This document shows positions 1 to 64,000 of a stretch of 64,000 bases of DNA, in pieces. Source of the DNA: an uncultured bacterium (lineage in GTDB: Bacteria > Chloroflexota > UBA5177 > JANWHV01). Position 1 is the stretch's first letter, and the number at the start of each line of letters is the position of its first letter. The position numbers and the translations under genes were made by a program. The notes beneath the pieces are model-generated. The model worked only from the letters and a program-made list of their open reading frames with translations, did not search any database and was not told the DNA's origin. The DNA is taken from assembly GCA_963729625.1 (NCBI GenBank), contig CAVSOU010000010.1:1280001-1344000 (forward strand). Direction: 5' to 3'.

Positions 1-142
1 GGCGGGCCCGCCCAGCGGTGGTCAGCTCAGTCTCAGCAATCCCGCCGGGACCGACCGGGTAGTGGCCGGTGTCAACACCAATGACCTGGGATTCGTGCGA
101 GCCGATGGACCGACAGGCTTCAACATCATCACAGGAAAGTAA
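1..142 (+). CDS. 3' end of a beta-strand-repeat hypothetical protein, paralogue of the downstream 213-1118 gene (truncated by window start)
   Basis: Not in the ORF track. Frame 2 reads GGQLSLSNPAGTDRVVAGVNTNDLGFVRADGPTGFNIITGK* (TAA 140-142), which aligns by eye with the C-terminus of the next gene, GGYIGVTNRAGIARVEAGTLPDTDQGIVKTFGPGGFDYIRGRK*. Confidence 0.75.
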   Translation, partial: AGPPSGGQLSLSNPAGTDRVVAGVNTNDLGFVRADGPTGFNIITGK

Positions 143-212
143 GAGCGGTCCGCTTCACCACCGATCGCCCCCCGTTGAGAGAACGACCAGCACACGGAAG
201 GAAAGCAAGGAC

Positions 213-1118
213 ATGGATGACCATCGGTTCGCGCACCTGGAGACCAGGCTTGCACAAGTGGAAAGGGAGCTTGACGAGGCACGTCACCAGGTGGACGAAC
301 TGCAACAATCGGAGCAGAGGCTACTGCAGGTTGAGACGGGGCTGGCCGCGTCTGACCGCCTGATTGACGACCTAAAACATGGTACTACCCGCTCTCGCTT
401 CCTTGGGCGCGTTTCCACCGCCCTGACCGCGTGCGGCCTGACGGCAGTCCTTGCACTTACCGTGGGACCAGCCACGGCGGCACCGGGGCCACAACAGCTA
501 ACTGTGAAAACTCCGTTTGAAGTCCAGAATACAGCAGGGCGGGTCATCTTCCGCGTGGCCGAGCAAACCGGCGAGGGTTCGGGCGTTGTGACGGTAAGCG
601 GCAATGACGGCAAAGCACTGGTGGCCCTGCAGCCAAATGAAAGCGGCGGTAGCGGTGAAGTGGTCGTAAGGGGTGTCAAGCCGGGGCAGGTGGCGAGGCT
701 GAGCAGCTCAGGCGGAGACCTCTCGCTCCGTTTCTACAACGGCGCGAACTTGCTGGCCGGCATCGGCAGTTATGACGGGAGCGGCGTACTCCAGGTGAAC
801 AGCAAAGCCGGCAAACTGATGGCCAAGATGGGCAACAATGGTACCAGTGGCACCGTTGGCATCTACAATGCCGATGGCAGGACCAAAGGTCTGTTAGGCA
901 CAGACCCCAAGAGCGGAGACGCCGAGTTCGACCTGTTCTATGCCGACGGTACCACGCCGGCCGTCCAGCTCTCGGAAGTGGCAGTGGGCGGCTATATCGG
1001 GGTGACCAATCGCGCCGGCATTGCGCGAGTCGAGGCCGGTACACTCCCTGACACCGACCAGGGCATTGTCAAGACCTTTGGACCGGGCGGCTTCGACTAC
1101 ATCAGAGGGCGCAAGTAG
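213..1118 (+). CDS. Hypothetical protein (~301 aa): N-terminal coiled coil, internal hydrophobic/signal-like segment, Gly-rich beta-strand repeats
   Basis: ATG 213 follows AAGGA. Heptad pattern LETRLAQVERELDEARHQVDELQQ, then TRSRFLGRVSTALTACGLTAVLALTVGPATAA, then repeated units such as GVLQVNSKAGKLMAKMG and GTVGIYNADGRTKGLLG. Confidence 0.75.
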   Translation: MDDHRFAHLETRLAQVERELDEARHQVDELQQSEQRLLQVETGLAASDRLIDDLKHGTTRSRFLGRVSTALTACGLTAVLALTVGPATAAPGPQQLTVKTPFEVQNTAGRVIFRVAEQTGEGSGVVTVSGNDGKALVALQPNESGGSGEVVVRGVKPGQVARLSSSGGDLSLRFYNGANLLAGIGSYDGSGVLQVNSKAGKLMAKMGNNGTSGTVGIYNADGRTKGLLGTDPKSGDAEFDLFYADGTTPAVQLSEVAVGGYIGVTNRAGIARVEAGTLPDTDQGIVKTFGPGGFDYIRGRK

Positions 1119-1222
1119 CCCGTCTGTCTGGCAATGGAGACACGGTGCTAGTAGACACGTCGATTCCTCCCGCCGGACTCGCGTTCATGACTGTGTAGAG
1201 TCACCGCATAACCCTTACCCCA

Positions 1223-4200
1223 ATGGGGAAACCGAATAGGCCGGCGCGTGCCGGCGAAAGGACAGCTTTGATGCCCAGATTGGCCATCAACCTGGAAGCG
1301 CTGCGCGCGACGGCCACGCGGAACCCGTCCGGCGATCGGCTGTCCTGGTCCGAACAGACGCCGTCGCGGCGGCGGGTCCTGGGCATGGCTGGAGCAGCGG
1401 GTTTGGGCGCGGCGCCGATGGCGCGCCTCGTGCGGGCGCTCTCACTGGGCGACGTTGAACTGGTAGAGGGACCTGGCCGCATCGCCTTTCGGCTGGGGGG
1501 ACTCGATCTCTGGGTGATCGACGTGCGATGGTTTGCCGGATCGCCGTCGCTGCGCGTGATGCACGGACAGAACCAAGTGCACATCACGCTCCGCGGCGCG
1601 CGACTTGCCGGCACGCCGCTGCCGGCGGACCTGACCTGCGATCTGCGCCGCGCACTGGCCGGTTGGCGAATCGCGATCTCGCTGGGGCTGGGAGGATTCA
1701 GCGCCGAGGGAGCGCTGGAGCCGTGGCTGCGCGGCCAGGGGCCACTGCGAGGCGCGGCACGGCTTGACGCAGAGTTTCCCTTGCAAGCTGGAGCCTCGCT
1801 GGCGCTCCACGGCGTGGCCGCCGCCTCGTTCTCGCCCTCCTGGGAGCTGCGCCTTGACGCACAAAACGTCGTGGTACTCCACGATGCGGGCGCCGGCCCA
1901 CTGGCCGCCGACACCGCGATCCTGCAGCCGCTCCCGGCCGAAGCCCCAAGTCTGCTGCGCGACCCTGCCGCCAGACGTACCGCGCTCTCGCTGCGACGGG
2001 GAACCCACCCCTGGACGCTGGCGCCGAACCTTCGCCTTCCCGCGGGCGCCCGCCTGCTGCATGGGCCGGCAACCTTTGACGCGCTCAGCCTGGAGTGTGG
2101 AGAGGCCAGGACCGGAATAGCAAGGTACGCGCTCGCCGTCACCAGCGCGGCCGGCGCCGACCTTGCCTATCAGCCGCACAACGCGTTGACCGGCAGCGAC
2201 GGCGCGCCCTTCACCCTCCCTCTGAGCGCGGCATCGTATGTCCTGGTGCTGGCGCCGTATGGACGGCAAGAAGCCCTGCTGGCACGGCTGCGCGAGGAAC
2301 CAGTGCGATTGGTCTTGGGCGGACACACGCTGGACCTTGTCGACACGGCGGATGCGCCGGCGCTTGAGCTCGCCAGCACAGCGCCGCCACGGCTATCGGC
2401 TGCCGTGGCAAGCGCGCAGCTGTCGCTGCGCGGTGCGCTGGTAGAACCGTTGGCACCGCCGCCACATGCCCGGCTGGCCATCACTGGCCCTGGGCTGGCC
2501 GACACAACGGCCGGCGCCTGGGCAGTGCTGCGGCTGGGTGCCCCTCAGCTTTCAATCAGCAACCCCTCGTTCAACATCGTGCGCCCCGACGATCTGTTGG
2601 TGCTGACATTCGAGTGTCTGGACTTCGTGCTGCAGATCGACGCCAGCGGCGCGGGTGCGTTGGTGCCTGCGAGCGGCGCGGCCAACCCCACGCTGATCGT
2701 ACGCTTCCCGCCGCAGCACATCCAGGAGCAGGCGTTCTTCCGCCGGGTGACCAGCTACCCGGTGCCCAAAGGCGATTCCGATGCGTCGACAGGCCAGGAG
2801 ACGCCTCGGCAGCCGGCTAAGGCCTACCTCGCGGAGGAGAGCAGGCTGGTCTTCGGGCTGGGCCCGGGAATGACGTCGATTCCGTTCACCCTGGAGTCGC
2901 TGCTGGACTGGCAGCAATTCACGCCGCTCCTGACCGGCACCGCCCGGCCGCCGGTCCATGTGCGGCGTCGTGTTTCGATCACGCATGCCGGCAGCAGCAC
3001 GGGCATTTCCCAGACAACGGCCTCGGCGCTGGCGGTCGGCCCGCTGGCGCAGATCCTCAGGCAGCAGCTCCTGCACCCGGCACCCTCGCAGCCCGGGGCA
3101 CGCGAGACGGCAATTGAAGCTCCCTGGCGCCTGATCATGTCGCCGGTGCCGTCCGGCGTCTGGCTGCATTCATTCTCGCCGGTGACCGACCACGGCCGCA
3201 CCGAGCTCTGGCACACCCGCCTGGGGGTCAAGCTCGCCCCGGCGCAGCCCGCGGACCCGCCGTCATTGGTCGATCTACACTATGTCTATCAGCCGCAGGG
3301 TACGGGCCTGGACCGCAAATACGTGGTCACCGGCGAGATCCTCTCGCAGGGCCGGCCGGTCGACGCTTACGGCGCGGATGCGCCGGTGCCCGACCGCGTG
3401 GTACGGGCGGTGTGGTCGCGCGACTACCAGACCGGTAAGGTCGATGCGCCGGCGAACCCGAGTTTCCGTGCATCGCTCAACGCCAACGACCGCTACCAAA
3501 TCGTGCGCCTGAGCGCCGACTTCTCGCACGAGGCATTGAAGCAGCAGCCGTATCAGCCCCCTGCCATCGCCGCGAACCGCCTGATGCTCAGCGGCCTGGG
3601 TGCGTGGCTGGACCTGCGCGGTTCCTTCAGCCCCTCCGCGCTCAGTCTCTCGGTGGAGGAATGGGTGCACCGCGGCGCCATGGGGCGCGATGCCTACGTA
3701 CGGGTGGTCTATCAAGGGTATCTGTTCCCCTTCGGCCATCGCGCCTCGCTGGTCAAGGTGACGGAGCGCAAGTTCTTCGTGGAAAGCGGCAAGAACGTCG
3801 CCTACCTTCTTCAGCGCATGTTCATCGTGGTCCGCGAGCCGATCAAGCAGTTCCGCGTTTCCGGTCAGGTCGACGACCAGCAGAACTCCGTCGATCGCCA
3901 GATGCCGTTCAGCCAGGTGCGCAGCACCACGATCACCACGCCGGATCTGGATATCCCGCAGGGCATCCTCGCCGGCCAGCCCCATGAGAATGCGTTCGTG
4001 CCGCGCGTGGCCGGGAGCGACTTCCTGTTTCACCTCGCCAGCGCCGACGTGACCGGCCAGACCGTTGAGTTCACGGCGCCGATGGCCTTCGTCACTGCCA
4101 ATAACGACCTTGCATTCAATGCGGTCGCCATGGACAGCGTGCGCGCGTACATGCTCGGCGATGTATCAAAGGGACTGCCACCGCGCACGACCTATCAGAC

Positions 4201-5935
4201 GTCCGGGCAGAACGTCGCCTTTGCCGAGAGCGCTGCTTCCGGCGACACGACGCTGCATGCCATGGACGTCACGTTCTCCACCTTCAAGCCGAAGACCTCG
4301 GTGCTGGAGCTCAAGAGGTTTGACCAGCCGGCGTTCTATCCGGTGCTGGCACGGGCGTCGGTGAAGATCCCCGTGCTGGAGGCTCTGCTTCGCACGGGCC
4401 AGGTACCGCAGGTCAAGGTAAGCGGCTTCTATCTCAAGTATGGTTTCGGCGACCCCCGCAACGTAGGGGAGATCTACCTGGAGATGGTCGATGCCAACGC
4501 CAGCCGAGTCTCCTTCTCCGGCTCGGGCTCGGGCCCGGAGGGGAGCCTGGGCGTGATCTCACCCACGTACAACATCGCGGGTATGTCGCGCAAGCAAGGT
4601 CCGGTCGGCAACCCGCTCGACCAGATTGCTGCCGGCTCTTTCAGCGACACGAGCAAGACGTTCTATAACCAGTTCTTCGATCCTTCGCAGGCCAAGATCC
4701 TCGGCGGCCTCAGTCTCGGGGACGTGGCGCACAAGCCGACCAACCCCTCGGACCTACCGATGTTGCTGCAAGGCAATGACCACGAGAATCCGAACGATGT
4801 CGATAGCCCGCTCACGCACAAAACCTACAGTCTCAGCTGGAAGCCGAAGGTGCAAAGCTTCGGACCATACAAGCCCGATACCGGCGATATCGACGCCTCG
4901 AAGAACGGCGCCCTGTCGGTGATTGCCTCCTCCGAACGGGACTACACCGGCAAGCCAGGCAGCTATAAGGTCGAGGGCAAGCTGACCAATTTCGCGCTGG
5001 ACCTGTTCGAGGTGATAGTCACGCACTTCGACGAATTCAGTTTTACCTACGGCGCCGACGGCAAGCTGGGTGTCAAGCCGAAGGGGATCAAGGTTGAATT
5101 CGGTGGACCGCTCTCCTTCGTGAACGACCTGAAGAAAGTCATCCCGGGTGGCGGCGATTCCGGCTCCTCCGGCTCGGCGAGTAGCAGCAGCGCGGCATCC
5201 GGCGGTTCCTCATCGGCACCACCTGCTCCCGCCGCCAGCAGTGGGCCTGACATCGGTGGCCCGTTCGTCGATCCGTCGCTGGATCACGTGGATGCCGGCT
5301 TTCGGATCCACCTGCCGTCTCTCTCGGTTGGCCTCTTTGCCCTCACCAATATCAAGTTCGGGATGGTCTTTACCGTCCCATACTTCGGCGACCCGGTTAC
5401 CGCGGCCATTACCTTTGGCTCTCGCAGCGAGCCGTGCCACCTCGAGATCAGTCTCTTCACCGGCGGGTTGTTCTTCGGCATCACGGTGGGAATGGATGGC
5501 GTGCACAGCCTGGAGGCGGCGATCGAGTTTGGGGCGAGCGCCTCGCTCGACTTCGGGATCGCCAGCGGGACGGTCTATGCCATGGCCGGCATCTATTTCA
5601 AGTTCACGCCGGCCAAGCCGGCAACGGCGACCACGCCGGCCATCCCGGATGTCGCCAGCTTGACGGGTTACTTCCGCGCCGGCGGCGCCGTCGAAGTGCT
5701 GGGGATCGCCTCGGTCTCCATCGAGCTCTACCTCGGCCTGACCTATGAGAACAGGGGCGGCCATGGCGTGGCCTATGGGCAGGCGACGCTTACCCTGGAG
5801 GTCAGCGTCCTCTTCTTCAGCAAGTCCTTCAGCGTCAGCGTGGAACGCGAGATTGCCGGATCGGATCCGCACTTTATCGACCAGATCAGCCACGGCGATT
5901 GGGACGAATACCAGGCGGCGTTCGCCACGGCATGA
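1223..5935 (+). CDS. Giant hypothetical protein (1570 aa) with twin-arginine-like leader and amphipathic beta-rich C-terminus
   Basis: Long ORF with high-GC third positions. SRRRVLGMAGAAGLGAA near the N-terminus. C-terminal alternating strands (LEAAIEFGASASLDFG, LTGYFRAGGAVEVLG, AYGQATLTLEVSVLFFSKSFSVSV). Start uncertain (1223 or 1271). Confidence 0.85.
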   Translation: MGKPNRPARAGERTALMPRLAINLEALRATATRNPSGDRLSWSEQTPSRRRVLGMAGAAGLGAAPMARLVRALSLGDVELVEGPGRIAFRLGGLDLWVIDVRWFAGSPSLRVMHGQNQVHITLRGARLAGTPLPADLTCDLRRALAGWRIAISLGLGGFSAEGALEPWLRGQGPLRGAARLDAEFPLQAGASLALHGVAAASFSPSWELRLDAQNVVVLHDAGAGPLAADTAILQPLPAEAPSLLRDPAARRTALSLRRGTHPWTLAPNLRLPAGARLLHGPATFDALSLECGEARTGIARYALAVTSAAGADLAYQPHNALTGSDGAPFTLPLSAASYVLVLAPYGRQEALLARLREEPVRLVLGGHTLDLVDTADAPALELASTAPPRLSAAVASAQLSLRGALVEPLAPPPHARLAITGPGLADTTAGAWAVLRLGAPQLSISNPSFNIVRPDDLLVLTFECLDFVLQIDASGAGALVPASGAANPTLIVRFPPQHIQEQAFFRRVTSYPVPKGDSDASTGQETPRQPAKAYLAEESRLVFGLGPGMTSIPFTLESLLDWQQFTPLLTGTARPPVHVRRRVSITHAGSSTGISQTTASALAVGPLAQILRQQLLHPAPSQPGARETAIEAPWRLIMSPVPSGVWLHSFSPVTDHGRTELWHTRLGVKLAPAQPADPPSLVDLHYVYQPQGTGLDRKYVVTGEILSQGRPVDAYGADAPVPDRVVRAVWSRDYQTGKVDAPANPSFRASLNANDRYQIVRLSADFSHEALKQQPYQPPAIAANRLMLSGLGAWLDLRGSFSPSALSLSVEEWVHRGAMGRDAYVRVVYQGYLFPFGHRASLVKVTERKFFVESGKNVAYLLQRMFIVVREPIKQFRVSGQVDDQQNSVDRQMPFSQVRSTTITTPDLDIPQGILAGQPHENAFVPRVAGSDFLFHLASADVTGQTVEFTAPMAFVTANNDLAFNAVAMDSVRAYMLGDVSKGLPPRTTYQTSGQNVAFAESAASGDTTLHAMDVTFSTFKPKTSVLELKRFDQPAFYPVLARASVKIPVLEALLRTGQVPQVKVSGFYLKYGFGDPRNVGEIYLEMVDANASRVSFSGSGSGPEGSLGVISPTYNIAGMSRKQGPVGNPLDQIAAGSFSDTSKTFYNQFFDPSQAKILGGLSLGDVAHKPTNPSDLPMLLQGNDHENPNDVDSPLTHKTYSLSWKPKVQSFGPYKPDTGDIDASKNGALSVIASSERDYTGKPGSYKVEGKLTNFALDLFEVIVTHFDEFSFTYGADGKLGVKPKGIKVEFGGPLSFVNDLKKVIPGGGDSGSSGSASSSSAASGGSSSAPPAPAASSGPDIGGPFVDPSLDHVDAGFRIHLPSLSVGLFALTNIKFGMVFTVPYFGDPVTAAITFGSRSEPCHLEISLFTGGLFFGITVGMDGVHSLEAAIEFGASASLDFGIASGTVYAMAGIYFKFTPAKPATATTPAIPDVASLTGYFRAGGAVEVLGIASVSIELYLGLTYENRGGHGVAYGQATLTLEVSVLFFSKSFSVSVEREIAGSDPHFIDQISHGDWDEYQAAFATA

Positions 5936-5947
5936 AGGAGATTGCAT

Positions 5948-8900
5948 ATGTCTGAGCAGATCATCTGGACCGCGTTGCCCCACGGCATCGCCAATGGCCG
6001 CCTGCGGCTCTCGATACTGATCTCGCCGCGCCTCTCAGGCGCCGGCACGCTGACGCTGAACGATTTCCCGCATTTTCAAGACTGGCCGGCAGTCGTGCGC
6101 GGGCTGAGCTTCACGGCAGCGTTTGACGGCGGGCCGGCGCTCGCCGCGACGCCGCTGTTCCGCGGACCGCATCCATTCAATGCAGCCAGACCGGACTCCT
6201 CCCTCTGGAAAGCGATCTTTCCACACACGACAACCGTGACCTCCTACGCGTTCGACGATTACTCACAACAACTGATTCGCTCCGTGCCGATCGGCAGAAT
6301 CCATGACGACCTCAAGGGACGGTATCTCCAGGTTGCCCATGCTGTCGCGGACGCTCCGCACCTGTTGCCGGATTCAACACAGGTGCTGACGCACTTCGCG
6401 GAGGTCGTGCCGGGGGCGACGCGCCTGCTCGCCTATTCACGCATCCTCAAGCAACAGTCGGCCGTCAGGCAGCTGCTGATCGAGTCCAAACAGGCTGTGG
6501 TCAATCAGATCGACGACACCCTCAAGCAGCAGCGTGCACTGAAGCCCAATCAGCAAGTGGGCGGCATCGCCGGAGACTACCAGCAAATCGAGATCTTTCA
6601 TCAGCCACGCCAAGCAAGGAATCGCGTCGCCAACGCGGCGTCACCATACGTCCGCCAGCCATTGCCAACTGCTGCCGACTACCACGATCAGATCGACTTC
6701 CATCACATCGTGTCCATGCTCGGCAACTATCCGCAGCTGGCCACCCGGCTCGGACTGGTGATCGATCTGGAAGTGCCGCTTGACGCATCAATCCCGCGCA
6801 ACGGTGCAGTCCAGGTGATCAGCTCGACGTTCGGCGCACCTCCCAACGTGCACCCGCGAACACAGTACCTCCTCGACGACGTTCGTTTCGAGCCCCAACC
6901 TAGGCCCAGCGATCCACTCCTGGCGCACGGCATGCTGCAACTGTCCGCGCAGCGGGGTCTCTTCGACGTCGTACAGGTGGACGTGCACGGCGCGGCGGAA
7001 AAGGCGACGGCGATGGTCGCCAATCTGGCCTATTCGCACTCGCGAAAGGCCGGATTCGACGGCATTCCGCCGTTCCGCTCGGCGGGCCTCTCGCTCGTGC
7101 ATTCGGGTCGCGCTGCCGAGTTGGCCACGATCTTCCTCAAGGCAGCCCAGCGTCACCAGGACGCGCAGGCTAACACGCCGGTAGACCTCTACGCCGAGGA
7201 CCTGATCCGCGGCTATGTGATCGATGTGCACGATTCACAGACCGATGCCTGGCATTCGCTCTGCCAGCGGCGCGGCGACTACCACTTTGAGCGTGCGGGC
7301 GAGACGGTCACGTTGGAGGATGAAGGCGCCGTCACGCTTGCCGTCACCAGCGATTCGAGCGGCTCCTCGACCGACCTGTTTCTGCAGGAAACCATGTTTC
7401 AGTGGCAGGGCTGGAGCCTGGTGGCGCCTCGGCCCGGCAAGGCGATCGCCGCCAACGCCGATCCTGCCAACCCCAAGAGCATCACCACCACCGTGACCAA
7501 TACCTCCGCCACGCAGGCAGAGCTGTCCATCTCCTTCAAAGCACTGCCGGGCAGCCTGCCGCGCCTTCGCTTCGGCCTGCGATACGAGGTGCGAGCGCGC
7601 GCCATGGATCTCGCCGGGTACACAACCGACCCATCGTCGTCCGACGCGCGGGCCCCCGGCGCCATATCCGTCGAGCGACCCTACCTGCGTTGGGAGCCGG
7701 TAGTCTCGCCGGCGGTGGTCCTGCGCCATGCGCTCAGCGGCTCTCCGGCGGAAACGGCCAGCAGGCTCGTGATCCGGAGCGATGCAGGCAAGAGCGTCGA
7801 ACACTACTATGCCGAGATGAAGATCGGCAACCGCTATGCTGAGCGCCATATCGTGGCCCCGAGAGCAGGCCAGCTGCTGGCCGAGCAGCACGGCATGTTC
7901 GACGTGCCGCCGCCAGCCGGCAAGAACTGGTTCGAGATCATCGCCTCGCGCGACGTGAGCTTCGAAACGGCGGCCGATGGGATCAATGCGGCGCACTACG
8001 ACTCAGATCAAATCGCCACGCCCTATCTGCCGGACCCACTCGCCTCGGGCGCGGCCTTCCGGGATCTGCCGGGTACCACGCATGACAAACCGATTACCAC
8101 GGCCGATTTCTCCGGCGTTTGGCCCAACCATCGGCCCTTCCGCCTCAAGATCACCGGCGTTGCCGAGCACACGCCGCCAGCGCCACCACACTGGGACGCC
8201 GGCAAGCGCGTGCTGACCGTGCAGTTACCACAGGCGGCGATGCTGGACGTGAGTCTCAGCTGCACGCTCGACCTGCCGGCCCTGGATCTGCTCGGTATCT
8301 GGTCCTGGCTCGGTGAGACCAGGCTGGCCGGGCTCTGGCAGCAAGCAGCACTCGACGGGCAGGTCTGGATGGCCACGCCATTCACCACGCTGACGTTGGT
8401 TCACGCGGTACAACATCCCCTGATCATTCCGGAATTCACCAGCGCTTTCGCCGCTCAAAGGCGGTTGGGCGGCACCTCGGCAGTGCTGGTCGACCCCAAG
8501 ATGCCTATCGACGGCCCAAGCACGGTCAGCATGAACGTGTTCGGCCAGTGGTATGAACCGTTCGATGACCCCGCGCAGCCTGCTCCGCAGGTGCGTGCCG
8601 CACACGGTGCCGTATGCCATCTGTCGCTTCAGCCCGACGACACGACGGCACCGCTCAATCCCGCGGGTAGCGGCGAAAACCCGGCCAAGCTCCTGAATAC
8701 GCATCAGCTCGGCGACACGCGGCATCGCCGGGTGGCCTACACCGCCTCGGCCACCTCGCGCTTCCGCGAATACTTCCCATTCAGCGACGCGCAGATCGCT
8801 GCCGACCCGGCGCTGATCACCGTCACCGGAACGCCGGGCACCCTCCAGGAGCCCGATCCGCAACGTCCTGCCGCGCCACCCAGCGGGGCGCTCTCTGCTG

Positions 8901-9895
8901 GCGTGGTGGAGGTGCCGAGCACGGCACGGCCCGACATCCCGAAGGTGCTCTATGTGGTGCCCACCTTTGGCTGGGATGCCTCCGCCGGAGCTGCGAGCAT
9001 CCAGAGCGTGAGGCGTGGCGGCAGCCTGCGCGTCTACCTGGAGCGGCCCTGGTTCTCCTCGGGCGAGGACGAACTCCTCGGCGTGGTATTCTCCGCCGCG
9101 CGCGGTTTGCGCGGTACGATCCTTCGCGGATCGCAGCCGGACCCAGCCTTCTGCACCGAGTGGGGCCTGGATCCCATCCATCTCTCGGCCGATCTCCCCG
9201 CTGCCTACGCCCCTTCGCTCGGCGCGTTTACCAGTGCCGTGCGCACGCAGACAGGCCTGTCGCTGGATGAAGCCCCGAAGCGCAATGCCAGCGTGGCCGG
9301 CCATCTGGTTGCCTTCGACTCGGACCGACGTCTCTGGTACGCGGACATTACCATCGCGGCCGGGCAAGCCTACTTCCCGTTTGTCCGCCTGGCCCTGGCC
9401 CGCTACCAGCCGTTCTCGGTCGATGGCGCGCATCTCTCCCGCTTGGTGCTGGCCGACTTCATGCAGCTCACGCCGGATCGAACGGCCACCGTGACCTTCG
9501 ACCCAGGGCGGCCGGGCGCACTGCAGATCGCCGTCTCCGGACCGGTTCCTTTCAGCAGCACGAACGTCGTGGTCGCCGGCATCGAGCAGCAAGCTGGGGA
9601 CGCGCCGGATCCGGACCTGGGTTGGGCTACCGCGACAGGTCAAGGAGCAGTCGTCACGCTGCGCCTGCAGCAGGGCGGCCCGATCCGCACAAGGCGGCGC
9701 GGCGCAATCGGCACCTGGAGCGGCTCCCTGCAGGCCCCGACTGCCGGAGGTCGCCTGCGGTTGGTGCTGCGCGAATACGAGAATTATGCAGGGGACGTGC
9801 CGCTTTCGAGCCAGCTGGCGAAGCGCGTCGTCCCGAGCAGTCAGGTCGCCGGCCGGCTGGTCTATGCCGCCGTGATCGATCTGCTCCAGCCGTAG
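5948..9895 (+). CDS. Giant hypothetical protein (~1315 aa), no obvious signal peptide
   Basis: AAGGAG at 5935-5940 overlaps the previous stop and ATG is at 5948. Long clean ORF rich in Trp/Pro/Arg motifs (WQGWSLVAPRPG, LRVYLERPWFSSG, PFVRLALARYQP). Confidence 0.85.
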   Translation: MSEQIIWTALPHGIANGRLRLSILISPRLSGAGTLTLNDFPHFQDWPAVVRGLSFTAAFDGGPALAATPLFRGPHPFNAARPDSSLWKAIFPHTTTVTSYAFDDYSQQLIRSVPIGRIHDDLKGRYLQVAHAVADAPHLLPDSTQVLTHFAEVVPGATRLLAYSRILKQQSAVRQLLIESKQAVVNQIDDTLKQQRALKPNQQVGGIAGDYQQIEIFHQPRQARNRVANAASPYVRQPLPTAADYHDQIDFHHIVSMLGNYPQLATRLGLVIDLEVPLDASIPRNGAVQVISSTFGAPPNVHPRTQYLLDDVRFEPQPRPSDPLLAHGMLQLSAQRGLFDVVQVDVHGAAEKATAMVANLAYSHSRKAGFDGIPPFRSAGLSLVHSGRAAELATIFLKAAQRHQDAQANTPVDLYAEDLIRGYVIDVHDSQTDAWHSLCQRRGDYHFERAGETVTLEDEGAVTLAVTSDSSGSSTDLFLQETMFQWQGWSLVAPRPGKAIAANADPANPKSITTTVTNTSATQAELSISFKALPGSLPRLRFGLRYEVRARAMDLAGYTTDPSSSDARAPGAISVERPYLRWEPVVSPAVVLRHALSGSPAETASRLVIRSDAGKSVEHYYAEMKIGNRYAERHIVAPRAGQLLAEQHGMFDVPPPAGKNWFEIIASRDVSFETAADGINAAHYDSDQIATPYLPDPLASGAAFRDLPGTTHDKPITTADFSGVWPNHRPFRLKITGVAEHTPPAPPHWDAGKRVLTVQLPQAAMLDVSLSCTLDLPALDLLGIWSWLGETRLAGLWQQAALDGQVWMATPFTTLTLVHAVQHPLIIPEFTSAFAAQRRLGGTSAVLVDPKMPIDGPSTVSMNVFGQWYEPFDDPAQPAPQVRAAHGAVCHLSLQPDDTTAPLNPAGSGENPAKLLNTHQLGDTRHRRVAYTASATSRFREYFPFSDAQIAADPALITVTGTPGTLQEPDPQRPAAPPSGALSAGVVEVPSTARPDIPKVLYVVPTFGWDASAGAASIQSVRRGGSLRVYLERPWFSSGEDELLGVVFSAARGLRGTILRGSQPDPAFCTEWGLDPIHLSADLPAAYAPSLGAFTSAVRTQTGLSLDEAPKRNASVAGHLVAFDSDRRLWYADITIAAGQAYFPFVRLALARYQPFSVDGAHLSRLVLADFMQLTPDRTATVTFDPGRPGALQIAVSGPVPFSSTNVVVAGIEQQAGDAPDPDLGWATATGQGAVVTLRLQQGGPIRTRRRGAIGTWSGSLQAPTAGGRLRLVLREYENYAGDVPLSSQLAKRVVPSSQVAGRLVYAAVIDLLQP

Positions 9896-9973
9896 GAGAA
9901 ACCACCATGGTTCACAGGCAGAGAGAGTTTGAGGTCAGCGCCGACGTAAGCCGGCAGTTCAGGGAGGTACGGC

Positions 9974-11086
9974 ATGCGTGGTTATCAGCCACACCCGCCG
10001 AGGGATGGCCGATTCAGCATCGCCGCGGACGGTAAGCCGGCCCGCTCGCGTGCTTTCAGGACAACAGCAGCCGTGTTGCTCGCTGCCTGCCTGGCCATTA
10101 CCATGCTGGCATGGCCCGCCGGCACACGGTCTGCGCGCCAGCAGGATCAAGTGGTTGTCACCATCGACCCCGCGATTGGTTTGGCGGGCAGCACCTTCTC
10201 GATCGGCGCCTCGGGCTATTCCTCGTTCGTGGTTCAGATTCAGGCCACTGCGTTCATCCAGTTCGACATGAACGGGCAGCCGGTTACGATCGGCCAACAG
10301 GCGATTGAGTACTGCCCAAATTCCCCACAGGACATCCAGGTCTACGGATTTGGCGCGCCGTGCGGCCCGGGCGTTTTGGTGACGGTACCGGCCGATGCCG
10401 CGCCCGGCCCTCATACGGTGACGGTGCACGTGCCGAATGCCAACCCCCTCCTGGTGGGCGGCGCCATCGACGTGCAAACTACCTACACCGTGATCGCACC
10501 GGATACGGCCACGCCGACCATCACGGACACCCCCACGCCGACCATCACGGACACCCCCACCGCGACAGTCACGCCTACCGCGACCGGCACACCCACATCG
10601 ACAGTCACGCCCACCGCGACCGGCACACCCACATCGACAGTCACGCCCACCGCGACCGGCACGCCCACATCCACCGCTACAGGCACAGCTACGTCGACGG
10701 CCACGAACACGGCACCCTCAACCGCCACCAGTACTCGCTCGGCCACCAGCACACCAGCGAGGGCCACTGCTTCCGCCACGTCTACGCCGGGCAGGCCAGT
10801 GGCCGTGCTGGTTACGCCCCTCTTCTCGATCGGCAAACTGATCCTGACCGTTCGCGGTCAACCGTTGGCGGCGGTCAACATTTCCCTTGCTATCCAACAC
10901 AGCCAGAAGGGCGTCGTCAGCAAGGTGTATCAGGTGAAGAAGACCGGTACAATGGACTCGAAAGGCGGCTTCTCCACCGTGCTGCCCATCACGTATCGCG
11001 GTCGAGGTCTGGCCGCGCTTATCGTGATCGTCAACGGTCAATCGAAGGGCGTTCGGCTGAGTCGCACGTACCGCTACAGCGGCTGA
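9974..11086 (+). CDS. Secreted/surface protein: signal segment, Ig-like beta domain, Thr/Pro stalk, basic C-terminal beta domain
   Basis: AGGGAGGT RBS at 9961-9968, hydrophobic AAVLLAACLAITMLAWPA, TPT repeats, Lys/Arg-rich C-terminus. Confidence 0.75.
   Translation: MRGYQPHPPRDGRFSIAADGKPARSRAFRTTAAVLLAACLAITMLAWPAGTRSARQQDQVVVTIDPAIGLAGSTFSIGASGYSSFVVQIQATAFIQFDMNGQPVTIGQQAIEYCPNSPQDIQVYGFGAPCGPGVLVTVPADAAPGPHTVTVHVPNANPLLVGGAIDVQTTYTVIAPDTATPTITDTPTPTITDTPTATVTPTATGTPTSTVTPTATGTPTSTVTPTATGTPTSTATGTATSTATNTAPSTATSTRSATSTPARATASATSTPGRPVAVLVTPLFSIGKLILTVRGQPLAAVNISLAIQHSQKGVVSKVYQVKKTGTMDSKGGFSTVLPITYRGRGLAALIVIVNGQSKGVRLSRTYRYSG
10509..10672 (+). repeat. Intragenic tandem repeats encoding the Thr/Pro linker (24-bp x2 and 36-bp x3)
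   Basis: CCACGCCGACCATCACGGACACCC twice, then GACAGTCACGCCyACCGCGACCGGCACrCCCACATC three times (TVTPTATGTPTS). Confidence 0.85.
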
Positions 11087-11344
11087 GCACGGCTTGCATT
11101 CTCCACAAACTAACGGGGCTCCGCCCCGGACCTCAAGATGTACGGATAGGAACTGGTGCGGTGGGTCGTAGCCCCTGGTTGCCGGCACACACGAAGTACG
11201 GTAGAACCGCGCTGACCTTACACGGTGGGCGTAAACTGCAAGGAGTGGTGCATCGACGCTGGCGTCTCAATCAAAGGATGATGTCGAAGCGCTCCTAAAA
11301 CCGAGTCACCGCTCGAAATCCTCGACCGCCACAAGCTGGAGGCA

Positions 11345-11674
11345 ATGATGGCGATGCCGCGCCTGCAGATGCGACTCCTGGGCGGCTTCAACCTCAGCTA
11401 CGATAATCTGCCCATACAGGCAGTGCATTCCGCACGCCTGCACGCGCTGCTCGCCTACCTCCTCCTCCATCGTGATGCGCCGCAACCTCGGCAACATCTC
11501 GCATACCTGTTCTGGCCGGACGCAACCGAGCTGCAGGCGCGCAGCAACTTGCGCCAACTGCCGCACCAGTTTCGTCACGTGTTGCCTGGTGCCGACGGCT
11601 TTCTCGGATACCTGGGCGCCGCCTGCTCGATCGGCGCTTCCCCCTTGCGGCGTTTACGCAGTTGTATAAGGTAA
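11345..11674 (+). pseudogene. Truncated SARP/AfsR-type (wHTH-BTAD) transcriptional regulator N-terminus
   Basis: LRLLGGF...ALLAYLLLH..PQPRQHLAYLFWPDATELQARSNLRQ is the typical wHTH start of BTAD regulators. Similarity ends at ~11605 with no BTAD or ATPase domain. Confidence 0.75.
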
Positions 11675-11773
11675 TTGTACGCCACACCTATCGATGGACA
11701 GCGCGCTGAACAGGTGCCTTCCTGAGAAGGACGGAAGGATCTCCGTCCCGCGCACGGCGGCTCCTTGTTCTAG

Positions 11774-13521
11774 CCTGGATTATGCGGGAACGAGCAGCTG
11801 AGCCGCAGGGAGGCAGGTTTCAGGCTACGAACCGTTGAGCGTGGTTGATTGCTAGGGTTCGCTCCCTTATGGTCAAGTTCTTAGACGACGACCAACGAGC
11901 GGAGCGAACCCTATGGCTACTCAGTCTGCCACACAGCGCTATCACTTTGCCACCCAGACCGGGTTGGCGCTCGAGGCCCTCTTTGATGGTGGCCGCCTGA
12001 CCAGCGATGGCGGCCTGCCCTGGCTCGCCAAGGCCGACGCGGTGTTGGGACTGTGTGCCGGGCTGGCAGCGAGCCTGCCGGAGCGCCGCCAGCGGCACAT
12101 CCGCTACTCCCTGGAGGGTCTGGTCCGCCAGCGCGTGTTCCAGATTGCCTGCGGGTACGAGGACCAGAACGATGCCAACACCCTGCGCCACGACCCCCTG
12201 CTCAAGATGGTCTGCGGGCGTCTGCCGGAGAGTGGTCCTGCGCTGGCCGGCCAGTCCACCTTCAGCCGCCTGGAGAACAGCGTGGACCGGCAAGCCTGTC
12301 GCCACCTGGCCCACGCCCTCCTGGAGGTGTACCTGGTGGCGAGGGAACAGGACGGCGTGCCTCGGCACATTCTGCTGGACATCGACAGCACGGATGACCC
12401 CACGCACGGGCACCAGGAAGGGGCGGCGTACCACGGGTACTACCGCCAGCACCAGTACTACCCGCTGCTCGTCTTCGATGGCGAGACCGACCAGCTGATC
12501 ACCGCCATCCTGCGCCCGGGCACGGTGCACGGCAGCCGCGGGGTGATTACGGTGCTGCGCGTGCTAGTCCGGGCCTTTCGGCAGCGCTGGCCCGGCGTGC
12601 AGATCGAGATCCGCGCTGACGCAGCGGGCGCCACGCCCCGAATCTACCAGTTCTGCGAGCGCCACCATATCACCTACACCCTGGGTCTGGGCACCAATGC
12701 CCGCCTGGCAGCCCTGGCCGCGCCCCTGCTGGCGCAGGCCCAGGCCCAGCGCGAGGCCACCGCCGCGGAGAAGGTCCGCCTGTGCGGCGAGACCACCTAC
12801 CAGGCCGAGAGTTGGGACCGCGCACGGCGCGTGGTCTACAAGACCGAAGCCCTGGCCAAGGGGCCCAATGTCCGCTTCGTCGTCACCAGCCGCACCGACG
12901 CGCCGACAGACCTCTACGATTGGTATGTCGATCGGGGCACCCCGGAACTGTGGATCAAGGACATCAAGCTCGCCTGCTTCGCCGACCGCCTGAGCGACCA
13001 TCGCTTCTGGGCCAACCAGTGCCGCCTCATCCTGCACGCCGCCGCCTATTGGCTCCTCGATACCCTCCGACGCTGGCTGACTGCCCGCGGCCTGCCCCGT
13101 CTGCAGCTCGATACCCTGCGGCTCCAGCTCATCAAGATCGGCGGCCGGGTGCGGGAAGGGCTGCACCGCATCCGCCTGCACCTGGCCAGCAGCCATCCTG
13201 GTCAGGCCCTCTGGAGCCTGCTCGGTGCGCAGCCGCCCGGCCACGCGCCGCCGTTCCTCCGCTAATCCGTCCCGCTGCTGCCGATCGCTGCCGACACCGC
13301 GACTGTCCCTGTCGCGGTACGACCCCTCACGCCGTCCTCCCCGCGCCAACTGCCCCACCAGCGAGCCCAGCCACGCACCGCTGGACGCACGCTGGATCCT
13401 GCCGCCGCACCAGGCCCCCTCTGCATGCCGGCGCACATTACCTCGACGCGATGCGGGCCGCGACGAGCCTCCCCTCAACCTTGCTTAGCTCGCTTCCTTC
13501 AGGGGTCCCGCATAATCCAGG
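11774..13521 (+). mobile_element. IS1380-family insertion sequence, 1748 bp
   Basis: Perfect 16-bp terminal IRs CCTGGATTATGCGGGA (11774-11789) and TCCCGCATAATCCAGG (13506-13521). CTAG on both flanks (11770-11773, 13522-13525) is a 4-bp target duplication. Single transposase inside. Confidence 0.93.
11913..13265 (+). CDS. IS1380-family DDE transposase (450 aa)
   Basis: FDGGRLTSDGGL, GYEDQNDANTLRHDP, LDIDSTDDPTHGHQEGAAYHGYY, IRAD, RGTPELWIKDIK motifs. Confidence 0.93.
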   Translation: MATQSATQRYHFATQTGLALEALFDGGRLTSDGGLPWLAKADAVLGLCAGLAASLPERRQRHIRYSLEGLVRQRVFQIACGYEDQNDANTLRHDPLLKMVCGRLPESGPALAGQSTFSRLENSVDRQACRHLAHALLEVYLVAREQDGVPRHILLDIDSTDDPTHGHQEGAAYHGYYRQHQYYPLLVFDGETDQLITAILRPGTVHGSRGVITVLRVLVRAFRQRWPGVQIEIRADAAGATPRIYQFCERHHITYTLGLGTNARLAALAAPLLAQAQAQREATAAEKVRLCGETTYQAESWDRARRVVYKTEALAKGPNVRFVVTSRTDAPTDLYDWYVDRGTPELWIKDIKLACFADRLSDHRFWANQCRLILHAAAYWLLDTLRRWLTARGLPRLQLDTLRLQLIKIGGRVREGLHRIRLHLASSHPGQALWSLLGAQPPGHAPPFLR

Positions 13522-14070
13522 CTAGACGGCAAGTGGTACTGATCACCTGGCGCGGGCTGGCTGTCAGCGGCGACCGCTCTCCGAAGCGCAGCGGGGCGCA
13601 ACTTGTGCGACGGCCGGAACGAGGCACCCGCCTGCTCTTGGCATCCGGAACGTGTCGCGTAACACGCGGCTGCCCGCAACGACAGGCCGCCACGGCACGA
13701 GCGACACGCACGCAAGCTCGTCGCCGTGCTGGCTCGTACCTTCGCGGGTACAGACAGCTACCGGCTCAAGGACCGGCCATGCCGCCGAACACCCGGCCCT
13801 TCCGCGGAGATGCCGCTCGAGCGCCACCAACCGGCGATCGTTGCGAAGCCGAGCTGTCCAATCTACGCTGGGCGGGAGAACGGTAGTCAACAGGCGACAG
13901 GGACCGCTCAAGGCAGCGTTGCATCGTTGGAACGACTGCCTCACCCGCGGCAACGGCTTGGTGCCGCAGCGGCCAAAGCACCGTCACCGCCCACCCTGCG
14001 CCCTCGGCACTGTCCCGGGGACGTTGCTCCCCATGCATGGGAGGGCGATGCAAGGTGGCGTGGCGCGCGC

Positions 14071-14586
14071 TCAGCTTGCCGGTGCCGGAGCAGGGGCCGC
14101 TGCTTTGCGTGCGCCGACCTCCTTCTGCAGCAGGAACATCGCGGTCGGGTTGTCCCCAATCATCTTCAGCGCCTCCACGATCTGCGTAGCGTTCTTCTCC
14201 TCCTCCACCTGCTCGCTCACAAACCACTGCAGCAGGATCTGCGCCGGATAATCCTCTTCCCGCAGCGCCAGCGCATAGATCCCGTTGACGGAAGCCGTCA
14301 CCGCCTGTTCATGCTGCAGGGCCTGGCTGAAGGCGTCGAGCGGCGAGGCGAAATCGCGCCCGGGCTGGTCCAGTGCCAGCAGCTCGGGGCGGCTGCCGCG
14401 GTCGAGCAGGAAGTCGAAGATGCGCATGGCGTGACCCACTTCCTCCTGACTCTGCAGCCGCAGCCACCGCGCAAAACCCGCCAGACCGGTCGACTCGCAG
14501 TACCCCGAGGCCGATAGGTAGAAATAGGCTGACGCCAGCTCCGTGCTGATCTGCCGGTTGAGTGCGGTCCTGACGGCTTCCTTCAT
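14071..14586 (-). CDS. ftnA: Non-haem ferritin
   Basis: LNRQISTELASAYFY, QSQEEVGHAMRIFDFL, HEQAVTASVN, LQWFVSEQVEEE ferroxidase-centre motifs. Confidence 0.92.
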   Translation of the reverse strand: MKEAVRTALNRQISTELASAYFYLSASGYCESTGLAGFARWLRLQSQEEVGHAMRIFDFLLDRGSRPELLALDQPGRDFASPLDAFSQALQHEQAVTASVNGIYALALREEDYPAQILLQWFVSEQVEEEKNATQIVEALKMIGDNPTAMFLLQKEVGARKAAAPAPAPAS

Positions 14587-14702
14587 GACACGCTTCCCCT
14601 CTCAATTGAGCGGACTACCGAATCTTGTGGACGCGAGATGAGCGGAAGACTAGCCCGCGACCTGCCCTCCCGACCCTATCAGCCCGCTGCTCGCGCCTGC
14701 TT

Positions 14703-14990
14703 TATGGTAGAACGTCTGCGACGTGCACGCCAGGGGCACGCTGCGCCAAGGCCAGGGCACGCCGGAGATCGCGTACGGCATCCGGCAACTTGCCCACGTC
14801 CGCGAGCGCTTGTCCGCGTGTCTGCTAACCCGCCGGCTGGTATTTGAGCCGACCCCGTCGACGACTTTGGCCCACCGATTCAGTCGCACGCCCGATTGCG
14901 TCGCCCCATCGGCCGCGGGCAAGAGCAATCTCGGCGCGCACCTGAGTGAGGCGGATCTGCCATAACCAACCGTGCCATCGTGCGGTGGCG
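14703..14990 (-). pseudogene. C-terminal TPR-like remnant of a large ATPase-type regulator, with in-frame TAG
   Basis: Reads WHGWLWQIRLTQVRAEIALARGRWGDAIGRATESVGQSRRRGRLKYQPAG*QTRGQALADVGKLPDAVRDLRRALALAQ. The helical TPR-like pattern continues across the stop at 14825-14827 and there is no N-terminal part. Confidence 0.55.
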
Positions 14991-15196
14991 CCGCCACCCG
15001 GGTAGTGGTGGGCATGGCTACGCGGGGACTGCGAGCCGTCACACTTACCGCTTGCTCGGCCAGGTTGATCATTAACCTTGGCCAAGGTAGTGTGGTGCTA
15101 TCACGAGCGGGCTGTGACCGGAACACGGGCTTTGCTCGCAGAGGCCACAGTTGGCTTCCTCCAGCAACCCCGGACCACGCGTTTAGGGAGTGATCG

Positions 15197-15607
15197 GTGA
15201 CAGTGGTACGCTTGCGGACAGATCTCCAACTGCTACCTCATCGCGAGCGGTCAGATTTTCCGCCGCGTCGGCTGTCGTCCGGTGTGCAGGTGTGGCTGGT
15301 CGCCCCGGCGATTGCGGCGCTGCTGATCTGTTGGCCGTTTGCGGCGGCTCACGCGTCCCCTACGCACGGCCATGCACAGAACACCCAGATTCATGCGCAG
15401 TCGCATTATCGGCCGGGGCGAACGGCGGATGGCCGTGGCAATGCCCTGGCCATCAACCCAGTGCTCAGCACAACGCACGCTGGGCCTGGGGCCAGCCATC
15501 CGCGCACGGGTACTCACTCCCTACCCTATCGTAGCGCAACAGCGGGTCCGATCCGTGCCCCGCCTGTCCAGCGCTTGGTCGGCGTGCGCGACGCGACGCG
15601 TGTCTGA
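15197..15607 (+). CDS. Small exported peptide with His-rich segment and GPIRAPP motif (candidate ribosome arrest peptide)
   Basis: GGGAG RBS at 15186-15190 before GTG, hydrophobic VWLVAPAIAALLICWPFAAAHA, RAPP at 15554-15565. Confidence 0.5.
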   Translation: MTVVRLRTDLQLLPHRERSDFPPRRLSSGVQVWLVAPAIAALLICWPFAAAHASPTHGHAQNTQIHAQSHYRPGRTADGRGNALAINPVLSTTHAGPGASHPRTGTHSLPYRSATAGPIRAPPVQRLVGVRDATRV

Positions 15608-15829
15608 AGGGATTCCACGAGGCGCGGCAATCTCAGTTGGGAATGGGGAATTCGATTCGCATGCAGCGTGCACCGAGCGGCGCGCCGGGCAGTGAATGAC
15701 TTGCGAGGCCCTTGCCAGTAGCGGTGCGCTTGCTGGGATACCCACCGACCGGTGGAAGGCGCCTGTGCGCTCGAGCGGTTTGTCGTACGTAGTCAACCAC
15801 ATGAGCATCAGAGGGAGGCACGTAGAGCC

Positions 15830-17239
15830 ATGGTCCAACAGGTTTCGAAACCGTTCACATTTGATGACGCCGCGGTGCAGCCACTTCGAGCGAGCCTGCG
15901 CGGCACCGTGCTCCTCGCGGGCGCCGAGGGCTACGAACAGGCGCGCCAGGTCTATAATGCGATGATCGACAAGCATCCAGGGGCTATCGCACGCTGTGCC
16001 GATGTGGCGGATGTGATCGCGGCGGTCAACTTCGCCCGTGAGAACGGGGTGACGCTGGCGGTGCGCGGCGGCGGGCATAACGGCGGTGGCCTGGGCACCT
16101 GCGAGGGAGGACTCGTCATCGACCTCTCGCTGATGAAAGGCACGCGCGTCGACCCGGAGGCCCGTACGGTGCGGGTGGCCGGCGGCTGCACCTGGGGTGA
16201 GGTCGACCACGCTACCCATGCCTTCGGGCTGGCCACGCCCAGCGGCATCATCTCCACCACCGGCGTGGGCGGCCTGACCCTGGGCGGCGGCATCGGCCAT
16301 TTGACACGCGCGTGCGGCCTGGCCATCGACAACCTGCTGGAAGTGGATATGGTGCTGGCCGACGGCAGCGTTGTCACCGCTAATTCCGACCAGCATAGCG
16401 ACCTGTTCTGGGCGGTGCGCGGGGGCGGGGGCAACTTCGGCGTGGTCACCTCCTTCCTGTTCACGCTGCACCCTGTCAGCACGGTCTACGGCGGACCAAT
16501 GCTCTGGCACCTTGAGAAGAGTGAAGCGGTGCTGCGCTGGTATCGCGACTTCATCAAGCAGGCGCCGGACAATCTGAACGGCTTCTTCGCCTTCCTCACG
16601 GTACCGCCGGGCCCACCCTTCCCGGAGCACCTGCACGGCACGAAGATGTGCGGCGTGGTCTGGTGCTACACCGGACCGGCGGAGCGGGCCGAGGCGGTCT
16701 TCGCTCCCATCCGGAGCACATTCGGCGGCCCCGACCTCGACTTCGTGGGTCCGCTGCCGCATCCTGCCTTGCAGGGCATGTTCGACGCGCTCTATCCTCC
16801 GGGCCACCAGTGGTACTGGCGGGCGGACTTCGTCAAAGAGCTGAGCGACGAGGCGATCGCGCGACACATCGCGCACGCCGCCGCCCTGCCGACCATGCAG
16901 TCCAGCATGCACCTCTACCCGGTGAACGGGGCAGCGAGCCGGGTCGATCCGCACGCGACTGCCTGGAGCTATCGCGATGCCACCTGGGCAGAGGTGATCG
17001 TGGGCGTCGACCCCAATCCGGCCAATGCGGGAACGATCAAGGACTGGACCATCGCCTATTGGGAGGCGCTGCATCCCTACTCCATGGGCGGCGCCTACGT
17101 GAACTTCATGATGGACGAGGGGCAAGAGCGGGTCGAGGCGACCTACCGCGGCAACTACCCACGCCTGGCTGCGGTCAAGAAGCAGTACGACCCGACCAAC
17201 CTCTTCCATGTCAACCAGAATATCCGGCCGCAGGCTTGA
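15830..17239 (+). CDS. FAD-binding oxidoreductase, BBE/6-hydroxy-D-nicotine oxidase-like (~469 aa)
   Basis: GGAGG RBS. VRGGGHN flavinylation motif, TGVGGLTLGGGIG, LFWAVRGGGGNFGVVT, C-terminal YVNF...NYPRLAAVKKQYDPTNLF. Confidence 0.92.
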   Translation: MVQQVSKPFTFDDAAVQPLRASLRGTVLLAGAEGYEQARQVYNAMIDKHPGAIARCADVADVIAAVNFARENGVTLAVRGGGHNGGGLGTCEGGLVIDLSLMKGTRVDPEARTVRVAGGCTWGEVDHATHAFGLATPSGIISTTGVGGLTLGGGIGHLTRACGLAIDNLLEVDMVLADGSVVTANSDQHSDLFWAVRGGGGNFGVVTSFLFTLHPVSTVYGGPMLWHLEKSEAVLRWYRDFIKQAPDNLNGFFAFLTVPPGPPFPEHLHGTKMCGVVWCYTGPAERAEAVFAPIRSTFGGPDLDFVGPLPHPALQGMFDALYPPGHQWYWRADFVKELSDEAIARHIAHAAALPTMQSSMHLYPVNGAASRVDPHATAWSYRDATWAEVIVGVDPNPANAGTIKDWTIAYWEALHPYSMGGAYVNFMMDEGQERVEATYRGNYPRLAAVKKQYDPTNLFHVNQNIRPQA

Positions 17240-17376
17240 CAAGCAGGAGGCCGGGTTTGTGGCAAGCAAGGCGGGCCGCCACGGAAGGGGAGTAATCCGC
17301 CGTGCGTCCCCTTTAGCGTAGGCACCGTCGACGCTTGCCGCAATGTTGCACAACGTCAGGGCAAGGAGGAAGACCG

Positions 17377-17805
17377 ATGTCCACCGAGGAAATCAGGGCA
17401 ACGATGCGTCGCATCCCCGAGGAAATCTACAATCAAGGCAAGTTGGACGTCGTCGACGAGCTGTTCAGCACGGACTACGTCGAGCATTTCCCACTGCCCC
17501 CCGGCTTTCCGGCCGGGCTCCCCGGCGTGAAGGCGTTCATTACCGCGCTGCGGGCTGCATTTCCCGACTTCTACTACACGGTCGAGGACGAAGTCGTCGA
17601 AGGCAATAAGTACGTAGTGCGCGTCACGGCTCGGGGCACGATGCAGGGAAACTTTCTGGGCATGCCCGCGACGGGCAAACAGGCGACGTGGTCGGAGATT
17701 CACATCGCCCACGTGGCACGCGGGAAACTGGTAGAACACTGGACCTGCATCGACCAACTGGGTATGTTGCAGCAACTCGGCGTGATCCCGGCGCCGGGAC
17801 AGTAG
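17377..17805 (+). CDS. SnoaL-like ester cyclase family protein
   Basis: AAGGAGG RBS. AFPDF, GTMQGNFLGMPATGK, GKLVEHW..IDQLGMLQQLG. Confidence 0.9.
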   Translation: MSTEEIRATMRRIPEEIYNQGKLDVVDELFSTDYVEHFPLPPGFPAGLPGVKAFITALRAAFPDFYYTVEDEVVEGNKYVVRVTARGTMQGNFLGMPATGKQATWSEIHIAHVARGKLVEHWTCIDQLGMLQQLGVIPAPGQ

Positions 17806-17962
17806 ACTACGTCTCATGCATCGCGCCTGTCGAGCTGAGGCAAGGTAGCATCACGGCACACGGGGCGACCGGCCGCTGCTGACACACGGGGTCGGCTCCA
17901 GGGTCATTTCGCGGAGGAGCAGAACGCAACCTGAATCCGGATAGAGGAGAAGGAGAACGCAA

Positions 17963-18259
17963 ATGTACGGCACAGTGGCACGAATGCGCATCAAGCCCGG
18001 AGCGGAGGGGCAATTCCTTGAACTGAACCGCGGGTTCGAGGCACCGAAAGGGGTCGTCGCTGAATACCTGTATCGAATGGATACCGATCCCACCGACTAC
18101 TACCTCACGGTTGTGTTCGAAAGCAAGGAGGCGTATGTAGCGAATGCTGCGAGGCCGGAGATGCACGCCTTCTACCTGCGGTATCGGGAGATGCTCACGG
18201 CAGAGCCCGAATGGCATGATGGCACGATCGTCGATGCACGCACCTGGAGTAGTACCTGA
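17963..18259 (+). CDS. Dimeric alpha-beta barrel (ABM-like) small protein
   Basis: AAGGAG RBS. MYGTVARMRIKPGAE...VVFESKEAYVANA..PE pattern. Confidence 0.7.
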   Translation: MYGTVARMRIKPGAEGQFLELNRGFEAPKGVVAEYLYRMDTDPTDYYLTVVFESKEAYVANAARPEMHAFYLRYREMLTAEPEWHDGTIVDARTWSST

Positions 18260-18426
18260 GGATGACCTGTCGAGACAATGAGACCTACGGTGCCAACGCC
18301 GGCAACCCAAGTCTGGACGCCTGGTGTCGGCGTTGGCGTGCGTGCCTGGACGAGGACGCTATCTGGGAGGATGGTGATATCGTCGTGGTAATCACCTGGC
18401 AAACTTCGCCGGAGTAAACTCGCACC

Positions 18427-19130
18427 ATGTCCGCCTTGCACGCCGAAGTCCGCCTTGCCGAGCTGGTTGCCACGCTGTCGCTGGGCACCGACCTTGGCCT
18501 TGGGCAGCCAATGGAGCACGTCATCCGCCACACCCTGATCGCGCTGCGGATCAGTGAGCGGCTGGGCTTCGACGAGTCCGCGCGCGCGGTTCTGTACTAC
18601 GCCGGTTGCTGGCCTGGGTCGGTTGCCACATAGACGCCTACGAGCAAGCCAAGTGGTTCGGGGACGACATCGCGCTCAAGGCGGACTCATTGGCGCAATC
18701 GCCGTGCAGCATCACGAGCGGCTTGACGGCTCGGGGTATCCGCGAGGCCTCTCGGGCGATGCCATCAGCCCGGCGGGACGGATCCTCGTCGCGGCCGACA
18801 CGCACCATGCGATGACCGAGCTACGACCGCACCGGCCGGCGCGGTCGTCCGAGGAGGCGGTGGCGGCGATACGGACCGAGGTTACGGCCGGGCGGCTGGA
18901 TGGCGACGCGGTCAATGCCGTGCTCCGTGCCGCCGGCCACCAGGTACGTGCGCGCCGCGACTGGCCTGCCGGGTTGACCGGGCGCGAGATAGAGGTGCTG
19001 AAGTTGGTGGCCTGCGGGTTCTCCAACAAGGAGATTGCGGAGCAACTGGTTATCTCGCGCAAGACAGCGGGCAATCACGTCGACCACATCTACACGAAGA
19101 TCGGCGCCTCGACCCGAGCCAGGGCAAGTC
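18427..19130 (+). pseudogene. Disrupted HD-GYP + LuxR-HTH regulator
   Basis: Three frames: RLAELVATLSLGTDLGLGQPMEH (18427), AWVGCHIDAYEQAKWFGDDIALKAD (18606), HHERLDGSGYP...GLTGREIEVL..SNKEIAEQL (18690-19125). Frameshift near 18605 and an apparent large internal deletion near 18685. Confidence 0.8.
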
Positions 19131-19792
19131 AGGAGCGTCTCGGCGCGCTGGCGGGCGTCGCCTTCAGTGTGCTCATCCTTCTGGGAGTGTTCGGTCTGGC
19201 GCCGAATCAGCCGAGCTCGACCGCTACCACCAAGGAAATCGTTACCTACATCCACGATCATCAGAATGCGCTGTCCGTGGGAAACTACCTGGAGGCGTTC
19301 GCGGTCTTCTGGTTCCTGTGGTTTGCCGCGAGCCTGAGCCGAGTGATCGCGACTGCCAAGGGTGGCATCCAGTTCGCAGCTTTGTCGCTTGGCGCAGCGG
19401 TGATCCTGGTAGCCCTGATTCTCGTCGTCGGCGCGGCTGAAGTGGCGATCACGCAGCGAGCGTTCGTCGATTCCGACGTTTCGGTACAAACCCTTTATCT
19501 GTTCTCCGAAGCGGGTGGCGCACTGTTGCCGTTCCCGATCGCCGCGTTCATCGGTGGTGCAACCGTGGTAGCGCTCGACGCCAGTGTCCTGCCGCGCTGG
19601 CTAGGGTATTTTGGGTGTCTGATTGCCGCACTTGAGTTGCTTTGTGGCTTCGACGCGGCGGTCTGGAGTGGCCCACTGGCGCTTGACGGCGCGATAAGTC
19701 AGCTCAGCTTCCCGGCATTCGTGGTGTGGGTGCTTGCCGCGTGCGTCGCTCTCCTGGCACGCATGCCGGCAGCTAGGGCCGAATCCCGATGA
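19131..19792 (+). CDS. Multi-pass membrane protein (about 6 TM), fused in frame to the LuxR remnant and lacking its own start
   Basis: Hydrophobic segments from ERLGALAGVAFSVLILLG to FVVWVLAACVALL. LPRWLGYFG motif. Confidence 0.6.
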
Positions 19793-20420
19793 TCGTGCCG
19801 CCAGCCTGGTGTTTCGCTGCGCCCAGTCGGCTGTGGGGGGGGTCGCCCGCGAGATCGTCTTCCCCTTGCTCGACAGCACAATCACCACGAGCAGACCGTG
19901 CGAAGCATGAGACGGATGCGCTCACAGCCTCCCAGGCGATCTCAGAGTTGTCATCAACTCGCTATGCTGCGATCACGTCCTGGTCATAGAACGTACATAC
20001 TCTGTTCATAGGTCCCGTCATTGCGCCGGAATGCACGACTGTGAGAATCGCGAAAGGTGCCGCCGCTGCATATCAGCAACCCACTTGCCGCGCCGTCGAG
20101 CAGTCTGGAGAGAGGGGCGGCGCGGGGCCGGCTGAGTAATGAGCTTGTGACGCTGCTGCTGTGGTATGCGCCACTGGCCATCGGACCAATGTTCTTGAAA
20201 GGATGCCCTGAAACCGCACTTGAGCGATCGCGGCAGCATCTTCCTATGTCCCGATCTGGACAGGAATCGGGTGCGGTACAGCGGTCATGGCGGATGCGAG
20301 CGCACCTGGCGCCTGTGCACCCAGTGTCCGAGCAATTGACGGTGACGAGTTGAGCTGTGTGCGAGCGGCGCCGTGGTACTGAAGCGCAGCGGCATCCGCG
20401 CGCGTGATCGGGAACCGGCT

Positions 20421-22526
20421 ATGGAACGCCGGCCGATAATCGCACTGCGGCGGCCTGCCCCACCTGCCGGCAATGCCGAGGAAGAGCGAGCGACCCAGCG
20501 CCGTTCAGGCATTGACACGCTGACCAGTGCCTGCTTCTGGGCGCTCGTCACGCTCTACGCGGTGACCTTCACAGCTATCGCGTTGCGGCGCTACGACGCT
20601 TTCATGATGCATGCGCTGGACATGGGCAATATGGAGCAGGCAATCTGGAATACCTTCCACGGACATCCGTTTCGCTTCACCAACATGCGGTCGCATATCG
20701 CCGTAGAAGCGTTCGGTACTGATACGCGCCTCTCCTTTCATGTCGAGCCGATTCTGCTTCCGCTCTCATGTCTGCAGCTCATCTTCGCCGGCCCCCAGGC
20801 ACTGCTGATCCTGCAAACGCTGGTGCTCGCCTCGGGGGCAATACCGGCACGGCAGCTGGCACGTCGGTACCTGGCTCCCAGCCACCTGGCCGAAGTCGCG
20901 CTTCCCCTGGCCTACCTGCTTTTTCCGGCGATGCAGGCAGCCAATCTGTACGAGTTCCATCCCGTCACACTCACGGCAGCCATCCTGCTGTGGGCTTTCG
21001 ACTTTGCGGATCGTCGACTGCCCGCGCCGTTCATGGTGGCCGGGCTGGCCGCTGTGAGCTGCAAGGAGGAGATTGGGCTGGTCGTTGCCCTTATGGCCGT
21101 CTGGAGCATACGTCGCGGCATGCCCAGACGCACCGCCATCCTCTTCGCGCTGTTCTGCGCACTCTGGTCGCTGATCGCGGTGCTGGCGATAATCCCCGCT
21201 GCCGAGCACGCAGAGCATAGCGTCTCGGCGAGCAGCCCGTACTTGACGCGGTATGTGGATCCTGGCTCGCTCACGCCAGGCCAGTATGTGCAAGCGTCTC
21301 CCCTGGATGTAGTGCGCTACTGGCTCCAACACCCAGCCGACCTGGCCAATACCGTGTTTGGGGCGCAGAAGCGTGGCTTTCTGGAGCGACTGCTGGCGCC
21401 CGTGGGCTATCTCTCTCTCCTGAGCCCGCTCGTCATTCTGACGAGCGCGCCAAGCGTGTTACTGGTCCTGTTGTCGAATGACCCCCATATGTTCAGCGGC
21501 ATAGGGCACTATTCAGCCGAGCTGGTAAGCGCACAGATCGTCGCAGCCGTTCTGGGTCTGGCGTGTCTGGTTAGGGTCCTCACGCGCTGGCACATTTCGA
21601 GGCAGCGTGTTATCGCTTGCGGGTGTTTGCTGCTGTGCACGCTCGGCTTGGCAAACTCGCATGCCAACGGCTTCTCGCCGCTGAGCACCAACTTCGAATG
21701 GCCGGCCCTGACGCAACACGACCGGCTTGCCGAACGCATGCTGGAGATGATTCCACCTGCTGCCTCGGTATCGGCGCAGGATACGCTCGATCCGCACGTA
21801 AGTGATCGGGCCGCCATATATCTGTTCCCAGACTATGCGAATGCCGACTACGTGGCGCTGGATGTCTCCGCCAGTGCCATCCCCAGCAAGCCGAGTGCGT
21901 TGCACGACACGGTGGTCGCGATGCTGCAATCACGGCAGTGGGATATGCTGTTCGCCGACGACGGCCTGTTGCTCCTGCATCGACGGCCACAGCGCTCAGA
22001 AGCAGTCCCGGTCCTCCCGGCACAGTTCTACAGCTTCGCACTGCCCACGAACACCTCCTTCGCGCATCCGCTCCAGACCATGATTGCGCCTGGCCTGGAG
22101 TTACTCGGTTACACGCTCACACGCAAGGAGGTGGTCAACCTGCGTACGCCGGATGTCGTCATTACCACGTATTGGCGGGCCACCGCGCGACTCACGCACA
22201 CGTTAACTATTCTGACAGGCCTGACCGATGTCACCGGGCAGCTGTCAGGCCTGAATGGCGAAGAGACCGCTCTCCCCTGGCTGCCCACGACAAACTGGAA
22301 GGTCGGGCAGATCGTCGTGACGTCCAGTACCAGCATTGGGATCGACTCCTCGGATCCCGGAACTGTGTCTGCCTGCGTGAGCGTCTTTCCACGTCTATCG
22401 TTCGGGTTTTCGGGAAGACAGGGCCTGCCCATGTCCGTGACGGGACCCGCCGCAGCCAGTGGGCAGCACCACCTGACCTCGGGTGCGCGAGTCGTGTGCT
22501 TCGGCATCATCCCGGTGATCTTCTAG
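20421..22526 (+). CDS. DUF2079-like polytopic membrane protein (putative GT-C glycosyltransferase) with C-terminal extracellular domain
   Basis: DMGNMEQAIWN, HVEPIL, YEFHPV, CKEE, HYSA motifs and many TM helices. Start may be 20373 or 20421. Confidence 0.75.
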   Translation: MERRPIIALRRPAPPAGNAEEERATQRRSGIDTLTSACFWALVTLYAVTFTAIALRRYDAFMMHALDMGNMEQAIWNTFHGHPFRFTNMRSHIAVEAFGTDTRLSFHVEPILLPLSCLQLIFAGPQALLILQTLVLASGAIPARQLARRYLAPSHLAEVALPLAYLLFPAMQAANLYEFHPVTLTAAILLWAFDFADRRLPAPFMVAGLAAVSCKEEIGLVVALMAVWSIRRGMPRRTAILFALFCALWSLIAVLAIIPAAEHAEHSVSASSPYLTRYVDPGSLTPGQYVQASPLDVVRYWLQHPADLANTVFGAQKRGFLERLLAPVGYLSLLSPLVILTSAPSVLLVLLSNDPHMFSGIGHYSAELVSAQIVAAVLGLACLVRVLTRWHISRQRVIACGCLLLCTLGLANSHANGFSPLSTNFEWPALTQHDRLAERMLEMIPPAASVSAQDTLDPHVSDRAAIYLFPDYANADYVALDVSASAIPSKPSALHDTVVAMLQSRQWDMLFADDGLLLLHRRPQRSEAVPVLPAQFYSFALPTNTSFAHPLQTMIAPGLELLGYTLTRKEVVNLRTPDVVITTYWRATARLTHTLTILTGLTDVTGQLSGLNGEETALPWLPTTNWKVGQIVVTSSTSIGIDSSDPGTVSACVSVFPRLSFGFSGRQGLPMSVTGPAAASGQHHLTSGARVVCFGIIPVIF

Positions 22527-22805
22527 CACGCCGGCCACCGTCCACCCCATGTAGGCTCGCAGCGCGGCGCGCAACGCGGTGTCGGCCGGCAGGCCAGCAT
22601 CGGTGGGACTGCAGAAGGCCTGGGGTATTCCGGCACGCGAGCGTCACGCAGCCACGCGAATGGCCCAGATCAGTGGCACAGCCGAGTACACTGAACCTTC
22701 GGGGGTCAGGGCGGCTGGGCCGCCGCACAGCGCGCGCTGAGCCGTACCGAAAGGAACGCGCGAACGCTTGCCCGCGTTCGCGGGATTTCGACGAAAGGAG
22801 CAGCG

Positions 22806-22913
22806 ATGCACCACAGTGACCACTCTCCCGGTAGGCAGCCACCACCAGTAGGCAACGCGCAGCCACGCCCGATGGTTCGCGCCCCGCGGCCCGAGCCCAA
22901 GAGGTCGCCATGA
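22806..22913 (+). CDS. Candidate 35-aa Pro-rich leader ORF
   Basis: AAAGGAG RBS at 22794-22800, ATG 22806, TGA overlapping the next ATG (ATGA). MHHSDHSPGRQPPPVGNAQPRPMVRAPRPEPKRSP. Confidence 0.4.
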   Translation: MHHSDHSPGRQPPPVGNAQPRPMVRAPRPEPKRSP

Positions 22914-23152
22914 TACGCGACCTCGCGTTGCTCGTCGTCGTTCTCTGTGTTGCATTCACCGTGACCGCGGTTCTGATGCTTCAAAACCAGCGGAAAGGCA
23001 GACAGCTGACCGCCCAGGCGAAAACGCTCCTGGGCATCAAAGGCGCCAGGGAGCAACTGGATGCGCAGCTCTACGCCAACGAGATCACGCCGGAAGAATA
23101 CGGCCGCCGCATCAAACTACTGATGCAGGCCCATCCCGAAGAAACCGCCTAA
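22910..23152 (+). CDS. Small single-pass membrane protein with SHOCT-like C-terminus
   Basis: N-terminal TM, then LDAQLYANEITPEEYGRRIKLL. Confidence 0.65.
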   Translation: MIRDLALLVVVLCVAFTVTAVLMLQNQRKGRQLTAQAKTLLGIKGAREQLDAQLYANEITPEEYGRRIKLLMQAHPEETA

Positions 23153-23170
23153 CGCAAGGAGAAACACCCC

Positions 23171-24082
23171 ATGCTTTGGTTCATCCTGCTGGTCCTGGTG
23201 GTCGTGATCACCGGTGCCTGCACCCTCATCGCCATTAGCGCGACCCAGTACAAAAGCGCCTGGTTCGGCGGCGCGGCGGGCGCCGTCGTCGTGTTCATTT
23301 TCCTCACCCTGTTCATGTCAATCCACCAGATCGGCAGCGGCGAGCTCGGTATCGTCTACAGCATCTCCGGGGTGGTCGACGGCCAACTCGGTCCCGGCAT
23401 GCAGACCGTCGCCCCCTGGAACTCGGTCACCGTGGTCGATGTGAAGACGCAGAGCGTCATCTTCAACAACCTGACTGCGTTTTCCAAAGAGTCTCAGGAC
23501 ATCTCCGGGAACGTCCAGGTCAACTACCACCTGGACCCTGTCGCGGTGCAAAGACTCTACACCACGGTTGGGCCCGACTGGTATGACAAGTACATCCCCG
23601 GAGCTGTTACGCAGGACTTCAAGGAGATCATCACGCAGTACCAGACAACGGATATCGCGCCGAATCGAGCGGCTATCGCTCAGAAACTGCTGAGCAGACT
23701 TCAGGCCGATCTGATCTCGCACAGCATTTACATCGATAACGCGTATGTTCTCAACATCGGGTACTCAGACCAATTCACAGCCGCAATCGAGGCCAAACAG
23801 GTGGCCTCGCAGAAGGTGCAGCAGGCTCAGCTGGAGGCCCAGGCGGTCGTGGCGAAGGCCAAAGGGCAGGCCGATGCCAACGTCGAGCTGGCCCAGGGCA
23901 ACGCCGCCGCGACTGTCGCCGAGGCACAGGGCCAGGCTACGGCGAACCACGATTTGACGAGCAGCATCTCGGATCTCCTGATTCGGTACCAGGAAATCCA
24001 AAAACTCTCACCGAATATCAAGGTGGTGATCGCGCCCAGTACCGGCAACCTACTCAACCTGGGCACGCTGACGGCGCCATAA
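23171..24082 (+). CDS. SPFH/prohibitin family membrane protein
   Basis: Two TMs, GELGIV, LGPGMQTVAPW, FTAAIEAKQVASQ and an Ala-rich coiled coil. Confidence 0.88.
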   Translation: MLWFILLVLVVVITGACTLIAISATQYKSAWFGGAAGAVVVFIFLTLFMSIHQIGSGELGIVYSISGVVDGQLGPGMQTVAPWNSVTVVDVKTQSVIFNNLTAFSKESQDISGNVQVNYHLDPVAVQRLYTTVGPDWYDKYIPGAVTQDFKEIITQYQTTDIAPNRAAIAQKLLSRLQADLISHSIYIDNAYVLNIGYSDQFTAAIEAKQVASQKVQQAQLEAQAVVAKAKGQADANVELAQGNAAATVAEAQGQATANHDLTSSISDLLIRYQEIQKLSPNIKVVIAPSTGNLLNLGTLTAP

Positions 24083-24096
24083 GAAAGGCCGGAGTC

Positions 24097-25035
24097 ATGA
24101 CCGTCGTCGACTGGCTGCTCGACGCGGACCCGTCGATCCGCTGGCAGGCGCTGCGCGACCTGACCGACGCGCCCGCAGAGGAGGTCGCGACCGAGCGGGC
24201 AAGAATCGCGACGGAGGGTGCGGGCGCGCAACTGCTCGCCCTCCAGGCGGCCGACGGCCTGTGGGGCGGCGCGGCGTGGAACCGCGGGTGGAACTCCACC
24301 ATGCACGCCCTGATGCTGCTGCGGGACCTGGGTCTCGACCCGGCGAGCGACCAGGCGCGTCGCGCGGTGAGTCTCGTCCGCGATCGTGTGCGGTGGCAGG
24401 GTGGGGAGTGGGACGGCAACCCCTTCTTTGCCGGCGAAGTCGAGCCCTGCATCAACGGGCAGGTGGCGACGGCCGGCGCCTACTTCGGCCAGGACGTCCA
24501 GGGGATCATCGACCGATTGCTCGGCGAGCAGCTGTCCGACGGCGGCTGGAACTGCGAGGCGCCGAACGGCTCGGCGCGGTCGTCGTTCAACACCACGATC
24601 TGCGTGCTCGAGGCCCTGCTCGAGCACGAACGGTCGGTCGGAGGGATACCGGAGGTGACCGAGACCCGCCTCCGCGGCCAGGAGTACCTCCTCGAGCGCC
24701 GCCTCTTCCGCCGGCGGTCGACCGGTGAGGTGATCGAGCGAGATCGCAAGGGCGGCGGCGCGTGGACGCGGTTCGCCTTCCCGACGTGGTGGCACTACGA
24801 CGTGCTGCGGGGGCTCGAGTACCTGCGCAGCGCCGGCGTCGGACCCGACGAGCGGGTCGCCGAGGCGATCGAGCTGGTCGCGTCGAAGCGCGACGGCGAC
24901 GGGCGATGGCCGCTCGAGACCCGGTACCCCGGCGTAATGCCGCTCGAGATAGACGATGGCGAGGGCCGACCGAGCCGGTGGAACACCTTGCGCGCCCTGC
25001 GCGTGATCCGCTGGTACGAGCGGGCTGGAGCGTAA
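24097..25035 (+). CDS. Prenyltransferase/squalene-cyclase-like alpha-alpha toroid hypothetical protein
   Basis: QW-like repeats QAADGLWG, QLSDGGWNCE, RDGDGRW. FPTWWHYDVLRGL, PSRWNTLRALRV. Confidence 0.7.
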   Translation: MTVVDWLLDADPSIRWQALRDLTDAPAEEVATERARIATEGAGAQLLALQAADGLWGGAAWNRGWNSTMHALMLLRDLGLDPASDQARRAVSLVRDRVRWQGGEWDGNPFFAGEVEPCINGQVATAGAYFGQDVQGIIDRLLGEQLSDGGWNCEAPNGSARSSFNTTICVLEALLEHERSVGGIPEVTETRLRGQEYLLERRLFRRRSTGEVIERDRKGGGAWTRFAFPTWWHYDVLRGLEYLRSAGVGPDERVAEAIELVASKRDGDGRWPLETRYPGVMPLEIDDGEGRPSRWNTLRALRVIRWYERAGA

Positions 25036-25228
25036 AGTCCGTGGTGCTCAGCGGCATCGGGGTGGCTAATTTGGCCATCGATAGGGCCAGCGCAAGGGCT
25101 AAGCCAGTAGCCGCAGCTGATAGGGCCGTCCGCTGCCCAGCCACGCCAGCACCAACCGGAGCAAGCTCAACTGCCCGATCTACGCTCGTTGGCCCTTGGA
25201 ACGTCCATTTGAAGAAAGCGCGTGGTCC

Positions 25229-26305
25229 TTAGCCCGGATGCCTCGCCGGCAGCAGCGGCAGTGTGATGTCCTGCCCGCTCGCCAGCGACAGGTAGCCTGC
25301 CTCCAGGATCTCCTGTGTGTCCCGCCCGGTGGCGGGGCTGACGATCTCGTCGAAGGGCGTGCCTCCCCGCAGACAGGTCGTGAAGTGCTCTACCGCATTG
25401 CGCTGGCCGACAGGAAGGTCCGGCGGCTCGACGAGATAGCCGTCCGGCCGCTCCCTGGTCATCACTTCAATGCTGCCTTCCTCGATCTCCTGCCCTTCGC
25501 GCGACTCGTGTCGCTGGTGGACCACGATCGTGCCGTCCGTGCCGTAGAAGATGGGGCCTGCACCGGCGCCGGGGCCGATCTGGCTCCACGAGGCCTGGGC
25601 CGTGGCCATGGCGCGAGGGTAGGCCATGGTCAAGAGCGCGTTGTCCTCCACCAGGATGTAGTCCTTCTGATAGCGGCCGCCGACGGCGTGTACCCGGTGC
25701 GGCACACCCAGGAGCACGCGCGCCAGCAAGGCCCCATAGCAGCAGTAGTCGATCAGGGCCCCGCCGCCATTCCGCGCTGGGTCGTAGAGCCACTCGTAGA
25801 ACTGCGGTGAGCAACCGAATTCCTTCGGCCCGCAGTGCGCTGCGCGGTAACCTACCTCTGTAATGCGGCCTATCTGCCCCGCTCTCGCCAGGGTGAGCGC
25901 GTGGCGGAAAGCTGGATACCAGGCCACCGGCCAATTCACCATCAGACGGACCCCCGCCTCGCCCGCGGCCGCAAGCATGACGTCCGCCTCACTCAGGCGC
26001 GACGCCATCGGCTTCTCGACGATCACATGCACTCCACGGTGCATTGCTTGCACCGCCAGTGCCGCCGACCGGCTGTTGTCGGCATAGATCATCGCTATGT
26101 CCAGCTGCCCGTGCTCGAGCGCGTCCTCCGGCCGGTCGTAGCGCTGCTCGACCGGGATTGTTTGGGCAAAGCGCCGCACCAACTCCTCGTGTTCATCCGC
26201 CACGGCCACTACCGCGACGGCTCCGGCACCGGCGAGATCCGCCACGTGCTGCCAAATATGATCGTGGGTCAGTCCCAGCACACCTACACGGAGTTGCTCA
26301 ACCAC
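25229..26305 (-). CDS. Gfo/Idh/MocA family oxidoreductase
   Basis: HVIVEKPMA and GGGALIDYCCY motifs. AGGAGG RBS. Confidence 0.9.
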   Translation of the reverse strand: MVEQLRVGVLGLTHDHIWQHVADLAGAGAVAVVAVADEHEELVRRFAQTIPVEQRYDRPEDALEHGQLDIAMIYADNSRSAALAVQAMHRGVHVIVEKPMASRLSEADVMLAAAGEAGVRLMVNWPVAWYPAFRHALTLARAGQIGRITEVGYRAAHCGPKEFGCSPQFYEWLYDPARNGGGALIDYCCYGALLARVLLGVPHRVHAVGGRYQKDYILVEDNALLTMAYPRAMATAQASWSQIGPGAGAGPIFYGTDGTIVVHQRHESREGQEIEEGSIEVMTRERPDGYLVEPPDLPVGQRNAVEHFTTCLRGGTPFDEIVSPATGRDTQEILEAGYLSLASGQDITLPLLPARHPG

Positions 26306-26625
26306 TTTGCTCCTCCTTCAGCGCGAGCACACTACGGGTGCTTCACGCGACCAACTGGCCGCAGCATGGCGTGATGCATGCTACACGCGGATCGAGCTCA
26401 TGATGACACCTTCGTGAGTCGCCGCGCAATACCTGCGGCCCCGGCACTTGCCCTTGTCCTCGTGGCGGCGGATTGCCGAACCATAACCGGTGGATTACGA
26501 AGGCCTAATGCCAGGACCTTGTGGCATGGCAGCAGCAAGCGTGTACTGGATGTAGGCAGGGTCGGCAAACAAGCATCGGGTGCTTGACGGCCTGCCGGAG
26601 AAGCACAGTAGTAAGGATCACGAGC

Positions 26626-26832
26626 ATGGGCATGTTTGTAGCAGCGCCGGTTCTGGCCCTCGTCCTGGGACTGGTGTTCATCGTGGCGCTCTTTCACTTG
26701 GTGTTCAGCTTGCCGCTTTGGCTCATCGTCGGCGGTATCGCCGTCTACCTCTGGTATCGCGGAGGACCACGCCGCCGGTGGCTGGGACGGGGCAGGCGCC
26801 ACGCATACCTGGAGCGGCGAGCGCGCTGGTAG
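26626..26832 (+). CDS. Small membrane protein (~68 aa) with basic tail
   Basis: AAGGA upstream. Two hydrophobic stretches then an Arg-rich tail. Confidence 0.55.
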   Translation: MGMFVAAPVLALVLGLVFIVALFHLVFSLPLWLIVGGIAVYLWYRGGPRRRWLGRGRRHAYLERRARW

Positions 26833-26948
26833 ACGAAAAGCTGTAGCCGCTGCAGGCAGCCTCGCTAAGCAGGTAGTCATTTGTCTCCGTGGCTTTGCCA
26901 CCACAGGCCAGCGCATAGGAAAAGCATGCCAAAGTTATGACTACCTGC

Positions 26949-29900
26949 TTAGAATGCGCAGATTGAGGCGACGAAGTCGCTGGAGCCATCGCGGAGCCAG
27001 CCATCGAGCTGAGCGACGTCCTTGAGTTGCTGGCCGCGTGCCCGCGGCACCTCAACATAGCGACACTCCAGCTCGGGCAGAGCAGTCATGTCGCCCCATA
27101 GCTTCTCGAACTGTGCCACCGGCAGGATATCCTCCTGCCCTTGTCCCCAACGTTTCTTGACGTCCTTCAGCGTGACGTACGTCGGCATGCGCGCCGCGAC
27201 TGCCCGTACCGCTGCCGCGATACGCTCCTCGTCGTGCAGGTCGGCCCTCGTTAGCCCAAAGACCGCCAGCACGCGGTCGATATGTAGCCACATCGTCCCC
27301 GTGTTATAGAACGTGAGAGTGAACTCGTCCTGCTCGCGCGGCATAGCCAGGCCCTCAACCAGCCGCAAGCTCCCGTCGGCGCGGGCCAGGCCGCCGCCCC
27401 GGTCCTCGACGTGTCGCCGGATCACTTCCACGATCATGGCCGCCTGCGTCTCGAGATGCCACGCCAGGAGCGCCGGATCGACGTCCGTACCCGCCGTGTC
27501 GATGTTATGCACCATCAGCACCTGCAGTGCAGGGCGCTCCGCGATGAGCTGCGCCAAAACACCGTTCCTGAGCATGTTGGTGAACTCGAACCAATGGCCA
27601 ACCGGGTGGAGACATTGGAGTGGCAGGTTGTCAGTGTAGTCGCTACCCTCACCCGCTTGTTGGGCCCAGCCGATGAGCGCCGCACGCTGACTGTCCCGCA
27701 CCTTCTGCGCCTGCTCATCAAGCATCTGCTGGGGCATCTCCTCCCAGGCGAAGCGCAGGTCGCGTGTCATCGGCACCAGACGCAAACCGACATTCCGGCC
27801 GGGCGAGAGTACCAGTGGTCCGCCATAGCCGTATCTGTCGTGGGCTTCGAGGAAATCCCGGATCGGCTGGTCGGTCAGAAAGCTGGTCGTGACGACGTGC
27901 GGCAAGTCCACCCCGCACTCCCGGCCGACTCGCCGGCTCTTTGCGAGATGGATCTCGAGAAACGTACGGTGCTTGCCGGCGAGCCTGCAGAACGGGTTGA
28001 GCGCCTTGACCACACCCGCCCCCTCGGTCCAGCGGCTGCCTACGCCGGCCGCGAACGTGACCACCGCGGCAGCGCCCTCGTTGACCAGCCCCCGACCGCG
28101 CTCCTGCAATGCCCGGAGGTCTGGCAGGTCCGCGATGCAGGGCACGTCGCCCGGTTCGGCGTCGCGGATGACGGTCCGCGCCGGCAGCCGGTTCTGGGCC
28201 AGGCCAATGCGGCCACTCCGCAGGTCCGCTCGGATTTGTTCGTGTTGGACGCGGTCGAAGCCGAGTGCGGCGAGCATTTCGTTCAGGCTCTGGCCTTCGC
28301 CATCCACATGCCCTGGCCCGGGCATGACCCGGTCGAAGATCCGCTGCACCGTGCCGGAGAACTCAGGCTGGGTCCGGCAGGCCATGCCGAAGCGGCTTAA
28401 CTCGAAGCGGCGTCCCTGCGAAAGACTGAGCGGGTCCTGCCGTAGGAGCGCGGGAATCGTGAGCGGGTAGTAGCCGGACGGCATCAGTGCCGAACCACCC
28501 GAGAGCAGCTCGGCAAACGTCCCCCGCGTGTTGATGGCGAAGTCGTAGACCACCGGCTCGATTGCAAATGGCAGAGCATGCTCGAGGCGCCGCTTCGTCC
28601 GCACCATGATCTCATGAAGGCGGTCCTTCGCGGCATCTCGCCGCTCCGGCGCGAAGATGAAACCCATACCACCTCCGGAGGCTCCTCCGAGCATCCAGAA
28701 GCCCCAGGACGCCTCGCCGAACTCTGCCCGCACCTCCTCGATCAGCGACTCAGTGAAGAGGTTTGTGGCGCGCGGGACGATCGTTCGAATGGGCCCGAGG
28801 AAGTAGCGCGTGTTCGCGGCGCCGATAGCCCGGATGTCGCCCGTACGCAGAAGGCCCATGACCTCCTCGAGGTGAGCGCACGCCTCTTGCCGCGCGGCCC
28901 ATTCGGCCTCCGAGCGCAGCAAGTACTTCTCGGTCACCATCTCAAGCAGCGGCCCGACGTTCTGCGCCATGCCACCGTGGACAAGCACCAGGCTGTCCTG
29001 GAGACGGCGGCGGGTGTCGGCCGACGCCTCGTCCTCGGTCAGGATGTGGTGGACCGGCAACAGACAGCCGCGGCTGATGCCGTACTCCGGGTCGTCCGGC
29101 GAGGCCAGAACGCCGGTGATCAGCTTCGTGTCGGGCCAGACCCCGCCCGAGTCCTGCCATCCCCCGCCCGAGCCCGCCAACCACTCGCCCAGGATGGCGC
29201 GTGCCGCCACGATGCGCCGCTCGCTTTCGGCGAGTTCGCCAACAAGCGAGGCCGTCTGGCCGGTTGCGCGCATGCACGCCGCGATCAGGCAGGCGAGCAG
29301 GTTGGTGGAAACTGCGAGGCGCGAGCCCTTTGGGATGCCGTTGACGCGGCTGACGAGCTCGATACCCTTGCCTTTGCCAACTACGCGGGCCAGCAGGTCC
29401 TCAAGGCGCTCGCCGGAGCCTTCGATCCCAGGAGGAACGAGGCCGGAAGCGATGACCGCGGCCTTGAGGAGGCCGAGGTAGTCGGCGGCGTAGTCGAACA
29501 CCCCGCCGAGGCTCTTGATCTCTGTCGTGGCGCCGAGGTCCACGCTCGCCAGACGGAGGACAGGCTCGTCGACGACGCGGAAATATGCCTCCACGGGCGG
29601 GCGCGGAGAACGTTCACCGCCCCGGATCGCGAGGTCGATTGAAACGTTCAGCACGCGGGCGCCCTCGGGGTAATCCATCCCGAGAAAGAAGATGTCGCTC
29701 CAGGCACTATGGCTCAGTTCCATGCGGACCGGCGTCGCCTCGTGGAGGATCGGGAACAGGCCGTCTGGCGACCGCTCCAACAGCTCGCGGCGCACTCGAA
29801 GCGGCTGGTCCATGGGATGGCCGACGCGGAACATCCACTGATTGCCGCGCACCGAGCGGACGCTGCGGCGCACCTGATCGGCCAGAGTCTGCAAACCGAG

Positions 29901-30272
29901 ATGACGATATGCTTCGGCCAGGGCGCTGGAGATCGCTGCGCTGTTGCTCGAGTTGCGCTCGGCCGCGAGAAATTCCGCGATCGCTTCTTCGAAGCGCCGT
30001 TGCAGCAGGCGAGCATAGCCCTCATAAGGGATCAGCCCAGAAGATGGTCCGTTGAGCTTCGCCGGCACGTGGAATCGGTGGATCGCGTACAGGAAGAAGA
30101 GTGCGCGCACGCGCTCATAAAGGTTTGCACTGGTGTGTCGCAGGGCCTCCAGGTCCGCACATTCGCGCTGGAGGTCGGCCAGCGACGCCGTTCTGCAGTA
30201 CGCGTCGAGTGATCGGTTGCGCACTGCCGGGTCGGTCGACGTGAGGATCTCGACGAGTTGCCCGCTCATCAT
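26949..30272 (-). CDS. Bifunctional GHMP-type sugar kinase / UDP-sugar pyrophosphorylase (UDPGP-like) fusion, 1107 aa
   Basis: [30 protein letters not shown] and LGGASGGGM (GHMP/fucokinase-like). AAGVGSRW...[24 protein letters not shown] (UDPGP-like). Confidence 0.82.
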
Positions 30273-31150
30273 GACCTCTGGGTCGCCCCGAGGTCGCGCT
30301 GCGCCACCAACTCGAGGAGCAACGCGAGCACTTCTGCGCGGTCCCTTCCGCTAAGCGCCAGGGCAAGTTGCGCGTTGAGAAGGCCGTACCTGGCGCCAAC
30401 GTCGTACCGCCAAGCACGCTCCTCGAGGGCCAGGTATCTCTCCCGCTCGGCCAGCCTGGCCAGTGCCGCGGAAAGCGTGGTCGCGGCCGTGGCCTCGGCC
30501 ACCTGGTCGCTCAGGATCCCCATGATCGTGGGTGTGAGCACGTGCATCCCGAAGAAGCAAAGGTAGTGCCCGGTGCGCAGACCAGGGACGGCAAGCTTGA
30601 GCTCCGCCTCGGTTGGCGTCGGCTTCTCAATGACCGTCTCGACCAGGTAGAGTTCCCGGTGTCCCTGGATGTGGCGGCCCCCGATGGCGCCGAAGTAGGG
30701 GAGCAGACTCTCCCGCGTGGCCTGCACGGTCGAGACCGCGCATTCCTGGGCGGTGGCTGTCTCGACCAACTGTCGGGCGCACGACTTCTCGCTCCCGGAG
30801 ACGTAGAGGTGATCACCGACGAGGTGCAGGAAGGACTCGCCGCCGACAAAGTCGCGGGCGCAGTAGACGGCATGACCGTACCCTAGAGGGCGCTCCTGGC
30901 GGATGAACGTCACATTGGCGCTGCGGTATCCGTGACCCAGGCCATCTCGGTCGCCAATTGCCTCCTGGTAAGACGTTTCATCTCCGGGGGCGACGACCAC
31001 CCCAATTTCCTCGATGCCGGCGCTCACGGCTTCCTCGACAAAGATCTGGAGCAGAGGTTTCTCGACGCCATCGCGGTCAATGAGCATCTGGACGGGCAGG
31101 GTGCGCTGACCGGGCCCGGCCGCCGTGATTACTGCCTTGGTTACATTCAT
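30269..31150 (-). CDS. Sugar-phosphate nucleotidyltransferase, GalU-like
   Basis: [48 protein letters not shown] overlap with the next gene. Confidence 0.85.
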
Positions 31151-31438
31151 CGCCGTCGGCCACTCCTTGTCGTGCTGCGCCGTCCAGGATGTGCCAGCGG
31201 AGCACCCTGACACAGATCCCTTCAGGCCGGTGGAGAGGCCCGCAGCATCTCTCGGGCTTGCCTCGCCTGGCCCTCTGTCAAGGTCGCTGCAATGGTGTCA
31301 TTCCTCGGCGCCCCCACCAACGTTAGGATATCCGCTATCAACACGTAGTGGGCCTGCCCACAGTTCGAGCACGACGTTCCGGTCCTAGAGAGCAGTTCAG
31401 CTTCAACGCAAGACGGTTCGCTCACCGTGACCGCCGCG

Positions 31439-32641
31439 CTACGGATAGGCGGCGGTCCCATCTGGCGTGCGCGTCTGAGTCCATTCGATCCGCTCATTCG
31501 TGCAAGGATAGCGAGCCGCTTGCTGCTCGTCGAGATCGATGCCCAGGCCAGGTCGGTCCGTTGGATACATGTATCCCGCCCGGACCTGCGGGCAGCCAGG
31601 GAAGACGACCTGCTCCTCCTCGGAAAATCCGGACCACTCTTGCACGCCGAAGTTGGGGCTGGACAGGTCGAGGTGAAGGTTCGCCGCGTGGCCCACCGGC
31701 GACACGTCCGCTGGACCATGCCAGGCGGTGCGCACGCCGAACGTCTCGCACAGGGCAGCCAGCTTGCGCGCCGGCGTCAGCCCGCCGATGGCGCTGATGT
31801 GCACCCGGATAAAGTCGATCAGACGGCCACTGATCAGCGGAATCCACTCCGCCGGGTTGACGAACAGCTCACCCATGGCGATGGGGACGGCACATTGCCG
31901 GCGGATGGCCTGGAACCATTCGTTCTGCTCAGGCGGCAACGGATCCTCGAGAAAGAACAAGCGATAGGGCTCCAGCGCCTTGGCAAGTCGCACGGCGTCG
32001 ATGGGCACGAGGCGTTCATGGACGTCGTGCAGCAGTTCGACGTCCGCGCCGACCTTGGCGCGCACGTGCTCAAAGAGGTGCGGCACGCTGCGGGCATAGC
32101 TCTGCGGATCGAAATAAGCGCCCGGTACCGCGCCTTCGGGCGAGCGGCGTGTCGGTGCCAACCCCCCGTAGCCGCCCATCTGGCAACGAACGTACTGATA
32201 GCCGTCGTCCAGGTAGGCCTGGACCTGTTCCACAACCTCACAAGGATCGCGTCCATCGGCATGGCGGTACACGGCAGCCCCGTCGCGGCACTTGCCGCCG
32301 AACAGCTCGTACAGTGGCAAACCGGCCAGTTTGCCTTTGATATCCCACAGCGCCATGTCCACACCGGAGATGGCGTTGTTGAGCACCGGGCCATTGCGCC
32401 AGTACGAGTTGACGTGCATGGTCTGCCAGGTATCCTCAACCCGCCGCGGATCGCGACCGATGAGCAGAGGGGCGAGGTGGTCGTCGAGGGCCGTGCGCAC
32501 GGCAAGATAGCGCTGGGTGAATGTGGCGCATCCCAAGCCGTAGAGGCCTGGCTCCGAAGTCTCAACTTTCACGACGACGAGGGCGATGCCACGGGGCGCA
32601 GTCAGGATCGACCGCACGGCGCGGATGATGAGCTCAGCCAT
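31439..32641 (-). CDS. Enolase-superfamily acid-sugar dehydratase, ManD/RspA subgroup
   Basis: YWRNGPV, DMALWDIKGK, LLHDVHER, FFLEDP, MGELF, WHGPADVSPVG. GGAGG RBS before ATG 32641. Confidence 0.88.
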   Translation of the reverse strand: MAELIIRAVRSILTAPRGIALVVVKVETSEPGLYGLGCATFTQRYLAVRTALDDHLAPLLIGRDPRRVEDTWQTMHVNSYWRNGPVLNNAISGVDMALWDIKGKLAGLPLYELFGGKCRDGAAVYRHADGRDPCEVVEQVQAYLDDGYQYVRCQMGGYGGLAPTRRSPEGAVPGAYFDPQSYARSVPHLFEHVRAKVGADVELLHDVHERLVPIDAVRLAKALEPYRLFFLEDPLPPEQNEWFQAIRRQCAVPIAMGELFVNPAEWIPLISGRLIDFIRVHISAIGGLTPARKLAALCETFGVRTAWHGPADVSPVGHAANLHLDLSSPNFGVQEWSGFSEEEQVVFPGCPQVRAGYMYPTDRPGLGIDLDEQQAARYPCTNERIEWTQTRTPDGTAAYP

Positions 32642-32774
32642 CAGTACCTCCAATTTGGTCAGATACATGTGCGTGCGTAACGCTGCCCTTGTCCGTGTTC
32701 TCGGTGCTCGGCAACCGGCCATCCCGTGCGTTGCCCTCCCGCCCGCTTGGCTGGATCGCGAGCACATCCGGCCG

Positions 32775-33155
32775 GTGGTATGCCGGGCTATAGTCCAGCA
32801 CCGCGCGGGCCCGCGTGCCGTCGAGCAGCGACCACCGGCCCGTGGTGGCCCTCTCTACCGAGAACTGCGCGCTCCGCGGCACGTTTGGGAAGTAGCGTTC
32901 CACCAGGGTATCTTTCGGCAGGTCCGACGTGGTGTCGGCGGAACATCGAATTCGAGCGCCCAACGCGCCGCCTCTTCCCACCTACCTCTATGCGGAATGA
33001 TCGCATACTCGGCCGTGCACGGTCCAACAAACTGGGCGCCGGGCACCGGGCAGACCCCATTATCCCGGAGCGGACTCTCCGCCTGCAGCGGCTCCGGGTC
33101 CGTCACGCCCAGGGCCGTCCCGGCCAGCTTGCCGCCTTGCAGCGCTGCAATCGGC
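32775..33155 (-). pseudogene. Mosaic of three short gene remnants (D-2-hydroxyacid dehydrogenase, GH38-like, NAD-dependent epimerase)
   Basis: IAALQGGKLAGTALGVTDPEPLQAESPL, PGAQFVGPCTAEYAIIPHRGRWEEA and SADTTSDLPKDTLVERYFPNVP...SLLDGTRARAVLDYSP. Confidence 0.55.
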
Positions 33156-33492
33156 ATGCGCGTCGTATCTATTCCTGTGGTTTCACCGCTCGGGCAGCAG
33201 AGATCGTCATCCAAGTGTCATATTGGCGTCAGCCTCGTGTCATCTAGGAGTTGTACGGTGAGGATGCGCGGGCTGCAGTCGGTCCCTCACCCAGTGCAGT
33301 GGGACGCGCGCCGGAACTCTGACAAGGCAACCAGGGCGTTCTGACGTGTGCCTCGGAATGCTTTGTCCGCTCTCGCCGACTGGCCAGCACGGCAGGCATG
33401 TGCAGCGGGCTCTGCTCGCAAGAGCGATCGCGGTTCCGGCGGGAAGGATCATCGTGCAGCACCATGTTTCCCGTGTGAAAGGAGCCCTACCT

Positions 33493-35067
33493 ATGCATCG
33501 ACCCACGTCCCTGGCTCTGACTGCGTTGCTTACCCTGGCGCTGGCCGCGCCTGCGGTGCTCCTACCGGCGCGCGCCGGTGCCGCGTCGCAGAACGCGGGC
33601 GGCGACTGGCGACGCGGCTACCCCGGCCTGACCGGTACCCTCGTCGCCACCCCCCAGAATATGCTCCCGGCGACTCTCTTCCTGCAGGTCGGCGGCACGA
33701 CCATTCCCGTGGTGATCACCGCGGCCACCGCGGTGAGCGACGCCAACGGTAACTCGCTCAGCCTGACCGCGATGGTGGATGGCGACACCCTGCGGATTGA
33801 TGGACCCACCGACCAGAGCGGCCAGGTGGATGCCACCCTCGTCCAGGACCTGTCCCAACCCACCTCGAGTCCGACAGCGGTCCCGAGCACCTACCAGGCC
33901 TCGGGCACGCTTGCCGCAGCCTACCCGAACCTGCTGTGCCTGCAGAATGCCAGTGTGGCCGGAGGCGCAATCGCGCCGAACGCCGCGGTCGCCTCGCCCT
34001 GTCCGAGCAACGACCTCTCGGTCTACGTGACCAGCACCACGAGTATCGAGAACGCCTCAGGCGCCGGCATCGCCGTGACCTCGTTGGCATTCAACGATAG
34101 CCTGACGGCGACGGGCAGTCTGGTCAGCGGCCTGTTCACCGCCTCGCTGGTGCTAGATCTCACGCAGTCCGTGACCACTGTGCCGACCCTCACCTACCAG
34201 GTGAGCGGCACCCTGGCCGTGGCCTACAGCAGCGTGCTCTGCCTGCAGAACGCCAACGTTTCTTCCGGCACGCTCAGTCCCAACGCCCTGGTCAGCAGTC
34301 CGTGTCCCAGCAACGAGCTGGCCGTGTACCTGACCAGCGCGACAAGCTTTGTGAACGCCGGCGATACCGCGATCACCGCCAGCGGTCTCAACGTGAACGA
34401 CAGCCTGGCGGCAACGGGCACGCTGAGCAACGGCCAGTTTACTGCCTCGCAAGTGCAGGACCTCACGCTAGTGACTCCGACACCGACCGCGACGCCCGCG
34501 CTCTCCACCAGCTATCAGGTGACCGGTGCGGTTGCCACGAACTACGGCAGCATCCTGTGCCTGCAGAACGTGAGCGTTACCGGCAGCACCATCAGTCCCA
34601 ATGCGGTGATCAACGGTCCCTGTCCAAGCAACGATCTCGCCGTCTACGTGACCGGCAGCACAAGCGTGGTGAATGCCAGCAATACGGGACTGGCTGCCAC
34701 CGCGGTGTCCGTGAATGACACCGTGATGGCAACGGGCACGGTAAGCAACGGCCAGTTCGTCGCGACGCTGGTGCAGGACGTCACGCAGTCGACCACGGTC
34801 AACCAGTCCAGCTCGCTCACGCTCGTCGGCACGGTGCAGTCCTACAACTTCACCGGACGCAACCACAGCATCACAATCCGTGTGTCGCAGGGTGCGATGC
34901 GCGGCACATACACGATCAGTGTGCAGGGCAGCGCGCAGGTCTTGGCCCGCAGCGGCAGCCACACCAAATACACAGCGCTGCGCAAAGGGCAAACAGTGAC
35001 CTTTACCGCCCCCTATGCCGCACACGGGCACCGCTGGGGTGCGATCACACGCATCCAGATTCACTAG
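33493..35067 (+). CDS. Secreted protein (~524 aa) with DUF5666-like/OB-fold repeats
   Basis: AAAGGAG RBS and signal peptide. Three ~100-aa repeats YQVSG.LA..Y..LCLQN...PCPSNDL.VY.T..T...L..ND.L.ATG....G.F.A..V.D. Confidence 0.78.
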   Translation: MHRPTSLALTALLTLALAAPAVLLPARAGAASQNAGGDWRRGYPGLTGTLVATPQNMLPATLFLQVGGTTIPVVITAATAVSDANGNSLSLTAMVDGDTLRIDGPTDQSGQVDATLVQDLSQPTSSPTAVPSTYQASGTLAAAYPNLLCLQNASVAGGAIAPNAAVASPCPSNDLSVYVTSTTSIENASGAGIAVTSLAFNDSLTATGSLVSGLFTASLVLDLTQSVTTVPTLTYQVSGTLAVAYSSVLCLQNANVSSGTLSPNALVSSPCPSNELAVYLTSATSFVNAGDTAITASGLNVNDSLAATGTLSNGQFTASQVQDLTLVTPTPTATPALSTSYQVTGAVATNYGSILCLQNVSVTGSTISPNAVINGPCPSNDLAVYVTGSTSVVNASNTGLAATAVSVNDTVMATGTVSNGQFVATLVQDVTQSTTVNQSSSLTLVGTVQSYNFTGRNHSITIRVSQGAMRGTYTISVQGSAQVLARSGSHTKYTALRKGQTVTFTAPYAAHGHRWGAITRIQIH

Positions 35068-35094
35068 ACCGCGCGCAGTTGCCTTGGTAGCCAC

Positions 35095-35161
35095 GCAGCG
35101 AGGCCCCTCATCCGGTTGCACGCGTCCACGATGGACGGCAGCGGATGAGGGACCTCGCTGC
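35095..35161. terminator. Long GC-rich hairpin between convergent genes
   Basis: GCAGCGAGGCCCCTCATCCG (35095-35114) pairs with CGGATGAGGGACCTCGCTGC (35142-35161) at 19/20, with an inner CGTCCA/TGGACG stem. No U-tract. Confidence 0.55.
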
Positions 35162-35234
35162 AGAGGAGTTGCCATGAGTCTGTTCTGAGCGTGGGACGCG
35201 TGCTTTGCCGGCCGCGGAGGACCACGTGAACGTA

Positions 35235-36128
35235 TTATTCATCTCGCGTGCCTACACCCCGGTCATGACTCGACGTGCCGAAATCTCGGGCACTGAGGTC
35301 GAACGTGCTGCCCTCCGTGCTGGCCACCATTGCGAAGGGCGGCCTGGTCCGAGCGACAGCCGAGGCGATCATCCGGTCGAGTTCTCCGTCGCTATGCGCC
35401 GGGTCGTGATGGAACGGCATCAAGTACTTCACCCTTGCCAGCGCCGCGAAGGCAAAGGCGTCCTGCATCGCACTGTGTCCCCAGCCAATTCGGTCGGCAT
35501 ACTCGCGCTCGGTGTACTGAGCATCGTGGATGAGCAGGTCGGCCTCTACCGCGAGATCGTAGCCCGACGTCCACTCGCCGCCCAGGTATCCTGCGCGCAA
35601 GCCCAGAGCCGGCTCATGGTCGGGCAGGTAGGCGAGCGCTGTACCCCCCTCCGTGATCCGATAGCCAACCGTCACATTTGGATGGCAGACCACCTGAGCA
35701 TCGACACAGAAGGGCCCGATCGCGATCTCGTCGCAGGGCACTTCGTGGATCTGCAGTTCGCACGGTAGGTCCCGCAGATGCACCGGGAAGAGCGGTGGCG
35801 ACAGATAGCGTGCCAGGCGGGCGCCCAGGCTTTGCGTCGTGCTGGCCGGGCCCCACAGGTGCACGGCAACGCGCGGGTCGAACAGGGGCGCGAAGAAACC
35901 CAATCCCTGGATGTGGTCCATGTGCAAGTGCGTGAGCAGCAGATCCACGCGACGCACCGATCCAGCCAGCGTGGCTCCAAGCCGACGGATACCCGAGCCC
36001 GCGTCCAGAATCAGCACTGTGTCATCGGATCCCCGTACCTCCACGCAGGAGGTATTGCCGCCGTAGCGCACCGTCTCCGGACCAGGGGTTGGCAGTGAGC
36101 CTCGAGTGCCCCAGAGCGTGACCTTCAT
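35235..36128 (-). CDS. MBL-fold metallo-hydrolase (putative cyclic-nucleotide phosphodiesterase)
   Basis: WGTRGSLPTPG, YGGNTSC, LDAGSG, THLHMDHIQG, HDAQY, WGHS, FHHDP. Confidence 0.88.
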   Translation of the reverse strand: MKVTLWGTRGSLPTPGPETVRYGGNTSCVEVRGSDDTVLILDAGSGIRRLGATLAGSVRRVDLLLTHLHMDHIQGLGFFAPLFDPRVAVHLWGPASTTQSLGARLARYLSPPLFPVHLRDLPCELQIHEVPCDEIAIGPFCVDAQVVCHPNVTVGYRITEGGTALAYLPDHEPALGLRAGYLGGEWTSGYDLAVEADLLIHDAQYTEREYADRIGWGHSAMQDAFAFAALARVKYLMPFHHDPAHSDGELDRMIASAVARTRPPFAMVASTEGSTFDLSARDFGTSSHDRGVGTRDE

Positions 36129-36520
36129 GGTACCGGCGCCGTCCAGAACAGAGCGACGGCGCCCAGGCATCGACCCGCCACGCCGACGAGTGGAAAGGCG
36201 GTAACCTCCACGTGCCTGGTCACGTGGTCCAGACCGCAGATGCACATTCGGCTGTGAACAGGCCGGTTGTTTGCGATGGCGACCAGCAGCGGCAGCGCCT
36301 CGGGCGAGAGGGCCTCCCCCGTCTCGTCGGTCGGCGCGAAAATGGCCGTCCACTCGGCGGCGGGCATCTCGCCCGTCTCGTCGAAACGCTTGGCAAAGAT
36401 AGCCTCTGCCGGTTCGTTGAAGTAGAGCAGTGTCCCAGCAGGATCTACGATAAGGATCGGCATTGCTAGGTAGCTCGCCAGCTGCCTGGTTAGGATGAGC
36501 TCGATCTCCTTCTGCGACAT
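36125..36520 (-). CDS. Stand-alone PAS domain protein
   Basis: PILIVDPAGTLLYFNEPAEAIF and VTAFPL...GAVALF. ATGA overlap with the hydrolase. Confidence 0.82.
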   Translation of the reverse strand: MSQKEIELILTRQLASYLAMPILIVDPAGTLLYFNEPAEAIFAKRFDETGEMPAAEWTAIFAPTDETGEALSPEALPLLVAIANNRPVHSRMCICGLDHVTRHVEVTAFPLVGVAGRCLGAVALFWTAPVP

Positions 36521-36982
36521 TCCGGTTCTCCCCGCTATCCCAACCCTTTCGGCTCCTCGGTCGCTCTCGCGGCGACGCGCGACAGGTGTGGCGCCTCGCG
36601 GCTATGTTGGCCCTGCACCGACCGCACTTCCGGGATGAAACCGGAATCCCCGGCACCCACCCACTCGCCAACTGCGCCTCTTGCCCTAAGCGTACCAGAG
36701 GCAAGTGGTCAGCAGCGCTATCCTGCAAGCGATCCAGATCCTGGTGTCCCGTCGTGCTCAACAGTTTACCATGCCCAAGAGTGACGACTCAGTCGCCGGG
36801 CTGCGCAGACGGGATGCGTGCCTACCTGGGCCGTAGGCGTGACGCGCACCCGATAGCATGTCGGCAGTCGCTACTCGGCTCCATCCAGCGCCCGCAGGCG
36901 CTCGTGGGACACTGCAATGAGGCAGATGGCTCGCAGGAACAGCACAAGACCGCTGGTCTGACTACGCTGCGATTACGAGCTA

Positions 36983-37465
36983 TCACCCACGTGTGACGGG
37001 AGCACTCGTCAGGATAGGGTGCGCTATTCGAGAAGCATCCACGTCATACAGCAGTTCCCATGCCGGTTGCCATTTGCCATGCGAGAGCACCTGTATCACA
37101 ATTCTTGTCCGCCCTGCCATGGGGAAGATGACCATGCCGCTGTAGGTGTCGCCACCGGCAGGTTGGGCGTCGAACGCGGTCTGGCCCATACCCGGCATCG
37201 ATGGCATGTCCATCAGGTATTGCACGCGCAGCCCTGCGCGCAACCGAACGCTGAGCACGTCTGGTGCGTTGCTCGGCTGCGAGAGGTCGACCGTCGCCGG
37301 CTCAAACTCTGTGCGATGCTCTAGGCTCGGCCGCAGGGCCACCGAGGGCGACGCACGGCGCGCAGTGCCGGTTTCCGGTTGCCCGTGACGCCAGCGATAC
37401 GCTGGCAGCGCCAGCGCGCACGCCAGCACAAGCAACAACACCGCCTTGTACGCAACCCGTGGCAT
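36983..37465 (-). CDS. Exported YtkA/FixH-like Ig-fold protein with Met-rich motif
   Basis: N-terminal TM, LMDMPSMPGMG, GDTYSG...FPMAGR. Start may be 37465 or 37507. Confidence 0.6.
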   Translation of the reverse strand: MPRVAYKAVLLLVLACALALPAYRWRHGQPETGTARRASPSVALRPSLEHRTEFEPATVDLSQPSNAPDVLSVRLRAGLRVQYLMDMPSMPGMGQTAFDAQPAGGDTYSGMVIFPMAGRTRIVIQVLSHGKWQPAWELLYDVDASRIAHPILTSAPVTRG

Positions 37466-37516
37466 ACGAAGCGCTCCTCTTCGGCCAAGCTCCAGCATCA
37501 CCGGCACAGCCGAGCC

Positions 37517-39826
37517 TCACCGCTCCGCCGACGTGCCGTAGATGTCCGTGGTCGCAGTGACCGCTCCTTGACTAGTATAGCCCCCGATCTGCAGTACCCT
37601 CCCCCCGCGCAGCAGCGCGGCGCCTTGCTCTGCGCGGAGGACCCGCATCGAACGAACAGAAGACCAGCGATGGCTCGCAGGATCGTAGATGTCGACGCTA
37701 CTGGTTCCTGATTCCAGACTTGCCTGGGCATCTTTCCCTGTGCTACCTCCGGCCACTAGCACGTCGCCGTTCGGCAGCAAGGTTGCCGTGTGCCGCGAGT
37801 GCGGATGCGGCATAGTGCCAGCAGAAGTCCAGGTGTTTGTCCGCGGGTCGAAGATCTCAGCCGTGTCCAGCAACGACGTAAACGCATGCTCGCCCCCAGC
37901 CACCAGGACCATATGATTAGGGAGCAACGTCGCGGTATGTCGGTACCGTACAGTGGACATTGGACCCGTTGCTTTCCAGCGGTTGCTCGCCGGATCGTAG
38001 ACCTCCGCGCTGGCGCTCCCGCCCCCGGCTACCAGCACCGTGCCGTTCGCGAGCAGCGTGGCCGTGGCATCCCATCGCGCGGTGCTCATGGGCGGGGCCG
38101 GAGCCCAGTCACCTTTCCGGGGATCGTAGATCTCAGTCGATCTGACAGGGGCCGTGTCGGTTGTCTCGCCCCCTGCTACGAGCACGGTGCCGTTCGGCAG
38201 CAGTGCCGCTACGTGCTCGTCACGCGGTGTGCGCATGCTGCCAGTCACGGTCCAGGTGCCGACCCGGGGGTCGTAGATTTCGGCATCCGCGAGATAGCTC
38301 TCCGAATCAGTGCCTCCTGCGACCAGCACTCGGCCGTTCAGCAATATGGTGGCGGTGAAATACTCGCGCGCAATGTGCATGCTTCCGGTGACTGTCCAGC
38401 GACCAGTTGAGGGGTCGTAAAGCTCGGCATCTGACAGTGGGCCATCTGCCCCCGATCCGCCCATGACGAGGATCCGGCCATCGCGCAACGTCACCGCCCG
38501 CGCGACACCCCGCGCGGTATGCATGGCTCGGCCCATGCGCCAGGTGCCTGGGAGGGACAGCAATGAAGCGGTTGGCATCGGCGTCTGCACAACCTTCGCC
38601 TCGGTGGGTGCCATGGTCGCGGTTGCGGATACCAGGACTGCTGCCGTCGAAGCCGGTGCGGCAACGTTTGTCGCGGCGACAAGGCTTGACGTGCCGTGGC
38701 TTCCGCTGTAACGCGTCAGCGCCACGACCCCGGCGAGCAGTACCAATACCGCGCCGCCTGCTATGGCGAGCAGCATCGGATTGAATACAGATCTCCCTCG
38801 CCGAGGAGCGCCCAAATTGGGCGATAGGGCGGTGGTGGTGCCGTGCGCCTCAGGGCCTGCATCGGCGTCCGGGGCGGCAACTTCCGCTGCCACGGGCGCC
38901 GATGCGGCTGCGGTAATGGTCGCCGCTGCCTCAAGTGTGCCTGTCGTGGCTGGCGGTACGGTCGCATGAGCGGGTTGATTTCCGACTCCGTCCTGGCGCA
39001 AAGCTGCGGCCAGTGCCGCGACGAAGTCAGCGGCCCAGCGATAGCGCTCGGCGGGGTCCTTAGCCAGCGCCTTATGAAACACCTCATCGACGGCGCCCGG
39101 CAACTTCGGGTTGAGCGTGCGCGGTGAAGGTAGCGGCTGCAGCACGTGGGCGATAAGGACTGCAGCCGGCGATTCACCCGTATATGGCACCCTACCAGCG
39201 AGCAATTCGTACGCAATTACAGCCACGGCATAGCGGTCGGTTGCGGGCGCAAGCTGCGCCCCGTTCGCGATCTCCGGCGCCATGTATGCCGGCGTTCCAA
39301 TCATTAGCCCGCCTGTGTCCCCCAGCTCCGACATGGGCTTGCCATTCGTTGCCAGTCCCAGCAGGCCCGAATCCGCAAGCACAGGTAAGCCGTTGCGGGT
39401 CAGCATGATGTTCGACGGTTTGATGTCGCCATGCACGACACCTCGCGCATTAACATAATCAAGGGCGGCAGCGACCGGCTCGAGCATGCTTACGACCTCA
39501 GTGGCGTCCAGCAACGTGCCCCCGAGATTGGCGAGAGTTTGGCCTTCGGTCAACTCCATGACCAGATAGGCAATCCCATCCTGTTCGCCATAGTCGATCA
39601 CCGGCACAATGTTCCTGTGGCGCAGCGAGGCGATAGCTTTCGCATCCCGCTGAAAGCGTTCGTGGAAACCCTCATGCGTGGTGCATGCAGGCGGCAGGAC
39701 CCTTATCGCCACCAGGTGCCCAAGGCTGGATTGGGACGCTCTATATACGGTGCCCAGTCTGCCGTGCGCGATTTCGTCGACGATCGAGTAGCCATCGCCG
39801 ATCTTCGTCCCCGGGGACACATCCAT
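37517..39826 (-). CDS. Transmembrane Ser/Thr kinase-like protein (probable pseudokinase) with extracellular Kelch propeller
   Basis: Kinase fold with VAIR, HGDIKPSN, DSG and GTPAYMAPE, then a TM and six ATLL.NG.VLVAGG...AE.YDP....W Kelch repeats. Confidence 0.88.
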   Translation of the reverse strand: MDVSPGTKIGDGYSIVDEIAHGRLGTVYRASQSSLGHLVAIRVLPPACTTHEGFHERFQRDAKAIASLRHRNIVPVIDYGEQDGIAYLVMELTEGQTLANLGGTLLDATEVVSMLEPVAAALDYVNARGVVHGDIKPSNIMLTRNGLPVLADSGLLGLATNGKPMSELGDTGGLMIGTPAYMAPEIANGAQLAPATDRYAVAVIAYELLAGRVPYTGESPAAVLIAHVLQPLPSPRTLNPKLPGAVDEVFHKALAKDPAERYRWAADFVAALAAALRQDGVGNQPAHATVPPATTGTLEAAATITAAASAPVAAEVAAPDADAGPEAHGTTTALSPNLGAPRRGRSVFNPMLLAIAGGAVLVLLAGVVALTRYSGSHGTSSLVAATNVAAPASTAAVLVSATATMAPTEAKVVQTPMPTASLLSLPGTWRMGRAMHTARGVARAVTLRDGRILVMGGSGADGPLSDAELYDPSTGRWTVTGSMHIAREYFTATILLNGRVLVAGGTDSESYLADAEIYDPRVGTWTVTGSMRTPRDEHVAALLPNGTVLVAGGETTDTAPVRSTEIYDPRKGDWAPAPPMSTARWDATATLLANGTVLVAGGGSASAEVYDPASNRWKATGPMSTVRYRHTATLLPNHMVLVAGGEHAFTSLLDTAEIFDPRTNTWTSAGTMPHPHSRHTATLLPNGDVLVAGGSTGKDAQASLESGTSSVDIYDPASHRWSSVRSMRVLRAEQGAALLRGGRVLQIGGYTSQGAVTATTDIYGTSAER

Positions 39827-39878
39827 GAGCGCCCACCTTTAGCTCTCCGAAGCGGTGCACGTGCACATGCGCCAGAGA

Positions 39879-41048
39879 TTAGCTGCCTATTGCGATCAAT
39901 GCACTTTCACCGGTAAGCGGCGTGAACAGTGAGTGATCACGATTCGCCAGCACCACGTACAGCGTATGAATGCCGGTCCTGGGAGTGACCTTGGCCAGGG
40001 CTGTGGCAGCCACATCAATGGTGGAGTTCGAGCTCGTGAGCACGAGGTTCCTGCTTGGATTCGCCTGGTCGACGAAGTCAACATAGACCTGGTAATAACC
40101 GCCGGATTCGGATCCGGGCGCAACGCCCTTGATCTGCAGATGGAGTGTAACCTTGCCGCCGGCGCGAATCGGCGTCGGCAGACCCGGCACCGCCCACTCC
40201 GCCACCTGCAAGGTAGGGCCAAGGCGGATCACAGTCGATGTCAGCACCAGCGGCTTGAGCAGGCTATGATCGTTGTTCGTGAGTGCCACGTAGAGTGCGT
40301 GCGTGCCTGTCGTCACGCCCGCCTTCGCCAGTTGGTCCGCTGTCACGCGGATCGTCGGTGTGGCGCCAGCCTGCAACCAGAACTTAAAGGGCGCATTGGG
40401 ATCGATGCTATCGACGAAGACGTGGTAGTGTCCGTACCCTGGCCGATTGACGTGGGAACCCAGATGCGCGGCGTCAAACAAGAAATGCCGGGGCTGAACG
40501 GCAAAGACAAAGCTACCGTCCGACGCCTCGGCCAGAGGATTGGTAACGCTGCCGATCCCACCGGTGATGGATATCGCCGCTGACTCCTTCGGTACGATGC
40601 TGATAACCGTCGAGGCAATGGCCAGCGGCTTGACCAGGCTATGATCGTTGTTCGCCAGCACAATGAAAAGCACGTGTGTGCCATTGCTCACGCCCGCCCT
40701 TGCCAGTTGGTCCGCAGTCACCCGAATTAGCGGGGCAGCGGCGGCGTTGACGTAGTACTTGAAGACGGAGCTGGGATCGAAGTAGTCCGCGTAAATGTGA
40801 TAGTGGCCGACACCGGGCCGGTTCGTGGAGCCAATATGCTTGGGATCGAGGATGAAGTTCTGGACACGGATAGCAATTTCAAACACGCCGCTCGCATCCG
40901 CCAGTTGCGGATGTGCATTGGTGCCGATTCGCGAGGTGATGGTGATAGTCGCGACGCCAACGCGGCTCCGCTGCGCATGAGCAAGAGTGCCGGCGAACAG
41001 GCTGATCAGAATGCAAAACCCTGCGAGGTAACGTGCCCTGGCAAACAT
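39879..41048 (-). CDS. Secreted protein with three His-motif Ig-like repeats (DUF4399/DUF6130-like)
   Basis: Signal peptide. Repeats GHYH.Y.D...GTH.L...L.NNDHS.L.P, the third degenerate (GYYQVYVD). Confidence 0.72.
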   Translation of the reverse strand: MFARARYLAGFCILISLFAGTLAHAQRSRVGVATITITSRIGTNAHPQLADASGVFEIAIRVQNFILDPKHIGSTNRPGVGHYHIYADYFDPSSVFKYYVNAAAAPLIRVTADQLARAGVSNGTHVLFIVLANNDHSLVKPLAIASTVISIVPKESAAISITGGIGSVTNPLAEASDGSFVFAVQPRHFLFDAAHLGSHVNRPGYGHYHVFVDSIDPNAPFKFWLQAGATPTIRVTADQLAKAGVTTGTHALYVALTNNDHSLLKPLVLTSTVIRLGPTLQVAEWAVPGLPTPIRAGGKVTLHLQIKGVAPGSESGGYYQVYVDFVDQANPSRNLVLTSSNSTIDVAATALAKVTPRTGIHTLYVVLANRDHSLFTPLTGESALIAIGS

Positions 41049-41220
41049 CGCGAACGCCCCTTCCCCTCTTCCATCCGGCCTGACTGTTGCAGCTCAAGTT
41101 ACTCGCAGACAACATCCATGGCGCGTGCCAGCGTGGTCGCTGAGCACGCCTCTCTAAGGGAAGTGTAATCGTTCAGGCCTTAAGAGGTCGGGGCCTGACC
41201 CAATACCACAAGGGAGCCGT

Positions 41221-43296
41221 TCAGGCGTGGTGCTGGGCCACGATAGTACCCTTATCGCCTACCGCGACGCACGTGTTGCCGTGGCAGCTGATGCCATTCA
41301 GCCCGTTCCCGGTGCCAGAAGTCTGGCTGTGCCAGGTCGTGCCCCCATCGGTAGTGGCCACGACGGCGCCCTGCTGGGCCACCGCAGAGCAGGTGCCAAC
41401 GGACGCGCAGCTGATGCCATTCAGCCCGTTCCCCGTGCCGGAGGTCTGGCTGTGCCAGGTCGTGCCCCCATCGGTAGTGGCCACGATGGCGCCCTGCTGG
41501 CCCACCGCGTAGCACGTAGCAACGGCCGGGCAGCTGATGCCATTCAGCCCGTTTGAGGTGCCTGAGATCTGGCCATGCCAGGTCTCACCGCCATCTGAAG
41601 TGGTCAAGATAATGCCCTGCTGGCCCACTGCGTAGCAGGTTGCAACGGCCGGGCAGCTGATGCCATTCATCCCGTTGCCGATGCCTGAGATCTGGCCCTG
41701 CCAGGTTGTGCCGCCATCGGTAGTAGCTACGATGGTGCCGTGCTGGCCTACTGCGTAGCACATGGTGGTCGGACAGCTGATGCCTCGCAGTCCGTTACCG
41801 GTGCCGGAGGTCTGGCTGTGCCAGGTCGTGCCCCCATCGGCAGTTGCCACGATAGTACCTTGCTGGCCCACCGCATAGCACGTAGTAGCGGCCGGGCAGC
41901 TAATGGCATTCAGCCCGTTGCCGGTGCCAGAGATCTGGCCGTGCCAGGTCGCGCCTCCATCGGCGGTGGCCTGTATGGTGCCGTTTTCGCCTACCGCATG
42001 GCAGGAGCCAACTCCAGAGCAGGTTATGGCAGACATGCGCAGGGCAATTCCCAAGTACGTTACCGGATAGGATCCGGCCTGAGCTGTCGGCTTGGGTGCA
42101 GCACTTTTCCCGCCCCCGCTGCTGCGCAGCAGCTCACCACCACCAGCCAAAGCCAGTAGCCCGGCGACAACCAGGAGCACGATGGCATACCGCGGGAGCT
42201 TCGGTCGAGGGCGTGTACCTGCCGGTGGCGCTTCCCGCGCGGCAACGGGTGGTGAGCTGGTCTCCTCGGCCAACACTACCGGTGAGGGCGAGGCTGGTAC
42301 CGGTTGAATCGACGCTTTAACCGAGTGTGGCGCATCCTGCGCAGCCACGGGTGATGCGGCGGCCTGCTCGGCTGTGACCGCCGGCGAGGGCGAGGCTGGT
42401 ACCGGTTGAATCGGCGCTCCAGCATAGGAAGGCCGCGCAGGTGGGGCGACGGCAGTCGGTTGCACGGCAGACTTGCCGAACTGGCCGGCTTCCTGCAAGG
42501 CCGCAATCAGCGCTGTTGCGGTGGGGTAACGGTCCTCGGGCGCCTTGGACAAGCCCTTGAGCAGAACCTCCTCGATGGCAGCCAGCAGGCTCGGATTCAC
42601 GGCACGCGGCAGCGGAAGCGGCTTGTGCACGTGGGCCAGCACGACTGCCAGCGGCGTGTCGCCGCTGAAGGGCACTTTGCCTGTCAGCATCTCGTAGGCA
42701 ACCACGGCCAGCGCATACCGGTCGGAGGCAGGGCCAACCTCCTCGCCCATGCCTTGCTCGGGCGCCATGTATTCGGGTGTGCCCACCGTAATCCCGGTGC
42801 TCGTGAGGCGCGACAGCGCTCCCACGATCTTGGCCAGGCCGAAGTCGGAAAGCACCGGCATGCCGTCACGGGCCAGCAGTATGTTGGAAGGCTTGATGTC
42901 GCGGTGCACTATGCCGCGCGCATGCGCGTAATCGATGGCCGCGGCGACTGGACGCAGGATGTCAAGCGTGTAGTCGAGTGGGAGCGGCGCTCCAAGCTGC
43001 TCGGCCAGCGTTCCGCCGTCGACGAACTCGCTGACAAGGTAGGTGATACCGCTCTCCTCGCCATAGTCGAACACGACCAGGATATTGGGGTGGCGCAGCT
43101 TTGCCACTGCGATCGCCTCCTGCTGGAAGCGCTCACGAAACCCTGCGTCGTCGGCGAAGAAGGCAGGCAGCACCTTGACGGCAACAAAGCGGGCCAGCGA
43201 CGCATGATAGGCCTTGTACACCGTTGCCATGCCGCCGCGCCCCACCTGCTCGATAATGCGGTAGGGTCCGATCGTGGCGCCGGGCGCCATGCTCAT
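41221..43296 (-). CDS. Transmembrane Hanks-type Ser/Thr kinase with 7-bladed Asp-box/Cys beta-propeller
   Basis: GRGGMATVY, VAVK, HRDIKPSN, DFG and APE are all canonical. TM followed by seven 41-aa repeats. ATGA overlap with the cyclase gene. Confidence 0.92.
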   Translation of the reverse strand: MSMAPGATIGPYRIIEQVGRGGMATVYKAYHASLARFVAVKVLPAFFADDAGFRERFQQEAIAVAKLRHPNILVVFDYGEESGITYLVSEFVDGGTLAEQLGAPLPLDYTLDILRPVAAAIDYAHARGIVHRDIKPSNILLARDGMPVLSDFGLAKIVGALSRLTSTGITVGTPEYMAPEQGMGEEVGPASDRYALAVVAYEMLTGKVPFSGDTPLAVVLAHVHKPLPLPRAVNPSLLAAIEEVLLKGLSKAPEDRYPTATALIAALQEAGQFGKSAVQPTAVAPPARPSYAGAPIQPVPASPSPAVTAEQAAASPVAAQDAPHSVKASIQPVPASPSPVVLAEETSSPPVAAREAPPAGTRPRPKLPRYAIVLLVVAGLLALAGGGELLRSSGGGKSAAPKPTAQAGSYPVTYLGIALRMSAITCSGVGSCHAVGENGTIQATADGGATWHGQISGTGNGLNAISCPAATTCYAVGQQGTIVATADGGTTWHSQTSGTGNGLRGISCPTTMCYAVGQHGTIVATTDGGTTWQGQISGIGNGMNGISCPAVATCYAVGQQGIILTTSDGGETWHGQISGTSNGLNGISCPAVATCYAVGQQGAIVATTDGGTTWHSQTSGTGNGLNGISCASVGTCSAVAQQGAVVATTDGGTTWHSQTSGTGNGLNGISCHGNTCVAVGDKGTIVAQHHA
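41230..42035 (-). repeat. 123-bp tandem repeats encoding propeller blades
   Basis: GCAGCTGATGCC-type anchor at 41284, 41407, 41530, 41653, 41773 and 41896. Unit LNGISCP....CYAVGQQG.I..T.DGG.TW..Q.SGTGNG. Confidence 0.9.
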
Positions 43297-44360
43297 CCGT
43301 CGATCCCTTCGATCGCGTAAGCCTCGACCGGAGTTTTTCGTCCCTTCACGGTCAGCTGTCCGAGCGGACTGGCCCGCAATCCTGCCCCGGCCGCCTTCAG
43401 CACGGCTGCCGAGCAAATGATGCCGCCCGCCGGCGCGGCGCTTTGCAGGCGCGCGGCCACATTGACTGTATCGCCAATCGCCGTGTAGCACTGATACTGT
43501 TCGCTGCCCAGGTTTCCTACTATCGCCTCACCCGTATGCAGGCCGACCCCGTATTCCAGGTCCCGGCCGACTGCCTGCGTGGCCTGCTGAAAGGCAAGAG
43601 CACCCCGTACCGCCAGTCGCACATGATCCGCCTTCGGGGCGGGCGCGTTCCAGAGCGCCAGGATGGCATCGCCAATGTAGCGATCGATCGTGGCACCCTC
43701 GGCGCCCAACGCTGCTACCGCGGCACCGTGGTAACGTAGCAGCAGCCGCGAGACCGTCTCGGGCTCCTCCGCCTCGGCAAAGGTGGTATAGCCGCGCACG
43801 TCGGCATGCAGCACGCTGACGACCTGGCGCACGCCGCCTACGCCGATGAACGAGGGTCGATTGGCGACTTGTTCGGCAACCGCGCTGCCGAGGTAGCGAC
43901 TCAGGGCGTCGCGCAGTCGTGCTTCCTTCGCTCCTGCCGGATCATTTGGGCTGGGACGCGCCTGCGCATCCAGCTCTTCGGCGACGAAGAAGACCCCAGC
44001 CAAAGCGCCCGCATCGTCGCACAGTGGCCCAGCATTAGCACGCAGCTTGGCACGGCGGCCATCAGGCAGAGTCGCGGTCAGGGTGTGCGCGGCCGCGCTT
44101 CCCGCGCGAGACGCGAGGATGTAGAGGCGAAGCATACGATGCGCCAACGAGGGGCCGAACACGTCAGGATAGAGGCACCCGATCGCGCTCTCTGCTCGAA
44201 TACCGAAGAGCTGCTCGGCAACGACGTTCAGCATGGTGATTCTGCCTGCCGTGTCCATGGCCACCACGGCCGTGGGCGCGGCGTGCAACATTGCCAGGTT
44301 GATTCCAGCTGCGACGGCCGCCTGTGAGGCGACCACTCCTATACCTGTAACGGCTTCCAT
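43293..44360 (-). CDS. PAS + class III adenylate/guanylate cyclase
   Basis: N-terminal PAS. LHADVRGYT, IDRYIGDA, GLHTGEAIVGNLG, YTAIGDTVNVAARL, TVKGR. Confidence 0.9.
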   Translation of the reverse strand: MEAVTGIGVVASQAAVAAGINLAMLHAAPTAVVAMDTAGRITMLNVVAEQLFGIRAESAIGCLYPDVFGPSLAHRMLRLYILASRAGSAAAHTLTATLPDGRRAKLRANAGPLCDDAGALAGVFFVAEELDAQARPSPNDPAGAKEARLRDALSRYLGSAVAEQVANRPSFIGVGGVRQVVSVLHADVRGYTTFAEAEEPETVSRLLLRYHGAAVAALGAEGATIDRYIGDAILALWNAPAPKADHVRLAVRGALAFQQATQAVGRDLEYGVGLHTGEAIVGNLGSEQYQCYTAIGDTVNVAARLQSAAPAGGIICSAAVLKAAGAGLRASPLGQLTVKGRKTPVEAYAIEGIDG

Positions 44361-44560
44361 GACACGGTGCCTCTCCCGGCAGAGCAAGTATGGTGAACCT
44401 ACGCCCGGGTCTTGCCGCGACCGGCCTGACGCGCTCGCTTCCGCACGTGTCTATCTTCGCACAAAATCAACGCGTGCGCCTGGCTTCCACGCCCTGAATG
44501 GGCAGTGCGACTCGAGACTACAGTGCTCCGCCAGGCATCGGCCATCTAGTAGTCAGTGTA

Positions 44561-44590
44561 TCGTGGGTTCGAGTCCCACCACCGTTACCC
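44561..44590 (+). other. tRNA 3'-end-like fragment (T-arm plus acceptor strand), possible att remnant
   Basis: GTGGG-TTCGAGT-CCCAC followed by CACCGTT-A-CCC. No matching 5' half upstream. Confidence 0.45.
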
Positions 44591-44636
44591 GCCAAGAGGC
44601 CAGCACGAAGCCACCATGTCACTGTTACAACTGCCA

Positions 44637-47600
44637 TCAGCTGGAACGAATCTCGACACCCTGTTGACTGGCTGCGACGATGTTGCCGAGCAAGTTCGCC
44701 GAGTCGGTTATGGGAATCGAGATCGCCGGGCCAGTGAGACTGGAGAACGAACAAGAGGCAATAGACGGCCTGCTAGTGTCGTCTGCCCAGATGCCATCAC
44801 CTTGCGACTGGGCAAAGACACTATCCGTGATCGTTGGATTGGCCCCTCGCACGACAGAGAGCACGCCTTCACCGGCTCCGCCGAAACCGCCAAAGGAGAC
44901 CTGCACGTGGCTTAGGATGGACTTTCCGCCGCTGGCTCCGTCCAGGATTATGTTCTGCCAGTCGCCCGCAGCGGGCCGCGAGCTGTTGCTCGTCACCACG
45001 ATGGGCGCATCGGCGCTGCCCAGGGCCCGCAAACCGCCCTCCACATGAAATGTTGCTCCGCGTGCCATCCTAAGCTCAACCCCTGGTTCGATCGACAGTG
45101 TCACATCCGCACTCACCAGTGCGCCATCCACAATGAGCGGTGCGTGCTGAAAGCGCCAGGTGGCGTCATGCCGCATAGGCGTGTCCCGCACCTCGATGCC
45201 CTGTTGATTTGGTCCCGCCGACGTCCCGGTAACGAACCTCATGCCGTCTACGGGAACCGAGATGGCCACCGCACCGCCTCCGGCGAATGCACAGTTGCTG
45301 ATCGTGGGTCTGCTATGGTCGTCAGCCCATATCGCGACGCTCTTCGCCTGCGCAAACACACTGTTACTGATTGCCGGAGCCGCTCCGGCGATCGCCGACA
45401 GCATTCCGTCGCCAGAACCATGGCTCCCGTAGGAAAGCCACACGTGGTTGAGAATGGACTCGTTGGTCCCCGTGCCGACGAAGTCTATGGCTTTCCAGTC
45501 GCCAGGAGCCGGATCATCTTCGTCGCTGGTAAGAATGATCGGCGTAGCCTCGCTACCCTGAGCCACCAGGGTGCCTGCGACGCTGAATGTCGCTCCCGAG
45601 GCCATTCGAATGACCGTGCCCCGATCAATCTTCAACGTGACGCCGGAGTTCAATGTGCCGCCGTCCAGCACGAAGGGCGCGTCCTGCGCATGCCAGGTGC
45701 CGTCATGCGTAATGTCCGTGCTGCGCACCTCTATGCCGATCTGGTTTTCGCCCAGCACGGAGCCGGCCACTTGGGCTGCGCCGTCCGCAGGCACGGAGAT
45801 TGCCGAACCGGCATCGTCGGCAAACACACAGTTGCTGATGGCAGGGCGACTGGCGTCATCCGCCCAAATCCCGCCCGACCTCCCATGGGCAAATACGGTG
45901 TGGCTAACAGTTGGCGTCGCTCCATCGATCACCGACAACATGCCGCCACTGGCGCCGCTCGCACCACCGTAATACACGTCTACATTCTCGAGCACGCTGC
46001 TGCTGGCACCGGCGCCGTCCAGCACGATATCGTCCCAATTTCCGGCCTCTGGTTGCGCACTCTGGCTCGTAATGATGATCGGTGCGCTGGAGCTGCTCGC
46101 GGCACGCAGAGTGCCCTGGATGTGGAGACTTGCCGCGGTTGCCATGCGGATCACAGTGCCTGGTGCTATCATAAGGGCCGCACCGTCGTCTACTGTGGCG
46201 CCGTCGAGCACGTAGGGCGCATCCTGCTGCTGCCACACGGTGGAATGGCCAACAACCGTGTCGCGAATCTCGATCCCGTTCTGGGCGGCGCCGAGCTCGG
46301 TGCCGGTCACGAACCCCGCTTCCTCAGCTGAAACGGACACGGCGAATACCGCGTCCGCGCCGAAGACACAGTCACTGATCGTGGGCCGGCTAGAATCGTC
46401 GACCCAGACGCCATCCGACTGGGCCTGTGAGAACACGCTCTGTCCAATCGTCGGGCTGGCCCCACCAGTTACTGAGAGTATCCCCGCTTCACCTCCGCGC
46501 CCGCTGCCATAAAAAGCCTGGACGTACTCCAGCACGCTTCCGCTGGCTGCCGCACCCGCGATGCTGATTGCGTGCCAATCGCCCGGCCGCGGCACTTCCG
46601 CGGCACTGGTGAAGATGATCGGCGATGCGGCATTGCCCTCTGCCAGGAGGGTCCCGTTCACGCCAAGTGACGTGCCGATACTCATCTTGATCACTGTGCC
46701 GGGCGCGATCGTCAGCGTCGCGCTTGTAGGGACCGTCACGCTGCTCGGCACATATACCACTCCCGACCAACGTGCTTGCACCGGGTTGGTTGCGGTCATG
46801 GTTGCGGTCGCGCCGACCGGGGGGAGGGCAATCTGCGCCGGAGGAGGCTGCGGTAGGTTCAGCACTGGGTGGGCTGGTGGTGGCAAAGGAAGGTTCAATA
46901 CAGGCGGAACAGTGGTAGGAGCGCTGTTCGGCACATTGTTCACCCAGGACACAACTCCGCCAAGACTCACAGCCTGAGGTTGCTGAGGTACCCCGCTTGC
47001 GAGCACGACGCTCTGCTCGCCGGTGCCGACAAGCACGCTCTTACCGTTGCTGGTGACCTGCACTTCGCCCTCGATGACCGTCACGACTGCAGCGTTGGTC
47101 TTGGGATCCAGTCTCACATCCAGGCGCGTGCCCCTGGTGGCCGCCACTGCCGTGCCGGCCTGAATCTGATGGCTCACGGCGCCATGAACTAACTCTAGGA
47201 ATAGCTCGCCGCGCGAAAGGGTGAGATGGAGTGGATCCTTGATTACTACGTCAGTATTCCCGTTGAGGTCGACCAATGAGCCGTCGCGGAGTGCGAGCGA
47301 CGCAAACTGCCCCGCGTCAGTGATAGCGTGGTAGCGGTCCAACAGGTCGGTGCCAACTCTCCCCGGAAGGGACTGGGCACGTGGCGGCTGAACGAGCATA
47401 CCAACCTTGATGGCGGCAACCGTCGCGGGCGGGCCAGGAACCACCGGAACGCTCAGCCTGGCCGTTGCATAGCCGCGGCTCTCGGCTTGCACCAGCATGC
47501 TGCCGGACGCAACGGCGTGAACCTCAATCTTGAGCACGCCGCGTGGTGCGGTGCCCACGATCGGCAGGCCAATCCCGGTGGCCGAGATCACAGCCCCGGG

Positions 47601-47828
47601 AACTGGCCGATTTGCTGCGTCGGTGACTCGTACTGCGAGCGTCACGTCACGGCCAAGTTTTACTTCGGCAGGCTGGACGTTGATGCGAAGGATCCGTGTA
47701 CCGGACCCTGTTGTAGCGGCGCCAGACTCAGCCACCGCGGCTTGAACCGGTGCCGATCTGGCTGAAGTCAACGGGATATGTCCAACGAGCAACACAGCCA
47801 GCACCAGGCCAAGACGGAGCAAGCGCAC
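44637..47828 (-). CDS. Secreted Ig-like + FecR + Pro linker + four ~180-aa beta-helix repeats (~1063 aa), paralogue A
   Basis: GGAGG RBS, GTG start and signal peptide. LRDGSLVDL, RGTRLDV, VTVIEGEVQV (FecR). Repeats PIIFTS...PGDW..I...YG...SVFAQA. Confidence 0.85.
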   Translation of the reverse strand: MRLLRLGLVLAVLLVGHIPLTSARSAPVQAAVAESGAATTGSGTRILRINVQPAEVKLGRDVTLAVRVTDAANRPVPGAVISATGIGLPIVGTAPRGVLKIEVHAVASGSMLVQAESRGYATARLSVPVVPGPPATVAAIKVGMLVQPPRAQSLPGRVGTDLLDRYHAITDAGQFASLALRDGSLVDLNGNTDVVIKDPLHLTLSRGELFLELVHGAVSHQIQAGTAVAATRGTRLDVRLDPKTNAAVVTVIEGEVQVTSNGKSVLVGTGEQSVVLASGVPQQPQAVSLGGVVSWVNNVPNSAPTTVPPVLNLPLPPPAHPVLNLPQPPPAQIALPPVGATATMTATNPVQARWSGVVYVPSSVTVPTSATLTIAPGTVIKMSIGTSLGVNGTLLAEGNAASPIIFTSAAEVPRPGDWHAISIAGAAASGSVLEYVQAFYGSGRGGEAGILSVTGGASPTIGQSVFSQAQSDGVWVDDSSRPTISDCVFGADAVFAVSVSAEEAGFVTGTELGAAQNGIEIRDTVVGHSTVWQQQDAPYVLDGATVDDGAALMIAPGTVIRMATAASLHIQGTLRAASSSSAPIIITSQSAQPEAGNWDDIVLDGAGASSSVLENVDVYYGGASGASGGMLSVIDGATPTVSHTVFAHGRSGGIWADDASRPAISNCVFADDAGSAISVPADGAAQVAGSVLGENQIGIEVRSTDITHDGTWHAQDAPFVLDGGTLNSGVTLKIDRGTVIRMASGATFSVAGTLVAQGSEATPIILTSDEDDPAPGDWKAIDFVGTGTNESILNHVWLSYGSHGSGDGMLSAIAGAAPAISNSVFAQAKSVAIWADDHSRPTISNCAFAGGGAVAISVPVDGMRFVTGTSAGPNQQGIEVRDTPMRHDATWRFQHAPLIVDGALVSADVTLSIEPGVELRMARGATFHVEGGLRALGSADAPIVVTSNSSRPAAGDWQNIILDGASGGKSILSHVQVSFGGFGGAGEGVLSVVRGANPTITDSVFAQSQGDGIWADDTSRPSIASCSFSSLTGPAISIPITDSANLLGNIVAASQQGVEIRSS

Positions 47829-48351
47829 TATCTCTACCTCCAAGGAAGGCCTGCTGACATGGAGCAAGGCTGGTCATCTACGTGCCACGTCGGCTATCTC
47901 GTGGGTCAGGGGGTTGACCTCAAGCTAAGGGGCTCGAACCTACGTGTCAAGTTGGGCGTCTATTTGGTGGATGCGCCAACCCTGACAGCAGTGATCAGCC
48001 GAGAGAGTTTGTCATGGCGTTGTGTGCAGCGCGCCCACCTGGAGTCCCAGAGCGCGTGCCTGCCCGAGCATCGGCGACCAACGTCTCGCACGCGGGATCG
48101 GCGAACGGTCCGTTATGGTTCGGCCAAGCCGACGTCACCCAATGACGCGCAGGGTAGGGCGTAGCCACGGCAGGGTTGGGCGGTCTGCATCAGACCGGTA
48201 TTCCAGACATAGCCCCATCGACGGCGCCGCTCAACTCGCGGGCACCCTGACACGTGAACACGCCGCAGAGCCTGGCTGCGCTGACCACGCGGGTTTCGCA
48301 CGCCGTGAGACGTAGCCTGCGTCTACGGGATGCAGATCGCTGCGAACGCGC

Positions 48352-49227
48352 TCAGGCGTGAGACAGAACCTTCTTCCCCGTTGTGCCTGTCCGCACCAGC
48401 ATCATGGTTGCCGCTTGATCGTGATCCAGTCGCTCCGCCACGGATCGCGATGCCCAGCCGGTCAGTTGCGTGCTCCCGCGAGTCGCAAGCACGACCAACT
48501 GCCCGCTGTGGCTCACAGATTGGATCTCTGCCGTGGGATCCCCCAGGACCACCCGGCACTCTCCCACGGTTATCCCTTGCGCAGCCAGCCGCTGCGAGAT
48601 CGACTCGAGGTATTGCTGCGCGGCCGCTCGCTCTGCTTCTCTCCCAATCACCCGTATCAGAGTTACGTCGTGTGCGATTGGTGCGAGGGATACGGCAACC
48701 GGCAGTGCGTCCTCATGCTCGGGCGAGCCATCCAGAGGTACCAGCACGTGCTCGAGGGAGATGGGAGCGCTGGAAGCGTGCACCAGGAGGATCGGCGCCG
48801 TCCCATGGCGCAGCACACGTTCGGCTACAGACCCGAATGCGAAGCGCGCCAGTCCACTGCGACCGTGGGTGCTCATGACAACCATATCGATACCTTCATC
48901 GCGCACATACTTGATAAGCGCCGATGCGACGTGGTGTCCATGTTCTTTCAGAGTGGCCGTTCGTCCGGCAACCCCGTTCTTGGCGAGGCGCTGGCACACT
49001 GCGTCCAGGTAGTCTGAGGCCGCTCGCACGTCACCCTCTAGGAGGTCGTTGCAGGCGTCCTGTGGAACATATGCCGCCCCGCCCACCGTCATTCGGGCAG
49101 CAGGCAAGCGCACCACACGGACGAGATCAATAGTTGCACCGTTCGCCTTGGCCATTTGATCGGCGATCGGGAGCGCGCATTCGGCTAGCTCTGAGCCATC
49201 TAGAGGAACCATCAGGTGGTGAAACAT
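48352..49227 (-). CDS. Tandem-domain universal stress protein
   Basis: VPLDGS twice, MSTHGRSGL...GSVAERVLR. AAGGAG RBS. Confidence 0.92.
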   Translation of the reverse strand: MFHHLMVPLDGSELAECALPIADQMAKANGATIDLVRVVRLPAARMTVGGAAYVPQDACNDLLEGDVRAASDYLDAVCQRLAKNGVAGRTATLKEHGHHVASALIKYVRDEGIDMVVMSTHGRSGLARFAFGSVAERVLRHGTAPILLVHASSAPISLEHVLVPLDGSPEHEDALPVAVSLAPIAHDVTLIRVIGREAERAAAQQYLESISQRLAAQGITVGECRVVLGDPTAEIQSVSHSGQLVVLATRGSTQLTGWASRSVAERLDHDQAATMMLVRTGTTGKKVLSHA

Positions 49228-49485
49228 GATCTGCTCTCCTTTCTTGCTGCATCGCAGCCCGTAGCTGCTTAAGAAGCGAACGCAGCTTGCGGCTCACCGC
49301 ACGGCGTTCGCCGACTATTCGAGCGTCAAGTCAGCTGCCTCCAATCGCTTTATGGTCTGCCTCCAAGACCGTCGTACGCCTGTCGGGCGTGAATATGAAG
49401 GGCCGACCGTCACTGTCGTGACGCTAAACGTCACAATGTGTACGATAGTGGCTGCCATCAATGACTTCGAGCCAAGCGTACCTGC

Positions 49486-50520
49486 CTAACCCTGAGCCCG
49501 CCAGACCGCGGCAAAGTGTTTCGTCAGGTCCAGATACTGCGTGCCGTAGTGAATGCTGGGTTCGATGGTGTTGCCAAGATACCACTGGTTGAAGCTGCTG
49601 ATTGTGATCCACGCGGGCTTGCTGGCGATCGCTGCCTGCCAGCTCAAGGTGTATGTGGCTCCGTTGTCCCGCGGCACCACCAGCGGCTGGGGTTTCTGGC
49701 TATCGTTATAGCCCGGCAGCACGCCCGCGATCCAGAGTTTCTTCGTGCCGTGCGCCTGGTTGTACGCGTCGACCTTGGCGCGGAAGTTCTGGTAGAGCAT
49801 GATCATGTCGTGCTGGGTGATCCCCCAGTAGCCGGCTCCGACGAGGTGCATGCTGTCGAAGGTGTCGTCCAGCACAGTCACCTCGATAGTGTCCAGCGAC
49901 CAGAACGTCTTGCGCTGGGGATCGACCTGCTTGCGAATTGCTGCCCAGGTGGCCTGCGTGCGCCCGCCGCCAAAAGCGTCCCAGATGAAGAATACCGGCT
50001 TCCCCTGCCAGTGGAAGTAGGTGGATCGCGCGGTGTACGAAGCGATCGCGTAGTGGAGTTGCTGCTCGATGCGCGACTCGGTCTGCAGCAATGCGCCATC
50101 ATCTTCCAGCTGAATCGCAAGCACGAACTGCGTGCCGGTCTTCTTGTTCCACGCGGCGACGCGGTCCAGCATCGTGGCGAAATTGCTGTCCTCGGAGCTC
50201 CCCTTCCCCCACCAGGAGACGATGAAGCCCGTGACGCCGGCCCGCGATGCTTCGGCTATCTGGTCGTCAATGACCTTCGCATCATTCGAGCTGTACCTGG
50301 TGGCAGGCAAGTCGGACATCGTACAGGAGCACCAGCTCGACCGCGTGTACCAGGGGTAGTAGAAGGCAAGAACCGGCCGTTCAACGCCCGCCGCCGCGGC
50401 GTGCGGGAGCGCGGCCCCCGGCAGGGTCCCAAGCGTGAGCAGCAGCGCAAGAATGGCGATCCACAGCCTGCCAGGCTGCAAGGTATACACGGTACGAGTG
50501 GACGCATCGGCGTGAGTCAT
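49486..50520 (-). CDS. Secreted GH99/GH71-like protein lacking the catalytic glutamates
   Basis: Signal peptide. VLAFYYPWY, GFIVSWWG, GKPVFF, PGYND. SFNQWYLGNTIEP in place of SFNEWxEG. Confidence 0.8.
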   Translation of the reverse strand: MTHADASTRTVYTLQPGRLWIAILALLLTLGTLPGAALPHAAAAGVERPVLAFYYPWYTRSSWCSCTMSDLPATRYSSNDAKVIDDQIAEASRAGVTGFIVSWWGKGSSEDSNFATMLDRVAAWNKKTGTQFVLAIQLEDDGALLQTESRIEQQLHYAIASYTARSTYFHWQGKPVFFIWDAFGGGRTQATWAAIRKQVDPQRKTFWSLDTIEVTVLDDTFDSMHLVGAGYWGITQHDMIMLYQNFRAKVDAYNQAHGTKKLWIAGVLPGYNDSQKPQPLVVPRDNGATYTLSWQAAIASKPAWITISSFNQWYLGNTIEPSIHYGTQYLDLTKHFAAVWRAQG

Positions 50521-50841
50521 CGGCTTTTCCCCTCCAATATCCGAGTGTATCGCCCAGGCGATGGTTGCAGTTTGACTGGTACCGTCGAGATCGTACGCTG
50601 TGCTTCCCGGGTTTCCAGACCAATCCGGCAATCGTGCTCCGGGCCGCGGCGCGTATTGCCTGACTCGGATCCCCACGAGACCGCCGCTGCGCGGCAGGTT
50701 GGCGCAGGTTGCCGGAATCTGCCTATCTTGACAGCAACGGCCTCGGCATGTAGGGTAAGATGTTGCCCTGGAACGGCGTGCACCGCCTCTCACATCCTCA
50801 TGTGCAACGGGCGCACGTTCACTGCCAGTCTGGAGGCCGAC

Positions 50842-53800
50842 ATGATTCGCTGGTTCCATCTGTGCGCGGCGCTACTGCTGATAGCGGCGCCGATGTCCGC
50901 TCCGATCCGCGGCGCGCGTGCCGCAGGCGCCGCAGCGCGACCGTACCTCTACGGCTCTGTACGTTCGAAGCCATCGCCCCCGTCGCTGCGGTTGAGCGTC
51001 CAGCCGCCACAGGTCAAGGTCGGACGCGACGTGCTGCTCGCGATCCACGTATCCAACACAGCGGGAAAGGCGGTCTCAGGGGCGCTCGTGACGATCACCG
51101 GCGTCAACAGGCCGGCAGTCGGCAGTACGCGTGGCGGCATTGTTTCCCTGGTCGTGCATGCTGGAACAGTAGGAAGTGCGCTGGTGCAGGTGAGTCACGC
51201 CGGCTACACCCCGCTTACCGCCCGCCTACCAATAGTATCGGGACCGCCTGCGACAGTGGCCGCGGTCAAGGCAGGGATCAGTGTGCTGGCGCCCAAAGCC
51301 AAGCCGGTGCTCGGAAGGGTCGGTACCGACCTTCTGGATCAGTACCATGCTTTGACCGGATCGGGTCAATACGCCTCCATTGCGCTGCGCGATGGATCGC
51401 TGGTCGACCTGAGCACCAATACCGACGTCGCGATCAAAGACCCGCTGCATATGACGCTCACAGGCGGCGAGCTGTTTCTGGAAGTTGTCCATGGAGCGGC
51501 TAGCCATAACATACAAGTAGGCACGGCGGTGGCCTCCACAAAGGGCACAAGGCTTGACGTCCGCGTGGACCGCAAGACCAAAGCCATCGTGGTCACTGTG
51601 ATCGAGGGAAAAGTTCAGGTAAGCAACCGGAAATCTACGGTGCTGATCGGAGCCGGACGCCAGACTGTTGTACCGCGCAACGGGCCACCGGGTCCGCCGA
51701 AACCGGCAAATCTGAGCGCTATCTTGTCCTGGATCAAGAAGCTTCCAAACACGACGGCTGCCACCGTTCCACCTGTTCTCAACGTACCGAACCCGCCACC
51801 CGCACGTGTGACGCTGCCGCCCACCCGCCTGCCGCCTACGATGACCGCGACAAATCCGGCACAGGCTACCTGGTCCGGAGTCGTCTCGGTCCCGGGCAAT
51901 ATCGACGTGCCCGCGGGCTCCAGCCTTACCATTCAACCTGGAACCGTGGTGCAAATCGCCGGCAACGCCGGGCTGAATGTGCAGGGCACGCTGCTGGCGC
52001 AGGGTACAGCTGCGAAACCGATCATCTTCACCAGCGCTGCGGACCGGCCGAAGCCAGGCGACTGGCAGTACATTTCCCTCGACCAACCGAGTGCAAGTGG
52101 TAGCCGTCTGGATTACGTGCAGATGTTCTACGGCAGCTGGACCGGCGGAGACGACGGCATGCTCTCGGTCACCGGCGGCGCAGCTCCAATGATCAGCAAC
52201 AGTGTCTTTGCCCAGGCGACTCAAATCGGAGTGTGGTCGGACGACAACAGCCGCCCCACCATCAGCGACTGCGTTTTCGCGGGCGACGGCGCAGCCGCCA
52301 TATCGGTGTCCGCCGAAGGCGCCGGTCTCATTAGCGGTACCCGACTCGGCCAGGGCCAGCGCGGAATCGAGATTCGTGACACGGCAGTCACGCACGACAC
52401 CGTGTGGCACCGGCAGGACGCGCCCATTGTGCTCGATGGCGCTACGGTTAATGCCGGTGCTGCTCTGACTATCGAGCCCGGCTCGGTTATTCGCATGGCG
52501 CAAGGCGCCGCATTGCACGACCAGGGCACGCTTCTGGCACAGGGTACGGCCGCGGCGCCAATCATCGTAACGAGTAATGCCGCCAACCCGGCACCGGGTG
52601 ACTGGCAGTATGTCGCCATCGACGGGCCCGCCGCGAGCGGCAGCCGGATGGACTACGTGCAGATGTTCTATGGCAGCTGGAAAGGCAGCGACATCGGCAT
52701 GCTGTCGGTCACCGGAGGCGCTACGCCGGGAATCGGCAACAGCGTGTTCGCGCAGGCCACGCGACACGGCGTGTGGGCCGACGATAGCAGCAGACCCACG
52801 CTCAGCAACTGCATATTTGCCGGCGACGCGTCGTCCGCGATCTTGGTGCCTGCCGACGACGGGACCCTGGTCACCGGCACGACGCTTGGACCCGGCCAGT
52901 CTGGGATCGAGTTGCGGGGCACGGCAATTACGCATGGAGGCACATGGCATCGTCAGAGCGCTCCGTACATCCTTGACGGCGGCGTTCTGGACGCCAACGT
53001 GAGCCTGACCGTCGAGCCCGGAACGCTGCTGGAAATGGCCAGCGGAGCTGCATTCCTCGTGCAGGGAACGCTCATGGCCCAGGGCACGACCGCAGCACCG
53101 ATCATCGTAACGAGCAGTTCCGGCAGCCCGGCGCCGGGTAACTGGCAGTATTTCGCCATCGACGGACCGGCCGCGAGCGGCAGCCGGATGGACTACGTGC
53201 AGATGTTCTACGGCAGTTGGAACGGCCGCGACCACGGCATGCTGTCGATCACTGGAGGCGCTGCGCCGGAAATCGGCCACAGCGTGTTCGCGCAGGCCAC
53301 CCGGAACGGCCTTTGGGCCGACGATACCAGCAGACCCACGCTCAGCAACTGCATATTTGCCGGCGACGCGTCGTCTGCAGTCTCGGTGCCGGCCGACGAC
53401 GGCACCGCGATCGGCGGCACGGCACTGACAGCAGGACAGCGTGGGATTGAGCTACGTGATACGGCCATCACTCATGATGGGACGTGGAGCGCGCAGGCGG
53501 CGCCGTTTATTCTGGACGGTGGCGTGCTGTCCACAGGGGTGACCGTGACAGTTGAGCCGGGCGTCTTCGTCCAGATGGCAGACGGAGCGGCATTCCGCAT
53601 CCAGGGCAGCTTGATCGCGGTCGGTACGGCCGCGAACCCGATTGTGATCACGAGTGTGAATGCGACCCCGGCGCCCGGAATGTGGAAATACATCGCCATC
53701 GAAGGCGCGGGTGCAGACGGCACGCGGCTCAACTATGTGCAGATATATTACGGAAGCCGGAACCGTGGCGACAACGGCATGCTCTCTATAACTGGAGGTG

Positions 53801-54003
53801 CCAGCCCGAGTATCCAGAACAGCCTTTTCGCGCAGGCGAGTGCGGTCGGGATCTGGGCGGACGACTTGAGCAGGCCGGCAGTAGCCTTGTGCACCTTTCA
53901 GCAGCTTGGCGGACCCGCGATGTCCATTCCAAAAGCGGACGCCGCACGCGTGCATGACAATCGCGTCGCTGCCGGCGTTCAGCCCATCGAGATCAGGGGC
54001 TAG
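50842..54003 (+). CDS. Secreted Ig-like + FecR + four 180-aa beta-helix repeats (~1053 aa), paralogue B
   Basis: GGAGG RBS, ATG 50842 and signal peptide. Collinear with paralogue A. Exact 540-bp period (52057, 52597, 53137, 53677). Confidence 0.87.
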   Translation: MIRWFHLCAALLLIAAPMSAPIRGARAAGAAARPYLYGSVRSKPSPPSLRLSVQPPQVKVGRDVLLAIHVSNTAGKAVSGALVTITGVNRPAVGSTRGGIVSLVVHAGTVGSALVQVSHAGYTPLTARLPIVSGPPATVAAVKAGISVLAPKAKPVLGRVGTDLLDQYHALTGSGQYASIALRDGSLVDLSTNTDVAIKDPLHMTLTGGELFLEVVHGAASHNIQVGTAVASTKGTRLDVRVDRKTKAIVVTVIEGKVQVSNRKSTVLIGAGRQTVVPRNGPPGPPKPANLSAILSWIKKLPNTTAATVPPVLNVPNPPPARVTLPPTRLPPTMTATNPAQATWSGVVSVPGNIDVPAGSSLTIQPGTVVQIAGNAGLNVQGTLLAQGTAAKPIIFTSAADRPKPGDWQYISLDQPSASGSRLDYVQMFYGSWTGGDDGMLSVTGGAAPMISNSVFAQATQIGVWSDDNSRPTISDCVFAGDGAAAISVSAEGAGLISGTRLGQGQRGIEIRDTAVTHDTVWHRQDAPIVLDGATVNAGAALTIEPGSVIRMAQGAALHDQGTLLAQGTAAAPIIVTSNAANPAPGDWQYVAIDGPAASGSRMDYVQMFYGSWKGSDIGMLSVTGGATPGIGNSVFAQATRHGVWADDSSRPTLSNCIFAGDASSAILVPADDGTLVTGTTLGPGQSGIELRGTAITHGGTWHRQSAPYILDGGVLDANVSLTVEPGTLLEMASGAAFLVQGTLMAQGTTAAPIIVTSSSGSPAPGNWQYFAIDGPAASGSRMDYVQMFYGSWNGRDHGMLSITGGAAPEIGHSVFAQATRNGLWADDTSRPTLSNCIFAGDASSAVSVPADDGTAIGGTALTAGQRGIELRDTAITHDGTWSAQAAPFILDGGVLSTGVTVTVEPGVFVQMADGAAFRIQGSLIAVGTAANPIVITSVNATPAPGMWKYIAIEGAGADGTRLNYVQIYYGSRNRGDNGMLSITGGASPSIQNSLFAQASAVGIWADDLSRPAVALCTFQQLGGPAMSIPKADAARVHDNRVAAGVQPIEIRG

Positions 54004-54284
54004 AGTGTTCCATCTTCCCGCGTCGGACTTTCACATCGCTCCGCTCGGCGCACGCATCCGTCGTGGCCGTCCTGATCAACCGTACCGCCGGAGCCCTTTT
54101 TCGAGTGCTTACCCTGTGAGCTCGCCTGCCTGGTGCAAAGTTCGCGTGGAGCGCCCGGCCAGAAGCGGTCAGTCGAGCGTGGTCGTCAGCGCATGGCCAA
54201 CGCCGCCGTGATGCCGGCCTTCGGCCCCGGTGGCATCGCGAAGGATGAGATCGAGTGGGCAGGGCACCGGCCTCATAGCGACCA

Positions 54285-55040
54285 CTACTGAAGGATGCGG
54301 TCGACCAGGCGATTGAACGTCGCGGTTACGGGCAGATCCGGATACTTCACGGTGAAAACGCCACCGCTGGCGAGGGTCATGATCTCATCCGAGTGCGGGA
54401 ACACGGCAGCCACTTCACTGCTATACGTTTCTTGCACGCGCATCCGAACCGACTCGGCATCGAGGCTGGGCGGACACTTGTTCACGACGAGCAACAGCAA
54501 CGGGACGCTTAGCTTGCGCGCCACTTGCACGGTCACCCCGGTACCCTGATAGTCCTGCAAGTCTGGTCGCAGCACGATCAGCAGCACGTCGGAAATGGCG
54601 ATGGACAGCAGTGTCTCCTCGTTGAGGCCAGGGTGCGTATCGATAATCAGCGTGTCCAGCTTCAAATCGCGTACCAGGGCGTTGAACCCGTCGTTTAGCA
54701 ATCCAACGTCGTATCCCTCGCGCAAGATGCGAGCAATGTTGTTTGCCTGCACGCTGGCCGGCACCAGGAAGACGCGGCCGGGCAAATCCCCGGCTACCGT
54801 GTTCGTTACGTCATATGCGGCGTCCTTGATCTCGCACTTGCCCCACAGATAGTCGTTGAGGACGGGGCCGGCCGGATCCTGCGACATGCCGAACAGCACG
54901 TGGATACCGGGCGACATGATATCTGTGTCAACGATGCCCACACGCTGTCCACGTACAGCCAACAATGCCGCCAGATTCGCCGACGTATTCGACTTCCCAG
55001 TGCCCCCGCGGTAGCTATGAACCGAAATAATACGCGCCAT
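54285..55040 (-). CDS. MinD/ParA family ATPase
   Basis: RGGTGKS deviant Walker A, VDTD, IIDTHPG, VVNK. Confidence 0.9.
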   Translation of the reverse strand: MARIISVHSYRGGTGKSNTSANLAALLAVRGQRVGIVDTDIMSPGIHVLFGMSQDPAGPVLNDYLWGKCEIKDAAYDVTNTVAGDLPGRVFLVPASVQANNIARILREGYDVGLLNDGFNALVRDLKLDTLIIDTHPGLNEETLLSIAISDVLLIVLRPDLQDYQGTGVTVQVARKLSVPLLLLVVNKCPPSLDAESVRMRVQETYSSEVAAVFPHSDEIMTLASGGVFTVKYPDLPVTATFNRLVDRILQ

Positions 55041-55070
55041 ATGTATTCCTCTCTTCGTGCAGTCCGGGTG

Positions 55071-55499
55071 CTATGCAGACGACTTTGGACGATGCACGAC
55101 GACAATGTTCCGGTTTCCCTCCGCGGTCCGCTCGTAGCGGAGCTCATCGGTGCCGCGAAGGGCCAGGAACACCCCGAGACCACCGATCTCACGCTCTTCC
55201 AAGGGCCGGTCCAAGTCGTCGGGCGACTGTGCTTCATGCGGGTCGAAAGGCTCAGCCTTGTCCTCGAGGCAGAGGCGCAACTCCGCCTCGTCAAGTTCCG
55301 CCCACATAGCGATCGGCCCTTGTCGGTTCGCCCCGGCATAGCCGTGTACGACAATGTTCGTGGCAATCTCGTCAACCGCAAGGCGCAATTGATATGAAGC
55401 CTTCCTGTCCAAACCGGCATCAGCCGCTGCGCGCAGCACGAACTGGCCGATATCCGCCAGCGATTCCAGGGTGCCAGGGACGGTCAGACGGTCCACCAT
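55071..55499 (-). CDS. RsbW-like anti-sigma factor / Ser kinase (HATPase)
   Basis: LAVDEIATNIVVHGY, D...PFDP, GGLG. Confidence 0.9.
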   Translation of the reverse strand: MVDRLTVPGTLESLADIGQFVLRAAADAGLDRKASYQLRLAVDEIATNIVVHGYAGANRQGPIAMWAELDEAELRLCLEDKAEPFDPHEAQSPDDLDRPLEEREIGGLGVFLALRGTDELRYERTAEGNRNIVVVHRPKSSA

Positions 55500-55561
55500 T
55501 CTCTCCTTTGAAACCTGTTGTCTCTAGTCGCTGCCCGATCGGTCAGCGCCAGCACGCAACT

Positions 55562-56488
55562 TCAAGTGATTGCGAACGGTTCTTCCGTCGTCGACCGGCG
55601 CACTGCCAGCATCGTGATGTCGTCGAACTGCACCGCGGTGCCGATATGCGCGGTTAGATGAGCATGGACGCTCGACACCAGCTCTTTCGCCGAAGCCGGC
55701 ATCGGACTGTTGATGATCGATCGCAGTCTCGCTTCGGTGAAAAACGCGCCTGTGACATCTCGCGCCTCTGGCACACCATCGGTGAAGGCCAGCAACATGT
55801 CTCCAGGCGCAAATGTGACCTGCTGGATCGCAAAATCCACGTCCGGGACCATGCCGACTGCGGGTCCCGTTGGCGTAAGGCGCTGCTTCACGCCCGACTC
55901 GTTGAACAACCAGGGCGGGCAATGGCCGCCATTGATGTACGTCAGCACGCCGGACCCAGGGTCTAGCACGCCGAAGAACATGGTGGCAAACATGCTTGTG
56001 TCGCCATGATTCGTGATAATGTAGTTGTTGGTCAGCGTCATGGCGTTCTTCAGTGCGGTCGTGCCTGTGGAGGGGATGCCGCGGCGCCTGTCCGCGACCG
56101 GGCTACTGAGGAAGTCCGACTCTTCGTCGCCCATCCAGCGCAGCGAATAGTGCTGCTGAGCAAAGGCGCGAATGAGGCTGCGGAAAAGTGCCATAAACAG
56201 CGCCGCCCCTACCCCCTTGTCGCACACGTCGGCAATCACCAGGCCGAGCCGCCGGCCCTGGTTGAGCGGAAACGCATCGTAGAAATCGCCCGCTACCTCG
56301 CGCGCCGGCTCGAACTCCGCGGCAAGCTCCCAGCCCGGCACCTGCGGCAGCGTCTTGGGCAGAAAGCTGAGCTGAATATCGCGCCCGATCTGTATGTCAC
56401 GCTCGAGCTTGAGCAGCACCTCCTCGCGCTTGGCGTTGGCTGTGCTCTGCTGCCCAGCATCATCCTCTATCATGCAGTGGTTCTCCAT
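55562..56488 (-). CDS. PP2C/SpoIIE (RsbU/IcfG-like) phosphatase without sensor domain
   Basis: EVAGDFYD, IADVCDKGVGAALFM, NGGH, FTDGV, DDITML. Confidence 0.92.
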   Translation of the reverse strand: MENHCMIEDDAGQQSTANAKREEVLLKLERDIQIGRDIQLSFLPKTLPQVPGWELAAEFEPAREVAGDFYDAFPLNQGRRLGLVIADVCDKGVGAALFMALFRSLIRAFAQQHYSLRWMGDEESDFLSSPVADRRRGIPSTGTTALKNAMTLTNNYIITNHGDTSMFATMFFGVLDPGSGVLTYINGGHCPPWLFNESGVKQRLTPTGPAVGMVPDVDFAIQQVTFAPGDMLLAFTDGVPEARDVTGAFFTEARLRSIINSPMPASAKELVSSVHAHLTAHIGTAVQFDDITMLAVRRSTTEEPFAIT

Positions 56489-56512
56489 CCCTGAGCTTGT
56501 GTTCGGACAGGC

Positions 56513-56827
56513 TCAGTAGGTGTCGACAATGGAGACACTGTGCTGGAAGCCTGTCATCTCCAGCGTGTCCCTCACGCCGTCTTGCAGGCCCACGAGCACG
56601 ACTTCCACCGAGCCACCCATCTTTTGCTTTGCAAAGATCAAGCCGCGCAAACCGGCGCTGGCCATGTATGACAGGCCGGACATAAAGATGACCAGCTTGC
56701 TCACGTGCGCGCCGGCCGCTTCCTCGACCTTCTCCCGAAACGCGGGAGCTACGCTAGCGTCAAGCTCGCCTTCCAAGGTGATCCGTGCTTCGTCCCCTTC
56801 GATCGTGAGCGTTGCATTGAAGGCCAT
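56513..56827 (-). CDS. STAS anti-sigma factor antagonist
   Basis: LEGELDAS, YMASAGLR, LEMTGF. Confidence 0.9.
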   Translation of the reverse strand: MAFNATLTIEGDEARITLEGELDASVAPAFREKVEEAAGAHVSKLVIFMSGLSYMASAGLRGLIFAKQKMGGSVEVVLVGLQDGVRDTLEMTGFQHSVSIVDTY

Positions 56828-56869
56828 GTCCTGCTCCATTCCACATGCGAGCGCAGTCAATTGAGCTGA

Positions 56870-58996
56870 CTAGCGCCCAACCAAGATACAAACCGAGCGA
56901 TCGCTAAGGACCATAGCGTGCTGGTCGCTCAGCACGGGCTCGGCGCCAAGCTCCCAAACGTCATCGGGTGCAGCCACGCCGGTGTTGGCGAATACGTGCC
57001 AGGCACAGCCTTCGGGCAGTCCCGGCAACTCGAACACGTGGGATTCCCAGTGCATGTTCATTGCCACGTAGACAAAGTCATCCCGTTCGGTGCCGCCTCG
57101 CGCGTGATGTCCATCCAAGAGAAAGGCCAGCGTGCGACTCGTGCCGGACCAATCCGCGTTCCACGCCTGGGTGCCATGCCAGGTGATGTCGGAATAGCCG
57201 CTGCCTACGTAGTCGCGGTTGGAGAAGTGGTACTGGTTGCGCAGCACGGAATGTGCATGGCGGAAGTGGATGCAGGCTCGGCAGAAACGGAGGAGGCCCG
57301 CGTTGCTTTCAACCTGGCGCCAGTCCAGCCAGCTCAACTCGGAGTCGTGGCAATAGGCATTGTTGTTGCCTTGTTGGCTCCGCCCGATCTCATCGCCCAT
57401 CAAGATCATCGGCACGCCCTGACTCGTCAACAGCATCGCCAGCGCGTTCTTGATCTGTTTCTGACGCAGGAAATTGATCCCGGGATCGTCCGTCCATCCT
57501 TCTGCGCCGCAGTTCCAACTGTGGTTATCGTCAGTGCCGTCGTTGTTGAACTCGCCGTTGGCAGAGTTGTGCTTTTCGTTGAACGAGACCAGATCGGCGA
57601 GTGTGAAACCGTCGTGGCAGGTGATGAAGTTGACGGAGGCCGCGGCACCGCGCCCAAGCGCCTCGTAGAGATCCGGCGACCCTTGCAGCCGCTGACCCAT
57701 GTCGCCTACCACACCCTCATCACCTTTGAGGAAACGGCGCAGCGTGTCCCGGTACTTGCCGTTCCACTCGGCCCAGCGACCGAAGGCCGGGAAGCTGCCC
57801 ACCTGGTACAGTCCGCCGGCATCCCAGGCTTCGGCGATGAGCTTGCACTTTGCCAGCACCGGGTCGTAGGCCAGGGTCTCCAGCAACGGCGGGTTGGAGA
57901 GCGGCGCGCCGTTCTGGTCCCGTCCCAGAATCGCCGCGAGGTCGAAGCGAAAGCCATCGATGTGATACTCTGAGGCCCAATAGCGAAGGCAATCAAGAAC
58001 CATGTTGCGCACAATGGGATTGTTGCAATTGAGCGTGTTGCCCGTGCCACTGAAATTGAAGTAGTAGCCTTCGGGCGTCAGCATGTAGTAGGTCTTGTTG
58101 TCGATGCCTCGGAACGAGATGGTCGGACCGCGCTCGTTGCCCTCGGCAGTATGGTTGAACACCACGTCGAGGAACACTTCGATACCGGCGCGGTGGAGAT
58201 CTTTGATAAGCGCCTTCACCTCATCGACTTGCATCCCCAGCTTGCCGGTGGCCGCGTAGCCCGACTTAGGCGCGAAGAAGCCCACGGTGCTGTAGCCCCA
58301 AAAATTGTAAAGCGTCTCCCCTGTCTCCGGCAGCACGCGGCTGCCCTCAAACTCGTCGAACTCATAGATGGGAAGCAGCTCCACACAATTGACCCCGAGC
58401 CCCTTCAGATAGGGGAGCTTCTCGCGGATGGCGGCAAACGTACCGGGGTGTTTGGCGCCCGACGACGGATGCTGCGTGAAGGCGCGTGCGTGCATTTCAT
58501 AGATCACGAGATCCTCGATAGGGATCTCCAAAGGGCGATCGGACTCCCAGTCAAAGTCGTCGTATACCGGCCGCGCACGATGAGGGTAGGCGTCGTTCCA
58601 GTCGGGCTGCTTGCCCCAATGGTCACGGCCCGCGATCGCCTTCGCGTAGGGATCCAACAGGATCTTGGTCGGGTCGAATCGATGGCCCTCGCTCGGCGCG
58701 TATGGCCCTTCCATGCGGTAGCCGTACTCGATAGACTCGGGGTCGAGGTCGAAGACGACCATGGCGAAGACATTGCCGATGCGGAAGGCATCGGGAACTG
58801 GAATCTCCACCAGTGGCTCCGCCGCCCCCTTCTGGAACAGCACGAGCGTGCAGGTTGTCGCGTGGCGCGAATAGATGGAAAAGTTGATCCCGCCCGGTAC
58901 GAGCGTGGCGCCAAAGGGGAAGGGCTTGCCAGGGCGGAGCCGGTAGCCCAGGTGCTCGTGGGTTGGATGGACGTCGATGCGCTCCATAACTGGCAT
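56870..58996 (-). CDS. glgX: Glycogen debranching enzyme / isoamylase (GH13)
   Basis: LLDPYAK, WGYSTVGFFAP, DVVFNHTAEG, DGFRFDLA, IAEAWD, TCHDGFTL, GNNNAYC. Confidence 0.95.
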   Translation of the reverse strand: MPVMERIDVHPTHEHLGYRLRPGKPFPFGATLVPGGINFSIYSRHATTCTLVLFQKGAAEPLVEIPVPDAFRIGNVFAMVVFDLDPESIEYGYRMEGPYAPSEGHRFDPTKILLDPYAKAIAGRDHWGKQPDWNDAYPHRARPVYDDFDWESDRPLEIPIEDLVIYEMHARAFTQHPSSGAKHPGTFAAIREKLPYLKGLGVNCVELLPIYEFDEFEGSRVLPETGETLYNFWGYSTVGFFAPKSGYAATGKLGMQVDEVKALIKDLHRAGIEVFLDVVFNHTAEGNERGPTISFRGIDNKTYYMLTPEGYYFNFSGTGNTLNCNNPIVRNMVLDCLRYWASEYHIDGFRFDLAAILGRDQNGAPLSNPPLLETLAYDPVLAKCKLIAEAWDAGGLYQVGSFPAFGRWAEWNGKYRDTLRRFLKGDEGVVGDMGQRLQGSPDLYEALGRGAAASVNFITCHDGFTLADLVSFNEKHNSANGEFNNDGTDDNHSWNCGAEGWTDDPGINFLRQKQIKNALAMLLTSQGVPMILMGDEIGRSQQGNNNAYCHDSELSWLDWRQVESNAGLLRFCRACIHFRHAHSVLRNQYHFSNRDYVGSGYSDITWHGTQAWNADWSGTSRTLAFLLDGHHARGGTERDDFVYVAMNMHWESHVFELPGLPEGCAWHVFANTGVAAPDDVWELGAEPVLSDQHAMVLSDRSVCILVGR

Positions 58997-59002
58997 GGCC
59001 GG

Positions 59003-59344
59003 TTACCCCTTTCCCAGCGATGCCAACGCCGCGGCCACGCTCGGGTACGTGGTGAAGAACTCGAGGAACCCGGTCGCGGCCATCGTGTCCTGCAGATCCT
59101 CCGACAAGCCTACCAGGTGCACTGAGCCGCCTTTGGCGGTGGCGGACCGGTGCGCGGACAGCAGCATCCTCAGGCCGGCACTCGACATATACGCGACTCC
59201 CGTCATGTCCAGAATCACGCCCACCCCGGCCACCAATTGCTCCAGGATCCGTGCCTGCGCCACCGGCGCCGTGCTCCCGTCGATGTCGCCTGCAAGCTCC
59301 ACGACGGTCGCACCGTCCACGCTCTTGACCAGAACCTCCATCAT
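59003..59344 (-). CDS. STAS anti-sigma factor antagonist
   Basis: LAGDIDG, YMSSAGLR, TGF. Confidence 0.9.
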   Translation of the reverse strand: MMEVLVKSVDGATVVELAGDIDGSTAPVAQARILEQLVAGVGVILDMTGVAYMSSAGLRMLLSAHRSATAKGGSVHLVGLSEDLQDTMAATGFLEFFTTYPSVAAALASLGKG

Positions 59345-59420
59345 TGCCCTCCAGGCCCATGCACTTGGGCTCCATCCACCTGGGTAGAGACCCGCATCAC
59401 TTGTGCGGCAGCGCTCCGGG

Positions 59421-61238
59421 CTACCGAGTAGGCGTCAGCTGTACCTTTACGCGCACCTGATCGCGCGTGTCCGGCAGGTGCACGGTCAGTGCCTCGGTAT
59501 CAAAGTCGGTGTACGGCTCGTCATCCACCCACACGGCGGTCAGCTTCACGCTGCCCGGCGGCAGGATATCGGGCGAGACGCGGAGCAAATGGCCGGGAAA
59601 CGCATCGGGTAACGGCTTGAAGTAGAGCTCCATGGGCGTCTTGGTGATCAGGAGATTGATGTAGACCGCCGAGAGGTAGCACAACTCCGATGCATGGTAG
59701 AAGCTCATGGAGTGGCTGCCCTTGTAGCGCTCCGTCCCCACCAGATAGGGGATTCCACTGGCCAGCACGTTGAAGTACACACCACCGTCGTCGTGGTCGA
59801 GATGGAAGGCGTTGTAGAACGCGGCGGCCTCACGTGCATGCTTGAGGTTCTCGTCGCCGCCGAATGTGCCTGATAGAATTTGGTAGCACAGGATTGCCTG
59901 CTCCTGCTGCCACCAAGCCTTTCGGTCGTGCCAGGAGAAGCGATGGTACTTCTCACCTGGGGCCAGCGTGCGCTCCACCATGTCGTACCAGCCGCCGCGC
60001 TGTGTGTCGGAGCCGACCGCCGGCATGACGCGCCCGATCTTCTGCGCCAGCTTGGCGTAGCGTTCATGTGGCTGCGCATTGAAGATGCGCGTAAGGTTCC
60101 AGGCTATCTTCAGGTTGTGCCCGACGACCGCACGATCCTGCTGGAAGCCCCAGGTCTTGTCGTGGCTCCAGTCCTCGTAGAACCGCTCCTGGACGAATGG
60201 GCTGTGCTCGTCATCGGGGAAGTACTGTTCGATGCAATCGGCGCAATACTCCAGCATCTTCGCGTAGCGCTCATCCCCCGTGGCGAGCCACAGGTTCACC
60301 AGGTACGCGGGCGCATGGTCGCCCACGGAATTCCAGTTCTTTTTGCCACGATTGCGTCCAAGCGTCTCGCTGCGCGGATCGAGCGTAATCGGGTCAATGT
60401 GCGAGAAGTAACCCTTTCCTTTGTCGTCACGGAAGAACCGGTCAAAGAGGTCCATAGTTGCAACGGCGTCCGCGTGAATCCGAGGATCGCCCGTAATCCT
60501 GTAGGTCTGAATCGGACCTGCCAACGCATATATCTGCTCGTAGGCCGGAATGGCATCGTAGTCATCGCCAAATTCGGACGCGAAGACTTTGTCCTCGCGC
60601 GTGCCATGCACGTCGATGCCGTGATACCAGTACACGATGTTCTCATCTCGGTCGACGAAGCGCATATGTTCGCGCAAGTATTCGGTGCCCTTCTCGGCGC
60701 CCTCCAGGTACTTGTCTTCACCGGTCAGCATGTAGCATGAAGCGAACCCGTACACCATGCGGGAGATGGTGTCTGTCTCCTGCCGGAAGTCATCTTTCTT
60801 CTTGCCGCCGGTCAAACTGATCATCGTGCGGTAGTTGCGATAGTCGATGGGCTCGTCGCCGAATTGCCAGCGCAGATAGCAGTCGCCCACTGAGGCGATT
60901 TGCTTGATCCACCAGTCCGGCTTTTCGAACAGGTACTCCGTAGGTGTGCGGCCGACAAAGATCAAGCGTTTCGCTTCGTAGGAAAGCGTCTCCTCCGGGT
61001 AGAAGCTGCCGTAGGCGAAGAGGAACCGCCCAGGCACCAGCATCCGATTGATCAGGCCGGTGGCATCGGCATAGGGCTCGTCGGCGTTGCGCAGCAGCTC
61101 CGCATAGGCACCGTCGCTGATCTTGACGGGGAACTCTCGGCCGTCGGACGTCTTCAAGCCAAACGTGCGCTGGGCCTCGTCGAATGTTGTGACGTAGCCA
61201 GCGATCGTATCCGAGAAGGTGAAGCTGACGCTATTCAT
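59421..61238 (-). CDS. AGE (N-acylglucosamine 2-epimerase)-family protein with N- and C-terminal extensions
   Basis: ISRMVYGF, WNSVGDH, VGHNLKIAW, KAWWQQEQ, YHASE. AAGGAG RBS. Confidence 0.85.
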   Translation of the reverse strand: MNSVSFTFSDTIAGYVTTFDEAQRTFGLKTSDGREFPVKISDGAYAELLRNADEPYADATGLINRMLVPGRFLFAYGSFYPEETLSYEAKRLIFVGRTPTEYLFEKPDWWIKQIASVGDCYLRWQFGDEPIDYRNYRTMISLTGGKKKDDFRQETDTISRMVYGFASCYMLTGEDKYLEGAEKGTEYLREHMRFVDRDENIVYWYHGIDVHGTREDKVFASEFGDDYDAIPAYEQIYALAGPIQTYRITGDPRIHADAVATMDLFDRFFRDDKGKGYFSHIDPITLDPRSETLGRNRGKKNWNSVGDHAPAYLVNLWLATGDERYAKMLEYCADCIEQYFPDDEHSPFVQERFYEDWSHDKTWGFQQDRAVVGHNLKIAWNLTRIFNAQPHERYAKLAQKIGRVMPAVGSDTQRGGWYDMVERTLAPGEKYHRFSWHDRKAWWQQEQAILCYQILSGTFGGDENLKHAREAAAFYNAFHLDHDDGGVYFNVLASGIPYLVGTERYKGSHSMSFYHASELCYLSAVYINLLITKTPMELYFKPLPDAFPGHLLRVSPDILPPGSVKLTAVWVDDEPYTDFDTEALTVHLPDTRDQVRVKVQLTPTR

Positions 61239-61359
61239 CCAGGCGATCTCCTTGCAGCTGAAACACTTACCGCAGATACCGCATGCATCGACAAGCGTGG
61301 AGGTTGAGCTCGCAGTCAACCCCACCGTCCACGAGCGGCAATAGATGGCTCAATTCTTC

Positions 61360-61368
61360 ACTATAGCA
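61360..61368 (-). promoter_or_regulatory. Possible extended -10 element for the AGE-glgX operon
   Basis: TG-C-TATAGT on the minus strand in an AT-rich patch ~120 nt upstream of ATG 61238. No good -35. Confidence 0.3.
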
Positions 61369-61472
61369 GGAATAATCTACAAAAGTTGGGCATTACAGGT
61401 CGCTCGTGCCGGTTGGCGCCATCGAGGCGGTCGTGCCAGCGGCAGTGGCAAACAGGGCGCGTCGGGCTCCCA

Positions 61473-62282
61473 TCATTTCATGAAGCTGTCATCAAGGGGC
61501 TGGCCATCGACGACGGCCGAATCCCCTCCGTCGAAGGTCCGAGACCCGCGGACAGTTCGGGCCCGAAGCTGCAGGTTCTTGAAGAAATCGGTGTCGGCAA
61601 TCTCGGCCACCTGTTTAGCTTGGAGTGCAGGGTCGATTTCTATACGGAGCTCGCGCACCTGTTGCTTGAGCGCCTCCTCCCGGGCCTGCACTTCGCGCGC
61701 CATCTGCTGAAACTTGCGGGCAAGATGTCCCAATGAGTCAGTTCGCTGGGTTACTTCCTGCAGCGCTTCAGGGCGGAACGTGCCGACTTCAAGATCGTGG
61801 GCCGCAGCGGTGATCATTTCGACCATGCGAATATACTCGTAGTCCTCCGTCCGATCCGAATTGGTGCCCCGCAGGCGCTCGCACAGCACTTTGATCACGC
61901 CTTCAGCCACCTCACTGCGCTCGCTGAGCAGATGGCGAAATGCCGTGCTACTGAGCCGGTACAGCCGGCAGGCGGTGGCGGCTACTGCGGTGGCACTCCG
62001 TGTCTGCGAATCCAGTACCGCCATTTCACCAAATACTTCGCCCGGATAGTGGTGATCAAGCAGCAGGGGACCGTCGAAGATGCCGACTTTGCCGTCGACG
62101 ATGATATAGAGTGCGTCACCCATCTCACCCTTGGCGAAAATGGTCCGGCCGGCTTCGATGGCCACCGCAGTGAGGGCCTCTGCAACTTCGAGAAGCACGT
62201 GTTCGGGAGTGCCCGCCAGGATACCAATGCCGCGCAAGCAGGTCAATCGTTCTTCGATGTTCTTCAAGTGTTTCGCCCCCAT
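61473..62282 (-). CDS. Cyclic-nucleotide-binding domain + HAMP-like segment + coiled-coil tail
   Basis: IFAKGEMGDALYII, FGEMAVLD..RSATA, RTDSLGHLARKFQQMAREV, LKQQVRELRIEID. Confidence 0.82.
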   Translation of the reverse strand: MGAKHLKNIEERLTCLRGIGILAGTPEHVLLEVAEALTAVAIEAGRTIFAKGEMGDALYIIVDGKVGIFDGPLLLDHHYPGEVFGEMAVLDSQTRSATAVAATACRLYRLSSTAFRHLLSERSEVAEGVIKVLCERLRGTNSDRTEDYEYIRMVEMITAAAHDLEVGTFRPEALQEVTQRTDSLGHLARKFQQMAREVQAREEALKQQVRELRIEIDPALQAKQVAEIADTDFFKNLQLRARTVRGSRTFDGGDSAVVDGQPLDDSFMK

Positions 62283-62623
62283 CGTGCGACTAGCATGCGT
62301 GAGATTGGTAGTGCAGGGAAGCAACATTCCTTGTTGGGCTTCTCGATCGTAAACAACGAAGAACCGCCCCTTTCTCCAATCTATACTGCCAAGCCCAAGA
62401 AGCAAAGGGGTCGCTGCGAGCCGCGATTGCTCACCAGCGACTCCAGAGCCACGGGCGGGCACTGCAGACATGCAGCGTGAGCCTTCGTCGCCTAGCGGCT
62501 AGCTTTGGCAGACCGTTGGGAGAGCCCCACTGTGATAGTCAGCTAATTCGACAAGATGTATTATTGCGCAGCAAGAAGAACTCTGCCTATTCGACAGGCC
62601 TCCCTGTGATGAGGAGTTGTGCT

Positions 62624-64000
62624 ATGTATCGACGGCCGCGCGCCCTACTCGCGATTTCCGTGCTTCTGCTGGCGACTGCACCTGCGTCGCGTGTCTCCCA
62701 AATCGCCTTGGCACACTCGGACCAGGCATCGAAGTCGCCTGCGAGCCCGACGGCCCTGCTGAAGTTGAGCGTGCAGCCCCCCAAAGTCCAGGTCGGCCGT
62801 GACGTTTCGCTTCAGATCCGTATCACTGATGCCACCGGCAAGCCCGTGACGCGGGTCTTGGTCACCATCATGGGCGCCGGTCGCCCGGGCGCTGGCACGG
62901 CGAGCTCCGGCACACTCGTCTTTGCCGTGCATGCCGCATCGCTAGGCACGATCGTCGTGCAAGCTACCCACGCAGGTTTCGCACCCGCCACCGTGAAGCT
63001 GCCCATTATCTCAGGCTCTCCAGCCACCGTCGTCGCAATCAAGTCCGGGCTAAGAGTCCTGGCGCCCCACGCCAAACCGCAATCCGGCAAAGTGGGCACC
63101 GACCTTTTCGACCTCTATCATGGCGTTACCGCCAAGAGCCAGTACGCGTCGCTGGCGCTGCGCGACGGAACCTTGATGGACCTGAACGCGAGCACGGACG
63201 TAGTGATCCACGACCCCCTGCACACCACGCTTACGAACGGCGAACTCTTCCTGGAGGTCGTGCACGGCGCGGCGAGCCACCAGATTCAGGTTGGTAATGC
63301 AGTAGCCGCTACCAAGGGGACACGCCTCGACGTCAAGGGAAACTCCAAGACGAAGACGTGGGTAGTGACGGTGATTGAAGGGCAGGTCCAGGTGACCAAT
63401 GTTAAGGTAAAGGGGGCGCCGAGCACGATCCTTGTTGGGTCGGGGCAACAAAGCACCGTAGTCGGGAACCGCCCACCAAGCCCACCAGCGCAGGTGAACG
63501 TGAGCAAGGTGATAGTGTGGGTGAAGAATGTGCCTAACACCAATGCGACCACCGTTCCCCCGGTGCTCAACCTTCCCCTGCCACAATATGTACCTCCCGT
63601 TGTGGCTCCTCCGGCGGCCAGCTCGCCGGCGATCACCATCACCGGCACGCTGTCGACCAGCACCTGGACCGCAGGGGACGGCCCCTATCTCCTGAATGGC
63701 GGAGTGACCGTGCCGGCAGGGGCGGCACTGACCATCGCCCCCGGCACCACCGTGGAGATGGGCCCCTACGCCTACCTGGATGTGCTCGGCACGCTCACCG
63801 CCCGCGGCACCGACGCCACGCCCATCATCTTCACCAGCGCCGCGGCACAGCCCAAGCCGGGCGACTGGCAGTACATCCGTTTCGACGGCGCCCGGGCCGT
63901 CCGCAGCGTGTTCGACCACGTGCAGGTCTTCTACGGCAGCAGCAATGGCGGCGCCTCAGGCATGCTCTCGCTCACGGGTGGGGCCAATCTGACCATCAGC
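62624..64000 (+). CDS. Secreted Ig-like + FecR + beta-helix protein, paralogue C (runs off window end)
   Basis: Not in the ORF track because it has no stop in the window. GAGGAG RBS and ATG 62624. Reads KLSVQPPKVQVGRDV, LRDGTLMDL, KGTRLDV, PIIFTSAAAQPKPGDWQY, collinear with A and B. Confidence 0.87.
   Translation, partial: MYRRPRALLAISVLLLATAPASRVSQIALAHSDQASKSPASPTALLKLSVQPPKVQVGRDVSLQIRITDATGKPVTRVLVTIMGAGRPGAGTASSGTLVFAVHAASLGTIVVQATHAGFAPATVKLPIISGSPATVVAIKSGLRVLAPHAKPQSGKVGTDLFDLYHGVTAKSQYASLALRDGTLMDLNASTDVVIHDPLHTTLTNGELFLEVVHGAASHQIQVGNAVAATKGTRLDVKGNSKTKTWVVTVIEGQVQVTNVKVKGAPSTILVGSGQQSTVVGNRPPSPPAQVNVSKVIVWVKNVPNTNATTVPPVLNLPLPQYVPPVVAPPAASSPAITITGTLSTSTWTAGDGPYLLNGGVTVPAGAALTIAPGTTVEMGPYAYLDVLGTLTARGTDATPIIFTSAAAQPKPGDWQYIRFDGARAVRSVFDHVQVFYGSSNGGASGMLSLTGGANLTIS

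Follow-up and report, generated by a model that had tools for sequence, protein, structure and literature searches.

Organisation of the locus

The window is a 64,000-nucleotide stretch of contig C10 (CAVSOU010000010.1) from an uncultured member of the Chloroflexota, and ORF calls place five co-oriented genes on the plus strand at positions 1-11086. The gaps along these genes measure about 70-150, 12 and 78 nt, in keeping with the first-pass annotation, which had described the genes as closely spaced and running in one direction. The window holds the 3' end of the first (1..142, +), which encodes a small membrane-anchored protein of 315 aa whose start lies outside the window (C10:1279195-1280142). 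Next comes a 349-aa ORF (69..1118, +) with a probable start at ATG 213, whose product has a coiled-coil-like N-terminus, a hydrophobic segment at ORF residues 115-133 and then a Gly-rich, beta-looking C-terminal part. These two small proteins, each with one hydrophobic segment, had been called paralogous beta-repeat proteins; the paralogy stands (28% identity, E 2e-13), but the beta-repeat label is not borne out, because no internal sequence repeat was detected in the two. The last gene (9974..11086, +) encodes a small exported protein of 370 aa with an N-terminal hydrophobic segment, a Thr/Pro-rich stalk and a C-terminal beta domain, much as the description of a secreted Thr/Pro-stalk protein would have it.

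Between these small genes lie two very large ones. Giant 1 (1223..5935, +) reads as 1570 aa from ATG 1223 to the stop TGA 5933-5935. Its true start is likely ATG 1271 (M17), since an AAGGA lies 9 nt upstream and a family-typical N-terminus results, which would probably give a protein of 1554 aa. A family-conserved N-terminal motif, INLEALR here (1286..1306, +), precedes a twin-arginine-like signal (1364..1426, +); a loose pattern finds similar LNLxxLR-like motifs in 35 of 63 giant 1 relatives. The signal consists of SRRRVL, a 16-residue Gly/Ala-rich uncharged stretch and a closing Pro-Met-Ala-Arg, with the SRRRVL of the leader noted at first pass at residues 48-53 of the 1570-aa translation. 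An AGGAG Shine-Dalgarno-like site (5936..5940, +) stands right after the giant 1 stop and 7 nt before the ATG of giant 2, which is itself 12 nt past that stop. Giant 2 (5948..9895, +) has 1315 aa from ATG 5948, or 1317 aa if the ORF is read from TTG 5942, and no hydrophobic leader or signal sequence was found in it, so that its earlier portrayal as a translationally coupled, signal-less protein of about 1315 aa holds.

A conserved two-gene cassette

The giant pair is a two-gene cassette present in hundreds of bacterial species, strictly adjacent and mostly translationally coupled. Our synteny sample kept 80 loci, 7 of them without upstream DNA, and giant 1 lies directly upstream of giant 2 on the same strand in all 73 of the 73 informative loci, which span more than a dozen phylum-level groups. 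The gap between the genes has a median of 15 nt and is at most 60 nt in 58 of 68 pairs, with overlap in 15 pairs. Between-locus similarities of the two proteins co-vary (Spearman 0.49 over 2080 non-independent locus pairs), and this genome carries three adjacent copies of the pair. The first-pass claim that motifs of the pair turn up in neighbouring hypothetical genes across diverse bacteria is correct.

Of the candidates that were scored, 542 are giant 1 relatives at E <= 0.001. For giant 2, one count gave 825 relatives; there are 4329 representatives of 50%-identity clusters at E <= 0.001 (1895 of them at E <= 1e-30) and, in species-representative genomes, at least 581 confirmed places among the 597 matched stretches listed. 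Neither giant matched Pfam, NCBIfam, PADLOC or PHROGs at E <= 0.1, nor any PDB sequence, and no characterised family matches them; none of the four proteins reached a curated Pfam or NCBIfam cut-off. As had been remarked from the sequence, no catalytic motif is recognisable: a search for catalytic, NTPase and nuclease motifs found no HExxH, Walker A or CxxC, and no GxSxG in giant 2, which contains four Cys in all. The pair seems to represent a large family, new and so far unnamed.

It is distributed patchily, in the manner expected of horizontal transfer; the pair also occurs on megaplasmids, a transposase lies just downstream of it in this genome, and family members are found in the single-membrane bacteria Bacillus, Priestia and Paenibacillus. 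Several relatives carry fused fucose-lectin-like modules, and at one actinomycete locus both giants have the same one. One giant 2 relative has a LAGLIDADG/intein-like insert, and another ends in a C-terminal FHA domain; such domains are usually cytoplasmic, which counts against an export reading. Neighbours vary between loci and in some cases include glycoside hydrolases, a polysaccharide deacetylase with LysM, an amidase or an M23 peptidase; PADLOC matched 5 of 89 neighbours, in each case through a generic match such as ABC-ATPase, kinase or HTH. In the locus comparison, no gene for a toxin, an enzyme or immunity was consistently linked to the pair, an observation that counts against the explanation we consider best.

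No third gene is common to more than 7 of the 83 loci compared. The 370-aa Thr/Pro protein is found 3' of giant 2 elsewhere only in a same-genus relative, and the 69..1118 protein is lineage-specific, without conserved linkage to the pair. The small flanking proteins are local neighbours outside the conserved cassette, and the proposal that they serve it as fibres or adaptors is not upheld.

Predicted structures and complex

The most conserved part of giant 1 is a central beta-rich domain (3560..4492, +; model residues 160-470, mostly at pLDDT > 90), which includes the GRDAYVRVVYQGYLFPFGHRASLVKVTERKF motif and for which no fold match was obtained. A low-confidence Gly/Ser/Ala-rich linker (5147..5251, +; model residues 690-724, pLDDT < 50) leads from the body of the protein to a predicted C-terminal amphipathic beta-meander domain (5228..5890, +; model residues 717-937), resembling outer-membrane beta-barrels, and a C-terminal helix (5873..5926, +; model residues 932-949). 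The sheet has about 11 long amphipathic strands, a pattern not seen in the central domain. Strand-face analysis found one face of every long strand hydrophobic, with mean hydropathy of +1.6 to +3.4, and the other polar; charged residues make up 0-3% of the hydrophobic face in 8 of 9 strands, and 10% and 21% in two others. Strong structural matches of this domain are transmembrane barrels; segments of 22-strand barrels superpose with the best rmsd, suggesting an open half-barrel. Read from the model of giant 1 by itself, the sheet curves more like part of a large barrel than like a small closed one.

Giant 2, modelled with confidence at pLDDT 85, is predicted to combine a novel N-terminal half with FN3-like sandwiches. 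The N-terminal half is mixed alpha/beta (5948..7687, +; model residues 1-580), and no fold match was obtained for it. Conservation of the FN3-like region (7697..9487, +; model residues 584-1180) is unusually high for such domains, and dozens of invariant Asp, His, Glu, Arg, Trp and Tyr residues are spread along the full protein, this region included.

Complex prediction with the C-terminal domain of giant 1 and giant 2 gave ipSAE values of 0.85, 0.80 and 0.83 against 0.00 for the best of three controls, with at least 13% of contacts shared between runs and the partner domain at pLDDT 36-63, so that its own fold is uncertain. In calibration, 116 of 157 solved complexes attained this ipSAE mark, as did 2 of 215 mismatched pairs, counts that are valid only roughly because self-made alignments were used. 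The prediction has the C-terminal amphipathic sheet and terminal helix of giant 1 docking on giant 2 within its N-terminal half, at residues 215-260, 345-406 and 460-539, and also at 641-669; the helix makes the lowest-error contacts. An interface scoring 0.83 where the best control scores 0.00 favours the annotation's view that the giants form a complex. Contacts listed for two giant 1 strands fall mostly on the polar face, a placement that does not indicate shielding of the hydrophobic face by giant 2.

Candidate export signals

Tat-like motifs in the family take the form S/T-R-R-x-L/F-L, followed by a short Gly/Ala-rich stretch and then a basic residue. Of 63 intact giant 1 N-termini, 33 have such a motif, among them those of the three copies in this genome, and 30 do not; the latter include those of Bradyrhizobium, Geobacter, Paenibacillus, Streptomyces and the lectin-bearing pair. 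Tat is therefore not the general export route of the family. Across 60 sequences, conservation of giant 2 sets in at residue 7, too early for a signal to fit in front of it. Alpha-helical membrane segments are absent from both giants, and the genome encodes TatC (186 bits). The idea of Tat export with giant 2 as hitch-hiker thus survives in part: the layout fits, with a signal on giant 1 only and TatC present, but it does not extend to the family as a whole. In giant 1 here, 31-47 residues and another conserved motif come before the twin-arginine motif; this position and the size of the complex both count against Tat export, and at ~300 kDa it would be larger than any Tat cargo known to us.

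Discussion

We propose, tentatively and at somewhat less than an even chance, that the giants are obligate partners in a heterodimer, that Tat exports it here with giant 2 as the hitch-hiker, and that the complex is probably membrane-active. Two previously unnamed protein families would make up a complex of about 300 kDa. In this organism the folded complex may leave the cell through the twin-arginine signal on giant 1, carrying the signal-less giant 2 along by the hitch-hiker mechanism known from hydrogenase-type Tat substrates. Target binding could fall to the FN3-like domains of giant 2 and, in some relatives, to the lectin modules. Least certain of all, the complex might act on a membrane outside the cell: the sheet of giant 1 would be released from giant 2, or rearranged on it, and join further copies in a beta-barrel pore or translocon. 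Such release or rearrangement and joint insertion are possible because one face of the sheet is almost charge-free and its curvature fits a large-barrel segment.

The same sheet might instead be a buried core or subunit interface in an extracytoplasmic or surface heterodimer that forms no pore and has an enzymatic or glycan-binding structural role, for example in cell-wall or exopolysaccharide processing. The complex model does set the sheet against giant 2, and the invariant residues of giant 2 look like those of a constrained enzyme or assembly, not a fast-evolving toxin; the fused lectin modules and the cell-wall- and glycan-related neighbours also speak for this reading. We nonetheless regard it as unlikely, as those neighbours differ between loci, no catalytic family (Pfam, NCBIfam) or motif (HExxH, Walker A, GxSxG of giant 2) was found, and a near charge-free face over ~11 long strands exceeds a typical soluble core. 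Less probable again is a cytoplasmic two-protein machine, such as an unrecognised defence or stress system, in which the twin arginines and hydrophobic stretch would be no export signal or only an inner-face membrane tether. About half of the giant 1 relatives are without any signal and giant 2 never has one, the FHA domain and intein-like insert would suit the cytoplasm, and the patchy, transfer-like distribution, megaplasmids and nearby transposase are as such a system might show. Against this, neither giant matched PADLOC and the neighbours that did were generic, the motif search turned up neither an NTPase nor a nuclease, the lectin modules and FN3-like arrays suggest an extracellular setting, and the Tat-like motifs look canonical.

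Strictly amphipathic strands with a charge-free face could also line a lipid groove, as in AsmA/TamB-like or Lpt proteins, and Foldseek lists LptD (prob 0.35-0.41) as well as microsomal triglyceride transfer protein (prob 0.33), both in weak rows. A bridge that transfers or binds lipids is a distant prospect all the same: none of the AsmA, TamB or Lpt families of Pfam matched, transmembrane barrels and not open grooves make up the strong structural matches, and the reading is weakened by Bacillus and Paenibacillus, where a second membrane to bridge is missing. We give hardly any credence to a classical outer-membrane protein or autotransporter, in which a passenger and linker would precede a C-terminal barrel seated in the outer membrane of the producer itself. 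A Sec-type signal is missing, the leader being Tat-like or absent even in double-membrane Bradyrhizobium and Geobacter; there is no Pfam autotransporter match; the family occurs in Bacillus, Priestia and Paenibacillus; and type V secretion offers no equivalent of the second giant with its strict linkage. Omp85/BamA was not found in this genome either, an absence that is not proven because the genome is 87% complete.

Comparison with known systems

Tat hitch-hiker complexes include the small and large subunits of hydrogenases, such as HybO/HybC, and DmsA/DmsB; the mechanism was reportedly set out by Rodrigue et al. in 1999. Like these, the giants are co-encoded, with a twin-arginine leader of long n-region on giant 1 only, a signal-less giant 2 and predicted binding before what would be a putative export. 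Unlike them, the giants are several times larger, have no cofactor motifs (no CxxC) and belong to no redox family, and half of the family is without the leader.

The last ~220 residues of giant 1 form a predicted meander of long antiparallel strands, alternating hydrophobic and polar, like outer-membrane beta-barrels and autotransporter beta-domains (CymA, OmpG, BtuB, BrkA, EspP). There is no similarity in sequence, however, identity in the structural rows being 5-14%. Giant 1 also differs in its lack of a Sec signal, in the tight turns found at either end of most strands, in a family that extends to single-membrane bacteria and in a sheet predicted to sit on a partner protein. Similarly, the C-terminal half of giant 2 is a string of beta-sandwiches, and Salmonella alpha-2-macroglobulin and C3/C5 are among its Foldseek rows, although TM-scores are about 0.06-0.1, there is no Pfam A2M match, and giant 2 has no CxxC among its few Cys.

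Binary pore-forming or translocating toxins, of the anthrax type or Tc toxins with a split A component, offer a functional analogy. No sequence match or Pfam toxin family links them to the giants, Foldseek Rhs/Tc rows stay at prob <= 0.15, the giants have no linked cargo or enzyme, and their conservation is far stronger than toxins usually show, and also more collinear. The analogy lies in a large, putatively secreted assembly encoded by adjacent genes, apparently spread horizontally, in which beta-sandwiches may bind a receptor and another part may insert into the membrane.

Results

The window is C10:1280001-1344000, and its two giant genes belong to a group of five plus-strand genes within window 1-11086. 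The first, a 315-aa gene with its start outside the window on the upstream side, reaches in with its last 142 bases (1-142, +); then come a 349-aa ORF (69-1118, +), giant 1, called as a 1570-aa ORF (1223-5935, +), giant 2, of 1315 aa (5948-9895, +; the ORF is open from the TTG at 5942), and a 370-aa ORF (9974-11086, +). At the junction of the giants, TGA, AGGAG, seven bases and ATG follow one another, a 12-nt gap that places the ribosome-binding site of giant 2 directly behind the giant 1 stop codon. Judged by sequence, giant 1 most likely starts at ATG 1271, because AAGGA stands 9 nt upstream of that codon and none is found at ATG 1223; the N-terminus read from there, MPRLAINLEALR, agrees with the starts of many relatives. 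The two upstream small proteins are paralogues (28% identity, E 2e-13) with one hydrophobic segment each; a hydrophobic segment at the N-terminus and a Thr/Pro-rich stalk mark the 370-aa protein. The co-oriented five-gene group described in the first-pass annotation is thus borne out by the ORFs, but the "repeat" in its beta-repeat label for the paralogues is not, as no internal repeat was found in them at the sequence level. A promoter and terminator scan gave nothing above shuffled sequences. Among public sequencing runs no RNA run with this sequence was listed, and the DNA runs that contain it do so at small shares. About 800 nt 3' of the Thr/Pro protein, a 450-aa DDE transposase (PF13701, E 4e-131; 11913-13265, +) bounds the gene group. 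Just upstream of the window lie two tandem regulators of ~830-870 aa with HTH (XRE-type), NB-ARC and TPR domains (L016:8092-10584 and L016:10725-13343 in locus numbering, C10:1273092-1278343 on the contig); the paralogous locus on contig C4 has a BTAD-type regulator upstream instead.

Neither giant has a match at E <= 0.1 in Pfam, NCBIfam, PADLOC or PHROGs, where the small window proteins gave only sub-threshold coiled-coil-type matches. Among PDB sequences neither giant has a match, singly or as a family profile; searches there with the window proteins gave no more than one chance row (E 0.94), and 30 further giant 1 relatives gave only sub-threshold Pfam matches to Baculo_PEP_C, CoV_S2 and Plasmid_RAQPRD, all ahead of the C-terminal domain. 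Each giant has only four Cys, and neither has an alpha-helical membrane segment. Profile-profile comparison found no homology between giant 1 and giant 2, and no fused form above 2305 aa turned up when such forms were sought, which is in itself weak evidence. Where sources name a relative, the name is "hypothetical"; the two exceptions are labelled "putative outer membrane channel" and "YoxC". Giant 2 itself has no entry in the ESM Atlas, where the clusters found for a Bradyrhizobium homologue are all named "hypothetical protein", as are both genes on RefSeq/GenBank plasmid records wherever a gene table exists (a Cupriavidus record has none). A full-text literature search, with subscription journals and supplements outside its scope, found no paper on the pair. 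With no family model, solved relative, informative source name or paper found, the two families appear to be new. Two domains of the pair do have familiar folds, one FN3-like and one barrel-like.

The families are large and widely distributed. The conserved part of giant 1 matched 542 proteins and giant 2 matched 825; in a single-protein search of 1.84 billion cluster representatives, giant 2 relatives numbered 4329 at E <= 0.001, and a stricter limit of E <= 1e-30 left 1895. In species-representative genomes, one per species, at least 581 places encode a giant 2 relative (581 of the 597 matched stretches listed). Going by record titles, hosts among the matches listed include Chloroflexota, Actinomycetota, Bacillota, Acidobacteriota, Pseudomonadota, Armatimonadota, Verrucomicrobiota, Bacteroidota, Kapaibacteriota, Planctomycetota and Cyanobacteria, among others. 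Members come from soil, sediment and bioreactor bacteria, and cultured genera with the family are Bacillus, Priestia, Paenibacillus, Streptomyces, Bradyrhizobium, Rhizobium, Cupriavidus and Geobacter. Of the 80 loci kept, 73 have a giant 1 relative on the same strand as giant 2 and immediately upstream of it; the remaining 7 begin inside giant 2, leaving no upstream DNA to read. The gap between the two genes has a median of 15 nt and is at most 60 nt in 58 of 68 pairs. The window's genome carries three pairs (contigs C10, C8 and C4). Within the genus, each of the four further genomes carries the pair; outside it the occurrence is patchy, at 11 of 41 related genomes with this one counted in. 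It also occurs on 17 plasmid or chromid records from Bacillus, Streptomyces, Rhizobium, Cupriavidus and others.

In the C8 pair (L017, G000:C8:125872-129958) giant 2 is split near its C-terminus into overlapping ORFs of 1287 and 281 aa, perhaps through a frameshift or an error of assembly, and a giant 2 orthologue in a same-genus genome (G002:C180:37-3984; 83% identical) has one in-frame TAG. Between the giant 2 relatives P0225 and P0164, one ends in an FHA / YscD-cytoplasmic-type domain and the other has a LAGLIDADG-like (intein-type) insert near the C-terminus.

Clustering of all ORFs from 83 loci revealed no conserved third gene, with no neighbour family common to more than 7 of the 83. The widest, in 7 loci of Bacteroidota-like lineages, is an unnamed gene of ~650-710 aa 3' of the pair. 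This gene has no Pfam match, stands consistently after the pair (L035, L045, L063, L066, L070, L093 and L096; hosts Kapaibacteria, Balneolales and Bacteroidota-like lineages) and may be a lineage-specific third component; an unnamed ~370-aa gene is also near the pair in 5 of these 7 loci. The window's small proteins fall in no cluster common to several of the 83 loci, and the Thr/Pro protein is found 3' of giant 2 elsewhere only in a same-genus genome, so the small genes do not belong to the conserved unit, and the first-pass proposal that their products serve the system as fibres or adaptors is not supported. A partial copy of the Thr/Pro-stalk protein, 68% identical and with two in-frame TAG codons, lies on another contig of the window's genome (G000:C13:10391-10990). 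Pfam annotation of 53 neighbours is heterogeneous, and its single cases (among them M23, Amidase_2, a deacetylase with LysM, a Tle1-like lipase, TIR, Trypsin_2, VWA and a lone gp19-like tube protein) are too few for a theme. Nor is there a defence-island signal: 5 of 89 neighbouring ORFs match PADLOC, all through generic domains. In a Symbiobacteriaceae locus, the gene that starts 16 nt after giant 2 (L023:13835-14815) encodes 326 aa with a tail-tube domain of the T4 gp19 type, with no other contractile-tail genes in the 9 kb downstream. On a Bacillus bombysepticus plasmid (L105, CP126687.1), the pair has a gene for a small papain-like cysteine protease 234 nt upstream, and genes for a DUF1906 protein and a GrrM radical-SAM maturase are nearby.

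Binding was predicted for giant 2 residues 1-760 and the last 235 residues of giant 1, each with its family alignment. The runs scored 0.85, 0.80 and 0.83, and the best of three controls 0.00; of 157 solved complexes 116 score as high, and of 215 mismatched pairs 2 do, counts that are only rough because our own alignments were used. Contacts agree between runs to at least 13%, with partner pLDDT of only 36-63, and the most confident ones set the terminal helix and last strands of giant 1 against giant 2 residues ~399-403, 465-468, 496-497, 532-537 and 662. Similarity of giant 1 and of giant 2 also co-varies between loci (Spearman 0.49 over 2080 non-independent locus pairs). In an uncultured actinomycete (L026:4625-14911) both partners carry a nearly identical ~360-aa module like the fungal fucose-specific lectin (PF07938), as an insert within giant 1 and an extension of giant 2; the giant 1 of this locus lacks a Tat-like motif.

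The model of giant 1 residues 620-1570 (mean pLDDT 80.1, pTM 0.68) shows a beta-rich central domain predicted with very high confidence, a Gly/Ser linker that is disordered, and a C-terminal meander of ~11 long strands followed by a helix. Its structural neighbours are confined to the meander domain and are all outer-membrane barrels; a Foldseek search of viral models gave nothing (prob mostly < 0.2, TM <= 0.13). Since this domain fits pieces of 22-strand barrels with a lower rmsd than it fits 14-strand barrels taken whole, the model suggests an open, gently curved half-barrel. Across 65 family members the two faces of each long strand differ, one being hydrophobic and almost without charge and the other polar, a pattern lacking in the strands of the central domain.

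SRRRVL, at ORF residues 48-53 of giant 1, fits a Tat motif of the S/T-R-R-x-F/L-L-K type and is followed by 16 uncharged Gly/Ala-rich residues (mean hydropathy 1.45) and then Arg, with V-R-A at 70-72. The motif begins 31 residues after the probable start M17, behind a second conserved motif; such an n-region is long, yet within the range of hydrogenase-type leaders. Long giant 1 forms have an LNLxxLR-like conserved motif ahead of the Tat-like one, and short forms without the optional N-terminal domain can carry the Tat-like motif as well. A fixed pattern found it in 33 of 63 intact giant 1 N-termini, and one more, in L048, was seen by eye; all three copies in the window's genome have it. TatC (PF00902; 186 bits, above cut-off) is encoded on contig C14 of that genome. 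Giant 2 is conserved from residue 7 onward, with no leader in any relative aligned, and the Tat-like signal is thus on giant 1 only, its partner being signal-less.

Discussion

We consider it very probable that giant 1 and giant 2 form a conserved heterodimer of two new families. An obligate heterodimer is well supported by the predicted binding, the strict synteny, the co-varying similarity and the lectin-like module common to both partners in one locus. The first-pass annotation had taken the giants for uncharacterised proteins that recur as neighbours in diverse bacteria and form a complex. The lack of any Pfam or NCBIfam family and of a PDB sequence relative agrees with this, as does a giant 1 upstream wherever there is DNA to read; the complex itself finds support in the predicted docking. 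That the pairing is strict in more than a dozen phylum-level groups and that conservation runs over the full length speak for a real, selectively important machine. Two families of ~1300-1600 residues each, with thousands of diverged members, have so far been nameless, with neither a Pfam or NCBIfam model nor a solved relative. Even if the Tat and membrane readings fail, defining the two families would help to annotate several thousand "hypothetical proteins", and the pair can be tested in hosts that grow in culture.

Beyond the heterodimer our reading is more guarded. Tat export with hitch-hiking in this organism is an even prospect. That the putative amphipathic half-barrel inserts into membranes or forms pores is a tentative proposal from the model, and rather doubtful. 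Taken jointly, a heterodimer of two new families, Tat hitch-hiking here and a membrane-inserting half-barrel make a reading to which we give somewhat less than an even chance. It is tempting to speculate about a new exported membrane-insertion machine, although we find this distinctly unlikely. The ~300 kDa heterodimer would assemble in the cytoplasm, and the folded complex would be pushed through Tat in about half of the lineages, as the largest Tat cargo known; the half-barrel, kept soluble by the partner subunit, would then join further copies, and together they would build a large beta-barrel pore into an envelope membrane or a foreign one. If true, this would be a BAM-independent beta-barrel device of single-membrane (Chloroflexota, Bacillus, Streptomyces) and double-membrane bacteria alike, and if Tat hitch-hiking and membrane insertion both hold, the known size range of Tat cargo would be extended.

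Other explanations have to be weighed against the joint reading. The pair could be an extracytoplasmic enzyme or glycan-binding assembly; neither Walker A nor HExxH is present in the giants, and we regard this explanation as unlikely though not far-fetched. Of the 63 giant 1 relatives, 30 lack a leader, and Tat export is therefore not universal in the family; a machine that works in the cytoplasm is nevertheless quite improbable in our view. The half-barrel might alternatively be a lipid-transfer groove, which we think very improbable. The giants have no Pfam match to AsmA, TamB and Lpt proteins; closed barrels fill the structural match lists, and a likeness to an open groove may be masked by them.

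A classical outer-membrane protein or autotransporter is a barely credible explanation. It fails because the Sec signal is missing and because single-membrane hosts carry the family. Giant 1 differs from outer-membrane proteins and type V autotransporters in that its leader is Tat-like or absent, and it lacks a Sec signal peptide in double-membrane hosts too; it has no match to Pfam autotransporter or outer-membrane protein families at E <= 0.1. As for a BamA/Omp85 requirement, PF01103 was not found in the window's genome (87% complete), and the giant family also occurs in Bacillus, Priestia and Paenibacillus.

Compared with other large assemblies, the giants lack the Rhs/YD repeats and the TcA and TcB domains of Tc (ABC) toxins and Rhs shell proteins (Pfam), and Foldseek rows for Rhs, Tc and teneurin have prob 0.07-0.15 and TM ~0.05. 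They differ likewise from the alpha-2-macroglobulin family, which has a thioester motif, with no A2M or MG Pfam match, only four Cys in giant 2 and structural rows at TM 0.06-0.1, and from the anti-phage defence systems known to PADLOC, which neither giant matches by sequence or by context. The likeness is to Tat hitch-hiker complexes, whose gene layout, with the signal on one subunit, is the same as that of the pair, binding before export being only predicted here.
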